A DNA stretch of 64,000 bases from assembly GCA_965263355.1 (NCBI GenBank), contig CBDHHL010000032.1, positions 1,312,001-1,376,000 on the forward strand, in the 5' to 3' direction. This document shows, piece after piece, positions 1 to 64,000 of this stretch. The notes under the pieces were generated by a model that saw only the letters and a list, made by a program, of their open reading frames with translations, was not told the DNA's origin and searched no databases. The translations under genes were made by a program, and so were the position numbers. How positions within the stretch are numbered: position 1 is the first letter of the stretch; the number at the start of each line of letters is the position of its first letter. Source of the DNA: Leptolyngbyaceae cyanobacterium. GTDB taxonomy: Bacteria > Cyanobacteriota > Cyanobacteriia > Phormidesmidales > Phormidesmidaceae.

Positions 1-500
1 AAGACAACACGGACGTCTGGCCTGACAGACGTCTGTGCTGAAGCCAACCACAAGCTGATGCTGACTCATGCTTAAATTGCTTGGGGAAAATAGTCAAAAA
101 CTCTCTGTACAACAGGAAAATACGATATGTGCAGGTTGAACTACCTGGCCCTTAAGCGATAGAAGTGCCAAGACTTATTGCCATCCACCATAACGCATAT
201 TGTTTATTTCATGGGGCCTATATAAACCTTGACCAGATCTAAAACGGTCACTTTTACCTAGAAGAACCTACAGATTTCAATGTGGGCGTGGCTTGATAGC
301 AATTATGTTTATGGAATAGTATGAACGAAATTAATAATTAACCACTCGATAACGACAACAGAATCCCTCCACATCAACCAACTGAGAAGCACTAGAGCTA
401 TATACATATAGACAACATACCTATAGACAACGGCAAAACAGTCAAGACAACCGACAGGTATCCTACCTATGTTAGAAATGTTCTTACATTAGGTATCTCC

Positions 501-1304
501 ATGACTATGGCGTCTAAGCTGACGCAGCAGCAGGAGTTTTGGGCTGGGGCTCAGCAAACTATTCCACTGATTGTCGGCGCAATTCCCTTTGGCATTATTT
601 TTGGTACCCTGGCCGCTCTTCCCAGCATGTCTGCCATTGTCTTTGCGGGCTCTTCCCAGTTTATTGCCCTGGGGCTGTTAGGGGCCGGCACCCCCCTCGG
701 GATTATTGTCCTCACCACCTGGGTGGTAAACCTCCGACACCTGCTATATGCCGTTAGTCTTGTTCCCTATGTCAAACACCTGAGTCAGGCTTGGAAGCTG
801 CCGTTGGGGTTTTTGCTAACCGATGTAAACCTCCGACACCTGCTATATGCCGTTAGTCTTGTTCCCTATGTCAAACACCTGAGTCAGGCTTGGAAGCTGC
901 CGTTGGGGTTTTTGCTAACCGATGAAAACTTTATGGTAGCCATCCAACGCTATCGTCAGGACGATTCGTCTAACTACAAACATTGGTTTCAGCTGGGTTC
1001 CGCCCTGGCTATGTATGTCAACTGGCAGCTCTGTACGTTATTGGGCCTAACCCTAGGGCAGAGCATTCCCAATGCAGCTGCCTGGGGTCTAGATTTTGCT
1101 ATGGTCGCCACCTTTATCGGCATGACCATTCCCTACCTGACTAACCGCCCCATGGTCGCTACGGTAGTCGTCTCAGGGATAACGGCCCTATGCGTTCGAG
1201 CATTACCCCATCAGTTGGGACTAATGGTGGCTGCGATCGCAGGCATCATCACAGGTGTCTTACTTGAAAATCAATTAAACAAAGCATCTAAGGAAAAACC
1301 ATGA
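501..1304 (+). CDS. azlC: AzlC-family branched-chain amino acid exporter permease, with an internal 33-aa tandem duplication
   Basis: [21 protein letters not shown] and GLDFA motifs; overlaps the downstream azlD start; exact 99-bp duplication at 726-923. Confidence 0.88.
726..923 (+). repeat. Exact 99-bp tandem duplication inside azlC
   Basis: 726-824 is identical to 825-923. Confidence 0.95.
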
Positions 1305-1621
1305 CTAACGAAGTAATCCTCCTCGGCGGCATGACTCTAGTGACCTTTCTCATTCGCTATCCCCTGCTGGCCATGAGTGGTCGCATCACTCTGCCACCTC
1401 GCCTACTACAGGCTCTGAATTATGTACCTCCAGCAGTGCTGACTGCAATTGTTGTTCCCAGTGTTTTAGTAGAAGAGAATAGCCTATGGGTTGGTTTTGA
1501 TAATCCTCGCCTGATCGGTGCTCTAGTGGCCCTAAGTGTTGGAGTTTGGAAAAAGAATTTGTTGTTAACAATTCTGGTAGGGATGAGTGTGTTTTTGTTG
1601 TGGAAAACTCTCTTTGGTTAG
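1301..1621 (+). CDS. azlD: AzlD-family protein
   Basis: Small membrane protein with [14 protein letters not shown] motif; ATGA overlap with azlC. Confidence 0.88.
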
Positions 1622-1778
1622 AGTAGTACAAAAAGAGTGACTCTTCATCCTGTTTACTCTTTACATACCCGAGCCCAAATCGTAGGCTTGACAGACCACA
1701 AGTTAAAACCATGAGCTGAATTTTTAACAAATCCTAAGAATTTGAAAAAAGAGAAACCCATGCACAAGTCAAAAATAA

Positions 1779-1817
1779 AAATAGCCGTCTCAAACTCAAG
1801 AGTTCAAAACGGCTATG
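1779..1817 (-). terminator. Probable intrinsic terminator after the PEP-CTERM gene
   Basis: ATAGCCGT...ACGGCTAT inverted repeat with an A-rich run on its left (U tract on the minus strand). Confidence 0.5.
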
Positions 1818-1837
1818 GATTATTCAAGAAATATATC

Positions 1838-2723
1838 TTACTGATTACGACGTAGCGTTACTAACGTACCTAGTCCAGCTAACGCCAACGCGACTGTCGT
1901 TGTCGGTTCAGGTACTGCAGTAGGTTCGTCTCCAGGCTCAGTCACGGGTGGAATCGAACTGGCTCGTCACAGGCGGATCGATCACTGGCTCGTCATCGTC
2001 TTCCTCAGGCGGATCGATCACTGGCTCGTCATCGTCTTCCTCAGGCGGATCGATCACTGGCTCGTCATCGTCTTCCTCAGGCGGATCGATCACTGGCTCG
2101 TCATCGTCTTCCTCGGGCGGATCAATTACTGGTGGCTCATCCTCATCAGCCTCAAGTAGGGGTAAAACACCAAAGGCATCAAAGGCCCACTGATTAGTGC
2201 GAATATCCCCGGTAAAATCGCAAAAAGAACTGCCAATGGGACATCTTGAAAGATCACCAGTGAAATTACCATTACCGGTCTCACGAAATCCATCCGCTAG
2301 GTAATAGGTATTGGGAAAGTTGTCATACTGGCTCAATGCAAGGGTATAGTTACCAGCCATCAAGTCAATTTTCAACAAAACATCGTAAGCTTGACGCGTT
2401 GTTGGATCCTCAGCAACAGTGCCTGCCTCACCGTCATCCCCTAAGGCAATCAACTTCCCATGGGTATCAAATAAGGATAGGATGGGGTCAAAGCCACCTG
2501 CAGCAATGACGGTACCGTCTGCTTGAGTACCTCCTGCATAGGAATAGGTTTTGAAGGTGACCATCGACTCTGTGCCAACGCTGAAATCAAACAGGTGCAC
2601 ATCATCGTCTTGAGCGAATGTACCACGGAAGGAAAAGTCGGCAGCATTAGCCGTGCTGTTTATGCCAAGTGTGGTCAGCATCGCACCAGTGACCACCCAT
2701 AGTAGGGCTGACAATGGTTTCAT
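1838..2723 (-). pseudogene. DVUA0089-like PEP-CTERM exosortase substrate with the sorting signal out of frame
   Basis: Signal peptide and GGFDPILSLFD domain in ORF 1938-2723; another frame encodes VPEPTTTVALALAGLGTLVTLRRNQ-stop ending at 1838. Confidence 0.75.
1971..2147 (-). repeat. 36-bp coding tandem repeat (EEDDDEPVIDPP), four exact copies plus one diverged copy
   Basis: aggcggatcgatcactggctcgtcatcgtcttcctc at 1971, 2007, 2043 and 2079. Confidence 0.95.
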
Positions 2724-3305
2724 AAGACTGTTTTTAAAGGAATAGTGGAGACGTTAAGCTGTCGTATTAAGCTGCAGGATAGATTTGCCTGTAGGGTAAT
2801 TAACGATCAAATGCGTTTACTGCAGCAACGGTAGAAACTTGGTTAAAAACGGTGACATCCTAAGATGCCTATAACACACTGGAAGATGCTGATCTATCTG
2901 CTTTAATGCAGTGTTGTGCGATTATTGCCCTGCCTGATAGTGACAATCTATTACAAGTAAAGAAGTATCAACAACTGTTGGTGCTCAACTTTAATAAGAC
3001 CTCAATTAATCTCCGTCAGATGTGAAATTCCTCTATTCCAGGTTCATATTACGGGGAAAAATTACGGACACTTGTGGGGCCTGAGTTTCACAATCCAGGC
3101 AAATGGTTAACTGTGAACAATATGGCATCCACACGACTTGGAAGGTTACGAGCAGAGAAAAATAAAAGCCTTTATTTTCAATGGTTCTGAAAAATCGAAA
3201 TCATCAGATTTTTGCTATCGCTGAACGTGGTTGCGCCGTTTCAAATTTTCTTTCGTGATAACCTTCCAAGTCGTGCATCCACCCTTATGAGGGCTGATGT
3301 GCGAC

Positions 3306-5015
3306 TTATGGCCGTTGCCATTCACCAATGTTCCAGGTGTGTAGATCCCAGGGGGTTAAATCAATGCCAGTAAGGCGGTTACTGACGGCATCAATGTCAG
3401 CACGATGAACGATGGGCAACACAGCATAGTCTTTGATCAACGTATCGTTCATCTGGATCAGTAACTCCGTCCGTTTGGCGACATCCAGCTCTGTGGTGGA
3501 CTGCTGCCACAGGGCATCGTACTCAGGGTTGCAATAACGGCTATAGTTGCGCCCCGACCAGTTATTGGCTTTTTGGCTGCTCTCGTCACAGGTGTAGGTT
3601 TTAAGGTAAGCCCCTGGATCTGGGTTGGTGTTGCCAGTGGCAAACATTTGTAGATCGGCGTAAAAATGCTCTACGGTGTCTTCGCTGGCAGGGTCACTGG
3701 CAAAGTAAACCGCTGGGTCAAGAGATCGCAACTCAGTGCCAACGCCAATGGCGGCTAGATTTTGTTTAATGATTTCCTGGGTCTTTTGACGGACAGGATT
3801 GACGGACGTAATAAAGAGGACCTGCATTTCGGTGCCGTTGCGATCGCGTGTTCCATCGCCATTACTATCGACCCACCCAGCTTCATCCAATAGCTGATTC
3901 GCCTGCTCTAGATCAAAGGCATAGCTCGTATTAGCTGAGCGGTAGCTTTCTGGCGATACCAAAAAGTTCACCGTACCTTGACCGGCAGGGCCATAAAGCT
4001 GGTCGGCGATGGTATCACGGTTAATGGCCAGACTAAAGGCCTGACGCACATTAATATCAGTAAAAAATGGATGGGGAAAGTCCAGGCTGGACCGCTCGCC
4101 GCTCGCCGCAGTTTGATTTGGATCCGTAAAGTTAAACAAGACCCGCTCCACCAGGGACCCAAAGCTGGTGACAAACTGTCCCTGACCACCGGTTTCTAGC
4201 TGTTTTAGTACCGGGGCCTCAATTTGAACGTTATAGGCAAAATCAGCATCCCCAGTTTGCATCACAGCCCGTGCCGCTGATGCCGCATCCCCCCCACCTT
4301 TGAGTTCCACCCGCTCAAAGCCAACGGACTCGCGATAGTGAGGATTAGGCTCATACACCACCACATCCCCTGGCTTAAAGGTGGTGACCTGGTAAGGACC
4401 GGTCCCGATGGGCTGTAAATTAGCCGGGGCCGACCGGACATTGGCATCATTAAAATCCTGAAAGGCATGGGCTGGTAAAATCATGCCGCTGGTGCCCGTA
4501 AAGACTAGCGACCAGGCAGGATTCGGGTCTTGAAAGGTGATTTTTACCTCGGTTGGGCCCTGGGCCTCCACCGTTTTAATAGTCTCGTAGGTACCGGCGG
4601 TGGTACTGCCCACGTCGGGATTGCTCAATAGCTCATAGGTAAAAACAACGTCCTCGGCGGTAAATGGAGTGCCATCGGACCACAGCACATCAGACCGTAA
4701 TTTCCAGGTCACAGCGGTACCATCACTGGCCACACCACCATTCTCAATGGAGGGAATTTCGGCAGCTAAAAAGGGGCGCAGATTGCCCGCCGCATCAAAG
4801 CTGGCTAAGGGCTCCAAGGTAATCCGACTGGCTTCAGCATCTTTAAAGCCGTTAGACAGATGCGGATTTAGAATAGTGGGTGCCTGCCAGTACAGCAGTT
4901 TAAGGGTGCTGTCGTCATTATCAGCAGATGGACCAGGGGCAGGGCGACAGGCCCCCAACGTTATCAGAACACCTATCAAATAAGAGCCAATCAACCAGCG
5001 AGCAGAGCCTTTCAT
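3306..5015 (-). CDS. Peptide/nickel ABC transporter substrate-binding lipoprotein (SBP family 5)
   Basis: Lipobox LGAC; LNPHL, WSDGTPFTAEDVVFT and PIGTGPY motifs. Confidence 0.9.
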   Translation of the reverse strand: MKGSARWLIGSYLIGVLITLGACRPAPGPSADNDDSTLKLLYWQAPTILNPHLSNGFKDAEASRITLEPLASFDAAGNLRPFLAAEIPSIENGGVASDGTAVTWKLRSDVLWSDGTPFTAEDVVFTYELLSNPDVGSTTAGTYETIKTVEAQGPTEVKITFQDPNPAWSLVFTGTSGMILPAHAFQDFNDANVRSAPANLQPIGTGPYQVTTFKPGDVVVYEPNPHYRESVGFERVELKGGGDAASAARAVMQTGDADFAYNVQIEAPVLKQLETGGQGQFVTSFGSLVERVLFNFTDPNQTAASGERSSLDFPHPFFTDINVRQAFSLAINRDTIADQLYGPAGQGTVNFLVSPESYRSANTSYAFDLEQANQLLDEAGWVDSNGDGTRDRNGTEMQVLFITSVNPVRQKTQEIIKQNLAAIGVGTELRSLDPAVYFASDPASEDTVEHFYADLQMFATGNTNPDPGAYLKTYTCDESSQKANNWSGRNYSRYCNPEYDALWQQSTTELDVAKRTELLIQMNDTLIKDYAVLPIVHRADIDAVSNRLTGIDLTPWDLHTWNIGEWQRP

Positions 5016-5119
5016 AGAGCCAGTATTGAGTAAAGCTAAAAAATTCCCCCAGGGTCTCGCCTTTTAGGCTCGTCTTTTTAAGGGAAATGGCATCATAAGA
5101 TAATGCGCTAAAGATTTCT

Positions 5120-5428
5120 ATGAAGCAACTGGTTGACTCATTTTATTCTTGGTACCGTAACGGCTTGCGAAATCCTAACTATCGCTGGTTGATTATCCTT
5201 GGGACGTTGGCTTACTTATTAAGCCCGATTGATATTTCACCCGATGTGTTTCCCCTAATCGGCTGGATTGACGACGGCATTTTAATCACCCTGCTGATAG
5301 CCGAAGTGGCCCAGCTGTTTCAAGGAGGCTTTAACCAGCCTAATCAGACATCTGCTGAGGACTCAAATAGCAAGAATGGCGAAGATGACGGGGTCGTTGT
5401 GGATGTCAATGCTCAAGAGGTGCCCTAG
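5120..5428 (+). CDS. YkvA/DUF1232 family membrane protein
   Basis: YLLSPIDISPD...IGWIDD signature. Confidence 0.85.
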   Translation: MKQLVDSFYSWYRNGLRNPNYRWLIILGTLAYLLSPIDISPDVFPLIGWIDDGILITLLIAEVAQLFQGGFNQPNQTSAEDSNSKNGEDDGVVVDVNAQEVP

Positions 5429-5430
5429 GG

Positions 5431-5459
5431 TATAGAGACGTTCCATGAAACGCCTCTAC
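5431..5459. repeat. GTAG-type REP palindrome (GGCGTTCCATGGAACGCC family)
   Basis: tagagacgttccatgaaacgcctctac; related copies at 18655, 35618 and 35931. Confidence 0.75.
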
Positions 5460-7360
5460 AAAGAATTGGGATTATTGTTGGTCTCTTCAGAGGGCGTTGC
5501 CTCCTCCTGATCATTACCACCAGTTTCTACGTCTTTCCCGCTTACCTCCTCTGATGGCCCCTCCGCCTCCGCTTCAACCGGGTCTACCAGCTGCCAGTTG
5601 GCAATATCCCAGGTACTTGCATCCCAAGGGGTAAAGTTATACCCCGTAATGCGATAGCTGACGCCATTGGAAAGCGCCCGATGCACGATGGGTAAAACCG
5701 CCACATCACTGGCTAGTTTTTGGTCCATCTGGCGGAATAGCTCGTTACGCTGATCAGAATCTCGCTCTTCGCGGACTGCCTCCCAGAGCTGGTCGTAGTC
5801 TGGATTGCAATAGCGGGCGTTGTTGGGTTTTTGCCAATTATTGTCCAGGGCTGCAATGTTATCGCAGGTCCACCAGCTCATATAAATAGTCGGGTCGGGG
5901 ATATCGTTGCCGATGGCGTATTCCTGCATATCGGCATAGAAGTGGTTAATACTCTTGGTCTGGTCTGGGTCGGCGGAGAAAAAGTCCTCGGTACGTACCC
6001 GTTCGATCAAGACATTTATGCCGATTTCGGCTAGCTGCTCCTGGACCAAACTTTGGGTGGCCTGACGAATAGTGCCGATGGAGGTTTGAAAGACAAGGGT
6101 GAGGGGTTGATTGTTGCGATCGCGAATCCCATCCCCATCACTATCCACCCAGCCTGCTTCTTCCAAAAGCGCCCTGGCCGTATCCACATCGTGCTTAAAC
6201 GTAATCGGGTCATCCTTAGACAGGTTCGGGGCCACCAATAATTGGGATGTCGGTTTACCCAAATCCCCATAGAGCTGATCCACAATGGCCTGACGGTCAA
6301 TGCCATAGTCAATCGCCTGACGGACCCGTAAATCCTGCAAAATCGGATGGGGAAAATCAATGCTGGCCCGTTCTTTTGCCTCAGTTTCTTGCTTGGGATC
6401 GGTAAAGTTCAGCATAATGCGCTCCACCTGACTGCCAAAGGTAAGCACCAGACTGCCCGCCTCGCCGGTTTGCACCAAATCTATCAGCGCCGCTGACTCT
6501 AACTGAATATTATGGGCAAAGTCAGCGGTACCATCCCGCAGCACATCACGGGCCGCCACATAGGGGGGCACATCACCGACCAGCTCAACCCGTTTAAAGT
6601 GTTTTACCGGTTGCCGATAGAGTTCATTCGGCGCAAATAGTAAACGACCATTGGCCTGAGTCAGATAGCGATAGGGACCCGTACCAATGGGCTGAAAGTT
6701 AGCAGGAGCTTCCCGCGCCTTACGATTGTTGAAATCTTTGAACAAATGTTCTGGCAAAATCAGGCCATTCAGACCGGTAAACGGTATTTGCCAGCTAGCC
6801 GTGGGCTGCTCAAATGTAATTTTGACCGTGTATTCATCCACGGCGTCCACCGACTCAATTCCCTTGTAATATTCGGCTGTGGCTGCAGCGACGGTGGCAT
6901 TGGTAATAAATTTATACGTAAACGCAACATCCTCAGCAGTGAGGGATTCACCGTCTGACCAGCGCAGGGTTTCCTGTAGTCGCCAGATGACCGACAACCC
7001 ATCTTCACTCACATCGCCATTTTCTAAAGACGGTAGTTTAGCCGCCAAAATCGGTATAAGTTCTCCATCTGGGCCGTAGCTAGCCAGGGGTTCGTAGACA
7101 ATGCGAGCCGCCTCAAAGTCTTGAAAGCCAGTCGCTAAATGGGGATTCAAGGTAACTGGCGAGCGACTGTAAATTAACGTAAGCACATCAGGCGCTTCAA
7201 CCACCTCCTCCACCGAGTCGTTATGGGGAGACTCGGTAACCGCTGCGGGAGGCTGTTGTACAGGTTTTTGACAGCCGGCAGCAGCTAACACGACTAAACT
7301 GGCCATTCTTAATTGCATAGGGAGGCGTTGCAGTAAGGAGTTTGACCAGGAAAAAACCAT
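5456..7360 (-). CDS. Second peptide ABC transporter substrate-binding lipoprotein (SBP family 5)
   Basis: Lipobox AAGC; LNPHL, WSDG and PIGTGPY motifs; paralogous to 3306-5015; the true start may be a downstream Met. Confidence 0.88.
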   Translation of the reverse strand: MVFSWSNSLLQRLPMQLRMASLVVLAAAGCQKPVQQPPAAVTESPHNDSVEEVVEAPDVLTLIYSRSPVTLNPHLATGFQDFEAARIVYEPLASYGPDGELIPILAAKLPSLENGDVSEDGLSVIWRLQETLRWSDGESLTAEDVAFTYKFITNATVAAATAEYYKGIESVDAVDEYTVKITFEQPTASWQIPFTGLNGLILPEHLFKDFNNRKAREAPANFQPIGTGPYRYLTQANGRLLFAPNELYRQPVKHFKRVELVGDVPPYVAARDVLRDGTADFAHNIQLESAALIDLVQTGEAGSLVLTFGSQVERIMLNFTDPKQETEAKERASIDFPHPILQDLRVRQAIDYGIDRQAIVDQLYGDLGKPTSQLLVAPNLSKDDPITFKHDVDTARALLEEAGWVDSDGDGIRDRNNQPLTLVFQTSIGTIRQATQSLVQEQLAEIGINVLIERVRTEDFFSADPDQTKSINHFYADMQEYAIGNDIPDPTIYMSWWTCDNIAALDNNWQKPNNARYCNPDYDQLWEAVREERDSDQRNELFRQMDQKLASDVAVLPIVHRALSNGVSYRITGYNFTPWDASTWDIANWQLVDPVEAEAEGPSEEVSGKDVETGGNDQEEATPSEETNNNPNSL

Positions 7361-7501
7361 GTTTGATCTGACGCTTTGTTATTGTCTGTCTGATAGTAGC
7401 CTCTGGTGTCGCTAAGTTGGGGGATATCAGTAGACAGAAAATTAAAGTGCAAGTGTTCTATATTTTCTCCTGACGTATGTTCATTTCTTAGAAGACCTAA
7501 T

Positions 7502-7554
7502 TGGTAGATGCACCCTGATGTCCTCCCCGGCGGTTTCCGCTGGGGAGTTTTTTT
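7502..7554 (+). ncRNA. Small RNA resembling NsiR1
   Basis: TGGTAGATGCACCCTGA core, followed by an 11-bp GC stem and T7 terminator; TCCTGA about 34 nt upstream; no + strand CDS to terminate. Family match is from memory. Confidence 0.6.
7523..7554 (+). terminator. Intrinsic terminator
   Basis: ctccccggcgg-ttt-ccgctggggag followed by ttttttt. Confidence 0.85.
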
Positions 7555-7602
7555 ATGCCGCCCAACATAACTTTTGAGCAGGAAAGTATTTAGCGATCGC
7601 AC

Positions 7603-7635
7603 AAAAAACCCCCACTAGCAAACACCCAGTGAGGG
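7603..7635 (-). terminator. Intrinsic terminator of the 7669-9701 genes
   Basis: Minus strand ccctcactggg...ctagtggggg followed by tttttt. Confidence 0.7.
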
Positions 7636-7668
7636 ACCTTAGAAAACTGTGTCTTTTATCAGGTGAGC

Positions 7669-8034
7669 CTACTCAGCTGCCGGAGCCTCAGCCTCAGCCG
7701 CCGGAGCTTCAGTTTCAGTACCTGCTTCATCTGTAGCCGCTTCATCAGCTGATGTTTCAGCATCCTCTTCAGGGACCTCAGGTTCAGGTTCAGGTTCCAC
7801 TTTCTGAGTAGGCTTGGGACCTCGCATCAGGGCAGGATTCATCGGCGGCTTTTTGTCCCGCTCATCCTTATCACCGCGTCCCTTGCCTTTACCTTTGCCT
7901 TTCCCCTTAGCCTTGGGCTTGCTCTTATTTAACGAAGGCTTACGCTCCCTGTCTTCTTCAGAGGGACGCTCTTGTTCAGGGGAACGATCTTGTTCAGGGG
8001 GACGATCTTTTTTTAAGATGGGCTTCTCTACCAT
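7669..8034 (-). CDS. Hypothetical low-complexity cyanobacterial protein
   Basis: ORF with a Lys/Gly-rich segment, NPALMRGPKP motif and acidic tail; ggag upstream of the ATG. Confidence 0.7.
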   Translation of the reverse strand: MVEKPILKKDRPPEQDRSPEQERPSEEDRERKPSLNKSKPKAKGKGKGKGKGRGDKDERDKKPPMNPALMRGPKPTQKVEPEPEPEVPEEDAETSADEAATDEAGTETEAPAAEAEAPAAE

Positions 8035-8123
8035 GGCGCTCCGTCAATTCTTGCTTAGTGATCCTAACATTTGCTTAATGACTTACTCTGACGGCTTTTT
8101 AGAAGTCAACGTTGTCCCCTGGC

Positions 8124-9701
8124 CTATCGAGCGAGTAATTGTGGCTTCTTATCCGCTGATTTGACAGGGGCACTTAACGCCTCTTCTAAGGGAGCAAGAC
8201 CTAGACGAGCCTCCAAAATATCCATGACTTCTCGGCCAAAATCGTTGGGGTTTTGGCGAAAGGCTTGCAAACAGATATCACCAAAGAACGAACCAAGGGG
8301 TTCTGGATTCCAGAGAAGTTTATTGGCTACCCAGGGCAGATGAATTGCCAGAGGGTTGTAATCCTTTTTAAGAATATTGTTTTCAATCGCGTAGGTCTCT
8401 AGATGGGTATGGGGCTGCAACCCAATAAAAAAGATGGCAGGTTCCACCTTGTCGCGCCCAAAAATTGCTTCTAGAGCACGGTGATAGGCCAATGTCTGAC
8501 GAATTGTTTCGTCCCGCTCATCGATGACATTAAAGGAATAATTAACCGACACCAGGTCATCAAACCCAGCTGCTTTAAGGTCACGGCAGTTTTGCAAAAC
8601 AGTGCGCAGGTTATAGCCCATACGCATTTTTCGGACCAATTCTTGAGAGCCACTGGTAATCCCGATTTCAAAATAGTTCATCCCAGTTTTAACCATCAGC
8701 TCGCACAGCTCTGGGGTCAGATTGTCTGCGCGAATGTAAGCGGCCCAGTGAATATCCTTCATCTCTGAGGCAAGGATCTTTTGCAGCAGTTCAATGGCAT
8801 CGTCAATAAACCGACGGGCTGGAATAAACTGGGCATCCGTAAACCAAAAATTACGAATGCCGCGATCATAGAGCTGCCGCATTTCCTTGACCACTTCGTC
8901 AGCGGGGTTAATGCGTACCTGCTTGCCTTCTACAACGGTGTAGATACAGTAGCAACAGTTATGGGGACAGCCACGCTTGGTCTGAACACCAATATAAAAG
9001 TCGTTTTCTTGCAAATAGTAATCAAACGCGGGCCAGATTTTCTCTATATACCCATAATCACAAGCACTTTTCTCGACAGGTGTGGGCCACTCATGGATCA
9101 AGCGATCGCGGGGTTCAGTTTCACCAACGATGTAGCAGCGTTCGTTCCCAATCGATTCCTGGCGGACCAGTTTTTCCAGCAACAATTCCCCTTCGCCAAC
9201 GGAGACAATAGTGCCCTCAGGCAACATGGAAGCCATCTGCTCATAAAAAACACTGACCGCACCACCCCCGACGACCAGTTTTACATCCTGACAGTAGCGC
9301 TGGGCACGCTTAAAGCCACGCTTAATCAGACCCGTATTTTGCCAGAGTTCATTGAGATAGGTGGTCACCATACGCAGCCCCCCCATGGCCCCACGCAGTT
9401 TAACTAGGGGGTTACGAGCATAGTTAAACTCAAAGGCATTTTGTAGGGGGTTACCACCCCGACCACCGACAGGCGCATAAATCTGAATATCACGCCAGGA
9501 AAAAACCAATAAATCGGGTTGAAATTCATCAATGCAGCGGTCTAGCGATGCACCAAAATCCAGGGGCGGCACCGTACCCAGATCAAAGATTTGCTGCTCT
9601 ACAGCAGGAAAAACCTTACGCAGGTGATCCGCCAGGTACACCACCCCGATTGGAAAAATAGGATTACAGGGAAGCCTTACGTATAGAACTCGATTAGCCA
9701 T
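8124..9701 (-). CDS. B12-binding radical SAM protein (photosystem II high-light acclimation radical SAM family)
   Basis: RGCPHNCCYC CxxxCxxC motif; N-terminal YVRLPCNPIFPIG; ATG at 9701. Confidence 0.88.
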   Translation of the reverse strand: MANRVLYVRLPCNPIFPIGVVYLADHLRKVFPAVEQQIFDLGTVPPLDFGASLDRCIDEFQPDLLVFSWRDIQIYAPVGGRGGNPLQNAFEFNYARNPLVKLRGAMGGLRMVTTYLNELWQNTGLIKRGFKRAQRYCQDVKLVVGGGAVSVFYEQMASMLPEGTIVSVGEGELLLEKLVRQESIGNERCYIVGETEPRDRLIHEWPTPVEKSACDYGYIEKIWPAFDYYLQENDFYIGVQTKRGCPHNCCYCIYTVVEGKQVRINPADEVVKEMRQLYDRGIRNFWFTDAQFIPARRFIDDAIELLQKILASEMKDIHWAAYIRADNLTPELCELMVKTGMNYFEIGITSGSQELVRKMRMGYNLRTVLQNCRDLKAAGFDDLVSVNYSFNVIDERDETIRQTLAYHRALEAIFGRDKVEPAIFFIGLQPHTHLETYAIENNILKKDYNPLAIHLPWVANKLLWNPEPLGSFFGDICLQAFRQNPNDFGREVMDILEARLGLAPLEEALSAPVKSADKKPQLLAR

Positions 9702-10457
9702 TGGTACACTGGTTTTCCTCAATTGTCTAGTGTAAATAAATGAAGTATTTTTTCAGTTTTTTCACATATCTTTACGATAACATTGCTAATCTGAGATTTC
9801 ACTGCTCCTATAGGTTTATTGCCTTAGGAAACTCATCTGAAACTGTAACGTCAACAGCACAAGATTAATTTTTTTTGATGGCAATGGATTTAACGTTTGC
9901 AGACATCAACCGATTACTTTTGGGCATACTCGCCCAGGGTAAGACATTCGCTTCAGAATAGTCGTTCAGTAGCCGACCTCAGACGCCGATTAATTGACTA
10001 AGTTCACTGTCGAAGCTCGATTTTTGGCCGCTAACGCCCCAGATAGGCGAGATTTACTAGCCTAAATCGATACTTTGCTGAGTATTTGTTGGGCCAATGC
10101 TTAGTACTTGTTGGGCCAGTATAAATGTCATCTCATCCACACATTAAGGACGTTTCTTCACCCCTTAAAAGCATTCGGTAAAACCACTTAAATGGACTAG
10201 AAAATGAAGTTATTTTGAAGCGATGCTTTAACGCTTGAAATGACGGAAGAAAGCCCTTTTAAGGGGAGTTATATTAAGAGAATTATATTTTTTATTCTCC
10301 AACAATAATTCGTATGTTAAGCCAGAAAATAGGCACTAGTTTGATCTATTAAGAATTCTGAAAGCCTCATTGGTAGCCGCTTTTACAGTTGTTGGGGATC
10401 AATAAATGCTAATGTTATGTTTAATGTTGGCATACCAATACGCTATTTTCTCCTCCC

Positions 10458-10811
10458 ATGACACAAACACTTGATCCAATACCGGTTGATAACACTAATA
10501 CGACCCTCTGTTGCTATGTAAATAGCTCTAGTAAAATTCAAGTAGCTAGGATTACAAATATTTCAAATTGGTATTTTGAGCGCGTTGTTTTTCCAGGACA
10601 GCGTTTGATGTTTGAGGCTGATATCGAGGGTCAATTAGAAATTCATTCTGGCTCGATGGCAAGCTCTATATTAGAAGATACGATTTCCTGTGCTCGTTTA
10701 AGGGTGGACCAGGTCGATGATTCCTTTAGTGATATTGCTATTAGTTCAAATTTAGAGATGGAATGTGATGCCGCATCGACCTTGGGTGCTAGACAACCAG
10801 TCAGTGCATAA
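10458..10811 (+). CDS. DUF1830 domain protein
   Basis: CCYVN.SSKIQVARITNI.NWYFERVVFPGQRL.FEA motif. Confidence 0.85.
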   Translation: MTQTLDPIPVDNTNTTLCCYVNSSSKIQVARITNISNWYFERVVFPGQRLMFEADIEGQLEIHSGSMASSILEDTISCARLRVDQVDDSFSDIAISSNLEMECDAASTLGARQPVSA

Positions 10812-11002
10812 TTCAGTGCATAATTTAGTGGTCCGTTAGGCCTAAGATTTAGGATGAGGGTAGTCAAGGGTGAAGCGTCAAACGGGATGAAGAGTTACTC
10901 TTTATCAGTGCAGGCTCCTAATTTTTAGCGTTGATGCTTCACTAGTGCAGCAGCCAACCTCTTTGATACAGTCAAGGTGCTGTAGAGTTTGAGTCGGCAT
11001 TC

Positions 11003-11437
11003 ATGGACTTGCCATCTTTTATATGGTTATGGCGGATTGCGGCTTGGTCCATGGGACTGTCGCTGACGGTTTATGTAGGGTTGTTGCTGACCGGTAGCGG
11101 CATTTGGTACACACGTTCTAATCAAAAGCCTCAGCCAACCTGGCTGAGGCTTTTGCATATTGTGTTAGGCGGTGTGTTGGTTGCTTTGGTATTACTGCTT
11201 TTAAGTATTGGTATTATTGGCACCCTGGGGGAACATGGCAGTTTAGGCCATTCCTGGCATTTGGGGGCCGGTTTACTCGTCGTTAGTTTAGTGCTGGCAT
11301 CGACGGCGGCAGCATCTCAGATTTGGAGGGGGGATTGGGTGCGATCGCTCCACGTTGCGATCAATGCACTGCTCTTTTTTGCCTTCGCAGCCGTCAGCTA
11401 CAGCGGCTGGACCGTCGTACAGCAATATTTGCCTTAG
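11003..11437 (+). CDS. DUF4079 family membrane protein
   Basis: MDLPSFIWLWRIAAWSMGLS start; His-bearing transmembrane helices (GSLGHSWH). Confidence 0.75.
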   Translation: MDLPSFIWLWRIAAWSMGLSLTVYVGLLLTGSGIWYTRSNQKPQPTWLRLLHIVLGGVLVALVLLLLSIGIIGTLGEHGSLGHSWHLGAGLLVVSLVLASTAAASQIWRGDWVRSLHVAINALLFFAFAAVSYSGWTVVQQYLP

Positions 11438-11875
11438 AAATGAAACTTTACGCAATAAACAGTTGCATTTCTAAATTTCCATTATATTAAGGCAGATGAA
11501 TAGCGAGTGAATTGATTATACAAAACACACCTAAATTTGTTATTCTAGAGAATGCGCTTACGGGCTGACTAGAGCTGAATTAGTTCTTAGTTCATAAATG
11601 CTAGAACATGCTTACTAATTATACCAATATTCTGAGTCAAGGAAATTGATTCGGAATTTTTATTTTTCTCTGGGTATCTCCTTAGTGAAGGTACTCAATA
11701 CTTTTCACGGATATTTCTCCACCTGAGTATGTGATATGTTTCAAGCCTTATTAATTGAAGGTTAAGAGTTTTAGCTTATTTTAAGCCTGAGTTAAATTGC
11801 TCAGCTCTTGTGGTTATTATTCGGTTAATTTTACGTGGGCATTTTTTAAGGCTAAGGGAGTTTGCATTAGTAGAC

Positions 11876-12547
11876 ATGGCGCATAAAAAGGGTACCGGTA
11901 GTACTAGAAATGGTCGAGACTCTAATGCCAAACGTCTGGGCGTAAAACGATACGGTGGCGAGCGTGTAAGTGCTGGCAGTATTTTAGTGCGCCAAAGGGG
12001 TACCAAAATACTGCCAGGAAATAATGTTAAGCGGGGCGGGGATGATACCCTTTTTGCCTTGATCGAAGGGATCGTAACGTTTGAGCGCAAAGGTAAATCA
12101 CGTAAGAAAATAAGCGTTTACCCACATTTTCTCAACTTGGATGAAAGAGACGCAATAATGGACGGCAAATTTACTCAAGTACATGAAAGTCAGGATAAGT
12201 TTACCGATTCATATGTTAATAAATTTAATGAATCTGCTATAGTCCAAACGGCTCATACAACAGGTACTACAACTAAGCAAGAATCATTGTCTAAGTCTGT
12301 GGCACGTCGATTTAAACAGGTCTCAAGAGAGCCTCTAAACAAAAAGAACCCTCAGGGAGAAATGACATTAAAGGCTATTGAGAAAGAGTTGGCCAAACTC
12401 TTAGGTTCAGAAGAAAAAGCAAAAGCTTGGCTCAATAAGCCTCATCGTGAACTTAGCAACAAAACACCTGCAAGAATGATTCAAGCTGGCCATAGTAATG
12501 TAGTTTTTCAACTAATTTTATCAATTGCAAGTGGGATTCCAAGCTAG
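11876..12547 (+). CDS. rpmA: Ribosomal protein L27 paralog fused to an MbcA/ParS/Xre-type antitoxin C-terminal domain
   Basis: [16 protein letters not shown]...KKISVYP is a complete L27; C-terminal [28 protein letters not shown] fits the toxin-binding domain; aagggag upstream of ATG 11876. Confidence 0.85.
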
Positions 12548-12883
12548 CCTGGCTTTAAGTATAGTTTGTCAAATTATTACAACTACATACTATTCTAAAC
12601 ACCTCATTACATCACTATGTGGTTGTATAGACGTCCCTATTTACTTTTGAAATGGTTTAATATACCCTGATGAAAAACATTAAAAGTATCGGTATATACA
12701 CAGTGTTTAGGTTTGTACGGAGACATAAGCGAAAGCATGCATGATTTATGTGCAAAACATACATAGCTCAAGTGTGATTTGCAGCACATTACAGTAATAC
12801 TTGATGTCACGATATTTATTTGTGCCTTCAAGTAAGGTCAGTTATGTCGACGGAAAGTAGGTTCTCTGCGTGGAGTTTTGTAG

Positions 12884-13528
12884 TTGCTAATGCAAGGTCG
12901 GGGTTGGCGTCTTATCTTAGAAAGTCGTTTCACTATCGAACAAATTATCAATGGTTTGGATGCACTTGAACATGCAGGTAGATACAATCCGCCACCTGAA
13001 ATGGTTGGTAAAGAAAATGCTTTTAGGGTGGTTTACCTCTCAGGTAGTGCTAGAACTGCTCATCAAGAGATACGAGGTCGTGCAGGCGCAGACATTAGAA
13101 ATCATACACTTATTGAATTTGAATACGTGCTACAGGATAATGCATGGATTGACCTAACGGATGAAGCTATTCAACGTGAGTTTGGCGTAACAATCAGCGA
13201 GCTTTACGAAAACTGGCGTTTTCTCAATGCTCAAAATCAACTTTCTACAACCCAAAGGATTGGCATAAGTGCCTATGCGAATGGTCAGATTGAGGCCATC
13301 AAGGTACCTTCAGTTCGAGATGATGGAGGCTTCAACTGGGTGATTTTTCCAGACAGGTTTCATCCAAACAGTTACATTAACTTTACACCTTCTCAAAAAG
13401 TAAGCATCAGTCAGAACATAGACTTTGATGAGGTTAGCTCTGATATGGATGTTGAAGATGAACAAAATAATTCATTAAGCGAACAAAGAGCCATAGCCGA
13501 AGAACTCATGGGCGACTCTAAATTTTAA
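12884..13528 (+). CDS. RES-domain toxin (NAD+ phosphorylase/ADP-ribosyltransferase fold)
   Basis: GWR, GRYN, VVYLS..ARTAHQE and IKVPSVR..GGFNWVIF match the RES motif order; GGAG upstream. Confidence 0.8.
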   Translation: MLMQGRGWRLILESRFTIEQIINGLDALEHAGRYNPPPEMVGKENAFRVVYLSGSARTAHQEIRGRAGADIRNHTLIEFEYVLQDNAWIDLTDEAIQREFGVTISELYENWRFLNAQNQLSTTQRIGISAYANGQIEAIKVPSVRDDGGFNWVIFPDRFHPNSYINFTPSQKVSISQNIDFDEVSSDMDVEDEQNNSLSEQRAIAEELMGDSKF

Positions 13529-13594
13529 TCAAAAATTCAATTACAATTGAACTCCTTTTAATAGCCTGAATTTGTAAATTTCAGAAAGCTACGC

Positions 13595-15652
13595 TCACAC
13601 AACTATTCTTGTCTTCTGAATTCTTATATATCTCAGACTTACTTGAGCAATTCGATTTTCTGGAAAAAACTGGATTAGCTCTTCTAAACTTTTTTGTGCT
13701 TTTGAGAGATAGTATGAAATGTGTTGTCTCGATAACGCTTCTCGATAAAACATCTTGGAACTATTGCTGTCATTAATTACAATATGATAGAGCGCTAGAT
13801 GTAAGATATTATCTATGTTGTTTGGATTTCGCTCATAAAACAACTGAGCCATGCGTATAGCTTTATAGATATCCCTTTCTGCACTCTCTTCATTACCTGT
13901 TACTCGATGTATGATAGAACGCCAATATAGGGTCCAGTTTGAAGAAGGGCTTAATTCCAGAGCGTGTTTAAAATCAGTCATCGCCTGCCCATATTTTCCA
14001 ATTAGGCCATATACCTCTCCACGTCTTCGAATCGCCCAACGGTAGTCGGGCTTTAACTTGATAGCCTGATTGAAGTCACCTAACGCTTTCTTATAGTCCT
14101 GTCTAAACCGATAAAGCTGTCCTCTTTGCGCAATAGCCCATACATAAGCAGGATCTATTACTATGGCACGGTTGAAATCTTGTAGAGCCTCTTCATACCT
14201 TTCGATTTCCCGATAAAAACGTCCTCTTGCTGCAACTGACCAAGCGTAGCTTGAATTAAGTTCAATAGAATGATTAAAATCTTCTAAAGCTTCTTCATAT
14301 TTATAAATTTGACGTAGTTGCCAACCTCTTTTCGCTAATGCTTTGAAATGATTCGGAGTTAGCTTCAAAACCTGACTATAACTCTTAATTGCCTCATCAT
14401 GGCGTTTTAATTCAGACAGAACTTTACCAAGGTTGTACCAAGCCGTAGGATCATTGGGCTCAATTTTAGCTGCTCTTTCATAGAGGTAAATAGCTTCCTG
14501 TTTCCGACTTAAGCTATCAGCAATGAGTCCTTGAAGCGTCCAAATTCTAATGTCATCAGGTTTCAACTGCAGCGCTCTATCACCACTAACTATAGCTTCT
14601 TCGTAGCGTCCTAATAGAAAAAAAGCAATAGCCTTATTGTGCCAAAAATCACTTATATCTGAATTTAAGCTAATTGCCTTATCGTAGCTTTCTACAGCCT
14701 CTTCATAGCGACCTAGTTTAGTAAGTGCAATACCTCGATTATAAAAAGCTGTTGTATAGCTTGGATTTAGTTTAATAGCTTGATTAAAACTTTCTATGGC
14801 TGCATCTGCTAACTTACTTTTTGCAGATGTGGTAGTCTCAATAGACTCAATATTAGTAAGTATTAGACCTTTGCTATTCCAAGCAGTTTCGTTGCTAGGA
14901 TCAACCTCTAAAATATGCTCAAAACAGCTAAGAGAGGCTTTGTAGTCTTTCAATAAATATAAAATCTCTCCTTTCTGCAAACATAGATCTATTGTCCTTG
15001 AATCATTTGATTCTGTTTTAGCTAATAACTCTTGAACTTGTGATAGCCTCTGAATTAGATCATTTGGCGTTAAGTGATCGTATTTCCTAAGTCCCTCTCT
15101 CTGAGCTGGTTGCTTAGATTTTTGTGCTGTTTCCTTAGGCCCAACTGCTAAATCAAATACGCCCGAACTCCAATCGAAAAAATCTGGTGCACGCCGCATA
15201 AAATATTTGACTGCAAACCCTGGCAAAAAGAAAACAAAACAAGCATGACTGAAGTGCTCACGAAATCTTTCTCGCTGTTGATTTAGATGACTAAGGATTT
15301 GAGGAACTGAGTTTAGATTATAGTAGCTGCCTTCACCCCCATAACCAGGTTTAATGTCAGCTTCTAAAGACTTTTCTAAACCTTGAATCAAGAAAATATC
15401 AACTTGATTTCGATTATCATGATTTGCGACTAAATCATAAAGGTTCTCAATAGGGGCAGTTAGTCCTAAAGTGCCAATTTTTTTCTGAGATAAGTCATCT
15501 TTAATCTGAGGAATTAAATCAAAAGCTTCTGTTGGAGAACATTCTACAAAAACAATGCCAAACCCTTTGCGTCTCCTCAGGGAACGGATTAAAGCTCTAT
15601 ATACTTCTTCTTTGGTCAGAAAAAGACTTCCAGTGTCCTTTGTCACTGTCAT
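13595..15652 (-). CDS. Tetratricopeptide-repeat protein with an N-terminal HLNQQRE/APDFFDW domain
   Basis: About ten TPR motifs; this N-domain is typical of partners of cyanobacterial P-loop ATPases. Confidence 0.85.
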   Translation of the reverse strand: MTVTKDTGSLFLTKEEVYRALIRSLRRRKGFGIVFVECSPTEAFDLIPQIKDDLSQKKIGTLGLTAPIENLYDLVANHDNRNQVDIFLIQGLEKSLEADIKPGYGGEGSYYNLNSVPQILSHLNQQRERFREHFSHACFVFFLPGFAVKYFMRRAPDFFDWSSGVFDLAVGPKETAQKSKQPAQREGLRKYDHLTPNDLIQRLSQVQELLAKTESNDSRTIDLCLQKGEILYLLKDYKASLSCFEHILEVDPSNETAWNSKGLILTNIESIETTTSAKSKLADAAIESFNQAIKLNPSYTTAFYNRGIALTKLGRYEEAVESYDKAISLNSDISDFWHNKAIAFFLLGRYEEAIVSGDRALQLKPDDIRIWTLQGLIADSLSRKQEAIYLYERAAKIEPNDPTAWYNLGKVLSELKRHDEAIKSYSQVLKLTPNHFKALAKRGWQLRQIYKYEEALEDFNHSIELNSSYAWSVAARGRFYREIERYEEALQDFNRAIVIDPAYVWAIAQRGQLYRFRQDYKKALGDFNQAIKLKPDYRWAIRRRGEVYGLIGKYGQAMTDFKHALELSPSSNWTLYWRSIIHRVTGNEESAERDIYKAIRMAQLFYERNPNNIDNILHLALYHIVINDSNSSKMFYREALSRQHISYYLSKAQKSLEELIQFFPENRIAQVSLRYIRIQKTRIVV

Positions 15653-15654
15653 GG

Positions 15655-17022
15655 TTAGTTTATTCTAGAGAGAGCTTCTTGAAACTGCCTGATGCCTTCT
15701 ACCAGTGGATGAACGTTACACCAGGTTTGTAAAGCCTCATTTTCATCGTAATAACGATATTCCAATAGGCAACGATTTAACAGGAGTCGTAAATGAGCTT
15801 CATCTCGCTTGATTTGTCTATGGTGATAGACATTTGCCAATAAATCCCACTGATCTTCTTGAATTTGACGACGGTAAGTTTGCCGCGCTTCTTCAACAGC
15901 TCGATTGACAGCTTGAGCAGTAATGGGTAACTCCTCTGTCCAATCAATTGCTTTTTGAATCAGCTGCATCAGATTTCTGACATGCCCTCCACTCATCAGG
16001 CAAAGCTTATCTAACGTTTCTGAATTATCAAAAACTGGAGGAATCTCTAATCCTTCTACAGAACCCACTAAAGTTTGGGTAAGTCTAGAGTCAATTATTT
16101 GAATACGTCGTGAAATCAGTTCCTTGAGTTTATTCAGGCCTTGCTGATTAGCACTATTGTCAAAGTTCCGAACCATAACCATAGGTAATACATCAGGCGT
16201 ATCATAGTTGTCCTCTAATCGAGTTGCCCGACCGGAATAGACCATTGTAATGGGGACAGTATAGATAACATGGCATTCCAATCCCTTAAGCATTTCACTC
16301 CGATTCAGATAGATTTCATCGTAATTACTGGGTTTCCCTTCTTCTTTTGTTTCGACAATTCGGTCTAAATTATCGACAATAATTACTAAACCTTGATTTT
16401 TCTCAGGGGGTAATACCTCCCGAGCTTGAATAATAAAGTCGTTAAGAGCATTTATTAAAGAGGGAGTATGGTTATTGATCCTTTTGCGTAGCTCGCGACG
16501 TTTATCTGGGACTGCTTTCAGATTTGCCATGATTTTTGCAAATTGAGAAACCTGAGCTTCCAAGCTTAACCCTTCAAACTCCACTTCCGTTAAGGCTAGA
16601 TCTCTAAGGGATACCCAACGTTGTTCAAGCCACTGAAGCAAAGGATTGTGATTTATTAGCTTAATTTCCTCAACTAAATGACGGGTACAAGCAAACAGAA
16701 TTTCTGCATAATCTGTATCTTGAGGTTCGATATCCAGCTCATCAGCGGCAAAGTAAACAACGAAATATTTATTTTTTTCCAAATACTCTTTGAGTCTTGA
16801 AAGTTCTGTGGATTTGCCAACACCTCGGTGTCCCGTGTAAAGCTGACAGGTTGGTTTTCTCGAACGAGTAATCTTACGTCCCAGCTCTCGAATAACATCC
16901 CATTTGCCACGAACTTCCTGACAGTCTACGTAAGCTTCCTTCGACGGTGGTTGAAAAGGTTCGAATGAGCTGTAGATCTCTATCAATAATTCTTCTGACT
17001 TCAAATTCAAGGGAAACCTCAC
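15655..17022 (-). CDS. P-loop ATPase (AAA/KAP-like)
   Basis: Walker A GHRGVGKSTE, Walker B LVIIVDNLD, SGGHVRNL; 2 bp upstream of the TPR gene. Confidence 0.85.
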   Translation of the reverse strand: MRFPLNLKSEELLIEIYSSFEPFQPPSKEAYVDCQEVRGKWDVIRELGRKITRSRKPTCQLYTGHRGVGKSTELSRLKEYLEKNKYFVVYFAADELDIEPQDTDYAEILFACTRHLVEEIKLINHNPLLQWLEQRWVSLRDLALTEVEFEGLSLEAQVSQFAKIMANLKAVPDKRRELRKRINNHTPSLINALNDFIIQAREVLPPEKNQGLVIIVDNLDRIVETKEEGKPSNYDEIYLNRSEMLKGLECHVIYTVPITMVYSGRATRLEDNYDTPDVLPMVMVRNFDNSANQQGLNKLKELISRRIQIIDSRLTQTLVGSVEGLEIPPVFDNSETLDKLCLMSGGHVRNLMQLIQKAIDWTEELPITAQAVNRAVEEARQTYRRQIQEDQWDLLANVYHHRQIKRDEAHLRLLLNRCLLEYRYYDENEALQTWCNVHPLVEGIRQFQEALSRIN

Positions 17023-17289
17023 TTAGAACAGCATTCGAAGCTACAGAGATGAACCTAAGACACAAAACCCGACACTTCAAGCTTTTACTTAACTAACAAA
17101 GAAATATCTTTAATTAGTTTTTCCCTTATTGCAAAAGCTATTCAATACAAAATGAGTCTAACAAGAGATGTTTCAACTGTCCTTGTTCATGCGTAATTTC
17201 TTCAAGGCATTTCAATTCCCTACATTAGGTAAATAGCCTAGACTGACAGTGTTAACTTTTATTGATTATCAACTAGCTCATTAATATTT

Positions 17290-17844
17290 ATGCAATCAGC
17301 TGATTCCAGTAAGTCCCTGGATCGATTTCGTATTTCGCCACTGATTAAGGTAACCTTGCTCAGTTTTTATGTTGCTTTGTTGTTGCCATTACCATTTTTG
17401 GCCCAAGCAACGGACGCACCGATTAGCCCTAAAGTGCTGGTGTCACTCGCAATATTGGGTGCTGCACTGTTAGGGGCAGGCTTGAGTGAGCAGGTACATA
17501 CCTCTGATGACGGCATTGCTATGGTGTCACCGTTACCATGGCGGGGTTGGTCACTCCAGTGGTCCGAAATTAAGTCCCTCAAGCCTCGGTCCACAGGGCA
17601 AAATGGAACGGTTTACTACTTTATTACCGAGGCAGCCGACCGAGCTTATCTATTACCAATGCGGGTGGTAGGGTTTGCCCGACTAGTGCGCACCGTGGAA
17701 GCAAAAACCGGGATTGATACCCAGGATGTGACACCGCTGGCTCAACCTTGGATGTATCTGTTTTTGCTAATTATGACAGTATTTCTATTGCTGATGGACG
17801 CCTGGACAGTATGGACAGCCACCCATGGCGGTGTTGTAGGTTAA
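17290..17844 (+). CDS. Conserved cyanobacterial membrane protein
   Basis: FRISPLI...LPLPFLA and AYLLPMR...PLAQPWMY motifs; transmembrane helices. Confidence 0.7.
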   Translation: MQSADSSKSLDRFRISPLIKVTLLSFYVALLLPLPFLAQATDAPISPKVLVSLAILGAALLGAGLSEQVHTSDDGIAMVSPLPWRGWSLQWSEIKSLKPRSTGQNGTVYYFITEAADRAYLLPMRVVGFARLVRTVEAKTGIDTQDVTPLAQPWMYLFLLIMTVFLLLMDAWTVWTATHGGVVG

Positions 17845-17897
17845 TGGCGTAGGGTGGGCATTGTCCACCTTTCTAAATGATGATTAGGTGACGTGTT

Positions 17898-18659
17898 TTG
17901 AAACAGGATGAAGCGGTCCTTGAATTTAAAGATGTATCCCTGCGGGCTGGTGTGGGCATTGGTCTACTGCTAGACCAACTATCATTTGCGATCGCACCCC
18001 AAACCCGCCTAGCCATTGTCGGCCCATCTGGCGCAGGCAAAACCTCCCTATTACGCCTGATCAACCGCCTTACAGACCCCACCAGCGGCCAAATCTACTA
18101 CCGGCAAAAACCCCTAACCCAATATTCAGTCATCGACCTACGGCGACAGATTGGCCTGGTCATGCAAGATAGTAAACTACTTGACCAATCTGTCGAAGCA
18201 ACCCTGTGTTACCCAGCTCGATTACGGGGCATCTCAGCTGCCTCTGCCAGACAAACCCTACAGCCCTGGTTAGAGCGGTTAAAAATTCCCCAAGATTGGC
18301 TCAGACGACAATCGGTGGAGCTATCGGTAGGGCAGCGGCAACGGGTTGCGATCGCACGCACCCTAATCACCCAACCAGACATCATCCTGCTGGACGAACC
18401 CACAGCCGCCCAAGACATGGGCTATGCCCAGCACCTGCTCACCTATCTCGCCAACCTAGAGAACGAAAGTACCGTGGTTATGGTCAACCACCAACTAGAG
18501 CTAATGGCCGATTGGGCCACCCATATTTTGCACTTACAGCAAGGTAAGGTGATTAGCTACCAACCCGCTAGCCAGCTAAATTGGCATGGCCTAAAGCAGT
18601 CCATCGTAGACGCCCAAAAAGACGATGACTGGGATGATGACTGGGACGAAAAAACGTAG
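17898..18659 (+). CDS. ABC transporter ATP-binding protein
   Basis: GPSGAGKT, LSVGQRQR, LLDEPT and H-loop. Confidence 0.9.
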   Translation: MKQDEAVLEFKDVSLRAGVGIGLLLDQLSFAIAPQTRLAIVGPSGAGKTSLLRLINRLTDPTSGQIYYRQKPLTQYSVIDLRRQIGLVMQDSKLLDQSVEATLCYPARLRGISAASARQTLQPWLERLKIPQDWLRRQSVELSVGQRQRVAIARTLITQPDIILLDEPTAAQDMGYAQHLLTYLANLENESTVVMVNHQLELMADWATHILHLQQGKVISYQPASQLNWHGLKQSIVDAQKDDDWDDDWDEKT

Positions 18660-18684
18660 GGATGTTCCATGGAACGCCCCTACG
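18655..18684. repeat. GTAG-type REP palindrome
   Basis: cgtagggatgttccatggaacgcccctacg. Confidence 0.85.
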
Positions 18685-18716
18685 TTTTTTCACTGCAATT
18701 TTTTGCGTTGATAAAT

Positions 18717-19463
18717 TTATCCAACCGCATTAATGGCCTTAACCGGTCCCATGCCCACAGGCTGATGATTATTAGTATGCAGCCGCTCAATATTTAGCCG
18801 ATAGCCAACATTACGAACAGTCTGAATCACACTGGGCTGACGCGGATCCACCTCAATCTTTTTGCGCAACGACAACACATGGGTATCTACTGTCCGTGGA
18901 TTATCAATCGCATCGGGCCAGGCTCGTCGCAGCAGATCCGCCCGACTCAACGGAGACCCCTCGGCCTGGGTAAGCACATAAAGCAAACTAAATTCCTGGG
19001 GCGTCAGATCAATAAACTGCTCTTTAAAGCGCACACGACGCTGCACCAGGTCAATATTTAGATCCCCATAGGTCAAAGACGCAGGGGCCGTGATCTTACG
19101 ATTACGTCGAGTTAACGCTTCAACACGGGCCAAAAACTCTTGCATCCCAAAGGGCTTTTTCAAATAATCATCAGCCCCCGCCTGCAGTCCTGCTACCACA
19201 TCCGGTTCGCCCGACTTAGCCGAAAGAATCATCACTAGCGGACGTCCCCGCTGCTGAAACCACTGGCAAAGTTCCAAACCACTCCCATCCGACAGATCAG
19301 TTTCCATAATCACCAGACTAGGCTGGGCCGTCTGAAAGGTTTCCTTAGCCCGCACAATGTCCGCAGACTGGTTCACCCGGTAACCTGCCTGCTGAAGATG
19401 CCAACTAAGTAGCGATCGCAGGTGGGGATTACCCTCAATAATTTGAATACACGTAGAGGCCAC
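18717..19463 (-). CDS. nrrA: OmpR-family response regulator, NrrA-like
   Basis: EGNPHLRSLL.WHLQQ N-terminus and winged helix (RTVDTHVLSLRKK); canonical NtcA promoter upstream. Confidence 0.75.
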   Translation of the reverse strand: MASTCIQIIEGNPHLRSLLSWHLQQAGYRVNQSADIVRAKETFQTAQPSLVIMETDLSDGSGLELCQWFQQRGRPLVMILSAKSGEPDVVAGLQAGADDYLKKPFGMQEFLARVEALTRRNRKITAPASLTYGDLNIDLVQRRVRFKEQFIDLTPQEFSLLYVLTQAEGSPLSRADLLRRAWPDAIDNPRTVDTHVLSLRKKIEVDPRQPSVIQTVRNVGYRLNIERLHTNNHQPVGMGPVKAINAVG

Positions 19464-19503
19464 AGCTAACCAAGAAGCCCAGGCTTCATAACACTCTCGT
19501 AGA

Positions 19504-19545
19504 AGAGTATCAAAGACTATAGGAATATTTTGTAGTTGCGGCTAC
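19504..19545 (-). promoter_or_regulatory. NtcA-activated promoter of nrrA
   Basis: Minus strand GTAGCCGCAACTAC-N22-TACTCT matches GTA-N8-TAC-N22-TAN3T. Confidence 0.8.
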
Positions 19546-19944
19546 GGGCTGAAGGGGCATTCACATTTATATCTGCCCTTGGTGCAGTTACCCAAAGCAC
19601 ACAGACACTAACGTAAATCTACTGATTAACCCTATACGATTTACAAAGGAAGAGTGCCTTCCCTTGGTTAAGCTGATAAAATCTTAGAGAGAATACTGAA
19701 AAAACAAGAAAAGTTTACATAAAGCTGAGCGAACGAATAATTGGTGCGAAAATAAATATATAGCTGTATCTACCTCTTCAGTTTTCGTTTTACACCTGTT
19801 CTTTCGTCACTACATTTACCCTACCCCCACTGGTAAATGTCAGTTATTTAGCAGAACGTCAATCAGCAACCCCCCATTATTTGACTCATCCACAGCAATA
19901 GTAAACCGGTCCCAGACTAACGGTATAGAGGAGGCCCTTACCTT

Positions 19945-20193
19945 ATGCTCCAAGATGCAAAAACAATTCGCTACTACCAAAGAATTACAGACGCCCTAGT
20001 TGATCAATGGCATCGTGGTTATCGTGTTGATGATTTACGGCGCTATATTGCAGGCTACTTAGCAGCGCTCCGTCATTCTGATGCATTGGAACCTTATCTT
20101 GTTCATCGTTTAGAAGAAGAAGTTGGACGGTTTCTATTTGATTCATCAAACTTCGCCATGGTTCAAGCTCAGCCTGAGCATGACTATCGTTAG
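19945..20193 (+). CDS. Conserved cyanobacterial small protein (DUF6761-like)
   Basis: MLQD..TIRYYQRITDA...HRLEEE...D.SNF; strong gaggagg RBS. Confidence 0.75.
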   Translation: MLQDAKTIRYYQRITDALVDQWHRGYRVDDLRRYIAGYLAALRHSDALEPYLVHRLEEEVGRFLFDSSNFAMVQAQPEHDYR

Positions 20194-20274
20194 GAACTAT
20201 TATCAAAAGCAAAGCGAGGCAGCCATAAATACTAGCCCCGCTTTATTTTTTATGTTCGAGGTATAAAGCCTTAT

Positions 20275-20598
20275 TTAGGAAGCTAGGGCAACTTCAACCA
20301 TCTCTTGAAGCTTGCCATTCTGATATAGCTCAATCATGATGTCTGAGCCCCCAATAAACTCACCATTGATATACACCTGTGGAATAGTGGGCCAGTTGGA
20401 ATATTCCTTAATACCCTGACGAATATCGTAGTCTGCTAGCACATCAACGGTTTCGTAAGATGCACCTAGGGAGTTGAGAATCTGAGCAACGTTATTGGAA
20501 AAACCACATTGGGGCATCAGTTTAGTGCCCTTCATGAAAACAAGAATTTTGTTGGATGCGACCAAGCTGTCGATTTTTTCTTTGACTTCTGGAGACAT
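20275..20598 (-). CDS. grxD: Monothiol glutaredoxin Grx4
   Basis: PQCGFS, WPTIPQ and GGSD motifs. Confidence 0.95.
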   Translation of the reverse strand: MSPEVKEKIDSLVASNKILVFMKGTKLMPQCGFSNNVAQILNSLGASYETVDVLADYDIRQGIKEYSNWPTIPQVYINGEFIGGSDIMIELYQNGKLQEMVEVALAS

Positions 20599-20746
20599 AG
20601 CTTAAGCACCTTATTTAGTAAGCTAACTACTTGCCGTAGCTGATTTATAGGGTAAGTCAATCTAGCATTAATGCCATCGACCAACCCTGTTCAGATTGAA
20701 TCTTTTTGAGGATCAGGGATGAAACTTATTCTAGTTCGATCTGATC

Positions 20747-20838
20747 AGCCGTCCCCTCAGCTTTGCTGAGCCGTCCCCTCAGCTTTGCTGAGCCGTCCCC
20801 TCAGCTTTGCTGAGCCGTCCCCTCAGCTTTGCTGAGCC
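20747..20838. repeat. 22-bp tandem repeat x4 spanning the bolA stop codon
   Basis: agccgtcccctcagctttgctg at 20747, 20769, 20791 and 20813. Confidence 0.95.
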
Positions 20839-21074
20839 CACTCCCCAGGGGTAAAGGTTTTAAGGGTAAGTGCATGGAGATCACCAGAGGCCATGGCTGC
20901 ATTGACGCTGCCATAAACCAGCTGATGCTGTTTAACCAGATTAAGCCCTGCAAAGGAGGTGGACACAATGGTTGCCTGGTAATGATCTTGGGTCCCCGTT
21001 AAGTCCTGTATAGTAACTTCGGCATCGGGTAATTTAGCTTTAATCAGTTGTTCTATTTGCTCAGAGGAAATCAT
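20823..21074 (-). CDS. bolA: BolA family protein
   Basis: DHYQATIVS..F.G...VKQHQLVY and LHALTLKT motifs; upstream of grxD; ATG at 21074. Confidence 0.9.
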   Translation of the reverse strand: MISSEQIEQLIKAKLPDAEVTIQDLTGTQDHYQATIVSTSFAGLNLVKQHQLVYGSVNAAMASGDLHALTLKTFTPGEWAQQS

Positions 21075-21141
21075 AGGAAAGCCTGAAAGAAGTTGGAGGA
21101 AATACCTTGGATGTTGGTGGGCATCGCCCACCCTACGGTTC

Positions 21142-22167
21142 TTACGGTTCAGAAGTGGCTGTCTCTTCGTTGACAATATAGGGCTGGGCAACAAACCCAA
21201 TTTCAAGCAACTGATCATAGGCTTGTTTCCCCAAAGCGCGGGTGGGGTTTTGACTACCCAGCACTTCTACCAAGAGAGGTATCGCCAGATTAGGCTGCTG
21301 TTGTGCTTGATAGGCTTGTGCCTGCTGCAACGTAGCTTGATCTCTAAGTTCAGCAGCTTCCAGGGCCTTTTGACGCATCTCGCCACTAACGCGTCGGTCG
21401 ATCCCCGTAAACGTATTGTATAAATTCTGATAGTGGCTAGAGGATGTATTCAACGTTTCCCTGGCTGTTTGTAAACGGGCTACTGCTGTAGCATAGTCGC
21501 CAGCAGCAGAGGCACTTTCAGCCTCTGCCATCAAAAGTTCAGCGGCTCTGATACCGGTAGGGCTATCGTCTTGGTTTAGGGGACGAGCAACGTCAGCAAC
21601 GGCTGCACTAGGGTCTTCAGACCCTGTACGACGGTAAGGTCGACTGACAAAGCCCAGTTCAAATAACTGGCGATAAGCATCGAGACCCAAATCACGTCCG
21701 GGACCTTGGCTCTGAACCACTTCTACCAGTAGGGGGACAGCCAATTCTGCCTGACCTTGGGCACGATAGATCAGAGCCTGCCGGAATGTGGCCTGGTCAC
21801 GCATTTGAGCTGCATCAAGGGCACTGTTACGAAGCGTACTGCTAATCTCAGAATCAACACCTGTAAAGGCTGCAGCAATATCTTGGTAGTTATTAGATGT
21901 TTTATTTAACGTCTCTCTGGCAGTTTGAAGTTTTTGGATGGCCAAGTCGTAATCTTGGCTGTCAATGGCGGCTTCTGCTTCTGCCAGCAGATTCTCACCA
22001 GCAGCAATGCCTAAGCCATCATTAATACCTGATTGTGCTAGGAGTGTGGGCTGTGCTACTTCTGCAATTTCTATGGCAGGGGCAGCGGGGGCCATCAAGG
22101 CTAAGCTAGCGGCTGCTCCTAAAACGGAGAACAAACCAGGTTGGAAAATATGTGATAAGGAAACCAT
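21142..22167 (-). CDS. Exported TPR-like hypothetical protein with two homologous domains
   Basis: Signal peptide; LQTARETLN...RDQAT...LA.PLLVEV..SQ.P.R.LG..AY.QL.E.GFV occurs twice. Confidence 0.75.
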   Translation of the reverse strand: MVSLSHIFQPGLFSVLGAAASLALMAPAAPAIEIAEVAQPTLLAQSGINDGLGIAAGENLLAEAEAAIDSQDYDLAIQKLQTARETLNKTSNNYQDIAAAFTGVDSEISSTLRNSALDAAQMRDQATFRQALIYRAQGQAELAVPLLVEVVQSQGPGRDLGLDAYRQLFELGFVSRPYRRTGSEDPSAAVADVARPLNQDDSPTGIRAAELLMAEAESASAAGDYATAVARLQTARETLNTSSSHYQNLYNTFTGIDRRVSGEMRQKALEAAELRDQATLQQAQAYQAQQQPNLAIPLLVEVLGSQNPTRALGKQAYDQLLEIGFVAQPYIVNEETATSEP

Positions 22168-22454
22168 GGAGCCGACTACTGAATTGATGACAAGTCTAGA
22201 TTAAGTTAACGATTTATCAACGATTTGATAAAAGGTCACAATTTGCTCCACAAAGGAGCCTTAGGCTTAGATCCCTACTATAAGTTGTCCACGTCCAGAA
22301 CTGTAGTTTATCCCTAGAAGAAACAACCGTAGAAGAAACGACCATTTTTAACTCGGGCGTGGTTTATCGTTACAAAGGGTATCAATACACAAGTTTTAGA
22401 TTTCCAGGCATTGTGCCTATTGTCAAAGTGGATGTTGTCCGTAAGAGACCTGAC

Positions 22455-24554
22455 ATGATCGCGGCGGAAAGCTTACAAGGGGTGAGTCCAGAGCAAGCAG
22501 GAGTGATTTTGCAGCGCGGTGGCGAAGAGCTACGGCTTTACAAAGTATTCGATTGGCTAACGGTTCGATTTGAGGCCACAACGGAACAGGCAGCGCTGTT
22601 AGATCACCTCAAAAAACAATGGCACCCTCTGGCTGTGAGAGTGGTGGCTCAAGGACAGCTGGTGGCCCTGAAGGTACGTCGGCAACAGCTAGAGTCTTGT
22701 TTACACATGGCTCGGCAAATGAACGGCATAAGCTTTGCCAGCCATGTGTATGAGTTAGCGGCTAGCCCTGGGACCCATCTTTACTTACTCGAGCAGCTAA
22801 CGGTGCAATTTGCAGCAGAATTGCCCCTGAGAACCATTGATGAACTCACAGCAGAACTGGGTCTGGTGCGGGAAAAAGGATTAGATGGGGCCGAACGCAC
22901 CTATGTTTTTCGAGTCGGTAAGACTGCGGTAGAAAACCCAATTAAGTTGGCTAACCGTTTAATGCGTGTCGCTCAGGTGCTGGTCGCTGAACCGAATGTC
23001 GTCGTATCTACGGCTCCGCTCTACCGCCCTCAGGATTCGCTTTATAGCCAACAGTGGCATCTACATCATCAGGGTGGTCGTGGTCTAGCGGTAAATTCCC
23101 ATATTTCTGCAGAAAAAGCCTGGGACATTACCCGAGGCAGCCGCGCAGTGGTGATTGCAGTGAGTGATGATGCCTTTGACCTAAATCATCCAGACCTGTT
23201 GGGGATGGGTAAATTGGTGGCTCCTGCCGATCTCAAGCATCGGGATGGGTTACCGATGCCTGGTGAGGACTATGAAAATCATGGTACTGCGGTGGCTGGA
23301 TTAGCTGTGGCAGAAGAAACGGGCACAGGCATAGTGGGTGTGGCCCCAGGCTGTAGCTTTATGCCCATTCAAACCACTGGTTATTTAGATGACATCTCGA
23401 TTGAACGGCTGTTTGACTGGGCTGTAGCACAAGGTGCGTCGGTGATTTCCTGTAGCTGGTCACCAGCAGCGGTATATTTTCCCCTATCGCTGCGTCAGCG
23501 TAATGCCATTAATCGGGCGGCGACAAAGGGCCGTAATGGTAAAGGCTGCGTGGTTTTGTTTTCGGCAGGTAATGCCAATCGACCGCTGAATGGTCAAATA
23601 CGTGAGTTGGGATGGCCTCAAAATGCGCTGCGGGGGGTAACTCAGTGGCTTGGAGGATTTGCTATGCACCCGGATGTGATTACGGTATCTGCTTGTACGA
23701 GCTTGAATCGGAAGGCAGTTTATAGCAATTGGGGCAAACATGTATCGGTCGCTGCCCCTAGCAATAATGGACCGCCGAACATGTCACTACCGGAGCGGGG
23801 ACTAGTAGATACAGGACCAGTGGTTAAAGGCACATTTGATGGCTTGGGCATGACCACAGCCGATCGCCTTGGTCGGACTGGCTATAGCAGAAGTGATTAC
23901 ACCAGTGGCTTTGGTGGCACATCCAGTGCTTGTCCGGTGGTAGCTGGCGTAGTAGGGCTAATACTGTCAGCTAATCCAGACTTGCAGGCAGGCGAAGTCA
24001 AACAAATTTTGCAGGATACCGCCGACAAAATAGAGGATAAAACCCCTGACCCCCAACTAGGGTTGACCCATGGCACCTACGACAACCGTGGGCATTCCCG
24101 CTGGTTTGGGTACGGTAAGGTCAATGCCTACAAAGCGGTTAAAGCGGCCCGCGATCGCTATTTGGCGAATCGACGCCTCAGTAAAACAATTGAGCAGTTG
24201 AGTGCAGTAACATTATCCCTACCAGCTGATAGAACAGCGATGCAACGAGCGGGAATTACGATTAACCAACATGGTCGGCTCCAAGATATTCAAGTCTATG
24301 TAGAGATTCACCATGGCTTTCTGGGTGATCTTTCCATTTCAGTCATGTCTCCCCAAGGTAAATCGATACTATTACAAGGCCGCACCCTGGGACGGCAAAC
24401 ACAGCTACGCAAGACCTACACCTTTGAAAATACGCCAGCGCTGAGTCTGTTAATGAATACAGGGATCCATGGTCGTTGGCAGCTCAAGATTCTGGATCAC
24501 AGTGAAACTCACCAAGGGCAGTTGTTGCAATGGTTACTCAAACTAGGTGTCTAA
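22455..24554 (+). CDS. S8 subtilisin-like serine peptidase with a C-terminal proprotein-convertase P domain
   Basis: Catalytic motifs SDDAFD, NHGTAVAG and GGTSSACP; start uncertain (22359 or 22455). Confidence 0.88.
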   Translation: MIAAESLQGVSPEQAGVILQRGGEELRLYKVFDWLTVRFEATTEQAALLDHLKKQWHPLAVRVVAQGQLVALKVRRQQLESCLHMARQMNGISFASHVYELAASPGTHLYLLEQLTVQFAAELPLRTIDELTAELGLVREKGLDGAERTYVFRVGKTAVENPIKLANRLMRVAQVLVAEPNVVVSTAPLYRPQDSLYSQQWHLHHQGGRGLAVNSHISAEKAWDITRGSRAVVIAVSDDAFDLNHPDLLGMGKLVAPADLKHRDGLPMPGEDYENHGTAVAGLAVAEETGTGIVGVAPGCSFMPIQTTGYLDDISIERLFDWAVAQGASVISCSWSPAAVYFPLSLRQRNAINRAATKGRNGKGCVVLFSAGNANRPLNGQIRELGWPQNALRGVTQWLGGFAMHPDVITVSACTSLNRKAVYSNWGKHVSVAAPSNNGPPNMSLPERGLVDTGPVVKGTFDGLGMTTADRLGRTGYSRSDYTSGFGGTSSACPVVAGVVGLILSANPDLQAGEVKQILQDTADKIEDKTPDPQLGLTHGTYDNRGHSRWFGYGKVNAYKAVKAARDRYLANRRLSKTIEQLSAVTLSLPADRTAMQRAGITINQHGRLQDIQVYVEIHHGFLGDLSISVMSPQGKSILLQGRTLGRQTQLRKTYTFENTPALSLLMNTGIHGRWQLKILDHSETHQGQLLQWLLKLGV

Positions 24555-25021
24555 GAGATATTCCTAAGCAATTTGTCGCGTAGACAAACACCTTGTTTCG
24601 TAAGAGTTTGAGCTTACGGCATATATAGCGAAGTGAGTTAGTAACACAGCCTACCCATTTTTTTCTCTAGGAATGCTAAATTGAGTATATGCCGATTTTA
24701 TGAGCGCAATACTCAGGCATAACGCATGCTTATTGTATTGGCTTACTAGTAATACCTGCATATTCTTAAATTAGAGCTTTTAGCAGATTTGAGGATACTG
24801 TAGGCTAACCTCAACGTATTAGGCATCAGGGTTTTTATTCGATGAACTGGCTAGTGTTAATTAAGAATGCTAGTGAGCTGTGTGAGTGAGTTCTTATCTT
24901 GAGATAACTAGATTCGTAACTGGTTCCTGAAGGTATCAATAGTTACGCGAATAGTTAGGTGTTTACGGCAAGAGCATCGGCTTTCTGCTAACTACTGGTA
25001 GGAAAGCTTTCAAAATCAGGA

Positions 25022-25246
25022 GGATGACTGGATTCGTAGTTCAGCTTCTCGACGAGTACCAGCGGCCAATAGGACGCTGGTGTGAAAGGCTCTCAAAATC
25101 GGGATGACTGGATTCGTAGTTCAGCTTCTCGACGAGTACCAGCGGCCAATAGGACGCTGGTGTGAAAGGCTCTCAAAATCGGGATGACTGGATTCGACGA
25201 GTACCAGCGGCCAATAGGACGCTGGTGTGAAAGGCTCTCAAAATCG
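25022..25246 (-). repeat. tRNA-linked tandem repeats (80, 80 and 65 bp) containing the tRNA-Pro 3' end
   Basis: ggatgactggattcg...accagcggcc is reiterated at 25022, 25102 and 25182. Confidence 0.9.
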
Positions 25247-25317
25247 GGATGACTGGATTCGAACCAGCGGCCCCTTCGTCCCGAACGAAGTGCGCTACCA
25301 AACTGCGCTACATCCCG
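25244..25317 (-). tRNA. tRNA-Pro(CGG)
   Basis: Reverse complement CGGGATGTAGCGCAGTTTGGTAGCGCACTTCGTTCGGGACGAAGGGGCCGCTGGTTCGAATCCAGTCATCCCGA folds as a cloverleaf with anticodon CGG. Confidence 0.96.
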
Positions 25318-25728
25318 TCTCAGCTGAGCTTAAGCAACCACTAATGCAGGCAAATTATATTTGACCTATGGGTGTTGCTTAACGCTGATACCAAACTAGG
25401 GTATCACACTAGTTTTAGTGTGGCGTCTTGGCAAAGTTAGTAGAGATTAATCAGGAGTAACGCTTAGCAAATCCAAAGAATGCACGATGATGACCGGAAG
25501 CTTTACCGATTTTTCAAGATTATCGGCCTAGGTTCGTTAGTTTCTTTATGTATCTAACGTTTCAATCTGGTTTTATACGTGCATCCTTAACGTAAGGGTG
25601 CAATCTGTTCTGATTTTTACTGACACATATTAATTTTGCCGTTATGACGCGCTGCAATCTGGCACAAATAGGTGAGGAATCACTGAGTCTGTCAATGTAG
25701 CGAAAAATGACCGCTTAGGAGAACATCC

Positions 25729-26220
25729 GTGTTTGCTCTCAATCTTGACTGTTCATCCACTGCCGATACTTTAGAAGCAGGTGTATTGAACATTGCCAAT
25801 GTTCCGACAGGGTTCGATTTTCAAGCTTTAAATTCCCTAGAAATGGTGACCAACCAATTTGCTGGGGTGAGTTTTGGATGTGCGATCGCACTTATCCCAT
25901 CCAATCCACGTTTTGTGGCTCAGCCAGAACAATGTGTGATCATGCCAACTGGTAATGAGCATTGTTTGTCCATTGCCTTAGACGACACCGTTGACTCATT
26001 TTGCCTATGGGGGCGTTGCACCCAACCAATGATGATAAAGGTTTTAGAAAGCACAGGCAAAGTGCTACAAATACATACCGACAAAGCATTTCGGTGGCCT
26101 GATAGTTCAGAAACGGCATTGCTTCCTCTGCAGATTCTGAAGCTAGAGAATATGACTCAAGTGGCCATGATTGAGCTATCTGCCGATGCGCCCTTTACCA
26201 TTGAAGGCCTATCTATTTAG
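25729..26220 (+). CDS. Hypothetical protein
   Basis: 163-aa ORF with aggag RBS before the GTG; AIAL.PSNP.F motif. Confidence 0.6.
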   Translation: MFALNLDCSSTADTLEAGVLNIANVPTGFDFQALNSLEMVTNQFAGVSFGCAIALIPSNPRFVAQPEQCVIMPTGNEHCLSIALDDTVDSFCLWGRCTQPMMIKVLESTGKVLQIHTDKAFRWPDSSETALLPLQILKLENMTQVAMIELSADAPFTIEGLSI

Positions 26221-26459
26221 TTGGTGTTTAGTAGGTGTGCGCTATTTGCTTAGATTCAGTTCAGATTGATGAGTATTTAGGCAACTCTTCTACGGTTGAT
26301 AAGTCTATTTCAGTAATAGCCAAAGTGGCCAAGTCAAAAAACTCTGTCAAGGAGTATTCCCCTCTAGCATTTGCTGAGGTCACTGTTTAAACTGCTGAGG
26401 GAATCAGGATCTCACTTTGCATCTGTGAATTCCTTACATGTGGCATTACTGAAATCATT

Positions 26460-27923
26460 ATGGCAACTGTATTATCTCCATCGGTATTTGTAGGTAAATC
26501 AATCAAATTTGGTACAGATGGTTGGCGCGGCATGATTGCAGCCGACTTTACCTTTGAACGAGTAGAACTCGTGGCAGCCCTATCTGCCAAAGTGCTTGAA
26601 GAATGCTATGGCAGCAATGGTAGTCGTACAGTGATTGTGGGGTACGACCGTCGATTTCTTTCCCCTGAATTTGCTGGCCATGCCGCTGAGGCAATTGCTC
26701 AAGCTGGTTACGATGTCTTGTTGTCCGATTGCTTTGCCCCCACCCCTGCCTTTAGCTGGGCTGCCCATGAAAAAGGTGCCCTCGGGGCAATTGTGATCAC
26801 AGCTAGCCATAACCCAGCCGCGTATTCCGGCTTAAAAGTCAAAGGTGCATTTGGTGGCTCAGTCCCCCCGGATGTGACCAAAAAAGTTGAAGCGTTGCTG
26901 CCCCAGGGTAAGCCTGTGGCTGGGACGTCAGGCACCATCACAGCCTTTGACCCCTGGCCCAGCTACTGTCAGGCATTGCAGAGCATGGTGGATATCGACG
27001 CTATTCGAGGTGCGATCGCAGATGGCAAGCTGACCGTATTTGCCGATGTCATGCATGGGTCCGCAGCCAGTGGGTTTGAAAAAATTCTAGGGATGCCCAT
27101 CAATGAAATCAATGGCGATGCCGATCCCTTATTTGAAGGCGGTGCCCCCGAGCCGTTGCCCAAATATATCCCTAAGCTCTTCAAAGCCGTTAAAGAACGC
27201 TATCAGTCCGGTGCCGATGGCTTAACCGTTGGCATTATTTTTGATGGTGACAGTGACCGAGTCGCTGGCATGGATGGCCAGGGCGAGTTTTTAAGTTCCC
27301 AAGTGCTGATTCCGATCTTGATCGAGCATCTAAAGGCACGGCGTGGGTTTGACGGTGAAGTGATCAAAACCATCAGCGGTTCTAACCTGATGCAAAAGGT
27401 GGCTGAACTCCATGGGTTAGCCGTCCATGAAACCCCCATTGGCTACAAGTACATCGCTGATCGCATGTTAGAAACCAAGGTTTTAATTGGCGGTGAAGAA
27501 TCCGGTGGCATTGGCTACGGCCATCACATTCCCGAACGGGATGCATTGCTATCGGCGCTATATTTGCTAGAGGCCGTCGTGAAAAGCGGTAAAGATTTTG
27601 GTCAACTAAACCAGGCATTACGCCAGCAAACTGAGTTTTCAGGGGCCTATGACCGGATTGATTTACCCCTAGCCAATATGGACGTCCGGGCCAAGCTGCT
27701 AGATAGTTTACAAAATGCCACACCCACTGAAGTAGCAGGCAAAGCAGTCCAGGAAGTACTGTCCATTGATGGATATAAATTCACCCTGGCCGACGGCAGC
27801 TGGTTGCTCATCCGCTTTAGTGGGACTGAGCCAGTCCTGCGACTTTATTCCGAAGCCGCAACCCTCGAAGAAGTGCATAAGCATTTGCACTGGGCTAAGG
27901 ATTGGGCAAACTCGATAGCTTAG
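26460..27923 (+). CDS. Phosphoglucomutase/phosphomannomutase
   Basis: FGTDGWRG, TASHNP, FDGDSDR, GGEESGG and RFSGTEP motifs. Confidence 0.95.
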   Translation: MATVLSPSVFVGKSIKFGTDGWRGMIAADFTFERVELVAALSAKVLEECYGSNGSRTVIVGYDRRFLSPEFAGHAAEAIAQAGYDVLLSDCFAPTPAFSWAAHEKGALGAIVITASHNPAAYSGLKVKGAFGGSVPPDVTKKVEALLPQGKPVAGTSGTITAFDPWPSYCQALQSMVDIDAIRGAIADGKLTVFADVMHGSAASGFEKILGMPINEINGDADPLFEGGAPEPLPKYIPKLFKAVKERYQSGADGLTVGIIFDGDSDRVAGMDGQGEFLSSQVLIPILIEHLKARRGFDGEVIKTISGSNLMQKVAELHGLAVHETPIGYKYIADRMLETKVLIGGEESGGIGYGHHIPERDALLSALYLLEAVVKSGKDFGQLNQALRQQTEFSGAYDRIDLPLANMDVRAKLLDSLQNATPTEVAGKAVQEVLSIDGYKFTLADGSWLLIRFSGTEPVLRLYSEAATLEEVHKHLHWAKDWANSIA

Positions 27924-28041
27924 CCTAGGTCACCCATAGGGGGAGCCCCTACGAATTGTTCTACTTGAATTGGGATTAGAACCATGTCCTAAAAGACATG
28001 GTTCTTTTTTATACTGAAAAAGTCTTTGACTCAGCTATTGG

Positions 28042-28788
28042 ATGGTCGCCGAAGTTGTTACGTTTACCCCCATTGCCTATATTCAATCTTGCTATCCCGA
28101 GCGGTTTGGTATTCCCCGTCAGGCGGGGTTGGTAGAGTCGGCCTATGCCGATATTGTTTTTGAGGCAACAGAAGAGAATAAGCTGGCGCTGAGAGGCATG
28201 AAAGACTTCTCTCATCTATGGGTGTTATTTATATTTCACGGTCAGACCTATGGAGACTTTAAACCTTTGGTGAGACCGCCTCGGTTGGGTGGCAATAAAA
28301 GTGTAGGCGTCTATGCAACACGCAGCCCTAATCGCCCCAACGCCATTGGCATGAGTGCGGTAAAACTGTTGGACATAGCTAAAAAAAAGAGAGAATTACG
28401 ATTACAGGTACAGGGAGGAGATTTTTTAGATGGCACTCCAGTGATTGATATTAAACCCTATGTTCCCTATGCGGATGCGATTGAGTCAGCCCATGGAGCT
28501 TGGGCTATCAAACAGGAAAGATTGTTACCAGTTTGTTGGAGTGATGAGGCCGAAGCCATATTAGTTGCGAGTGTAGATCCTGGGCCAGAGAGATTACGCT
28601 GTTTAATCGAGGAGACCTTAGCTCAGGATCCGAGGCCAGGATATGAGCGAGGAAAGGACGGACGCGAAGGTCAGCGTTGGAATATGCAAGTGAGTCACTA
28701 CAGTGTGTTCTGGATAGTAAAAAATGGCATGGCTGAGGTGGTGAAGATGGATTGGGTTGATCGAAAAATCCCCCAGAGACCCGACTAA
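28042..28788 (+). CDS. tsaA: tRNA t6A37 N6-methyltransferase TrmO/TsaA
   Basis: VRPPRLGGN..GVYATRSP.RPN and DGTPVIDIKPY motifs. Confidence 0.92.
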   Translation: MVAEVVTFTPIAYIQSCYPERFGIPRQAGLVESAYADIVFEATEENKLALRGMKDFSHLWVLFIFHGQTYGDFKPLVRPPRLGGNKSVGVYATRSPNRPNAIGMSAVKLLDIAKKKRELRLQVQGGDFLDGTPVIDIKPYVPYADAIESAHGAWAIKQERLLPVCWSDEAEAILVASVDPGPERLRCLIEETLAQDPRPGYERGKDGREGQRWNMQVSHYSVFWIVKNGMAEVVKMDWVDRKIPQRPD

Positions 28789-28818
28789 TTTACAATAAAC
28801 AATTTTATAATAAACAAT

Positions 28819-29148
28819 ATGACTTACACCCTTTCCCAGTATCTGACCTTCGACAAATTTGTTGCCCAATATGGCAACGATGCTCAGTATGAACTGGCTG
28901 ATGGAGAACTCATTGAGATGGAACCGACCGGTCCCCACGAAGCAGTCGGTGGTAAGCTCGCCGCCAAAATTAGTATGGCCATTGCCCAAGCTCAACACCC
29001 TTGGGTTATCCCGCGCACCTGTTTAATTCGTCCAGCCAGTTTAGACGACGATGAGTATCGTCAAACAAATTATCGATTAGGAGACTTAATCGAATCACGT
29101 CTATTATCTGATTTACAGCTACGGCTCGATGATGTTTTGCCTTGGTAA
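28819..29148 (+). pseudogene. Uma2 family endonuclease with an in-frame central deletion
   Basis: Uma2 N-terminus (YELADGELIEMEPTG.HE) joined directly to the C-terminus; no PD/EVxS core. Confidence 0.7.
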
Positions 29149-29376
29149 AGACAAACGTTTTGAACTGTAAACCGCAAAGTTGAGATCGCCACCACCAGGG
29201 AAACAAGTAATCTTATCTCCCCTATTTCCAGACCTGACACTAACAGCGGCTCAAGTGCTCGCTGCGGGGGCATAATACTACATGTATTTAGAACTCATGA
29301 AACCCAGTTCTGGGAGTTTTGGGTTTGATGAGTTCAACCCAACCTACAAAATGAACATGTTATTTAATCCTTATTT

Positions 29377-29985
29377 CTAACTAAAAACTCGTTTTAATGA
29401 AAGTACAAACCCAGGTAATACATCTTCACCAGATAAGGTAGCTGGATTTTCTAATATCTCAACCGTCTGCCCTGGACGATAAATTTCCACTTGTTTATGC
29501 TTCGGATTAATTAACCAGCCCAATTGCGCACCATTATCTATATACTCCTGCATCTTGTTGCGAAGAGATGAAAGACTGTCAGTCTTGGAGCGTAGCTCAA
29601 CAACAAAATCAGGACATAGCGGAATAAATCCCTCACGCTGTTCAGGCGTCAATGTATCCCACCGCTCTTGACGCACCCAAGACATATCAGGAGACCGATT
29701 TGCACCATTTGGTAAGTCAAACCCCGTGGACGAATCAAATGCAATTCCAAGGGTATCATTCGCCTCAAACCAAACACTGAGCTGTCCCGTGATGCTGAAA
29801 TTACGATGGCCAGTTTCGCCACCCGTTGGTGGATTGACAATTAGATGTCCCGTAGCAGTACGTTCAAGCCTAAGCTCACGATTAGCGGCAGCCAGTGCTG
29901 CAAACTGCTCATGGGTCACCTGTAGAGCAATATCACTGGGAAGCTGCAGCAAAAGCGGTTTAAGTTTAGACGAAGCTTGTACCAT
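29377..29985 (-). CDS. Uma2 family endonuclease
   Basis: FDSSTGF, RSPD, PDFVVELRS and LGWLI motifs. Confidence 0.92.
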   Translation of the reverse strand: MVQASSKLKPLLLQLPSDIALQVTHEQFAALAAANRELRLERTATGHLIVNPPTGGETGHRNFSITGQLSVWFEANDTLGIAFDSSTGFDLPNGANRSPDMSWVRQERWDTLTPEQREGFIPLCPDFVVELRSKTDSLSSLRNKMQEYIDNGAQLGWLINPKHKQVEIYRPGQTVEILENPATLSGEDVLPGFVLSLKRVFS

Positions 29986-30194
29986 CAGAGGTCAACCCTT
30001 ACGGTTGTATCATGATTTATTCTAACCCTTTTAAGAATGAGGAATTCGGAGTTCGGAAAAAATAGGAACTTGGAATTTGGCATTTAACTTTCCGATTTCC
30101 GAGGGCGTCCAGAGGATTTATTCAAACTTTCAAACGTCCGACTTCATCCCGTCCTTCCCTTACAATAAAAACGCCCTAGCGCAATGGTTCACCC

Positions 30195-31757
30195 ATGGTC
30201 CCCCTGCCCCTAAAATTCTTTAATACTGCAGGGCCTTGCGACCCAGAAATCCACTATATGCTGCCCCCCACGGCCCGTCTGCCGCAGCTCAAAACCCTGA
30301 TTAGCCAGCGCAGCTACTTTGTTATCCATGCCCCTCGCCAAACTGGCAAAACCACCGCCATGCTGGCCCTGGCCAAAGAGATGACTGCCAGTGGCCAGTA
30401 TGCAGCTGTATTAGTATCAGTCGAAAGTGGTGTTCCCCTTGGTAAGGATATTCATGCGGTTGAACGGGCTATTCTTCAGGCCTGGAGAGAAGACGCAGAA
30501 GACCAACTCCCCAAAGAATTATGGCCCCCACCCTGGCCCCCTGCCGAAACCAGTCAGGCGATCCGCTCTGCTCTGCGTGCTTGGGCTAAAACTTGTCCTC
30601 GGCCTGTGGCATTGTTTATTGATGAAATCGACGCCCTCCAGGACCAGGCTTTAATCTCGATACTACGCCAACTGCGGGCAGGCTATGCGGCCCGTCCCAA
30701 AGCCTTTCCCCACAGCGTTGCCCTGATTGGTTTGCGCGATGTACGCGACTATAAACTAGCCTCCGGTGGCAGCGACCGGCTGCAAACTGCTAGCCCGTTT
30801 AATATCAAAGTCGAATCCCTGACCCTGCGAAACTTCACTCAGCCAGAAATCGCAACCCTTTATACTCAACATACAGAGGCCACAGGCCAAATATTTCACC
30901 CCAACGTAATCAGTCAGGTTTATCATCTGACCCAAGGTCAACCTTGGCTGGTCAATGCCCTGGCCCGACAGCTGGTAGAAGTCATCGCCCCAACCCCCAC
31001 AAAGACAATTACCCAAGACCTGGTTAATCAGGCAAAGGAACGCTTGATCCAGCGTCGTGATACCCATATTGATAGCCTGGCTAAACGCCTGCAGGAACCT
31101 AGGGTTAAGGCAATTTTAGAACCTATGCTAGCGGGGCAGCCCTTGGGGAATGTGGCCCCCGATGATATTGATTTTGTTTTGGACCTGGGCCTATGCCGAC
31201 TGGATGAGACTAATAGCCTGGTGATTGCTAATCCTATTTACCGGGAGGTGATGCCTCGTATGTTGGCCTTTTCCACTTCGGTTTCTCTGAACTATATTCA
31301 ACCTACCTGGCTCACCGACAGTGGTCATCTCGATACTGATAAACTGCTTGCCGCTTTTTTAAACTTTTGGCGGCAGCATGGTTAGCCGCTATTGCAAAAT
31401 GTTAGCTATCACGAAATTGCGCCCCACATTGTGATGATGGCTTTTTTGCATCGGGTGATTAATGGCGGTGGCACCCTCGAACGAGAGTATGCGATTGGTC
31501 GCGATCGCATGGATCTATGCTTACGTTATCAGAGCGTTATCCTCGGCATTGAACTTAAAGTTTGGCGACAGAATCGCCCCGATCCACTCGCTGCGGGCTT
31601 AGAACAACTTGATCGTTATCTGGCTGGACTCAGTCAAACTACCGGTTGGCTTGTTATCTTCGACCAGCGCGATCATCGTCCTCCCATGGCAGAACGCACC
31701 ACCACCAAACAAATAAAGTCTCCACAAGGTAATACAATTACTTTGATTCGAGGCTAG
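30195..31757 (+). pseudogene. AAA ATPase with a C-terminal PD-(D/E)XK domain, split by an in-frame TAG
   Basis: APRQTGKTT and LFIDEID; TAG at 31383-31385; the same frame continues to REYAIG..RMDL..GIELKVW. Confidence 0.8.
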
Positions 31758-31968
31758 GGAGAATGGCAGTCTTGCGAGACAAGGTCCACAAATTACATGC
31801 ACTCCGCTAGGTACTGACTTTATATTGACATAGGCACTGTAATCATCTATAGATAGCGACACTTATGACAGTTAGTGAGTATGTTACTGGTGTCAGCCTA
31901 ACGTCCTGGTTTCTAGAATACAATTCCCATAAGCTTATTGAGAGAATGGCTTTAAATCATTACAAGTA

Positions 31969-33000
31969 AGCGTTTCTCAGTTGTCTTGACTATAGTAACA
32001 ACAGTGAGTAAACCACCCAATAATATCGTTCTGATTAATCTCATCAATGGCCATAGCGATGGCATCGTTGAGTTCATCATAGGTTCGAGCAGCTTGGGTT
32101 CTTAGGCATTCTTTAATTTTGGACCAACCGTTTTCAATTGGCGAAAAATCAGGTGAATAGGGAAGCAGGTAGACCAACCTAGCCCCCACCGCTTCAATCG
32201 CCTCGCGTACACCCTTGACCAGATGAGACTTAAAATTGTCCATCACCACACAAGCGCCTTCCCAGAGCTGAGGAACCAGACACTCGTCAATGTAGGTTCG
32301 AAAGGTTAAGGCATCCGTCCCCCCTTGCCACGTCATGGGTGCGATAAAGCCCTTTGCCCAACTCAAGGCCCCAATCATGGTCACGTTCTTACCTCGAGTA
32401 CTCGGGGCTTGTCCATAGGCACGTTTTCCTTTCTCAGCGCGGGCATATCGACGGGGCATCGCGATATTGCTTCCAGCCTCATCCAGGAAAATCAAATCCT
32501 TGAGCTTCACCTCTCCAATCGTTTGCCAGTACTCTGTTCTTAAGGTTTGGACTCGGTCGGTGTGACGCTCGCTGGCGTGCAGTGTTTTTTTTGCGGGTTA
32601 ACCCCAAGGTTTGAGTAATTCGTCCCATCGTTGATCGGCTCACCCACACGGCTTCTTGCTTATCAACTAACACCTGAAGTTCCTCCAAGGTAGCATCATT
32701 GTTGGCTTCAATCAGGGCCTTAACCCGCTCTCGTTGCTCGGCATTGAGCAGGGGAGGATGACCACCACCATGCGCTTTCGGTTCAATCCCTTCACCCTGA
32801 CGCCATCGTTTGAGTAATCGTTGGACGCTGCTCAAACTGACTTGAAAGCGCTTGGCTAACTGACGTTGAGACATCCCTTCGTCTGTGTGAACGTCAATGA
32901 TGCGCTGGCGTAAATCAAGAGAAAGAGGCTTCATTGGAATACGAATCAGTAGTGGCTTTAGGGTTGCTGATATTGTATTCAAAACAAGCAGGAAACGCTA
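31969..33000 (-). mobile_element. IS630-family insertion sequence
   Basis: Imperfect terminal inverted repeats beginning agcgtttc; TA on both flanks; HTH and DDE ORFs. Confidence 0.88.
31977..32934 (-). CDS. IS630 transposase in two frames joined at an A8 run
   Basis: orfA MKPLSLDLRQRI HTH; orfB FLDE, VMDN and YSPDFSPIE; T8 at 32585-32592. Confidence 0.85.
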
Positions 33001-33088
33001 TAGCTGCGCACCCAGGGTATCGATAGTGCATGACTGTTAGCTATTGAAAAAGAGCTAACGTCAACATCCCAGGCATTATCTGTTTAGC

Positions 33089-33505
33089 TCATTCCACAGC
33101 CAATGACACTCGCTTACCCCCAATACCTCGCAAGTCGGCCAACAATTTGGCCACATCCGAGTAGGGCAGTGTCCGATCTGCCTTGAGCAGGACAAATCCC
33201 TCTGGGTTCTCGGCAAAATAGGTTTGAATAATTGGCGCTAGGGCTGGCGTTGTAATGGCCTCATCGTTATAAACCGCTTGACCATCTTCCCGCAAACCAA
33301 CCACCAATGGCTCCGTCTTCTCAACCACCTCTTCATCCACCCCCGACACCGCCTGGGGTAGGCTTACGCCAAAAATCTGCACACCGCTCAGTTCCATGGA
33401 AATGATGACAAAAAATGTCAGGACCGTCATCAATACATCCATCATTGGCACCAGATTCACCTCGGGCACCCCTCCAGAATTCTGATGGCGAGACTTTAAG
33501 CCCAT
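33089..33505 (-). CDS. exbD: ExbD/TolR biopolymer transport protein
   Basis: NLVPMMDVL and LKAD..LPY motifs. Confidence 0.9.
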   Translation of the reverse strand: MGLKSRHQNSGGVPEVNLVPMMDVLMTVLTFFVIISMELSGVQIFGVSLPQAVSGVDEEVVEKTEPLVVGLREDGQAVYNDEAITTPALAPIIQTYFAENPEGFVLLKADRTLPYSDVAKLLADLRGIGGKRVSLAVE

Positions 33506-33508
33506 CGT

Positions 33509-33940
33509 TTACTCCTCCTCAGGATCTTCTAACGCCAGCGACACCCGGTCACCCCCGACAGCGCGCATATCCCCTAAAAACTGCATCACATTCTCGTACG
33601 GCAGCTCCTGATCTGGCACCAGATATACCGTTTTCTTGGGATTTTTCTTTAGATAGTTATCGATTTCTAACGCTAACTGCTGGCTATCAATCGGCTGTCC
33701 ATTGAGGGATGTCTGCTGCTTCTCATCCATCTCCACAATAAAAATTTCCTCGGCAGAGGGTAGCTGGTCCGGTGGAATATCTTCCGTTTGCTCCGGCGGC
33801 AGCTCTACCTCGATTAATTGCTCGCTACCTAAAGAAACCGCAATTACTACAAAAAAGGCTAGCACACCCATCATTACAGTGAGCATTGGCACCAGATCAA
33901 TGGTGGGAATTTGACTTTCCTGGCGTTTACCTAAAGGCAT
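33509..33940 (-). CDS. exbD: Second ExbD/TolR protein
   Basis: IDLVPMLTV and PDQELPY motifs; ATG at 33940. Confidence 0.85.
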   Translation of the reverse strand: MPLGKRQESQIPTIDLVPMLTVMMGVLAFFVVIAVSLGSEQLIEVELPPEQTEDIPPDQLPSAEEIFIVEMDEKQQTSLNGQPIDSQQLALEIDNYLKKNPKKTVYLVPDQELPYENVMQFLGDMRAVGGDRVSLALEDPEEE

Positions 33941-33966
33941 AATTTTCTCTATCGCGGTTTCTTGGT

Positions 33967-33996
33967 TGTAGGGGCATTGCATGCCACGTCCCTACA
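33967..33996. repeat. GTAG-type REP palindrome
   Basis: tgtaggggcattgcatgccacgtccctaca; related copy at 40869-40896. Confidence 0.7.
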
Positions 33997-34012
33997 ACAA
34001 CAACGACACATA

Positions 34013-34714
34013 CTATTGATAGGTTGCGGCTGTGGATACTGGTGTTTCTTCAGGGGTATGGCCATTTTCTGAGGCTAACAACGCGGGCTCGTACCAATTT
34101 TGGCGATAGATTAGCTCTAGCTCATTACCGGCTTCTGAGAAATAGTCTGCTTGTTGGCTTTGGAGAGAAACGAGCACTCGTAGCACTAGCAACGCCAAAA
34201 TGGCGACAACCATGCCTGCGGCAGTGGTAATCAGGGCCTCTCCAATACCGGCAGCGGCTTTACTGGCACCTTCACCGCCGCCACTGCCGCCAATGTCTAA
34301 ACTGTAAAAGGTGGCGATTAGACCGGTTACGGTCCCCAATAGACCTAACAGTGGCGATATGGCTACGATGGTTTCCAGGAGCTTTTCCCCCTGGCGCATT
34401 TTGACAAATTCGCGGTCCGCAGCGGTTTCCATAGCTAGACGGAAGGTTTCAGGGGAGGCATTGTTTAACCGCAGGGGGGCGTAGAGAAAGCGACCAATGG
34501 GGGTATCGTGGTGTTGATTTGCGATCGCAGCCGCTTCATTCAAATCCCGTGGGGCCGCTGCTAATACATCGTTGACAATTTTGCCCTCACGGCGCAGCAA
34601 ATCGGACCAAAAGCGCGTCCGTTCCAGCGCACATGAAATCGTTAGCACCGAAGCGCCAACAATAGGCACCATTACTGGGCCACCCTTAGCGAGAAAGTCA
34701 AATACAGTTGCCAT
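34013..34714 (-). CDS. exbB: MotA/TolQ/ExbB proton channel protein
   Basis: SPLLGLLGTVTGLI and GIGEALITTAAG motifs. Confidence 0.92.
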   Translation of the reverse strand: MATVFDFLAKGGPVMVPIVGASVLTISCALERTRFWSDLLRREGKIVNDVLAAAPRDLNEAAAIANQHHDTPIGRFLYAPLRLNNASPETFRLAMETAADREFVKMRQGEKLLETIVAISPLLGLLGTVTGLIATFYSLDIGGSGGGEGASKAAAGIGEALITTAAGMVVAILALLVLRVLVSLQSQQADYFSEAGNELELIYRQNWYEPALLASENGHTPEETPVSTAATYQ

Positions 34715-34767
34715 AGCCTATATCCTGGATTACGTTTGCCTATCAGGTCTGTCCAAAAGCTTAAAGT

Positions 34768-35529
34768 CTACTGACGATCCCCTTCATCCTCCTCTTCTTC
34801 TTCAGCCGCTGCATCAGGCGCTGGATTCGCGGCTGTCGTCGAAGTATCAGGAGGTGTTTCACCGTCTGCCGCCGTCGGGGTATTGGTGGGTGGGGTAGCG
34901 GTAGCGGTACCACCATCATTAGTAGCTGAGGCAGCACCACCAGTAGCAGCAGCTCCCTGACCTGCAGACGCGGTAGTAGGCGCGGCACCAATAACCACTT
35001 CCTGCCATTCCAGATTGCTCTCGCCATTGACCTTGACAAGCACCGACTCAACGCGACCGGCAGCCACGGCTCCAGCCCCGATAACATCACACTCAAATGA
35101 GTCGCCCCGCTTATTCACTCGGTACGTATCCCGACAGTCAACGGCTAAACTCTTACCAACGGCATCTCTAATCTCGTCTTGAATCTGTTCCTCAAGGGAT
35201 GCCAGGTTGATCAAAACTTTAGAGCTGGGCACATCCCAACTAACTGTGCCTTGATCATCCTGCTGAATGACATTAACCGTAAACTCTGACCCATCTGGTA
35301 ACACGCCGACACAGCGAAAGTAAAATTCCGCCTGTTTAGCGACACGATTTGGGCAAATTACGTCCTTCAGGGTAAGCCGTCGCCCCTGGCGCTCAATGTC
35401 ATCCTGGATATCAGCCTCTATGCGAGACATATTTAGATGGCTTGAACAACTGCTGAGAAGAACTAACCCCAGTAGTGCCCCCATCCGTACAATGGCGACC
35501 ATTCTGCGACAACGAAAAAAGTTAATCAA
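34768..35529 (-). CDS. Lipoprotein with two DUF4333-like Cys-containing domains and a low-complexity tail
   Basis: LLSSC lipobox; V.CP....F.C pattern twice; start uncertain. Confidence 0.65.
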   Translation of the reverse strand: MINFFRCRRMVAIVRMGALLGLVLLSSCSSHLNMSRIEADIQDDIERQGRRLTLKDVICPNRVAKQAEFYFRCVGVLPDGSEFTVNVIQQDDQGTVSWDVPSSKVLINLASLEEQIQDEIRDAVGKSLAVDCRDTYRVNKRGDSFECDVIGAGAVAAGRVESVLVKVNGESNLEWQEVVIGAAPTTASAGQGAAATGGAASATNDGGTATATPPTNTPTAADGETPPDTSTTAANPAPDAAAEEEEEDEGDRQ

Positions 35530-35655
35530 GGTTTACTATAACGGGGGTATCTAGGAGCCAGGTAAAGGTCCGGTTAAGAGAACCTTGAGTATTGTGGAAA
35601 ACCCTGAGATTTCCTTTGTAAAGGCGTTCCATGGAACACCTCTATAAAAAAATAC

Positions 35656-35930
35656 CTAACCTTTCATCTGCCGTACCAGATGTTGCAATTCTGGCAAAAT
35701 CAAAGACTTTACTGCTAGCGCTACTACATTGCTAGACCCTGGTAGCAAAAAATTAGTGTCGATTGATACACCCCTGCAGTTACCCTGGAGGCAATTGCCC
35801 TAGACCCAATTTCAGCATAGCTAAGCTGACGAAAAATTTCGCCAAATCCTGGAATTTCTTTTGCTAACAGGGCTGCGATCGCAGCATAGGTCGTATCTCT
35901 CGGCGCGATCCCAGTTCCCCCATTACAAAT
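35656..35930 (-). pseudogene. moaB: MoaB/MogA C-terminal remnant, 5'-truncated and frameshifted
   Basis: NGGTGIAPRDTT, PGFGEIFR.LS and SRVTAG, then a shift near 35746 into LPGSSN...LILPELQHL. Confidence 0.82.
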
Positions 35931-35958
35931 GTCGGGGCGTTCCATGGAACGCCCCGAC
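35931..35958. repeat. Perfect 28-bp REP-like palindrome at the moaB breakpoint
   Basis: gtcggggcgttccatggaacgccccgac. Confidence 0.9.
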
Positions 35959-35969
35959 AGAAAACAAAA

Positions 35970-36302
35970 TTAACTCTTAGTAAAGCCCAACCCATGCTCC
36001 TCGGCATAGCGATTCATAAAGCGCATAAAGCGCTCCCATTCAGCCGGACTTTTGAGTAATAGCCGAGCTTCTAAAGCAGCAGGGGCTCCATTGATAAACT
36101 TGGCATTGACTTCTCGGCTGGTGATCATACCTTCTTCATCGACTAGATACAAGCCAGTCACCTCAAAGCCTTCCTCCATAAGGGCCTTAGGCTCATCAAA
36201 ATAGAATGTCGCAGTGCCGTCTGAACCATCCTTAGCACGGGTTAACCGCACATCGGGAATAACTTCCTCAGCTACACCCTGAGCAAATTGGATTTCTGCC
36301 AT
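35970..36302 (-). CDS. psb28: Photosystem II assembly factor Psb28
   Basis: [15 protein letters not shown]...[11 protein letters not shown]. Confidence 0.95.
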
Positions 36303-36393
36303 TGCACTGTCCTCTAAATTAATAACTACAAGCCGTTTGTTACAAAGCGTTAAGTTCTATCATCTCATCATATGAGTGTTGTTTAAAACACGA

Positions 36394-38556
36394 TTAGGAA
36401 ACAATCACCTGATACGGTGATGCCATTGGTGACATACGTCGTTGCAACACCAGTCCTTGGTACACCATCGCGGCAACTTCTCCACAGGTCGCTACGCGAT
36501 TTGGGGTTAATAGATCTAGGTTTGGATAGTTAAAGACAAGGCCAAGTTTGGTTGCAGTTGAGATCGCATTCACAGCATAGCGAGGCACCTGGGTCTGGTC
36601 TTGATAACGGACAAGTAAACCAGCGGGATCCTTAACTCTAAGCCGTAGACCACTCACTAAGGCTAGTAGCACCTGAATTTTAAGGATGACTTGCTCCGGG
36701 GCAAAGGTATAGTCTGGAAACCCTGACAAAAACTTGGCGCGATAGGCCGTATGGATTGCCTCAGACGCCCAATGGGAGGCCGGGACATCACGAAATGCGA
36801 CGGGATAACGTAGAGATTTTGGCTCAAAGGCAGCCACTAGTAAATTGGCAAATTGGGCACGGGTCATGGAGGCATCAGGCTGACTGGATAATTCCAATAG
36901 ATTTTGAGCCATTAGGGGCTGTAAAAAGTCATCGGCCCAATGGCGGCTGGCCACCACCGTATTACTCGCGGCTGTGACTGCATTGCTCACCGATCTTCTG
37001 ACTGGCTGCACAATGTAAGGAGAGACTAGGGGCTGCATTCGCCCTATATTGACCAAACACTGATACACCAATGCCGTTGTTTCAGCACGGGTAATTGGCT
37101 GCATCGGTCGCAGTGCTGCCACATCGGGATGGTTGACCACAATGCCACGCCGAGTAGCCGAGGCTACTTCTTCTACCGCATAGGGAGGCACCTGGGCACG
37201 ATCGCTATAGACACTAAGCTCTGAGGTCATCCCTTCCCCTAAACTCAAACCATTGATCAGGGCCACTAATGCCTGGGCACGGGTCATTGGGTCATTGGGT
37301 CTAAAGGTATTGTCTGGAAAGCCAACAATAAACCCCTCGGCCTGGGCTTTGTAAATCACCGTACGCGCCCAAAAGTCTGACGATATATCTCTAAAAGGTT
37401 TGAATCGACGGCCATTGTTACTGCTAGCTGGAAAGGTAGCCATTACCAGCGCGGAAAATTCAGCCCGAGTGACTAACCCGTTGGGCCGAAATGAGCCATC
37501 AAAAAAGCCTTTGACCAGGTCTGCCTCTGCCATGGCATTGATAAAAGGAGCAGCCCAGTGACCAACCACATCACCAAAACGACTGTCCAAATTCAGGGGA
37601 GGGGGCACAGGGGAATCTGGAGTAACCGGGGCTGGCTTGGGTTGTACCCGTCCCAATAGCATCTTGGGTACCGCGACTGGATCCGGTATTTCGCTAGCGA
37701 CATAGCGAATGGCTCCTTTGGCCCGATTGGGATTGATATAGTTGCCAGCACTGGTGAGGGGTTGTCGGCTCTCATTTTTGATATCCCAATGGCCATTATC
37801 GCGAAACTCATTGTCCCCCAGGTCCTGACTCTGTCCCACGTCAGGCTGGGCCGTATCTTGCACCCATAAACCCGATGTTTCATTGCGACGCACTCGATTT
37901 TGACGGAGTACAGGCCGAGCTGAGCGTGATAAGACAATGCCAGCCCGATTGTTAACCACTTCGTTATCGATTAGTAATGGAGCGGCTTGATCACTGATGG
38001 CCACACCATAGCCAGTCTGTTCAAATCGGTTTTGGCGCACTTCTCCCTTAGACCTACGCACCATAAACAGCCCACTGGCTTGATTCTGAAAAAATTCGTT
38101 GGCTAACAGCACAGGTACGGCATTATTCGTTGCAAATACCCCATCCCGTCCACAGCCCTTAAATCGACAGCGGGTCAGCAGTGCGGAGCCCTGCTCTAGC
38201 CAAACACCCACCCCCTGGGATTGAGGATTGGTGACTGTCACATTACGTACCTGGGCTCCATTTTGAAGCTCTAGGGTGACCGCCTGGGCACCAAAATCCT
38301 CGGTGGCTAGCAAGCCACTGCCGCGAATGATTACATTGCCGCCCACCCCCACTATCGTTACCCCCGAGCGGATGATCAATGGAAATGACTCCCCGCTACC
38401 ATAGGTCCCAGCCTCTAGCTGTATCGTAGTGCCACTAATCGCTCGCCCCAAAGCCTGGGTCAACGTATTAAACGGTGCTTGGCGAGTGCCATTTCCTTGG
38501 GCACCACCAGCACGATTGACATATAGAACAGAGGCGGTAGCTTGCACCATGGCCAC
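36394..38556 (-). CDS. DUF1565/right-handed beta-helix protein with SLH (S-layer homology) domains
   Basis: GNGT..APF.TLTQAL, beta-helix repeats, and several GF.D.SFRPN..TRA SLH motifs. Confidence 0.85.
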   Translation of the reverse strand: MAMVQATASVLYVNRAGGAQGNGTRQAPFNTLTQALGRAISGTTIQLEAGTYGSGESFPLIIRSGVTIVGVGGNVIIRGSGLLATEDFGAQAVTLELQNGAQVRNVTVTNPQSQGVGVWLEQGSALLTRCRFKGCGRDGVFATNNAVPVLLANEFFQNQASGLFMVRRSKGEVRQNRFEQTGYGVAISDQAAPLLIDNEVVNNRAGIVLSRSARPVLRQNRVRRNETSGLWVQDTAQPDVGQSQDLGDNEFRDNGHWDIKNESRQPLTSAGNYINPNRAKGAIRYVASEIPDPVAVPKMLLGRVQPKPAPVTPDSPVPPPLNLDSRFGDVVGHWAAPFINAMAEADLVKGFFDGSFRPNGLVTRAEFSALVMATFPASSNNGRRFKPFRDISSDFWARTVIYKAQAEGFIVGFPDNTFRPNDPMTRAQALVALINGLSLGEGMTSELSVYSDRAQVPPYAVEEVASATRRGIVVNHPDVAALRPMQPITRAETTALVYQCLVNIGRMQPLVSPYIVQPVRRSVSNAVTAASNTVVASRHWADDFLQPLMAQNLLELSSQPDASMTRAQFANLLVAAFEPKSLRYPVAFRDVPASHWASEAIHTAYRAKFLSGFPDYTFAPEQVILKIQVLLALVSGLRLRVKDPAGLLVRYQDQTQVPRYAVNAISTATKLGLVFNYPNLDLLTPNRVATCGEVAAMVYQGLVLQRRMSPMASPYQVIVS

Positions 38557-38715
38557 TAAAACTAAACTGATGGTAAAAAACTGATGGATAATCCACTCAG
38601 GGTAAAGGCAAAGGCATGTTGATACAACCTTATTGTTTAATAATTGACATTAAATCTTATCCACGCCCAGAACGGTCATCTTTCCTGAGAAGACCCTACA
38701 GGTTTCAACCTGGAT

Positions 38716-39033
38716 GTGGTTTATCAATTGATAATTATGCTGACTGTTATTGCCATTGCTAATTGTGCGATCGCGCTACTATGCATTGTGCTTAGCTGGC
38801 GGGTTGCTCGGTTTGGCAGACAAGTCAATCAGCTTAACCATAAGCTCAAACGTTGGACAGTACTATTAGAAAACGCCTTAGCTCAGCAGACCCTAGCCAT
38901 TACCGCCAGACGAACCGATCTCCATCAATGGCAGCTCATGCATCTGAGCTGGCAACTCCAACAGCGACAGATAATTCAAATAGCTAAATTGCTACAGCTA
39001 GTTTGGCTGTTTAGCAAACGTCGATTGTTCTAG
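38716..39033 (+). CDS. Hypothetical membrane protein
   Basis: N-terminal transmembrane helix plus coiled coil; precedes the YtxH gene. Confidence 0.55.
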   Translation: MVYQLIIMLTVIAIANCAIALLCIVLSWRVARFGRQVNQLNHKLKRWTVLLENALAQQTLAITARRTDLHQWQLMHLSWQLQQRQIIQIAKLLQLVWLFSKRRLF

Positions 39034-39104
39034 TTATTCTCCCATTGGTCATTTTCCCTTGACCCTTGCCCCTTGATTAGTGGGAAAGGCCCACTCTAAC
39101 TCCT

Positions 39105-39422
39105 ATGTCACAAAATAATTCCGATAAATTCATTGGTGGTCTCTTGGCAGGCACCGCCATTGGCACTGTCATTGGTATCCTGATTGCTCCGCGCAGCGGC
39201 AAACATACCCGTAAGGTGCTAAAAAAGTCAGCCGATGCTGTACCTGATATCATTGACGACCTCTCCACTAGCCTGCAGTTTCATGCTGATCGGCTTTCCC
39301 ACACTACATTGCAAAATTGGGATAGCACTCTGGGGCGGCTCAAAGAAGCCTTAATTGCTGGTCAGGCAGCTACCCGTGAAGAATTTGCCCAAACCGCAGT
39401 GACCGAACCCAAGCGTGACTAA
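39105..39422 (+). CDS. YtxH-domain protein
   Basis: FIGGLLAG.AIG...GILIAPRSG..TR motif. Confidence 0.85.
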   Translation: MSQNNSDKFIGGLLAGTAIGTVIGILIAPRSGKHTRKVLKKSADAVPDIIDDLSTSLQFHADRLSHTTLQNWDSTLGRLKEALIAGQAATREEFAQTAVTEPKRD

Positions 39423-39945
39423 TCCTGTGATTTGGCTAGGACTCTCTATTCTACTTCTGGCCATAGGTCTAGCAGCTTTAGTATGTGTCTCTATCCCAGC
39501 GCTGATCGGTTTAGCCAGGGCAGCACGCAGTGCTGAAAAGTTTTTTGACACCCTAGACCGGGAGCTGCCCCGTACCCTGGAAGCGATGCGCCATACTGGC
39601 GATGACCTCAGGGGTTTGGCTGATGACATGACCGATAGTGTAAGTAGTGCTCGTAACATCGTTAGACAGGTGGATCGCAGCCTCAGCGATGTGCGCCAAC
39701 AGGCCAATCATGCTAAACGCACAACTCGCAGTGTTGCTATTGGGTTTAGAGCCGCTTGGCAGGTGTTAACCAAACCAACTGGCTCTCGTAAGCGCAGACG
39801 TCGACCGCCACCGTCCAAACCATCACCTAAACCACTGCCAAAACCGCTGGCAGACGCCCCTGCCACTCACCCTTCAAGCCCTTACTCATCCACTAATCCT
39901 GCTCCTAGTAGCAGCACTACGAAGGAGCGTCTCGACAGGCAGTGA
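39415..39945 (+). CDS. DUF948-like membrane-anchored coiled-coil protein
   Basis: ARAARSAEKFFDTL.RELP.TLEA motif; overlaps the YtxH gene. Confidence 0.7.
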   Translation: MTNPVIWLGLSILLLAIGLAALVCVSIPALIGLARAARSAEKFFDTLDRELPRTLEAMRHTGDDLRGLADDMTDSVSSARNIVRQVDRSLSDVRQQANHAKRTTRSVAIGFRAAWQVLTKPTGSRKRRRRPPPSKPSPKPLPKPLADAPATHPSSPYSSTNPAPSSSTTKERLDRQ

Positions 39946-39999
39946 TTGACGGAAACCTGTTTTCTTCTTTACATTAAAGATAGGTAAATAAGTGTAAAC

Positions 40000-40821
40000 A
40001 TGATGAGCCTACGCTTTAGGAATTGGTTGCGAACTTCTTTATTGGGAGGTTTGCTAGTTTGTTGTATTGCTTTCACTACAGGGATGACAGCTACCGCTGC
40101 CTATGCTTACAACAATCCAGAGTTATTACCCGATGAACCGACAATGGTAATTGACCTGGCAAAACTTCTCACCAATTCTGAGGAAGAGTATCTGAATAAA
40201 CATCTGCCTGAGTTTGAAGCAGAAACGGGTTGGAAGCTTAGGGTACTCACCCAGTTTGATCAAACTCCAGGGCGAGCAGTGAAGGATTTTTGGGGGCTAG
40301 ATGAAAAAAGCATCATGCTGATCGCTGACCCCCGTGGCGGCAATATCCTCAACTTTAGTGTTGGCGATGCAGTGTATCCGTTATTACCCCGTGTATTTTG
40401 GATTGAGCTACAGACGAGGTTTGGCAATCAGTTTTTTGTGCGGGACCATGGTGAAGATCAGTCCATAATGCAGTCGATTGAGTCCCTGGAAACATGTCTG
40501 GCGCGGGGTGGATGCTCAGTGGTACCTGGCTTACCCAGGGAACAGTGGATTCTAACTTTAATTACATCTGTGCTGGGTGGTATCATATGCGGCTTTGCAG
40601 CCCATCCAAGGAAGGAAGGTCAAGTGTTTTCCTGGCAGTGGATGCTGATATTCTCTCCCCTGTGGGGCATGTTATTTATCGCGTTTGGCATTGGCCCGGT
40701 GGTGACTCGCACTCAAGACTGGTTACCCCTAATGCGTAACTGTGCCGGGTTTATCATCGGTGCATTGGTTGCCTTCTTGAGCCCTACATTTGCTGATTCG
40801 TCTGCTAGCGGCGAAGTATAG
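40000..40821 (+). CDS. TPM-domain thylakoid protein
   Basis: TGWKLRVLTQ..TPG.AVKDFW and FWIELQTRFGNQFFV motifs. Confidence 0.82.
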   Translation: MMSLRFRNWLRTSLLGGLLVCCIAFTTGMTATAAYAYNNPELLPDEPTMVIDLAKLLTNSEEEYLNKHLPEFEAETGWKLRVLTQFDQTPGRAVKDFWGLDEKSIMLIADPRGGNILNFSVGDAVYPLLPRVFWIELQTRFGNQFFVRDHGEDQSIMQSIESLETCLARGGCSVVPGLPREQWILTLITSVLGGIICGFAAHPRKEGQVFSWQWMLIFSPLWGMLFIAFGIGPVVTRTQDWLPLMRNCAGFIIGALVAFLSPTFADSSASGEV

Positions 40822-40911
40822 GGCATACATCGGCCTATATAGATTGAAATCAATGGGTTTTACCATAGGTAAGGGCATTGCATGCAATGCCCCTACGGAT
40901 AGATTTTAGAT

Positions 40912-42528
40912 TTAATTTGCCTCGGGTAGTGGTTTAACCCGTCTGCCCCTAGGGAGTTCTACAAAGATGTCATAGCGAAGGCTGCGCTCGTTTTGAACTC
41001 GGGTAGTTATGCCAATACTTTTAATGGCTGAAATCGCAGGTGCATCAGGCAGTTTGGGAAAGGGCAGTATGCCTTGCAAGTCGTCCAGTTGTTCCATGTC
41101 TAGAAAGAAGTAGCCATTGTTATCTGACGGCGAGATGTCTAAAAGGGTCTGAAAGGCGCGATTGGACTGGAGGGGTTTAGTTGGGCGTGGTGCGATCGCA
41201 TCCAGTACATCTGACCCCATGCCAAAAAAGGTAACGTTTTGATCTAGCCAGCCATGCCCCATGGCAATCCCACCATAGTGAGACACCAACTGATTGACAG
41301 GCTGAGATGCGACCTCGTTGGACTCTAAATCAAAGCTAAAGCGACTGATCATCACTTCGTTTAACTCCGCCCACGTCGCTTCGGCTGCCTTGCGATCGGC
41401 CACCTCCGCCACCAGAGCCAGTTGCCCCATAGGGATAGCCGATTCGCTCGTCTTACTTGGGGGTAATAAACCAAAGGCCACGTCACCTGAGAGCCAAGGT
41501 AAAACATCATTGGCAAAATCCAAGCCTGTTTGAGTCTTGAGCCCCTTGACCAGGGAGTCCACAGAAATAGGCAACAGGGTATTTAATCGCTCAGCACTCT
41601 CCAGGGCTTGCCAAAGCGGCCCAATATTAGCAGTGGATAGCAGCAGCACAGTGGAGTCAGGCAAACGCTGGGGTGCCAACGACTGGGTGTTGGTCATATC
41701 CCGATACACGGGCTCGTCCTCAGGCCCTAACCAGGTTGAGGCTTCAATCTCTAGCCCATTGGGTAAAGTATTTGCGGCGGCCACTAAACCATTGATCCCA
41801 GGCAGGCTATCACTCTCCGCCAACGCTGTAGCCGCCACGGGCACATTCACATATAGCTGCATAAGTGCCGAGGGCATTTTCAACTGCTTGAAGGCACGCA
41901 GATAGGCATCGTTATCAAGCATCGACACGCTACCCTCAAAGCTATCGATCACCGCCTCAATGCTTTTAGTGCCTGAGGCTAGCACCAACCATTTATTGCC
42001 TAAGACGCTACTCTCAAAGGTTTCACCCCGAGCTGTTTCGATGGACTGGATGCCAACCCCCTTGTAATCACGCCCCACCCAAGTAGTACCTTCTTGGGGA
42101 GTGGCCATCAATTCCTGGGCCTTGGCTGGATCAGCAATGGGTACCACTAGGACCATTTCTGTGGCTGCTTGCCCGCTGCTTGGCAAAAAAGCAACGGTTA
42201 CTTGCTCGCCAATCCAGGGCTGAATATCAGTCTTAAAGCGATAACCATTAGCGCTGATAATGCGATCGCGCCACGTGGCCAGCCACCGATCCAAAAATCT
42301 TTGAGACTCTGGTGTACCTAGCTGACGCAAACGGTTCCACTGATTTTCATCCGTAGTCAGGGTCAGGGTCACCAATGCATCATCTGGCACCAATTCCATG
42401 CCAGCCGGGAACTTCACCCCAGCTGAAAGTCGCTGAATAATGCCAAAATAGGCGGCTGCACCGCCAAGTACCAATAAGAATGCTGTGCTAATGGTGACCA
42501 GCAGGGGGGGCCGTTGCTTGAGAACCAT
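40912..42528 (-). CDS. DUF3352 domain protein
   Basis: N-terminal transmembrane helix; DIQPWIG.QVT.A and DVLPWL.G..A repeats. Confidence 0.78.
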   Translation of the reverse strand: MVLKQRPPLLVTISTAFLLVLGGAAAYFGIIQRLSAGVKFPAGMELVPDDALVTLTLTTDENQWNRLRQLGTPESQRFLDRWLATWRDRIISANGYRFKTDIQPWIGEQVTVAFLPSSGQAATEMVLVVPIADPAKAQELMATPQEGTTWVGRDYKGVGIQSIETARGETFESSVLGNKWLVLASGTKSIEAVIDSFEGSVSMLDNDAYLRAFKQLKMPSALMQLYVNVPVAATALAESDSLPGINGLVAAANTLPNGLEIEASTWLGPEDEPVYRDMTNTQSLAPQRLPDSTVLLLSTANIGPLWQALESAERLNTLLPISVDSLVKGLKTQTGLDFANDVLPWLSGDVAFGLLPPSKTSESAIPMGQLALVAEVADRKAAEATWAELNEVMISRFSFDLESNEVASQPVNQLVSHYGGIAMGHGWLDQNVTFFGMGSDVLDAIAPRPTKPLQSNRAFQTLLDISPSDNNGYFFLDMEQLDDLQGILPFPKLPDAPAISAIKSIGITTRVQNERSLRYDIFVELPRGRRVKPLPEAN

Positions 42529-42585
42529 GGGCGCTAGCAGGAGACAACGCTGCTAATCTATCATCGGTTTACCCAAATGGCACAT

Positions 42586-45339
42586 CTATTCAGCCTCGCT
42601 ACTAGTGCTTTTTTTACGCTGGGTTGTGGATTTTTTGGCCGCTGCTGTACTGCTTTTCTTAGCAGTACTAGCCTTCTTAGTTGTGGTCTTTTTAGCCGTA
42701 GATTTAGCTGTCGACTTTTTGGCCGTTGTTTTTTTAGCCGTCGACTTTTTGGCCGTTGTTTTTTTACGGGTTGTCTTTTTCTTGGTAGCGGCCTTGGCCG
42801 CAATAATTTCTAAGGCTTCCTCCAGGGTGACATCCTCAACCTGCTTGCCCTCGGGCAATGAAGCATTGACCTTTTCGTACTTGATGTATGGGCCATAGGG
42901 GCCATCATAAATATTGATAGGTTCTTCAGAGTCAGGATGCTTACCCAACTCCCGCAACGGTTTAGCCGCTTTACGCCCCCGACCCCGTTTTGGCTGTGCC
43001 AGTAGCTCTAGCGCCCGCTCCAAAGTAACCGTCAGGACATCATCGTCTCCTTTCAAAGACCGATAATCCTTACCGTCTTTACCTTGGTCATGGACAACGT
43101 AGGGCCCAAACCGTCCTAGACTAGCTTTAATTTTTGCCTCCGTTTCTGGATGTAGCCCTAGCAAACGAGGCAACGATAGCAGCCCCACAGCCATTTCCAA
43201 ATCCACCGATTCGCGGGTCACCCCCTTGGGCAACGATACTTGCTTGGGCTTCGGGTTTTCCTCTGTCTTGTCCCCCAACCGAACATAGGGACCATAGGGA
43301 CCAATTAAGGCATATATAGGTTCGCCAGTTTCAGGATGCAAACCCAATTTTTCAGGGCCCTCGGTCTTTTGTTTGAGTAATACCTGCACCTGAGCATCGT
43401 TCAAATCCGCCGGGCTGACATCCAGCGGAATGGAGGCACGAACAGTTTCGCTTTCACTGTCCTCCTCCTCACTGACGGCCTCAATGTAGGGGCCATATTT
43501 ACCAATGCGCACCTTGGCACTAAGGTCCGATAGGTCAACCGTGCGTGCTTCTGTGGGATCAATCTGACTCTCTCGGGCTTCTACCTGCCCCGCTAATCCC
43601 TCTTCACCGGAGTAAAACCCCTTGAGGTAGGGCAGCCAATCGGCTTCTCCCGTAGAGATTTCGTCCAGGGTCTGCTCCATTCGAGCCGTAAATTTGACAT
43701 CGACCAAATCTGGAAAGTGCTTATCTAGCAGTTCGGTCACAGCAAATGCCGTAAACGTCGGCATTAAACTGTTATTCAGTGGATGCACATAGCCGCGGTC
43801 GATAATAGTCCCAATCACAGATGCATAGGTACTGGGCCGACCAATGCCTTCTTTTTCAAGGGTCTTAACCAACGTCGCTTCTGTGTAACGAGCAGGGGGC
43901 TTAGTTTCATGCCCAATGGCCTCCAGCTCCTTACAGGTAGGGTGATCCCCTTGCTTAAGCGGTGGTAGAGTCACTTCACGATCCTCCAAAGCGGCATTCG
44001 GATCGTCTGAACCTTCCACATAGGCTCGGAAAAAGCCGGGAAAATCAATCCGCTTACCCGTGGCCTTAAAGATCGCATCATCCACTTCAATGCTGACCGT
44101 GATATGGGTTTGGCGTGCATTGGCCATTTGGCAAGCCACCGTACGCTTCCAAATCAAGTCATAGAGGCTGCGCTCACGATCCTTCAAACCAGTTTCCTGG
44201 GGGGTACGAAACGTATTCCCGGCTGGACGAATTGCTTCATGGGCTTCTTGAGCGCCCTTGCTCTTAGTCGCGTACTGGCGAGGTTTAGGACTGAGGTATT
44301 CCTTGCCATACTTTTGCTCTACACAGGCCCGAGCGGCTGTAATCGCCTGTTGTGACAGGTTGACCGAGTCCGTCCGCATGTAGGTGATAAACCCTTTCTC
44401 ATAGAGGGACTGGGCCGTGCGCATGGTGTCACGGGCCGATAGGCGCAGCTTACGATTGGATTCTTGCTGCAGGGTAGAGGTGGTAAACGGGGGAGCAGGT
44501 TTAGGATTCGAAGACCGTTCCTCTAGATTGGACACCGTCCAAACACTGGCTTCTAAGCGCTGCTTTAATGCCTGGGTCTGGGCTTCATCCAACAACACCA
44601 CATTGCGACCAGCGGCAATTTGTCCCGTATTTTCGTCAAAATCACTACCGGTGGCAACACGGGTCCCTCCCAGACTAATCAGCTTGGCCTCAAAAGGACT
44701 GTCACCCTTTTCCAAAGTAGCTTTGAGGTCCCAGTAAGTCCCTTGTTTAAAGGCTCTGCGATCGCGCTCCCGTTCCACTAGCAGTTTTACCGCCACGGAC
44801 TGCACACGCCCCGCTGACAGCCCCCAAGCAATTTTTTTCCAGAGCAGTGGGGACAGGGTATAGCCCACTAATCGATCCAGAATGCGTCGAGTTTCCTGGG
44901 CTCGCACCAGCTGATCATCAATATCGCGACAGCTGTCCAACGCCTCCCGAATAGCCTCTTCAGTGATTTCATGGAACACCATGCGCTTGGTGGGGACTTT
45001 CGGCTTCAGCAACTGGAGTAGATGCCAGCTAATACTTTCACCTTCCCGGTCTTCGTCAGTAGCCAGGACGAGTTCGTCGACTCCCTTCAAGGCATCCTTC
45101 AGCGCCTTGACCACCTTTTTTTTGTCCTTGGGCACCAAATAAAGGGGCTCAAAGTCCGCTTCCACATTAACCCCAAGCTGTGCCCACTTCTCACCCTTGA
45201 CACTGGCCGGAATTTCGCTGGCCGACTTAGGTAAATCGCGCACATGCCCCATTGAGGCTTCAACACGGTAGTCTTTGGGCAAATAATTGCGGATCGTTTT
45301 TGCCTTTGTGGGTGACTCAACAATGACAAGTGTGGCCAT
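42586..45339 (-). CDS. topA: DNA topoisomerase I
   Basis: [30 protein letters not shown] and ITYMRTDS motifs; C-terminal repeats and Lys-rich tail. Confidence 0.97.
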
Positions 45340-45960
45340 ACAGCTGAACTGAAAATAATATCGAACTACGCTTAACTGAAACTTGGCCAACGCCCTAGAT
45401 CCCAGGACATTAGCCGAAACCGATTCGTCATAACCAAACGACCTAGCCGCTTGATCACTAGAAAGAATGCCCGCAAGGACAAGAATGACGACGGTTTTTT
45501 ATGGCTAACTATACATAACCATTGCATCCAGCTCAGAATTTATCAAAGGGATGGAGAAAGGTTGAGTAGCAAAAGCCGCACCTGTTAATTACAGAGATTT
45601 TTGCAATAGCCGCCCTTATATATCGATAGATCGAAATGGCGAATTTCGTCCACCTCTAATCTAGAAAAGTCCTTGATTTTCTGACTACTAAGCAGGAAAT
45701 ACCTCGGCTTCATCAGAGCAAAATTTGGACTAGAGCTATTCCCACAGACTAAATTCAGAGACTTTTGCCACCATCTATCAAAGAAATCCAGAAAAATTGA
45801 AAAGAAAGAAGATTCCCTAAAAAGACAGCTTTTTAGGGAATTTGTCTAGATTTCTAGTCATAGAATTTCATCTGATTCAGAAATTTTCCCTGGCTAAACC
45901 ACAAGATGAGCGAGAATACTAAGGTAAGATGCCAAATGGAAATACCCAACCACTGCGCCA

Positions 45961-47538
45961 ATGGATGTTACAAGCCTCGCTGCCCAGTTAAATACAGGCA
46001 CGATTCTGCCTGAATTGATTGTCATTGTGACAATTCTAGTGATTTTGGCAGGTGATTTAATTGTCGGACGCACAGCGTCATCACGCTGGGTTCCCTACGC
46101 GGCCATTGGCGGCTGCTTAGCTGCCGTTGCGGCCCTAGCACTGCAATGGGATACGAGTAATCCCATTGCATTTTTTGGTGAATTTAACAGCGATGACCTC
46201 AGCATCGTCTTTCGCGGCATTATCGTGCTGTCGGCAGCGGTGACCGTGCCCATGTCAATTCGCTATGTGGAACAGTCGGGCACTGCTCTAGCGGAGTTTT
46301 TAGGAATCTTATTAACCGCTACCCTGGGGGGCATGTTCTTGGCGGGGGCCAATGAACTGGTCACCATTTTTGTCTCCCTGGAAACACTAAGTATTTCCTC
46401 ATATCTGCTGACCGGTTACATGAAGCGCGATCCCCGCTCTAATGAAGCCGCTCTTAAGTATTTGCTGATTGGAGCAGCTAGTTCAGCCATCTTCTTATAT
46501 GGCATTTCGCTACTGTATGGTCTGTCCGGTGGGGAGACCAGGCTGAGTGCGATCGCAAGTAACCTGGCCACTGATACTAGTGACAGCTCCATTGGTCTTG
46601 TCATCGCCCTAGTGTTTGTCATTGCAGGCATTGCCTTTAAGATTGCCGCTGTTCCCTTCCATCAGTGGACTCCCGATGTCTACGAGGGATCGCCTACGCC
46701 CGTGGTAGCCTTTTTATCCGTTGGTTCCAAAGCGGCTGGTTTTGCCCTGGCTATTCGCCTACTGGTCAGTACATTTCCTTTGGTGGCCGACGAGTGGCGC
46801 TTTGTATTCACCGCCCTGGCCATTCTCAGCATGGTCTTAGGTAACGTAGTCGCCTTAGCCCAAACCAGCATGAAGCGCATGTTGGCCTACTCTTCCATTG
46901 GTCAGGCAGGCTTTATGATGATTGGCTTGGTAATTGGCACTGATGCTGGTTATGCCAGCATGATTTTCTACCTGATGGTATATCTATTCATGAACCTGGG
47001 CGGTTTCACCTGCGTGATTCTTTTCTCTTTGCGCACAGGTACCGACCAAATTAGTGAATACGCTGGACTGTACCAAAAGGATCCGCTATTGACCTTATGT
47101 TTATGCCTCTGTCTGCTGTCCCTTGGTGGAATTCCTCCCCTGGCAGGCTTCTTTGGTAAGCTCTACATTTTCTGGGCGGGTTGGCAAGCTGGAGCATACA
47201 ACCTGGTATTGATTGGCTTAATCACCAGCGTTATTTCCATCTATTACTACATCCGCGTAGTCAAAATGATGGTGGTCAAGGAGCCTCAGGAAATGTCCGA
47301 ATCGATCAAAAACTACCCAGCCCTACGGTGGGATTTGCCAGGTATGCGCCCCCTGCAGGTCAGTCTAGTGATAGCGGTTGTGGCGACATCCTTGGCAGGA
47401 GTGTTATCCAATCCACTCTTTACCCTGGCCAATGATTCCGTCATCAAGACTCCCCTACTGCAAGCTGCCAGCAATGATGTTCCTGCTAATCAGCCTACTG
47501 TCGCAGTCATCCTACCTGAACCAACCACGGGTAATTGA
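45961..47538 (+). CDS. ndhB: NDH-1 subunit 2 (NdhB/NuoN)
   Basis: [31 protein letters not shown] and [11 protein letters not shown] motifs. Confidence 0.96.
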
Positions 47539-47540
47539 AC

Positions 47541-50330
47541 TCAATCCATAACGTTATTGAGCTGATGCATCGGAAACATCACCGAGCTACGAACTCGATT
47601 ATCGTTTAGCTTTTCAAGGATAAATTCTCCTCCTAAGCGCATCATCAGAGAGCGACAAATCGCCAGGTTGAGTCCAGGTGGATGCTCTAATGGCAAGTCT
47701 GCCAAATGATCTTGCCGATAGCCTTGGGCCAGGGCATCGATGATTGCATCATCCATATCTCCATCGTCTGTAATCGATAACTCTATCCATTGCTGTTCTA
47801 GGGGACGACTCCAAATATCCACCCGTCCTTGGGCAGGAGAACGCCGACAAGCTGCTGAAATCAGCTCGTAAAGAATAAACTCAATCTTCTGCATCTCGCC
47901 CTGGAGGGCCAAGTTGCTATCACAATGCACCTGGGTCCAAAGCTGCTTCTTTTGTACCTGGGTTTGAACCCGCTTCATCAATCGATTAAGCAAACCAATT
48001 AGAGGAACCTTACGAGGATCAGATGCCATTGCCCATCGCTCTCGGCTTGTCAACCGAATTAGCTCCTTTTCCATGCTGGCCAAACGGTTTTCGATTGCAT
48101 GGAAATAAGGCTGGTTCCCGACATCAGGCAATTGCTTCAAATTGGTTAGTTGGCGTCGAGACTCTCGCACCTGGCGTCGAATATCATCCATATGATGATG
48201 CTTATACCAGTTCAGTTCCGTCAGCTTATTTTTCTGATCATATAAACGACTCGTCAACAATAAATGACGACGGCACCAGGCTAACTGGTGTACTAACACA
48301 GCCAACATACTCATCTGCTGGTCGGAAAAGCGACGATCCCCTTGATCCGCCAGCACAATGGCACCATTAAGCGTATGCTCAGGGGATGTTCTCAAGGCCA
48401 CCACCAGCAGTTGGGCTTGGGCCGGGCAACGCAGCCATTGACGGGTAACATCAGGCAGGTCTTCAAACTCCAGTTGAATCACACCATCGGTCTGAATGGC
48501 CCAATTAATGACAGCATCGCTCTCTACCAAAATCGGTGGATTGACCTTAGCCGCAAACTGCTGATCTCGAATAACAGTAGATGCCAATCGCGCTTCTTTT
48601 TGACCATTTTCCCAAACGATCATGGCCACCAACGGCAGTCGTAATAGCTGACTAATGTGATGGGTGGCGGCCTTTTCTAGCTGATCCACATCAAACGTAC
48701 GTTGCAGGTTACGTACGCCCCACTGCATCGTGTCGTGCATTTGAGATTGCTGCTGGGCCTGACGCTGTAACGACCACTGATGCAACACCAAACCAATCTG
48801 ACGCCCCACCGATTGCAACAAGTCCTGGTCTGTTTGGTTCCAGCGTCGACTACTGCTATCAGTCACCACCAGCACCCCTTCTGGGGCTTTACCCGGCGAT
48901 AGGTTACAGGCCATTACCGCCTGCATCCCCATCTGTGAAAACTGAGGATGCCATGCCCGTAGCTTCAGATCGTCATCTAAGTTTTCAATACAAACTGGAA
49001 CCGCCTGCCGCGTTAATAGTTGCCAATCAATATCGTGCAACGAGCGCCACAGGCCATGGGTATGCTTGCTCTGGGTACCGTGGTGCTGATACCCCACCTC
49101 AAAGCCACCACATTCTGGATCAGGAATCAGCACCAACAAGCCGTCGATTTCGAGGGCGGCAATCAGCTGTTCTCCACATTGGGCCATGACTGATTGCCAA
49201 TCGCGATCGCCATGAATACTTTGGGCGATTCCCACTGATAGCTGATGATTCGCCTCTAAATTAGCCACCTGTTCCTGCAAAACTGAGGTTGGCATCCCTA
49301 GACTGACCACCTGCGCTGCCGCCGTCAAATATCGTTTTTCTGGTACACTCCACTGCCGAGGTTGGGAAGCTTCCACCACCAAAAAGCCCAGTAAATCCCC
49401 TTGCATCGAAATCGGTGCCACCATTAACGAGGGTTTTTCAAACGCCTGCTTTAGAGATTCAGTCACCGCTTCGGGATGGGAGTCATTGTCTTCCCCAATG
49501 ACAATGACGTCACCACAGGACAATGTCTGATAGACCTCCTGGTAACCGCTGGCGGACAGTTGTGTTATAGCTGGCTGCTGAGTCGTATAAGCATGGCGAT
49601 TGTGGCCACCGTTCGCCACCCGATGCCAGAAAAAGCGCTCCTGGGGTTCAAACCAATACCCACGGGTACGACTAGGCCCAACAAATCGATGGGTAGCATC
49701 GACCACGGCCTGCAGCCTGGGGTCTAACTCTTGAATGGTTTCTAACTTAGTCAAAAGCTGAAAAAATGGCTGAGAAGGCCGTTTTTCTAGTTGCTTCTGA
49801 TAGTCTTGCAAGTATCGATGGAGGATGGTTGCTAGGGTAGTAACTAAGATAGAGAACGTCTTTTTTTGCACACCAGACTTTAAAGACGCCCCACGACGAC
49901 TTGCCGCCAACAACAAAATTCCTAAACATTCATCCTGACGCTGAATCGGAAAAACCAGGGCATCGTGTATGCTCAGCCGCTTAGCAATGGCTTTCCATTC
50001 CCCTGCCCGATAGGACTCTTGTAGGTCATAAACAGCCGCTGGTGCGCCCCGTTCAATTACCTGCTGCAGTGCATCATCAGGCTGAAGCTTTATTTTTTGC
50101 CATAAAAAACTTTTGTCGCCATTCAAAAAGGCGGCTTGAGTCTTCAAACTCTGATCGTCTGCATCGTATAAACCAATCCAACAAAGTTCATGGGGATACA
50201 GCTGCTGCATATAAACAGCCATTTCAGCTAGCTGGTCGTCAACTGTATCCTGTTCCCACACGGTCTTAAGAACTTGGCCCAAATTAGCCAAATGTTGTTC
50301 ACACGTCGCTGGGGGTAAGGGGCTGACCAT
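47541..50330 (-). CDS. Multi-GAF protein with a degenerate histidine-kinase-like ATPase domain
   Basis: Several GAF-type segments; C-terminal ELSITDDG and GLNLAIC boxes. Confidence 0.75.
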   Translation of the reverse strand: MVSPLPPATCEQHLANLGQVLKTVWEQDTVDDQLAEMAVYMQQLYPHELCWIGLYDADDQSLKTQAAFLNGDKSFLWQKIKLQPDDALQQVIERGAPAAVYDLQESYRAGEWKAIAKRLSIHDALVFPIQRQDECLGILLLAASRRGASLKSGVQKKTFSILVTTLATILHRYLQDYQKQLEKRPSQPFFQLLTKLETIQELDPRLQAVVDATHRFVGPSRTRGYWFEPQERFFWHRVANGGHNRHAYTTQQPAITQLSASGYQEVYQTLSCGDVIVIGEDNDSHPEAVTESLKQAFEKPSLMVAPISMQGDLLGFLVVEASQPRQWSVPEKRYLTAAAQVVSLGMPTSVLQEQVANLEANHQLSVGIAQSIHGDRDWQSVMAQCGEQLIAALEIDGLLVLIPDPECGGFEVGYQHHGTQSKHTHGLWRSLHDIDWQLLTRQAVPVCIENLDDDLKLRAWHPQFSQMGMQAVMACNLSPGKAPEGVLVVTDSSSRRWNQTDQDLLQSVGRQIGLVLHQWSLQRQAQQQSQMHDTMQWGVRNLQRTFDVDQLEKAATHHISQLLRLPLVAMIVWENGQKEARLASTVIRDQQFAAKVNPPILVESDAVINWAIQTDGVIQLEFEDLPDVTRQWLRCPAQAQLLVVALRTSPEHTLNGAIVLADQGDRRFSDQQMSMLAVLVHQLAWCRRHLLLTSRLYDQKNKLTELNWYKHHHMDDIRRQVRESRRQLTNLKQLPDVGNQPYFHAIENRLASMEKELIRLTSRERWAMASDPRKVPLIGLLNRLMKRVQTQVQKKQLWTQVHCDSNLALQGEMQKIEFILYELISAACRRSPAQGRVDIWSRPLEQQWIELSITDDGDMDDAIIDALAQGYRQDHLADLPLEHPPGLNLAICRSLMMRLGGEFILEKLNDNRVRSSVMFPMHQLNNVMD

Positions 50331-50498
50331 AGAAACTCGGATTTAGTGCTTTTTATCCTAACGACTAAAAGTCAAAAATTAAATACATATGTCTTATATA
50401 GCAACTATTATCTCCAATAGCTGCTAACTCTAAATCAAATGCGCCTAGCTGCTCAAATTCAACGATATAATCCACAGGTTTGTTAAAAGAAGTCATTT

Positions 50499-51665
50499 GT
50501 GTTGCAAGACGTATACAAATTTAGCTTGTTACCCTTGCTATTCCAACGTGCTCAGGCTGATCCAGAAATAGTCCATCAGCATGTTCTAAAGACCCTTGCT
50601 TGGATAGCCCAACCGCCTAAGACTGCGCCCTATTGGAGCCAACCTATGCGCCGCTTTGCCCAAGCCTGGTGTGAACGTAGCTGCCAGATGGTATCACCTC
50701 GTCTCAGGCAGTGGCTATGGCGGCAATCTTTTGCCAATCCTCTGGGTTTGGCCGCTGGCTTTGACAAAGATGGCTTAGCAGCTGCTTGTTGGCCGCTCAT
50801 GGGATTTGGGTTTGCGGAGCTGGGTACGGTTACCTGCCATGGTCAACCAGGTAATGATAAACCCCGCTTGTTTCGTTTACCCCAGGACCAAGCAGCGCTT
50901 AACCGTATGGGGTTTAATAATCAGGGCTCGGCAGCACTGGCTGATCGGTTGAACAACCTGCCTATGATAGCTGAGTACCCCAGGGGAATTAATTTAGGTA
51001 AGTCTAAGGTAACCCCCCTGACAGAAGCAGCGGCTGATTATTTGCAAAGCTTCCAACGGTTAAAAGGCTTGGGTAATTATTTTGTGGTGAATGTATCATC
51101 ACCAAATACACCGGGGTTGCGATCGCTTCAGGCCAAATCCCAACTCGAACCGATTCTCGCCACCCTACAAGCCGCCAATACCGAGCAAAAACCACTGCTG
51201 ATTAAAATCGCCCCAGATCTAGCCTGGGAAGACATCGACGACATTTTAGAACTAGCCCAGCAACATCGTCTGGCAGGCATAATTGCCACCAATACCACCA
51301 TTACCAAAGAGCAGTTGGTCACCAAGCATTTAGACAAAACAGGAAACCTAGTTGTCGATGAAGCTGGCGGTATTAGCGGTGCCCCCGTACGACAACGATC
51401 AACAGACGTGATTCGATACATTTACCAAAAGACCCATGGACAGTTACCCATTATTGGCGTAGGCGGCATCTTCACCGCTGATGACGCCTGGGAAAAAATC
51501 ACCGCAGGCGCATCCCTATTACAGATCTACACCGGTTGGATGTATGAAGGCCCATGGATAGTCAAAAATATTTTGAAGGGTTTGCTCCAAAAGCTCGACG
51601 AACAAGGGTTAAATAATATCCAGGAAGCCATTGGATTAGCCACCGATCCCCCCAACGTAGGGTGA
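50499..51665 (+). CDS. pyrD: Quinone-dependent dihydroorotate dehydrogenase
   Basis: [25 protein letters not shown] and IATNTT motifs. Confidence 0.96.
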
Positions 51666-51881
51666 GTTGAGACACTAAACCCAACAATGCCAATACCCCA
51701 ACCCCAAATCCATGGGTCAAAATTTCCCATGGGTCATATGCTTAGCTACCGATCCCCCCAACGTAGGTTGGGTTGAGGCACTAAACCCAACAATGCCAAT
51801 ATCTATCCCTCAGATTTGTTGGGTTTCACAAGATTTCTATCCCTTAAATTTGCTAGGTTTCATGAGTTCAACCCAACCTAC
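51636..51881. repeat. REP cluster (GTAGGTTGGGTTGA...AACCCAAC family) with a 60-bp duplication of the pyrD 3' end
   Basis: 51636-51695 is nearly identical to 51742-51801; inverted REP at about 51852-51881; related copy at 29320-29347. Confidence 0.82.
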
Positions 51882-52702
51882 AGGATTTTATCCAATCCGT
51901 ATAACAACGACTTCAAGGGCAATACCTTGCGAATACTCAACAACACACCGGGCATAAAACAGACCCGGTCCATGGCATCATGGCGCAGGGTGTACACCTG
52001 ACCAGGAGCCCCAAACATGATTTCCTGATGGGCCACCAACCCCGGCAACCGTACACTGTGAATATTAATCCCCTCCTCGGTAGTGCCACCCCGTGAGCCC
52101 TTCAGGGTTTCCGTTTCTTCCACCTGGGGAGGATTAAACGACTGCTTTACCTCCTGCAACATTTGCGCAGTTTTAACCGCCGTGCCACTGGGCGCATCTG
52201 CTTTACGATTGTGGTGCAGCTCAATAATTTCCACATGGTCAAAATATTCAGCCGCCCTGAGCGCCGCCTGCTGCATCAAAATCACCCCAATAGCAAAGTT
52301 AGGAATAATCAAACAGCCAATACTCGCCTTCTCAGCAAACTCCGCCAACTCAATAATTTGCTCAGCCGTTAACCCCGTTGTCCCCACGACAGGACGAACA
52401 CCGTAGGCAATCGCCGCCCGTACCTGCTCATAAATTTTGGCCGGGTGAGTCACATCCACCATCACGGCATTGCCCTCACTCTGAGCCATCACCAACGTAG
52501 CTTCCAAGTCATTCGTGACCGGCACTTCCAAAGGGCCACAGCCTGCCAACTCACCGATATCTTGACCAATCGCTTCAGGCTTGCGATCAATGGCACCGAC
52601 TAATTTCATATCGTCAGCCCCAGCAATGGCCTTGACAATTTCACGCCCCATGCGGCCCATAGCACCATTGACCACGACAGGAATTTGGGACTGATCGCTC
52701 AT
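51878..52702 (-). CDS. dapB: 4-hydroxy-tetrahydrodipicolinate reductase
   Basis: GAMGRMG, VVGTTG and [15 protein letters not shown] motifs. Confidence 0.97.
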
Positions 52703-52908
52703 AAGTTTTTTAGGACAGGGTTACAGTCAGATATCTTACAACCGCACTATGTAATTTTGGGGGCTTAGTAATTTTGAGTCCTTAGTTTTGGGTTCAGCGC
52801 TCAGCTAAGTAGGTCAGTTCAATCTACTAAACTTAAAATTCAAAACTCCCGCATAGTAGTTCTTATCGATAATAATAAAACCTGTTCATCACGCTGGAGT
52901 CGAAGCGG

Positions 52909-53748
52909 ATGCTGGCAAATCTGTTGGCGGTGGTAGTTGGGTTAGGAAGTCTAGGATTTTATCTGGCAGCCTTTATTTTGCCAGAAGTGCATCGGCGATC
53001 GGACTTTTTCTGGAGCGGTGTCGGTATGTTTTATGCCGTGGTACTGTGGTACTGTGCTCGGCAAATGAATGGTGCGGTACTGCTGGGGCAAACGGCTTCG
53101 GTTGGTTTATTACTGTGGTTTGGGTACCAAACCCTGCTAATGCGTCGTGAAACCACACCGCCAAACCAGCAAACCCCAATTCGATTTGGCAAGACTGATA
53201 ATAATCGTCTCCATGGCGGTGCAAGCCGTCCCATCGCCAAAGACTATGAATTTGTAGAAGATGGAGTAGAAGATATTATCGCTCAGGAACCGGCCCCTGA
53301 CAGCCCCATCTTGCTCAAGCCAACGGCAGATGATTTTGCCCCCACAATGGTAGTTCCTGCAGCAATGCCTAAGCCTAGCATTGAGGAAGCCCCTCCAGAA
53401 GAATCCCAGCCAACCATAGAAACATCCGCTGACAAAGCTACCCAAAAGAGAGAAAAGCCAAATCCCATCGCAGCTGTTGGCATTTTTGCAGGGTGGCTTA
53501 CGGAAATTGTCACTCCCAAAAAGAAAGCCCCTAAACCGATGATTGAGTTGCCTTCGAGGCCACCGTCTATTCCTAAATCAGATCAGCCCTCTAACAACAA
53601 TAATCCATCAACAATAAAACCAACCAGAGCAGAACAATTTGAGCCCGACTTAACATCAAGCAATGATGAGTCATCATTGCCACTCACACCTCAGCAACAA
53701 GATAACGATGAGGACAGCAACTGGCCTGATGAGGACTTTTGGGACTAA
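52909..53748 (+). CDS. ycf66: Ycf66 family protein
   Basis: PEVHRRSDFFWSGVGMFYA..L...GAVLLGQ N-domain and a Pro/acidic tail. Confidence 0.75.
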   Translation: MLANLLAVVVGLGSLGFYLAAFILPEVHRRSDFFWSGVGMFYAVVLWYCARQMNGAVLLGQTASVGLLLWFGYQTLLMRRETTPPNQQTPIRFGKTDNNRLHGGASRPIAKDYEFVEDGVEDIIAQEPAPDSPILLKPTADDFAPTMVVPAAMPKPSIEEAPPEESQPTIETSADKATQKREKPNPIAAVGIFAGWLTEIVTPKKKAPKPMIELPSRPPSIPKSDQPSNNNNPSTIKPTRAEQFEPDLTSSNDESSLPLTPQQQDNDEDSNWPDEDFWD

Positions 53749-54053
53749 AAATCTCCTCAGAAACTGAAGACAACAACAGGCATGGAATTTGCATAGAAAT
53801 ATAGGAAATTTAAGGAAACAGAATAAAACTCTCTTAGCGCCTTAAATCATGTATCTTCAGAACGCTCAAATTGCGTGAAATCATGTAGATCGACTTAATT
53901 TTTTCCATACTTAGAACAGTCGCAAAGTATGAACAGTTATAGAAAATACGCAAATTTGCGTAATTCTTGTTGGAACCACTTAAAGATAGCTATTCATCGT
54001 GTTTTATGACTTATAGTCTAAATGTTTATAATAGCATTGCTTAACAGGCCCAA

Positions 54054-55247
54054 TTGAAGACGATAGAAGTCATGAGAGCTGAAGTTGCCCCATCGAACGT
54101 ATTTGTTTACGAACTGGATAAAAAGATTCAGTATGCTAAACATGAGCAACTGACTGGCATTCTAGCGATCAAAAGTGACATTATTCACCAGTGGCGCTTA
54201 TATTTTTTAGCCGGACAACTGGTATGGGCAAATACGAACTTTCATCCAAAACGTCGTTGGTATCGCCAGCTATTGCAACATCGAGCTGATTTGCGTAAGC
54301 ATGGTCTAAGTACAGATCCCGCTGACTGGACGTATCATCGACTGGCACGGTTAGTTATCTGTAAAAAAGTCAATCGGCAACTCTTCTCGGATATTGTAGC
54401 TGGGTGCATTTCAGAGGTTTTGTTTGATCTCCAACAGCAGGTAACGCTAAATTGCCAACAAACCAGGAAAGGCTTGACTTATCATATTAAGGCTCAAAAA
54501 GCCTGTGAGTCTTCCTGTATAAATCTGCAAAATATTGGTCTGTGGGTTCAGGCTAAGCGTGAATGGCACGCATGGAAAGAAGTCGGGTTCACCCAGATAA
54601 GCCCTGCCGATGCTTTGGTAATCAAGGATTTGGCAACTCTCGAAGATCTGGCACCGCCAAGGCTCTTCAAGTTTTTGAGTGGGTTAGCCGATGGTCGCCA
54701 AACCCTGAGAGATTTAGCCCTGAAGGCCAATCAACCCCTGATACCATTTGTGCAATCACTTTTGCCACACATCCACAATCAGGCATTGAAGCTAAAATCT
54801 GTAGACGACAAAATCACTAAGTCGGTCATTTCAACTCCAGATAACATTTCTGTTAAGCTAGCCCAAACTAAGATTCCGAAGGATGCCAGGATTGTTTATG
54901 TTGACAACAATTTGGCCGATAGTCAGAAAATGGCAACCATTATTAAATCGGCAGGCTATCGCTACACCAATATTGCCGATCCGCTTGAGGTGCTAAAAAA
55001 GCTGGTTAAGCTCAAGCCAAAGGCGATTTTTTTGAACTTAATGATGCCTGTAGTAAACGGCTATGAGCTGTGCGCTCAAATTCGACGCATATCAGACTTT
55101 AAAGAGACGCCTATCGTGATGGTGGCTGATGGACATAGTATTACTGACAGGGTGCGCGCCAAGATGGTTGGAGCATCAGAGGTTTTGAGTAAGCCTATTA
55201 AGCCGAAGAATGTACTCAAGACTTTAATTATGCTTGAAATGATTTGA
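54054..55247 (+). CDS. PatA-family response regulator (PATAN + receiver)
   Basis: WRLYFLAGQLVWA...HPKRRWYR PATAN motif; C-terminal receiver MPVVNGYELCAQIRR. Confidence 0.8.
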   Translation: MKTIEVMRAEVAPSNVFVYELDKKIQYAKHEQLTGILAIKSDIIHQWRLYFLAGQLVWANTNFHPKRRWYRQLLQHRADLRKHGLSTDPADWTYHRLARLVICKKVNRQLFSDIVAGCISEVLFDLQQQVTLNCQQTRKGLTYHIKAQKACESSCINLQNIGLWVQAKREWHAWKEVGFTQISPADALVIKDLATLEDLAPPRLFKFLSGLADGRQTLRDLALKANQPLIPFVQSLLPHIHNQALKLKSVDDKITKSVISTPDNISVKLAQTKIPKDARIVYVDNNLADSQKMATIIKSAGYRYTNIADPLEVLKKLVKLKPKAIFLNLMMPVVNGYELCAQIRRISDFKETPIVMVADGHSITDRVRAKMVGASEVLSKPIKPKNVLKTLIMLEMI

Positions 55248-55384
55248 CAAGAGTCAATGCATGAGATCTCTCCAAAGATCCGTCAGCTCAACTAACAGGA
55301 TATCGGGCAAAAATTTAGTTTACCCTTTTACCTTAGAGATAGTTAGGAATTAACTAGCTTCATTCTGTTCCATATGTGTACTTC

Positions 55385-55658
55385 CTAAGGCTGTGCTTGA
55401 AGTATAAAAAGGTTACGAACGGTTCGGTTTACAAAACTCAGATAATCGTCAATCTCTTCATAGCTATCCAACTCATGTTCCTCGTCCTGATTAAGTGGAG
55501 TTTCCTTTTGCTTAAACAAAAGCTCTTCAATGCGAGTTTGAACGTTACTAGATACACGAAAAATAGGGATGCCTTCCTCTAGTTCAATACGAACTGCTCC
55601 GTCAATAGGCAAAGTCCCCTGGTAGGCTATGTAATTTTGGCAAAACAGGCAGTGTCAT
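55385..55658 (-). pseudogene. Small conserved cyanobacterial protein, frameshifted near its 5' end
   Basis: ATG 55658 encodes MTLPVLPKLHSLPG; one extra G in a G4 run precedes TLPIDGAVRIELEEGIPIFR. Confidence 0.55.
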
Positions 55659-55813
55659 GGCTATATCTTAAATAGCTTTGATAAATTATAGCGCTGGCAT
55701 TCAAGCCCAGTCGCCTAAATACATTTGCCTATCCTTAAAAAAATTGCTCCATGCCCAACTTCTAAGGCAGAATGACGAGAGCGTAATCAATTCCCTTAGT
55801 TTTTTCCTGCACC

Positions 55814-58729
55814 GTGACTGATCCCAAAAGCGCCGACGCTAAGAGCTATAAGGACACTGTTCTACTGCCCAAGACCGACTTTAGTATGCGGGCCAACGCC
55901 GTTAAGCGCGAGCCAGAGCTGCAGGCATTTTGGGATGACAGCAAAATTTATCAAACCCTGTCCCAGGAAAATTCAGGGGAGGTGTTTGTGCTCCACGATG
56001 GGCCGCCCTATGCCAATGGCAACCTCCACATGGGCCATGCCCTGAATAAGGTGCTGAAGGATATTATCAATAAGTATCAGCTATTGCGCGATCGCAAAGT
56101 CCGCTACGTCCCCGGTTGGGATTGCCACGGCCTACCCATCGAACTAAAAGTACTGCAAACCATTGACCGCAAAGAGCGTGCTAACCTCTCCCCGCTAGAA
56201 CTACGCCAAAAAGCCAAGGAATTTGCCCTAGAAACCGTCGAAAAACAAGCAAAGGGCTTCCGTCGCTTTGGCGTCTGGGGCGACTGGGAACACCCCTACA
56301 TGACCCTGCAGCCAGAATACGAAGCCGCTCAGCTCGACGTCTTTGGCCAGATGGTACATAAGGGTTACATCTACCGAGGGCTAAAGTCCGTCCACTGGAG
56401 TCCATCGTCTCAAACCGCCCTGGCCGAAGCTGAACTGGAATATCCCGAAGGTCACACCTCTCCCAGTATCTACGTGGGCTTCCCCATGGTGAGTGCATCA
56501 GACAGTGCCAAGGATGCCTTAGCCCCTTATATGGATAACCTGGGCGTCGCTATCTGGACCACTACGCCCTGGACCATTCCTGCCAATGTGGCCGTTGCCG
56601 TCAACTCAGAACTGACCTACACCGTTGTTGAGGTGGCTTCCGGGGCTCCTTACCAGTATCTAATCGTCGGTAAGGACCTGATTGAAACCCTGGCCAATAC
56701 CTTTGACGCCGAACTGACCGCCAAGGTAGACATCAAAGGTGCAGACCTGGCTGGGTCCACCTACCATCACCCGCTCCACAGCAAAGAAGACACCTTTAAT
56801 CGAGAGAGCCCCATTGTGATTGGTGGCGACTATATCACGACTGAATCCGGTACCGGCCTAGTGCACACAGCCCCCGGTCACGGGATGGAAGACTTTGGCG
56901 TTGGGCAGAAATATGGCCTACCGATCCTTTGTCCCGTAGATGAGCGCGGGACGTACACCGCTGAAGCAGGCAGCTTTGAAGGATTAAACGTTCTAAAAAC
57001 TGCAAACGAAGAACTGATCAATGCCCTGACTGAGTCGAATACGCTGCTCAAGCATGAACCTTATGTCCACAAGTATCCCTACGACTGGCGCACCAAAAAA
57101 CCCACCATCTTTCGGGCGACCGAGCAATGGTTTGCCTCGGTAGAAGGGTTCCGAGACGACGCCCTAAAGGCAATCTCCGATGTGCAGTGGATTCCAGCCC
57201 AGGGTGAAAACCGCATCACTCCCATGGTGGGCGACCGGTCTGACTGGTGTATCTCTCGTCAGCGCAACTGGGGTGTGCCCATTCCAGCCTTCTACGATGA
57301 AGAGACTGGTGAGGTACTAATGAACCAGGAAACCATCGCCCATGTGCGAGAGATTTTCGCTGAGCATGGGTCCGATGCCTGGTGGAGTATGTCTGTTGAA
57401 GAGTTGTTGCCTGAACGTTATCGCAACGACGGGCAAACCTATAAGCGCGGTTTCGACACCATGGATGTGTGGTTTGATTCCGGGTCTTCCTGGGCGGCGG
57501 TGGCTGACCAGCGAGACGCGTTGAAGTATCCGGTGGATCTGTACCTGGAAGGGTCTGACCAGCACCGGGGTTGGTTCCAATCTAGTCTGTTAACTAGCGT
57601 CGCCACCCATGGCTATGCGCCCTACAAAACCGTTCTCACCCATGGGTTTGCCCTGGATGAAAAAGGTCGCAAGATGAGTAAGTCCATCGGTAATGTGGTA
57701 GACCCCTACGAGATTATTGAAGGGGGCAAAAACAAAAAGCAAGATCCGCCCTACGGTGCCGATGTACTACGTTTGTGGGTCTCTTCAGTAGATTATTCGT
57801 CTGATGTTCCCATTGGTAAGACTATTCTCAAACAGCTGGCAGATATCTACCGCAAGATTCGTAATACGGCGCGATTTTTGTTAGGGAACTTGCATGACTA
57901 TGATCCAGACAAGGATGCGGTGCCCTACGATCAGCTACCTTCCCTCGACCAATACATGCTACACCGCATGACAGAGATTTTTGCGGAGGTGGAATCTGCC
58001 TTTGATACCTACCAGTTCTTCAAGTTTTTCCAGACGGTGCAAAACTTTTGTGTGGTGGATCTCTCCAACTTCTATTTGGATATTGCCAAAGATCGTTTGT
58101 ACATCAGCGATGCAGCGTCTTTACGACGGCGCAGTTGCCAAACTGTTCTGGCAGTTGCTCTGGAGAATTTAGCCAAGTCTGTTGCTCCGGTGTTATGCCA
58201 TATGGCCGAGGATATCTGGCAGTTTATGCCCTATGAAACTGGCACCAACTCTGTTTTTGCAGCGGGTTGGGTAACGATTGATCCTCAATGGAAAAAGCCA
58301 GAACTGGCAGATACCTGGAACCAGTTGCGAGAGCTGCGGGATGAGGTGAACAAGGTACTGGAACAGGCGCGCTCTGCAAAAGAGATTGGTTCATCGTTAG
58401 AAGCCAAGGCTCTGATTTATATTGCTGATACCCAGCTCAAAGAACAATTAGCAGTGATGAACCCCAGTGATGCTGTGGCGGAGGGCTCCAGTCATGTGGA
58501 TGAGGCGCGATATCTCTTTTTAGTCTCTCAGGTGGAGATTTTGGACAGTGCAGATGGGCTAAAAGATATAAAGTATCGCAGTGAGTCCGATGCGTTTGGT
58601 ATCGGCATTGTAGATGCGGATGGGAAGAAGTGCGATCGCTGCTGGAACTACTCCACCCATGTAGGCGAATCAGCAGAGCATGAAACCATTTGCGAGCGTT
58701 GTGTAGATGCCTTAGCGGGCAAATTCTAA
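55814..58729 (+). CDS. ileS: Isoleucine--tRNA ligase
   Basis: HMGH, KMSKS, GSDQHRGWFQSS and C-terminal CDRC...CERC zinc finger. Confidence 0.98.
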   Translation: MTDPKSADAKSYKDTVLLPKTDFSMRANAVKREPELQAFWDDSKIYQTLSQENSGEVFVLHDGPPYANGNLHMGHALNKVLKDIINKYQLLRDRKVRYVPGWDCHGLPIELKVLQTIDRKERANLSPLELRQKAKEFALETVEKQAKGFRRFGVWGDWEHPYMTLQPEYEAAQLDVFGQMVHKGYIYRGLKSVHWSPSSQTALAEAELEYPEGHTSPSIYVGFPMVSASDSAKDALAPYMDNLGVAIWTTTPWTIPANVAVAVNSELTYTVVEVASGAPYQYLIVGKDLIETLANTFDAELTAKVDIKGADLAGSTYHHPLHSKEDTFNRESPIVIGGDYITTESGTGLVHTAPGHGMEDFGVGQKYGLPILCPVDERGTYTAEAGSFEGLNVLKTANEELINALTESNTLLKHEPYVHKYPYDWRTKKPTIFRATEQWFASVEGFRDDALKAISDVQWIPAQGENRITPMVGDRSDWCISRQRNWGVPIPAFYDEETGEVLMNQETIAHVREIFAEHGSDAWWSMSVEELLPERYRNDGQTYKRGFDTMDVWFDSGSSWAAVADQRDALKYPVDLYLEGSDQHRGWFQSSLLTSVATHGYAPYKTVLTHGFALDEKGRKMSKSIGNVVDPYEIIEGGKNKKQDPPYGADVLRLWVSSVDYSSDVPIGKTILKQLADIYRKIRNTARFLLGNLHDYDPDKDAVPYDQLPSLDQYMLHRMTEIFAEVESAFDTYQFFKFFQTVQNFCVVDLSNFYLDIAKDRLYISDAASLRRRSCQTVLAVALENLAKSVAPVLCHMAEDIWQFMPYETGTNSVFAAGWVTIDPQWKKPELADTWNQLRELRDEVNKVLEQARSAKEIGSSLEAKALIYIADTQLKEQLAVMNPSDAVAEGSSHVDEARYLFLVSQVEILDSADGLKDIKYRSESDAFGIGIVDADGKKCDRCWNYSTHVGESAEHETICERCVDALAGKF

Positions 58730-58772
58730 CCCTGAGCTAGGATCAGCCATAGTCCTGTCAACTTGACTGTAG

Positions 58773-59366
58773 ATGCCGTATAGCAAATTCAGCTTACAGA
58801 AAGTACAGCAAGAGTTTGGCCTCATTATCCATGAAGCCATCCATTTTTTACCACAATTGCCTACCGTCTCGCCGGATTCCCTATTAACTGCAACATTGGC
58901 AGATAGTCTTCCCTTAGCCCTGGCCCAGGGAAATGAGAAGGCACGTAGCGAATGGATTATTAATCCAATTTTGACGGCAGTACGGCGATTGGCCAATACC
59001 AAAGTCAGCGTATTCTCGGGCAAAGAGTTTAACGTTGATTCAGAGCGCGACCTGGTGGGTTATGTGGATTTTTTGATTGCCCGCTCCCCCAGGTTGCTAG
59101 TGTTAGAATCGCCTGTGGTGATGATGGTGGAGGCAAAGCCAGAAAATCTAAATGCAGGTTTAGGCCAGTGCTCTGCTGAAATGGTAGCCGCACAAATTTT
59201 TAATCAACAGCCGGAAAAAACAATTTATGGCTGTGTTACTAACGGTGAACTCTGGAAATTCCTTAAACTTCAGGGAACAGAGTTGACCATTGATTTAGAA
59301 GCCTATAGCCTGGAGCCGCTGGAACGCTTACTGGGTATCTTGATTTATTTAGCCTGTGAGGGCTAA
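58773..59366 (+). CDS. Conserved cyanobacterial PD-(D/E)XK-like hypothetical protein
   Basis: NEKARSE, G.VDF, VEAK, GQC.AEMVAA and YGCVTNG motifs. Confidence 0.75.
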   Translation: MPYSKFSLQKVQQEFGLIIHEAIHFLPQLPTVSPDSLLTATLADSLPLALAQGNEKARSEWIINPILTAVRRLANTKVSVFSGKEFNVDSERDLVGYVDFLIARSPRLLVLESPVVMMVEAKPENLNAGLGQCSAEMVAAQIFNQQPEKTIYGCVTNGELWKFLKLQGTELTIDLEAYSLEPLERLLGILIYLACEG

Positions 59367-59391
59367 CTATTTGCGACTGGAACTCTTCCAC

Positions 59392-59997
59392 TTACCAAAC
59401 TTGAGCCATAGGCAATGTAAAACCTGGTAGTTCTGGATCACCGCTAACAGCATCAGGATTTTCAAGTATCTGAGAAGCTTGATTAGGGCGATAAACATAA
59501 ACTGTATGATTCTTACGATCAATTAACCACCCCAGCGATACGCCATTATCCATATATTCCTGCATCTTGGTTTGCAGGCCAGTCAGAGTATCACTGGCCG
59601 ATCGTCGTTCAATGACAAAATCAGGCGAGATCGGGGCAAAGGATGCCTTTTCTTCTTCGGTCAAGGTATTCCAGCGTTCTAATTTAATCCAGGCTGCACC
59701 GGGTGAACGAGTTGCACCATTGGATAATGTAAACCCTGAGCTAGAGTCAAAACCTAACCCGGTAGCATCCTGTTGGGTCCATATCCAAAGAGAGGCGGCT
59801 AAATTAAAGTTACGGTTCCCAGTATCTGAAAATGCGGGTGGCATAATCACCACATCCCCTGTGGCTGTACGTTCAATGCATAAATCCCGATTGGCCTGAC
59901 AAAAGGCGTAAAATTCATCGCGGGTCATGGGAGCAGCCGTGGGTAGCGAAACGGTTAAGGGAGTTGTTTCCGTTTGGATGCGTAGGGTCGTTGTCAT
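59392..59997 (-). CDS. Uma2 family endonuclease with degenerate catalytic motifs
   Basis: FDSSSGF and LGWLID present; RSPG replaces RSPD and IERRS replaces VELRS relative to the paralog at 29377. Confidence 0.85.
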   Translation of the reverse strand: MTTTLRIQTETTPLTVSLPTAAPMTRDEFYAFCQANRDLCIERTATGDVVIMPPAFSDTGNRNFNLAASLWIWTQQDATGLGFDSSSGFTLSNGATRSPGAAWIKLERWNTLTEEEKASFAPISPDFVIERRSASDTLTGLQTKMQEYMDNGVSLGWLIDRKNHTVYVYRPNQASQILENPDAVSGDPELPGFTLPMAQVW

Positions 59998-60163
59998 TGC
60001 TATGGTCCCTTATGCCAAGCGATACCGTTGCTTAGATTCTAGCGTCTCCACAGGAGTGCCTTCAACACGAACAGCATAATGCTGATGCAGACGATTGGTA
60101 AAATAACTGGTTAGGGGCTAGCAGCCAAATAAAATACCAGCTTGAAAATATGCTTCAGACTTT

Positions 60164-60285
60164 CCTCACCTTAAGAAGGGGAGGTGCCGTAGGCGGAGGG
60201 GTTTTGACCGATAACGCTAACTGTCAATAACCCCCTGTAAGTCCCCCTAAGCCCTCTGGGCAGGCTTCGCCAACGTAAGGGGGAC
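60164..60285. repeat. Cyanobacterial small dispersed repeat cluster with a nested 25-bp insert
   Basis: ccttaagaagggg hairpin; gtccccc-taa-[25 bp]-taa-gggggac. Confidence 0.6.
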
Positions 60286-60420
60286 AGCAGATCTCAAACA
60301 TGTTTCAAAACGGTACATTATTTTCAGGCAGACGCCTTACAATACGATTTATCAAATATTGGTGTGCTAACCCCTACGAGATAATCTCCTTTAGGAGCAC
60401 TAACTACAACTGGTCGAACT

Positions 60421-61023
60421 GTGGATATTCAAATTCGTGAATCAACGTCTGACGATCTTGAGAAAATAATAGAATTACAGACTATTGCCCTAAAAACGTT
60501 ATCAGTCAGTTATAACGCGGCTCAGATTGCGTCTCTGATTCGCAGTCAAACCTCCTGGAGATATTCACAAGACGAGTTATCTGTCGTAGCAGAACAAAAC
60601 CGTCGTATTATCGGCGTTGCCTCTCTTCTTGTTCTACAAGAAAGGATCAGTGGCGTCTATGTTCATCCAGATTTTATGCGTCAGAACATAGGCTCTCAAC
60701 TGCTTAAGCATATAGAGGATATTGCCATTGAGAAAGAATGCAAAACCATTTATGTCACCTCATCATTAGACACCGTCGATTTTTATGAGGCTAATGATTA
60801 CAAAAGGATTCGTCCTTCAGGTTTTTATTCGGAACGACGAGTCTGGATACCGTGCATCAATTTAGAGAAACAACTGATTGATGCACCAAGATTTAAAAAA
60901 ATCTTGCAGTATATTGTTTCTCGACTAAGGCCAGTTTTGTTATTTATTGCAGTTACAGCTGTGGTAGCTTTCGTATTAATTACCGTACTCTATATATTCA
61001 GCGTGGTTTTCAATGTATTATAG
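60421..61023 (+). CDS. GNAT acetyltransferase with a C-terminal transmembrane helix
   Basis: VYVHPDFMRQNIGSQLL and FYEANDY motifs. Confidence 0.85.
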   Translation: MDIQIRESTSDDLEKIIELQTIALKTLSVSYNAAQIASLIRSQTSWRYSQDELSVVAEQNRRIIGVASLLVLQERISGVYVHPDFMRQNIGSQLLKHIEDIAIEKECKTIYVTSSLDTVDFYEANDYKRIRPSGFYSERRVWIPCINLEKQLIDAPRFKKILQYIVSRLRPVLLFIAVTAVVAFVLITVLYIFSVVFNVL

Positions 61024-61180
61024 ATAAACTCAGTATAAAAACGCTCTGATGGCTCAGGCCTTTTGGTTTTTATAACTTTTATAAGATTTTTGCGTCTAAA
61101 ATTTCGAATTTCTATGTTTAACCCCTGACCTATCAAGATAGACAGGCTATAGTAATGGCGAACTCTCCCATGCCCTATCA

Positions 61181-62281
61181 ATGCGTAAAGTTCTATTTCT
61201 TGCTTCTAATCCTAAGGATACGGGTCGTCTTCGATTAGACCAGGAACTGCGGGAAATTGATGAAGGGCTTAAACGAGCCAGTCGTCGGGATGACTTTCAA
61301 CTGGCTCAGCGGTTAGCTGTGCGCCCACGAGATTTTCAGCGGGCTATGCTAGATGAAACGCCACAGATTGTCCATTTTTCTGGCCATGGTGCAGGCGCAG
61401 ACGGTATTTGTGTGGAGGGGCCAACGGGTGAGGTTCAGTTAGTCACTGGTGAAGCTCTGGCAAATTTATTTGAGCTTTTTTCAGATAGTTTAGAGTGCGT
61501 GGTTTTGAATGGGTGTTATTCAGAACTACAGGCAGAAGAGATTAAGGCCCATGTTCCCTATGTGATTGGGATGAATCAGACGGTGGGAGATACGGCAGCC
61601 ATTGAGTTTGCTGTGGGGTTTTATGATGCCTTAGGTGCTGGGCAATCGGTTGAAAAGGCATTCAAATTTGGCTGTGTGGCGATGACCATGGCCGGTACTG
61701 GGGAGCAGCATAAGCCTATCTTACTCAAAGGTACTGCTATGGTTACAAAATCGACTCAAGCTGAAAGCAGTGCTTCTGGTCAAGTAAATTCAGTCGCTGA
61801 ATCGAAGCCAGAACCTGCGGTATCTATGAAAAAAGATGCTCTGGAAGTATTTTTCTCCTACGCCCATGAGGATGAAAAGTTGCGGGATAGGCTAGCCACG
61901 CATTTAAAACTATTGGAACGACAAAAGGTGATTTCGGCCTGGTATGACCGGGATATTACAGCTGGGGATGAGTGGAAAACAGAGCTTTTAGAGCAGTTGG
62001 AGCGGGCTGATATTATATTGTTGCTAATTAGCTCAGATTTTCTGGCTTCAGATTTTTGTTGGGGTGTGGAGCTAGAGCGGGCTATGAAACGACACACTGA
62101 AAAATCGACCTGTGTGATTCCGATTATTTTGCGGGATGTTGACTGGACAAGTGCACCTTTTGCCAAGTTGCAGGCGTTACCGAAAAATGCGGAGCCAGTA
62201 ACTAACTGGACAAACCAGGATCAGGCATTTACGGATATTGCTAAGGGCATTCGTAAAGTAGCTGAACGTCTAAAAAAGTAG
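61181..62281 (+). CDS. CHAT-domain plus TIR-domain protein
   Basis: HFSGHG and VVLNGC caspase-like dyad; TIR motifs VFFSYAHED...ISSDFLASDFC..VEL. Confidence 0.9.
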   Translation: MRKVLFLASNPKDTGRLRLDQELREIDEGLKRASRRDDFQLAQRLAVRPRDFQRAMLDETPQIVHFSGHGAGADGICVEGPTGEVQLVTGEALANLFELFSDSLECVVLNGCYSELQAEEIKAHVPYVIGMNQTVGDTAAIEFAVGFYDALGAGQSVEKAFKFGCVAMTMAGTGEQHKPILLKGTAMVTKSTQAESSASGQVNSVAESKPEPAVSMKKDALEVFFSYAHEDEKLRDRLATHLKLLERQKVISAWYDRDITAGDEWKTELLEQLERADIILLLISSDFLASDFCWGVELERAMKRHTEKSTCVIPIILRDVDWTSAPFAKLQALPKNAEPVTNWTNQDQAFTDIAKGIRKVAERLKK

Positions 62282-63151
62282 ATGCCCCAGAGACTAGAGA
62301 GGGTACTGAGACAGTGCCCATGGGGGAGTTGCTTAATGTGCCTACATTGCCGGATAACTTTTTATCTAGACCAGAGGACTTGGCGGCGCTGAAGCTGCAA
62401 ATATTGGGCCAATCGCAGCAGGCTGTTGCCGTAACGGGTAAAGCCGTTGGTGGTGGCAATGTCAGCATTCAGGGGATGGGAGGTATTGGCAAGTCGGTAT
62501 TGGCAACGGCACTGGTGCGAGATGAGGCGGTACGTTGTGCTTATCCGCATGGATTGTTTTGGGTTACGCCAATTATTGTTTGACTATAACTGGCTGCAGG
62601 CGCAGCTAAACGCTAATGGTATCAATGGCCTGCTGGCGGACTATGACTGGCTCACTGATGACAAGACTCTCAGACTGTTGCAGAGTACATTGCGATTGTC
62701 GGCTCATGTGTTGACTACGAAACCACAACAGCTTAACCAGAGGCTTTGGGGACACCTGAGAGATAGACAACAACCAGACGTTGACAGCTTGTTAAATCAG
62801 GGTGCTGCGCAACAACAGTCTATATGGCTGCGGCCCCAGAAAGTCAACCTGACAGCTCCTGATGGGCCAATGATCCGCACCCTGGAAGGTAGACAACAAC
62901 CAGACGTTGACATAGCTCCAGGGTCCAGGGTCAATTCAGTGGTGATGAGTGCTGATGGCAGCCTCGCCCTCTCCGGCTCTGACGACAATACGTTGAAGCT
63001 GTGGGGTCTGACCACAGGCAAGTGCTTAGCTACCTTCTGTAGCGATCATCCATTCTATTCCTGTGCCCTGTCTGCCGATGGTAGCACCATTGTTGCTGGC
63101 GATGCGGCAGGCACTGTGCATTTCTTTTCTGTTATTGAGCCTGGCAACTAA
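62278..63151 (+). pseudogene. Remnant of an NB-ARC / APAF1-like helical / WD40 STAND protein
   Basis: VP.LP.NF..R and GMGGIGKSVLA (Walker A) stop after FWVT; then LLFDY.WLQA...LRLSAHVL and about two WD40 repeats in another frame. Confidence 0.8.
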
Positions 63152-63728
63152 ACGTTTGTCATATTTGGTGTTTAGGTTAAGACCGAGTGAGGAAGAAATG
63201 AAGAAGAAAACAATAGCAGGGTAACAGCTAGGAATAGCCCAGTACGTTGGCTTATAGGACGGCGTTCCGGCCCTGCCCATAGGGAAACCCAATAAGCCTA
63301 AATTGCAAACCTTGTTGTTTCCAGAAAAGGAACTCGGAGGATTACCCCTACAAGATGATCTAATTTTGAATCAGGTTGAAGAAATTAGGATTTCACCTAG
63401 CACAAATCAAAATTTCACAAAAAGGACTGTAATCACAGATATTTTGGGCTTTAAACATAAAATCCACAATTATTGTGTCTTTATGTTAAGTGACCGTAGA
63501 ACTTGCCATAGATAGGTGTTCACATATCAATTCTATTTTTATTCTTAAGTGAAAAGCACAGGTGTTAAACATCGACCCATGAAGTACGTAAAAAGTTTCA
63601 TATACATTACGTAAAGACAGCGTGGTGAAAGCCTGGTTGCCAATAGTCTTTACAGTCTGCACTTAGGTCATTTCTTAAAGTCCTGAAATGCCCTCATCAA
63701 ACTTATATTACCTACCCAACTAATAAAT

Positions 63729-64000
63729 ATGCTGACGCTTACTTGTATCGATGATATGGCAAACAAACAGATATCGGTGGCGTTTCCCCATCGGGAAATA
63801 GCTGCTAAGGCTAAAACTGTTATTTTTGATTCACAGATTGAAGACCTAAACCTACTATTAGATGGTTTACATGGCAATGTTCAGGCCCATGTGCTTAACC
63901 AGGACCATGATGGTTTAGAGCAGATAACAACATTTCTGCAGCAAAATCCGAGCCAGGATTTAACCCTGATCGCCCACGGCTTCCCCGGTGGTATACGCCT
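63729..64000 (+). CDS. DUF4347-domain protein, N-terminal part (runs off the window)
   Basis: VIFDSQIEDL..LL.G...DGLEQI...LTLIAHG.PG; open to the window end. Confidence 0.7.
   Translation, partial: MLTLTCIDDMANKQISVAFPHREIAAKAKTVIFDSQIEDLNLLLDGLHGNVQAHVLNQDHDGLEQITTFLQQNPSQDLTLIAHGFPGGIR

Follow-up and report, generated by a model that had tools for sequence, protein, structure and literature searches.

RES toxins and their antitoxins

Typically, type II toxin-antitoxin (TA) modules of the RES-Xre kind, such as MbcT-MbcA, ParT-ParS, the RES-Xre pair of P. putida and NatT-NatR, consist of a toxin with an R-E-S triad and an antitoxin whose gene comes first, and the two genes are expected to abut or overlap. 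These antitoxins begin with either an HTH, which serves autoregulation in the Xre-type members, or a short helical region, and end in an Xre/MbcA/ParS C-terminal domain. According to the accessible part of PMC12457610, ParT is among the RES toxins with ADP-ribosyltransferase activity. The aRES proteins, as far as the accessible part of 10.64898/2026.01.28.702374 describes them, are antiphage NAD+ degraders with a RES domain that are located in defence islands, and they are stand-alone proteins of 300-600 aa with a second domain and without an antitoxin.

Here we describe a RES locus in a marine cyanobacterium of the Leptolyngbyaceae (assembly GCA_965263355.1, contig CBDHHL010000032.1). The window, by which we mean the whole stretch of DNA that was analysed, is 64,000 nucleotides long, and the features discussed below are as follows.

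11438..17289, no strand: low-GC accessory island, about 5.85 kb long, flanked by the DUF4079 gene and the orf17290 homologue
11438..11875, + strand: upstream spacer, 51% of columns identical to Leptothoe spongobia
11876..12547, + strand: fusion ORF, 223 aa, consisting of bL27, a linker and a RES-binding antitoxin module
11876..12124, + strand: complete bL27 domain, residues 1-83 (Pfam, TIGR00062, dN/dS)
12125..12274, + strand: poorly conserved linker, residues 84-133, about 50 aa (dN/dS; zero Pfam matches)
12275..12544, + strand: antitoxin module (residues 134-223), made up of a helix (138-154) and the Xre/MbcA/ParS C-terminal domain
12548..12889, + strand: antitoxin-toxin spacer, 342 nt (conservation against L. 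spongobia)
12890..13528, + strand: RES toxin, 212 aa (Pfam RES; alignment with five homologues)
13595..15652, - strand: TPR protein, 685 aa (Pfam TPR), an island gene in a separate two-gene module
15655..17022, - strand: P-loop ATPase, 455 aa, AAA_16/KAP-like (Pfam), partner of the TPR gene

The locus resembles the RES-Xre modules in the triad of its toxin, in having the antitoxin gene first, and in an Xre/MbcA/ParS C-terminal domain that blocks the NAD+ pocket in the complex model, the pose reported in the part of PMC12457610 that covers known antitoxins. It differs from them in that the N-terminal part of the antitoxin is a complete ribosomal protein, the two genes are separated by a conserved 342-nt spacer, the RES protein has a 52-aa acidic tail, and both proteins score under the NCBIfam subfamily cut-offs. 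With aRES it shares the RES domain, NAD+ degradation and phage defence being features of aRES itself; in contrast, the RES protein here is 212 aa long and has a cognate upstream antitoxin, which places it outside aRES as the accessible part of 10.64898/2026.01.28.702374 delimits that group.

A complete L27 joined to an antitoxin module

The reading frame at 11876-12547 encodes a true fusion of a complete bL27 and a ParS/MbcA-type, RES-binding antitoxin module. It begins with an ATG at 11876, ends with a stop codon at 12545-12547 and has no internal stops, so the reading of an earlier note on this DNA, made from the letters alone, that a complete L27 runs without a stop into an antitoxin-type domain was correct. 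Ribosomal_L27 (PF01016) matches residues 2-81 over profile positions 1-79 of 79 (E 1.8e-35, 121.3 bits against a cut-off of 20.5), and the L27 equivalog TIGR00062 of NCBIfam scores 124.5 bits (cut-off 90.35). The closest solved chains to this part are Firmicute bL27 (E 1e-32). At the other end, Xre_MbcA_ParS_C (PF09722) matches residues 172-203, positions 2-33 of 51 in the profile (E 6.8e-07; 29.6 bits, cut-off 24.5), and the pattern G.EEKA.AWL.KP..EL..KTP..MI quoted in the earlier note is present in this C-terminal domain. Together with the RES match described below, all three of the domains for which HMM searches had been suggested score above their Pfam cut-offs.

The Xre_ParS_antitoxin model of NCBIfam (NF049845) aligns with residues 138-221 over profile positions 27-110 of 112, at 32.9 bits and thus below its cut-off of 90, and profile matches of the antitoxin module to the solved chains 6gw6_B (E 0.002) and 6fkg_C (E 0.0063) extend to the chain ends. 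Because the NF049845 alignment starts at residue 138, the antitoxin homology begins near residue 134-138 and the linker is about 50 aa long (residues 84-133), not about 85 aa as originally estimated; Met95 (12158-12160) lies inside it. No HTH family was matched by Pfam in the fusion, whose N-terminal part is L27. The idea that L27 replaces the HTH is right to that extent, although only loosely, as the module covers most of the length of a ParS/MbcA-type protein. AlphaFold2 gave a mean pLDDT of 42.1 for the fusion, based on a shallow alignment, and was confident at residues 163-219 only (pLDDT 73-87).

Leptothoe spongobia has the same open frame (222 aa) in the same gene order at the same island site. 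The architecture is also the same in two metagenomic proteins, P0002 (79% identity) and P0004 (51% identity), and RES homologues are found on contigs of 5,995 and 36,161 bases, sizes equal to those of the P0002 and P0004 contigs. The fusion with its RES gene therefore occurs elsewhere in L. spongobia, and a RES gene may accompany P0002 and P0004 as well. In run X1 a single contig spans the whole stretch, and contigs from runs X2 and X3, which carry a second variant roughly 82-87% alike, cross 12120-12160; a 247-nt piece that is 96% alike comes from another study. We therefore rejected misassembly: the same frame is present in L. spongobia and contigs of X1, X2 and X3 run across the junction, so the suspicion that the fusion might be unique to this assembly and lack support over 12120-12160 falls away.

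In L. spongobia, a canonical rplU-rpmA lies on another contig than the fusion. In this syntenic relative the fusion is an extra L27 copy beside the normal rplU-rpmA, in agreement with the suggestion of a second, accessory rpmA. Such copies are rare: two L27 matches were found in 3/401 genomes sampled from the phylum, and in two of these three they were a single gene split over contig ends, leaving one of the 401 with a true second L27. Linker identity among the four fusions falls to about 38%, yet every indel in it preserves the frame and the L27 frame is never stopped. Judging from these alignments, the fusion is conserved and its frame has stayed open in lineages whose identity is as low as 51%. 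The earlier note knew of no description of such a fusion; our literature search found none either, and the arrangement appears not to have been described.

The RES gene and the spacers

That the next gene encodes a RES protein was well founded, although it adjoins the fusion only across the conserved 342-nt spacer. It probably starts at the ATG at 12890, as in its homologues, rather than at the TTG at 12884. The Pfam RES model (PF08808) matches residues 8-160 (E 2.4e-13, 50.8 bits against a gathering score of 23.2), and the Res_ParT_toxin subfamily of NCBIfam reaches 25 bits, below its cut-off of 110. The catalytic triad is intact as judged by alignment: R31 (12980-12982) and E60 (13067-13069) are invariant in all six RES sequences, and S141 (13310-13312, in the motif KVPS) is present in all four full-length ones. 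The R and E also align with those of MbcT in a weak profile match (E 0.62). A single-sequence search of RES against the PDB returned chance-level matches only, and AlphaFold2 gave a mean pLDDT of 35.6 from an alignment of six sequences. The acidic C-terminal tail, residues 161-212 (13370-13525), is unusual and conserved. One source names the L. spongobia homologue a 'RES family NAD+ phosphorylase'. In two homologues RES is truncated at about residue 115, with S141 lost; one is on a contig equal in size to that of P0004, and the other is 100% identical to the window RES across its first 114 residues. The fusion can thus persist without an intact toxin.

Compared with L. spongobia, the spacer at 12548-12889 has 291 of 350 columns identical overall and 140 of 150 in the final stretch before RES, and its last ~150 nt are likely the RES promoter or 5' UTR. 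A structured RNA was sought there and not found (no Rfam matches, a fold z-score of 0.26, one compensatory pair out of 89), and the short ORFs in the spacer vary by amino-acid changes between the two genomes. The upstream spacer at 11438-11875 presumably holds the fusion gene's own promoter. A terminator-like hairpin is found at 11629-11657, 3' of the DUF4079 gene; in the promoter and terminator scan, counts were no higher than in shuffles.

A predicted antitoxin-toxin complex

We modelled the fusion together with RES and obtained an ipSAE of 0.80, against 0.06 for the best of three controls, so that binding between the C-terminal domain and RES, for which modelling had been proposed, is predicted. 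At least 81% of the contacts were common to three runs, with a partner pLDDT of at least 77. Of 157 solved complexes, 116 pass the mark used with this tool, as do 2 of 215 mismatched pairs; these rates are approximate here given our own alignments, and the pass obtained for the fusion and RES may be driven by likeness to solved RES-antitoxin complexes. In the model, the antitoxin module wraps RES and places its C-terminal tail in the NAD+ pocket and active site, with contacts predicted between fusion residues 215-223 and R31, Y49, S51, E60 and residues 141-143 of RES.

The island

GC content is 33-44% over 11450-17300 and 47-53% in the flanks, so the DNA is indeed AT-rich, as had been remarked. 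The island is absent at this site from the loci of 11/11 relatives other than L. spongobia, and in those 11 the homologues of orf17290 and orf17898 come immediately after the DUF4079 gene. Within the family it was found in 1/172 genomes. On this comparison of sequences, we conclude that the TA pair sits on an acquired island. No rplU lies upstream of the fusion, as reported before; the genes there encode DUF1830 and DUF4079 proteins by Pfam.

The island also carries the TPR gene and its partner, a P-loop ATPase with a weak match to the Sll1717 family of NCBIfam and with homologues in 153/172 genomes of the family. We considered a four-gene system made of the TA pair, the TPR protein and the ATPase and rejected it, because the ATPase-TPR pair occurs without the TA pair in 7/7 other loci for which flanks were fetched; the presence of the ATPase family in 153 of the genomes also opposes it. 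PADLOC-DB 2.0 matched zero families for the fusion and zero for RES, and gave weak matches only for the neighbouring ATPase and TPR proteins. Searches of viral contigs found relatives of neither the antitoxin part nor RES.

Selection on the L27 part

Between the window and L. spongobia, dN/dS is 0.021 for the L27 part (dS 1.7), 0.41 for the linker segment (taken here as residues 84-165), 0.14 for the C-terminal domain and 0.18 for RES residues 1-160. The first 20 codons contain nine synonymous differences and one amino-acid difference. The dN/dS comparison that had been suggested thus points to very strong constraint, and by this measure the L27 part is under purifying selection as strict as that on a working ribosomal protein. 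The constraint fits 50S docking, a decoy and toxin release alike and does not discriminate among them. Gene conversion by the canonical rpmA was rejected as the source of the conservation, because nucleotide identity to canonical copies is 67-73%. In the tree, the four fusion L27s form one group (support 83/80).

The N-terminal tail of L27 (AHKKG...) extends to the peptidyl-transferase centre. In all four fusions the first 17 residues are the same and match canonical cyanobacterial L27, so this tail is intact. Position 46 is His in 21/21 aligned canonical cyanobacterial L27 and L, L, F and F in the four fusions; the window fusion has L46 and reads TKILPG instead of the cyanobacterial TK(F/I/Y)HPG. 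The departure from the usual sequence that was spotted earlier is therefore real, and His46 is replaced in every fusion. N35 and G52, which are invariant in canonical cyanobacterial L27, are each altered in three of the four. Because B. subtilis L27 has Tyr at the His46 position, the replacement need not disable L27.

Overall, the L27 part resembles ordinary bL27 (rpmA) in its full-length domain at an equivalog score and its intact N-terminal tail, and differs from it in lying away from rplU on an acquired island, in the replaced His46, and in a 140-aa extension that ends in a toxin-binding domain. By analogy, L27 can plausibly tolerate an extension at its C-terminus: in our alignment the C-terminal tails of canonical cyanobacterial L27 vary from about 2 to 16 residues, and plastid bL27c chains in solved ribosomes continue for about 55 aa past the domain (in 5mlc_X, of 194 aa, the match is at 58-139).

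Other fusions of the antitoxin domain

Partners of relatives of the antitoxin domain were scanned in 62/128 matches. Among these we observed a phycobiliprotein (P0129), HU (P0135), the end of L21 (P0128), a zinc-binding CopZ-like domain (P0182) and 14 receiver domains. Homology among these fusions is confined to the C-terminal domain, which indicates independent origins. The L21::Xre_C fusion P0128 is a second ribosomal example, and a broken L21::Xre_C copy lies within a canonical rplU-rpmA operon. No RES gene was found in the genome with the L21-type domain (G129), so ribosomal-protein fusions of this domain are not always toxin-linked. A metagenome scan for the L21-type fusion returned only an unrelated stand-alone domain of 63 aa (L055).

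What the L27 part may do

We think it very probable that the locus is a working RES/antitoxin pair with an L27 moiety that is kept by selection. That this moiety acts through the ribosome is a more tentative proposal, which we place somewhat short of an even balance, and the same caution goes for the reading as a whole, namely a type II RES TA pair on an acquired island with an L27-fused antitoxin and a ribosome step included. In this leading reading, a flexible linker, about 50 aa long, connects a complete second bL27 with a toxin-binding module of the ParS/MbcA type, and the L27 part would still bind its 23S rRNA site. The antitoxin, with the toxin bound and silenced, would thereby be tethered to 50S subunits or to 50S assembly. 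The antitoxin would then lose its synthesis, assembly or stability when translation is shut off, ribosomes break down or a phage takes over, and RES, once freed, would use up NAD+ and bring the cell to a halt. Free antitoxin could also arise by initiation at Met95 within the frame. A broader version, which we regard as unlikely, is that the fused copies of L27, L21, phycobiliprotein and HU join or mimic a core machine, with RES curbed only so long as that machine (ribosome, phycobilisome or nucleoid) stays intact and continues to be made.

Plant NLR immune receptors have integrated decoys, in which an immune module, or one controlling cell death, carries a fused copy of a host target. The likeness to our fusion is an analogy only. 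If the L27 moiety worked in this way, it would stay outside ribosomes and attract a factor, from a phage or a competitor, by which L27 is bound, cleaved or modified; a hit on this bait would destabilise the antitoxin and release RES in an abortive infection. Strict L27 conservation, N-terminal tail included, is what a faithful mimic would need, and in its closest relatives the antitoxin domain has become joined, independently, to other abundant host proteins. The TA pair is on an acquired island, and the accessible part of 10.64898/2026.01.28.702374 presents RES-mediated NAD+ depletion by aRES as phage defence. However, PADLOC has no match and the replaced His46 would make an imperfect mimic. 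Moreover, we know of no phage factor that targets cyanobacterial L27, and we consider a bait role improbable on balance. We give less weight again to the possibility that a toxin-binding module lacking a promoter was inserted downstream of a duplicated rpmA, with L27 supplying a promoter, a start codon and perhaps solubility or instability to an ordinary addiction module for the island. The rare and patchy occurrence of the island and of a true second L27, the decay of toxin copies, the loosely constrained linker and the varied N-terminal partners, which show the domain to be promiscuous, would all suit such an origin. Yet a mere expression handle should drift, while the L27 part has a dN/dS of 0.02 at a dS of 1.7, retains an equivalog-level score, and stays a single group across fusions down to 51% overall identity.

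Two further explanations seem to us very improbable. One is that the locus makes two products, an ordinary L27 paralogue and a separate 128-aa antitoxin from Met95, so that the joined frame is meaningless. A public L. spongobia annotation (PGAP) does give only a 128-aa antitoxin (P0005) starting at the equivalent Met, and Met95 is present in three of the four fusions. Against this, P0004 lacks Met95, and none of the four sequences has a stop codon after L27 despite the divergence of the linker, so translation begun at the L27 ATG always has to yield the fusion. We therefore view the public entry, which shows the antitoxin part and hides the fused architecture, as an annotation problem. The other, to which we assign the smallest chance, is recruitment: as an alternative L27, the fusion would carry RES to the ribosome as an enzyme, for example one that ADP-ribosylates a ribosomal or translation component, and the C-terminal module would be an adaptor. 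The L27 part looks fully functional from its sequence, the acidic tail of RES is unusual and conserved, and RES toxins include ADP-ribosyltransferases such as ParT, according to the accessible part of PMC12457610. In the model, however, the antitoxin tail lies on R31 and E60 in an occluding pose like that of the known antitoxins in that part of the same source, and truncation in two lineages suits a toxin better than a housekeeping enzyme.

Significance

What triggers chromosomal TA modules is a long-standing open question, and the antitoxin architecture described here points to a candidate input, the ribosome. A complete and strongly constrained ribosomal protein joined to a toxin-binding domain provides a directly testable hypothesis. 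If the broader version, with fused copies of several core machines, is true, bacteria would have a counterpart to guard or integrated-decoy immunity, wired to NAD+ depletion, with the L27 fusion as its best-conserved example. If the L21, phycobiliprotein and HU fusions behave likewise, they would together form a class of sensors made from copies of core machinery.

The fusion gene and its RES partner

A single open frame carries a ribosomal protein followed by an antitoxin module, and a RES gene lies downstream on the same strand:

11876 (ATG) to stop 12545-12547, + strand: fusion ORF, 223 codons, frame uninterrupted
12890 (ATG) to 13528, + strand: RES protein, 212 aa (Pfam 2.4e-13)
13595-17022, - strand: two-gene module, P-loop ATPase (455 aa) plus TPR protein (685 aa)

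The earlier note had described a complete L27 running stop-free into an antitoxin domain, and the domain searches agree. A complete bL27 fills residues 1-83 (Pfam Ribosomal_L27, E 1.8e-35, profile positions 1-79 of 79) and scores 124.5 bits against the NCBIfam L27 equivalog (cut-off 90.35), and the RES-antitoxin module matches PF09722 at 29.6 bits (cut-off 24.5). The NF049845 model aligns with residues 138-221 over profile positions 27-110 of 112, under its cut-off, and a profile of the C-terminal part matches the P. putida Xre antitoxin 6gw6_B (E 0.002) and MbcA 6fkg_C (E 0.0063), each to its C-terminal end. Residues 84-133 form a stop-free, weakly conserved stretch joining the two modules, so the linker is about 50 aa long and not the ~85 aa first estimated.

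The gene next to the fusion does encode a RES domain, as had been claimed, but the two genes do not abut, as a 342-nt spacer separates the fusion stop from the RES ATG. R31 and E60 are invariant in all six aligned RES homologues, and S141 is present in all four full-length sequences. Pfam RES covers the protein as far as residue 160 of 212; beyond it we noted an acidic C-terminal tail (residues 161-212; 13370-13525) with a conserved terminus, NNSLSEQ..IAEELMGDS.F. The RES homologues P0124 and P0125 stop near residue 115, with loss of the catalytic Ser; one of them is 100% identical to the window RES over its first 114 residues, and the other is on a contig matching in size that of the metagenomic fusion P0004.

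The fusion in other assemblies

The fusion recurs elsewhere, as the earlier note had proposed checking. Leptothoe spongobia TAU-MAC 1115, assembled independently, also keeps this frame open from end to end (222 aa) and shares with the window the gene order radical SAM, DUF1830, DUF4079, fusion, spacer, RES, TPR, ATPase. Both domains occur in three of the best 120 of 2,475 whole-protein matches, namely the window protein and the metagenomic proteins P0002 (79% identity, 223 aa) and P0004 (51% identity, 225 aa), and RES homologues are seen on contigs matching in size those of the latter two. None of the four sequences has a stop codon between the L27 and antitoxin parts. Among sequencing runs, a contig of X1 spans 11700-13600 with zero differences and may be the window's source, X2 and X3 both have contigs running across the L27-linker boundary (12120-12160) that had been singled out for checking, and a run from a separate study contributes a 247-nt fragment of the antitoxin region showing 9 differences. 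Given the L. spongobia frame and gene order, P0002 and P0004, and the X2 and X3 contigs across the junction, we reject an assembly artefact.

Over window 11875-13125, X2 and X3 also contain a further variant of the locus at lower depth from the same sample, roughly 82-87% alike and with 169 spacer letters replaced (12600-12771). Just ahead of the RES start, ~150 nt (12740-12889) are identical to L. spongobia in 140 of 150 columns (93%), better kept than the coding parts (81-84%) and much better than the spacer before the fusion (51%); this segment matches no Rfam family and gives no fold signal. In a public annotation of L. spongobia, the continuous 222-codon frame (L001:5749-6417) appears only as P0005, a 128-aa antitoxin that comprises the last 128 residues and starts at a Met equivalent to window Met95, so architecture-based database searches would miss the fusion.

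Selection on the L27 part and its origin

dN/dS between the window and L. spongobia, by segment
L27 part: 0.021 (94% amino-acid identity, 81% nucleotide identity, dS 1.7)
Linker: 0.41
C-domain: 0.14
RES residues 1-160: 0.18

The L27 value is the one that the earlier note had called for. Nine of the first 20 codons differ synonymously and one by an A/S change; these codons encode the N-terminal tail, which in a genuine L27 reaches the peptidyl-transferase centre. Conservation borrowed from canonical rpmA can be ruled out, since the fusion L27 DNA is 67-73% identical to the canonical copies from L. spongobia and five relatives, compared with 81% between the window and L. spongobia fusions. In a tree the four fusion L27 parts cluster (support 83/80), which fits one origin for them. 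The dS of the L27 part (11876-12124), at 1.7, is near that of the flanking host genes (1.8 or saturated); the rest of the island (12125-17022) has values of 0.37-0.71.

The fusion L27 parts depart from the usual TK(F/I/Y)HPG, as had been noticed for the one in the window. The His is shared by all 21 canonical cyanobacterial L27 compared and is replaced in all four fusions (Leu, Leu, Phe and Phe). Because B. subtilis L27 carries Tyr at this position, the loss need not abolish L27 function.

The idea of a second rpmA is borne out in L. spongobia, where a canonical rplU-rpmA lies on another contig and encodes an 86-aa L27 ending ...SVYPVTA. In a phylum sample of 401 genomes, L27 was found in 397, and three had two matches. 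In two of these three, one gene is cut at contig ends, leaving L. spongobia as the sole searched genome with a true second L27. In genomes G113 and G125 (L019-L022) the lone rpmA is split by contig ends, with pieces overlapping by 27 codons.

Predicted toxin binding

The C-domain:RES complex suggested in the earlier note was modelled from RES residues 1-165 and fusion residues 130-223, with an alignment for each. The ipSAE was 0.80, and the highest of 3 controls reached 0.06; three runs share at least 81% of contacts, and partner pLDDT is at least 77. Of 157 solved complexes, 116 attain the tool's mark, as do 2 of 215 mismatched pairs; these counts are only a rough guide here because our own alignments were used. 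In the model, fusion helix 138-154 lies against RES residues 97-98 and 127-131, and residues 215-223 contact RES R31, Y49, S51, E60 and 141-143. The predicted pose of this C-terminal tail matches the occluding pose of known RES antitoxins, as presented in PMC12457610. Since comparable RES-antitoxin complexes have already been solved, the agreement is likeness and not proof.

The island and other fusions of the antitoxin domain

In 11 of 11 relatives' loci, L. spongobia excepted, the orf17290 and orf17898 homologues come next after DUF4079, at a distance of about 90-150 nt, and 11438-17289 is therefore an insertion. Its GC content is 33-44%, compared with 47-53% in the flanks, in line with the AT-richness remarked on earlier. 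From these comparisons, the fusion L27 appears to be a second copy on an acquired island, the second copy being established in L. spongobia. The island is composite, the ATPase/TPR pair being its own two-gene module. That module occurs in 153 of the 172 family genomes, in as many as 7 copies; ATPase and TPR are paired in 7/7 further loci, and the fusion-RES pair is absent from the fetched flanks of all seven. Its PADLOC and NCBIfam matches are weak and antiphage-like.

The antitoxin part is present in one of the 172 family genomes and matched in 7 of the 401 in the phylum sample. Besides L. spongobia, four of the seven adjoin RES genes as Xre-RES-type pairs, one is a 199-aa protein adjoining a RES gene, and one is an L21 case (genome G129).

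Against 1.84 billion representatives, the C-terminal-part profile gave 128 matches at E <=0.001 and none at <=1e-10. A Pfam scan covered 62 of the 128, hand-picked and mostly longer ones; 5 of these have an Xre-like HTH, 14 a response-regulator receiver domain, and single proteins join the antitoxin domain to a phycobiliprotein (P0129, E 6.8e-39), HU (P0135, E 1.8e-19), a CopZ-like zinc domain (P0182) or, in frame, the C-terminal end of L21 (P0128). P0127 is a further fusion among those scanned. The L27, L21 and phycobiliprotein fusions are alike only across their last 46-63 residues, indicating that they arose independently. In G129 (L024:1104-2020), the canonical operon carries an L21-type domain between its rplU and rpmA genes, where a deletion has put it out of frame (open frame 1429-1647). 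A search of that genome turned up no RES gene, and the domain is absent from 16 other genomes of its family.

Possible roles of the L27 part

Search listings of full-text literature on RES or antitoxins with L27, ribosomal-protein fusions, decoys, receiver domains or Leptothoe yielded no description of an L27-antitoxin fusion, in agreement with the earlier note. In the relevant passages of Makarova et al. 2009 (PMC2701414), the partner of RES is an Xre-HTH protein, and those of Kaur et al. 2020 (PMC7159879) make no mention of such a fusion. A 2026 preprint (10.64898/2026.01.28.702374) shows stand-alone RES proteins (aRES) acting in phage defence through NAD+ depletion.

Among alternative roles, we consider it unlikely that the L27 moiety is an integrated decoy, and a little less likely again that the fusion is hitch-hiking. 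That the locus yields two separate products seems improbable, and recruitment of RES as a ribosome-directed enzyme slightly more so.

We are confident that the locus encodes a RES toxin with a cognate antitoxin whose N-terminal partner is a selected, complete L27. Ribosome coupling through the L27 part is the reading we favour, at somewhat less than even odds. It is plausible because canonical cyanobacterial L27 C-terminal tails vary (about 2-16 residues), because the plastid bL27c chains of solved ribosomes carry about 55 residues beyond the domain, and because the N-terminal tail, which matters mainly inside the ribosome, is strictly constrained. On this view the L27 part would sit in, or compete for, the binding site of L27 on 23S rRNA, with the antitoxin and its bound toxin hanging from the subunit by the linker. 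Loss of antitoxin synthesis, assembly or stability would release the toxin.

Follow-up and report, generated by a model that had tools for sequence, protein, structure and literature searches.

Does an immune-type gene of a cyanobacterium give two proteins by means of a ribosomal frameshift? The question is raised by a locus in a stretch of 64,000 nucleotides from a Leptolyngbyaceae cyanobacterium (the whole stretch is called the window hereafter), where the ORF of a protein with a CHAT and a TIR domain stops right after a run of six A and a G. An earlier note on this DNA had proposed that a programmed -1 frameshift joins this effector to an NB-ARC/WD40 sensor, one locus thus making a free effector and a full-length NLR-like receptor. 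Programmed -1 frameshifting is strongly supported at the level of the family by motif, phase, a covarying stem and open -1 frames. We put at about 0.85 the probability that a programmed -1 frameshift cassette at effector 3' ends in cyanobacteria yields a free effector plus an effector-STAND fusion, and that the window holds a relic of it. As far as sequences can tell, such a cassette would combine A_AAA_AAG or a C_CCT tetramer as slippery motif with a stop at a distance of one or two codons and a stem of 9-11 bp about 5 nt downstream, and would sit at the 3' end of CHAT, TIR, CHAT-TIR, CHAT-bDLD3 and similar effector ORFs. The features of the locus are collected in Table 1.

Table 1. Features of the CHAT-TIR/sensor locus in the window
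Feature	Position	Strand	Source
CHAT (caspase-like) and TIR ORF, 366 aa, intact	61181..62281	+	Pfam CHAT E 3e-8, TIR_2 E 3e-16
Slippery heptamer A_AAA_AAG, last two Lys codons	62272..62278	+	read from sequence
0-frame stop TAG, immediately 3' of the heptamer	62279..62281	+	read from sequence
-1 frame: linker and NB-ARC start with Walker A (62473-62496), premature stop	62278..62583	+	sequence and Pfam
3' structure: short outer stem 62285-89 with 62321-25 around hairpin 62301-62319	62284..62327	+	ViennaRNA MFE
Join point of 941-nt frame-breaking deletion, most of NB-ARC and winged-helix region gone	62564..62565	+	blastn against L002
Sensor remnant in 0 frame: APAF1_C-like helix (E 0.037) and two WD40 repeats	62565..63151	+	Pfam
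27-nt in-frame insert, repeats part of 62755-62786	62890..62923	+	absent from X1 and X3 contigs and from L046

The CHAT-TIR ORF would be the 'free effector' product of the 0 frame. It has the complete signature of a CHAT-TIR effector: the CHAT His motif (HFSGHG, residues 65-70), the CHAT Cys motif (LNGC, 109-112) and the TIR Glu297, which we take to be catalytic. These are kept in 93, 90 and 93 of 100 CHAT-TIR homologues, respectively, and the protein can be aligned to the SAVED-CHAT structure 8tl0 and to the TIR of Cat1 (9mud). The heptamer that had been claimed is in place, given that the ORF starting at 61181 ends CTA AAA AAG TAG with AAAAAAG in the X_XXY_YYZ phase expected of bacterial -1 frameshift sites. 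AAAAAAG occurs 26 times on both strands of the window, and the junction copy is the only one directly followed by a stop. In the accessible part of PMC4066793, A_AAA_AAG ranks among the most efficient shift heptamers of E. coli. The -1 frame is open as claimed: it extends over 62266-62580, overlapping the 0 frame at the motif, is entered at GTA 62278 and encodes GMGGIGKS. Pfam finds CHAT and TIR upstream and the start of NB-ARC in the -1 frame, which stops 101 codons past the shift point, giving a predicted product of 467 aa.

No intrinsic terminator was found at the junction on the + strand of 60900-63700, and Rfam gave no match at E 0.5 or better in 59900-64000. An upstream SD-like stimulator, the optional element of the dnaX and IS911 type, is absent from the window; a loose SD-like 4-mer match occurs upstream in 17 of 39 loci, a figure taken without a background rate for comparison. 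PADLOC returned domain-level matches only (the effector as a ThsB-like TIR plus chat, and a WD40 region in the sensor of the relative L002) and made no system-level assignment for the locus.

Contigs from four runs (X1, X3, X4 and X5) of three studies were aligned over 60900-63700. Those of X3 and of X1, possibly the source sample itself, cover the entire region, and an X4 contig over 62198-62397 has zero differences from the window. No indel at the A run of the junction was seen in the contigs from the three studies, and the 941-nt deletion point is spanned without gaps by contigs of all four runs. Since contigs across runs agree with the window at both sites, the junction and the deletion are both real in this lineage. 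A sequencing error at the A6 run is ruled out by these contigs and by the same junction in the relatives L002, L045 and L068. In the X3 contig, TIR codon 237 carries an additional base (61891), and of the five CHAT substitutions examined two alter the amino acid; these changes would fit relaxed selection on the locus.

The sensor half of the proposal fails in the window. An NB-ARC/WD40 sensor had been claimed downstream, and a full-length NLR-like receptor as the product; instead, the -1 frame ends at 62581-83 and the WD40 remnant lies in the 0 frame behind the frame-breaking 941-nt deletion. In a blastn alignment with L002 (Leptothoe spongobia), 62564 corresponds to position 2327 and 62565 to 3269 of that locus, so that NB-ARC is cut after Walker A. 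The window retains profile positions 20-56 of the 248 of NB-ARC, and its two WD40 repeats are out of frame, whereas L002 has a complete NB-ARC (positions 20-234) and 10 matched WD40 stretches in frame. The claim of a full-length receptor most likely held for the ancestor of the window locus. The present copy looks like a decaying relic of the cassette, in which slippage would lead only to the 467-aa stub, with nothing of the ATPase beyond Walker A. The 27-nt duplication in the remnant appears specific to this strain or assembly, because neither the X1 and X3 contigs nor L046 have it.

The intact form of the locus is seen in close relatives. The sequence CTA AAA AAG TAG is identical in L002, L045 and L068. 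L002, the closest homologue (70% amino acid identity), has the same junction followed by an intact NB-ARC/WD40 frame of 1102 codons in the -1 phase, and its domain order is effector, NB-ARC, APAF1_C, WD40. In-frame A7 fusions, which had been named as the sign of an accidental deletion, are missing among these three closest homologues, all of which keep A6G-TAG and the -1 phase. The conservation that had been proposed as a check is thus found for the A6G-stop and the phase; the stem predicted in the window shows no covariation in the clade. In L046, AAG has become TAG and a short WD40 tail follows, and L126 retains the motif, with sensor and stem lost. The window, L002 and L068 have an ATG at codon 14 of the -1 frame (62320 in the window), which is replaced by AGG in L045 and L046. 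The top protein matches of the NB-ARC part (P0121-P0130) are all annotated without an N-terminal effector. The loci L126, L214, L219 and L227 have effector genes with a slippery end whose -1 frame and stem have both been lost, a later stage of the decay visible in the window.

Two censuses place the junction in a wider family. On the sensor side, NB-ARC loci were drawn from 172 genomes of the family, 401 genomes of the class and one metagenome scan; after removal of 13 duplicates (L046 among them), 117 loci remained, and those with at least 150 open codons upstream were scored as fused. These loci are related by descent and the counts are therefore not independent: 77 are fused, 23 split in the -1 phase, 1 split in the +1 phase, 12 stand-alone and 4 truncated at a contig end. 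The sole +1 split has its own ATG. The motifs A_AAA_AAG, A_AAA_AAC or C_CCT occur within the last two codons in 19 of the 23 -1 splits, versus 2 of 366 other ORF ends; among the remaining splits, two have an A run further upstream, and L118 and L160 have no clear motif. In a quick tree of 68 of 116 rows, from which the window row was left out as too short, the labels A6G, C_CCT and A-run change 4, 3 and 3 times, with 2, 1 and 3 changes forced by well-supported branches. Among 1325 distinct long-frame ends, a set partly selected via NB-ARC, the 53 with a motif are divided 39:1 between long -1 and long +1 frames, as against 146:135 for the 1272 without. An ATG at least 25 codons before Walker A is found in 5 of 34 loci.

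The effector-side census was blind to the downstream gene. From 90 of the TIR matches, 81 ORF ends could be read; a long -1 frame follows in 20 of them and a long +1 frame in 3. Twelve ends are slippery, and 7 of these lead into a long -1 ATPase frame. Among the 13 non-slippery -1 ends, 10 are operons with a MoxR-type gene that, judged by eye, starts at a GTG or ATG within the overlap; they have no slippery motif and were used as a natural control for translational coupling. In these ten loci (L136, L138, L139, L147, L154, L169, L185, L189, L190 and L221) the TIR-containing ORF and the AAA gene of MoxR type behind it overlap in the -1 phase. Class-wide, 22 CHAT-TIR matches were obtained in 19 of 401 genomes, four of these genes being already known from earlier sampling in the same analysis. 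Fifteen of the 22 end in A_AAA_AAG plus TAG or TAA, with a -1 frame of at least 194 codons in 13 and a short one in 2; the other seven comprise one C_CCT end, one that runs off and five ordinary ends. The terminal Lys-Lys is coded xxA AAA AAG in 15 of 15 cases, against 2 of 83 internal pairs, and together with the 23:1 ratio of -1 to +1 splits this indicates that motif and phase are conserved beyond the constraint on the protein. A Lys-Lys C-terminus is found in 44 of 100 CHAT-TIR homologues of up to 430 aa in the protein database, versus 2 of 120 longer ones. The upstream partners are CHAT, TIR, CHAT-TIR and CHAT-bDLD3 (the latter in the upstream ORF of L052), and the -1 frames encode NB-ARC-WD40, NB-ARC-TPR and AAA_16/nSTAND1-like ATPases. 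Nine loci (L050-L054, L057, L061, L170 and L174) form a subgroup with a nine-A junction and weak stems, the exceptions being L061, with ten A and in frame, and L054, which is fused in frame. Outside the cyanobacteria, a planctomycete CHAT-TIR gene (L004:7187-7266) ends A_AAC_CCT CAG TAA, followed by a 13-bp stem and a 155-codon -1 frame; this frame has no Pfam family and no match in four other genomes searched, and L004 is a possible candidate for the cassette, to be taken as a lead only.

Both motif classes are followed by a covarying stem of 9-11 bp about 5 nt downstream. Of the 28 loci whose -1 frame is open, 18 have a helix of at least 5 G-C pairs that begins 4-8 nt past the motif (18 of 21 when A runs are set aside); at background ends the rate is 38 of 425. 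The window, L002 and L068 are the three loci without A runs in which this helix is missing. Where there is a motif and no long -1 frame, the helix is missing in four of the five loci examined, the fifth lying at a contig end, and L233 retains the stem although its -1 frame is short. For the A6G class, covariation was assessed in a set (A4) of 14 hand-picked loci, chosen without the window's clade and without stem-poor loci. Here the 9 pairs of the stem are 89.7% paired and 6 of the 9 show two-sided changes; 19 two-sided cells were counted versus 8.0 in shuffles (reached in 0 of 500), while the number of two-sided pairs alone was equalled by 75 of 500 shuffles. In the C_CCT stem, 3 of 10 pairs covary (10 loci). 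An RNA model (R1) built from the same 14 loci was searched in 151 genomes and gave 8 matches below E 1e-5, of which 6 are training loci and 2 are new, both at TIR ends with -1 ATPase frames of about 300 codons. Among ten weak matches (E 8e-4 to 0.0096), none of the six examined sits at an effector end.

The window itself fits this picture in part. Its best match to R1 within the 64 kb is the junction, with a weak score (18 bits, E 0.014). The stem that had been described has the bases given for it and coincides with the ViennaRNA fold (MFE -18.4 kcal/mol; z from -1.87 to -2.53 for 49-62 nt and -0.74 for 102 nt), yet it does not behave as a conserved stimulator: none of its 15 predicted pairs shows a two-sided change among the four clade members. 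The 3' structure at the expected distance (about 5-9 nt downstream) is the covarying stem in the family, and in the window a short outer stem with z of about -2. A role of the window stem as a conserved stimulator is not supported, the covarying stem of the family being degenerate there, and the window structure may be a weak or rearranged form of that stem. Taken together, the slippery motif, its phase, the stem covariation, the lack of a conserved start codon and the open -1 frames into STAND ATPases can all be read from the sequences of the family.

Three other explanations have to be weighed. The two ORFs could form an ordinary operon with translational coupling, in which the linker holds the start codon (ATG, GTG or TTG) of a separate STAND gene and the -1 phase reflects the usual bias of overlaps. 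This we regard as improbable. Separate initiation is possible in the window's clade because of the ATG 14 codons into the -1 frame, databases annotate STAND proteins from such linker starts, the ten TIR-MoxR-type operons show that genuine GTG or ATG starts do occur in -1 overlaps, and caspase-bDLD3 plus AP-ATPase loci are interpreted as operons in the accessible part of PMC8195603. However, the linker ATG is AGG in L045 and L046, an ATG at least 25 codons before Walker A is absent in 29 of 34 loci, and the MoxR-type control operons lack a slippery motif. Coupling also leaves unexplained the fixed coding of the terminal Lys-Lys and a covarying stem at constant spacing. A second explanation, that a fused gene fell into two halves through an old accidental loss of one base, or only seems to have done so owing to a sequencing error, and was then inherited neutrally, is very improbable in our judgement. 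The prevalence of in-frame fusions (77 of 117), the decayed sensor of the window and the presence of both states in the A-run subgroup (L061, A10, in frame) would fit it, but not the occurrence of two motifs with several ATPase families and a 39 to 1 excess of -1 over +1 at the 53 motif-bearing ends, nor -1 frames open over hundreds of codons, the stem covariation and the junction sequence that contigs of three studies share with the window. As regards the A6G and C_CCT classes, this explanation is largely refuted; it may still apply to A9 runs.

Transcriptional slippage or DNA phase variation in the A run could also restore the frame in place of the ribosome. Seven nine-A loci with weak or no stem (L050-L053, L057, L170 and L174) and their ten-A relative L061 speak for such a process, and since L061 is in frame, the A9 subgroup may use polymerase slippage or phase variation instead. 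As an account of the cassette as a whole this is hardly credible, however, because the run in the window has six A only, the C_CCT class has no A run, and a stem at ribosome spacing would be superfluous. Polymerase slippage needs no downstream RNA stem at that distance.

Programmed frameshifting by the ribosome thus remains the preferred reading, and a mechanism can be outlined. Ribosomes would stall at the stem; most would terminate and release the free CHAT-TIR effector, and a minority would slip by -1 and continue into an effector-STAND(-sensor) fusion. Speculatively, the rarer fusion could oligomerise on sensing into a nucleating platform, apoptosome-style, and recruit excess free effector through homotypic CHAT, TIR or death-like contacts; alternatively, the free effector could have a dampening role. 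One gene might then do the work of a two-gene effector-associated-domain (EAD) system. We lean slightly towards the broader proposal that the motif, stop and conserved stem form a portable recoding module at TIR/CHAT C-termini, joined to many STAND families, which would fix the ratio of free effector to receptor, so that one gene supplies both the platform and excess effector. A counterpoint to the cassette is that a free effector is evidently not required, given that 77 of the 117 related NB-ARC loci are fused in frame.

The cassette resembles the signals of dnaX, IS3/IS911, copA and csoS2, which likewise use in-phase motifs (X_XXZ_ZZN A_AAA_AAG or Z_ZZN C_CCU; accessible parts of PMC4066793 and PMC5009743). 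They also have a 3' stem a few bases on and give two products with a common N-terminus. The short product of the cassette comes from the 0 frame and the long one needs the slip, opposite to dnaX, copA and csoS2. A long product made by the slip is the polarity known from insertion sequences. The cassette genes are, moreover, immune-type and chromosomal, and the window differs from the dnaX/IS911 type in lacking the upstream stimulator. According to the portion of PMC4066793 available, C_CCU is one of six shift-prone tetramers in E. coli, shifting weakly on its own and at 0.26-5.6% with a pseudoknot.

Cyanobacterial Apaf-1-like AP-ATPases (NB-ARC-WD40 STANDs) carry N-terminal caspase-like or TIR effectors (accessible part of PMC13581612), and the L. 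spongobia locus has the same order of effector, NB-ARC, APAF1_C and WD40. The proteins described in that part of the paper are single polypeptides with no frameshift mentioned, and in the window the sensor is broken. Two-component conflict systems with EAD or bDLD3 domains share with the cassette an effector-bearing protein adjoining an AP-ATPase gene, and homotypic recruitment has been proposed for EAD systems (PMC7159879, PMC8195603 for both, the latter for recruitment; accessible parts). The two papers interpret such pairs as operons and never use the word 'frameshift' in their accessible main texts, while here one frame switch would yield both components. No report of frameshifting in TIR/CHAT-STAND genes was found in the openly accessible literature searched, and no such case in the main text of PMC3711429 (GeneTack clusters), the accessible part of PMC7159879, bioRxiv 10.1101/2025.10.02.679949 or the first 300,000 of the 449,034 characters of PMC5009743.

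Plant TIR-NLR genes such as tobacco N and RPS4 make truncated forms by splicing, so that each locus yields both the complete receptor and a shorter form that carries the effector. The likeness is one between eukaryotic splicing and a bacterial ribosomal slip, and no common origin is implied. To our knowledge, bacterial -1 frameshift genes that are not mobile are few (dnaX, copA, csoS2 and chlD). If the cassette is real, an NLR/Apaf-1-like gene family would add immunity to this list, and many split TIR/CHAT plus STAND loci would be re-annotated as single genes. If the module is indeed portable, many cyanobacterial loci now annotated as a 'TIR-only' or 'CHAT-TIR' gene with a headless STAND gene as neighbour would each amount to one recoded immune gene, and the same might apply to planctomycetes (L004). 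The cassette would offer a direct handle on the dosing of a bacterial apoptosome-like receptor against its effector, and the C_CCT class would contribute a collection of natural sites with a motif whose shifting in E. coli is weak. The window copy is a poor test object for such work; L. spongobia and other intact loci are better suited.

Some observations concern the surroundings of the locus. Upstream (59392-61023) lie a Uma2 endonuclease-like gene and a GNAT acetyltransferase gene, with no link to the junction seen. The element at 63229-63340 is a repeat with no Rfam match: similar copies turn up on numerous further contigs of the runs named above, and in L. spongobia one lies immediately before the CHAT-TIR gene; it may be a miniature mobile element. 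The whole CHAT-TIR/sensor locus is flanked by imperfect inverted repeats (72% and 88%) at 61110-61134, 63438-63462 and 63559-63575, which may be due to chance or may be old recombination sites.
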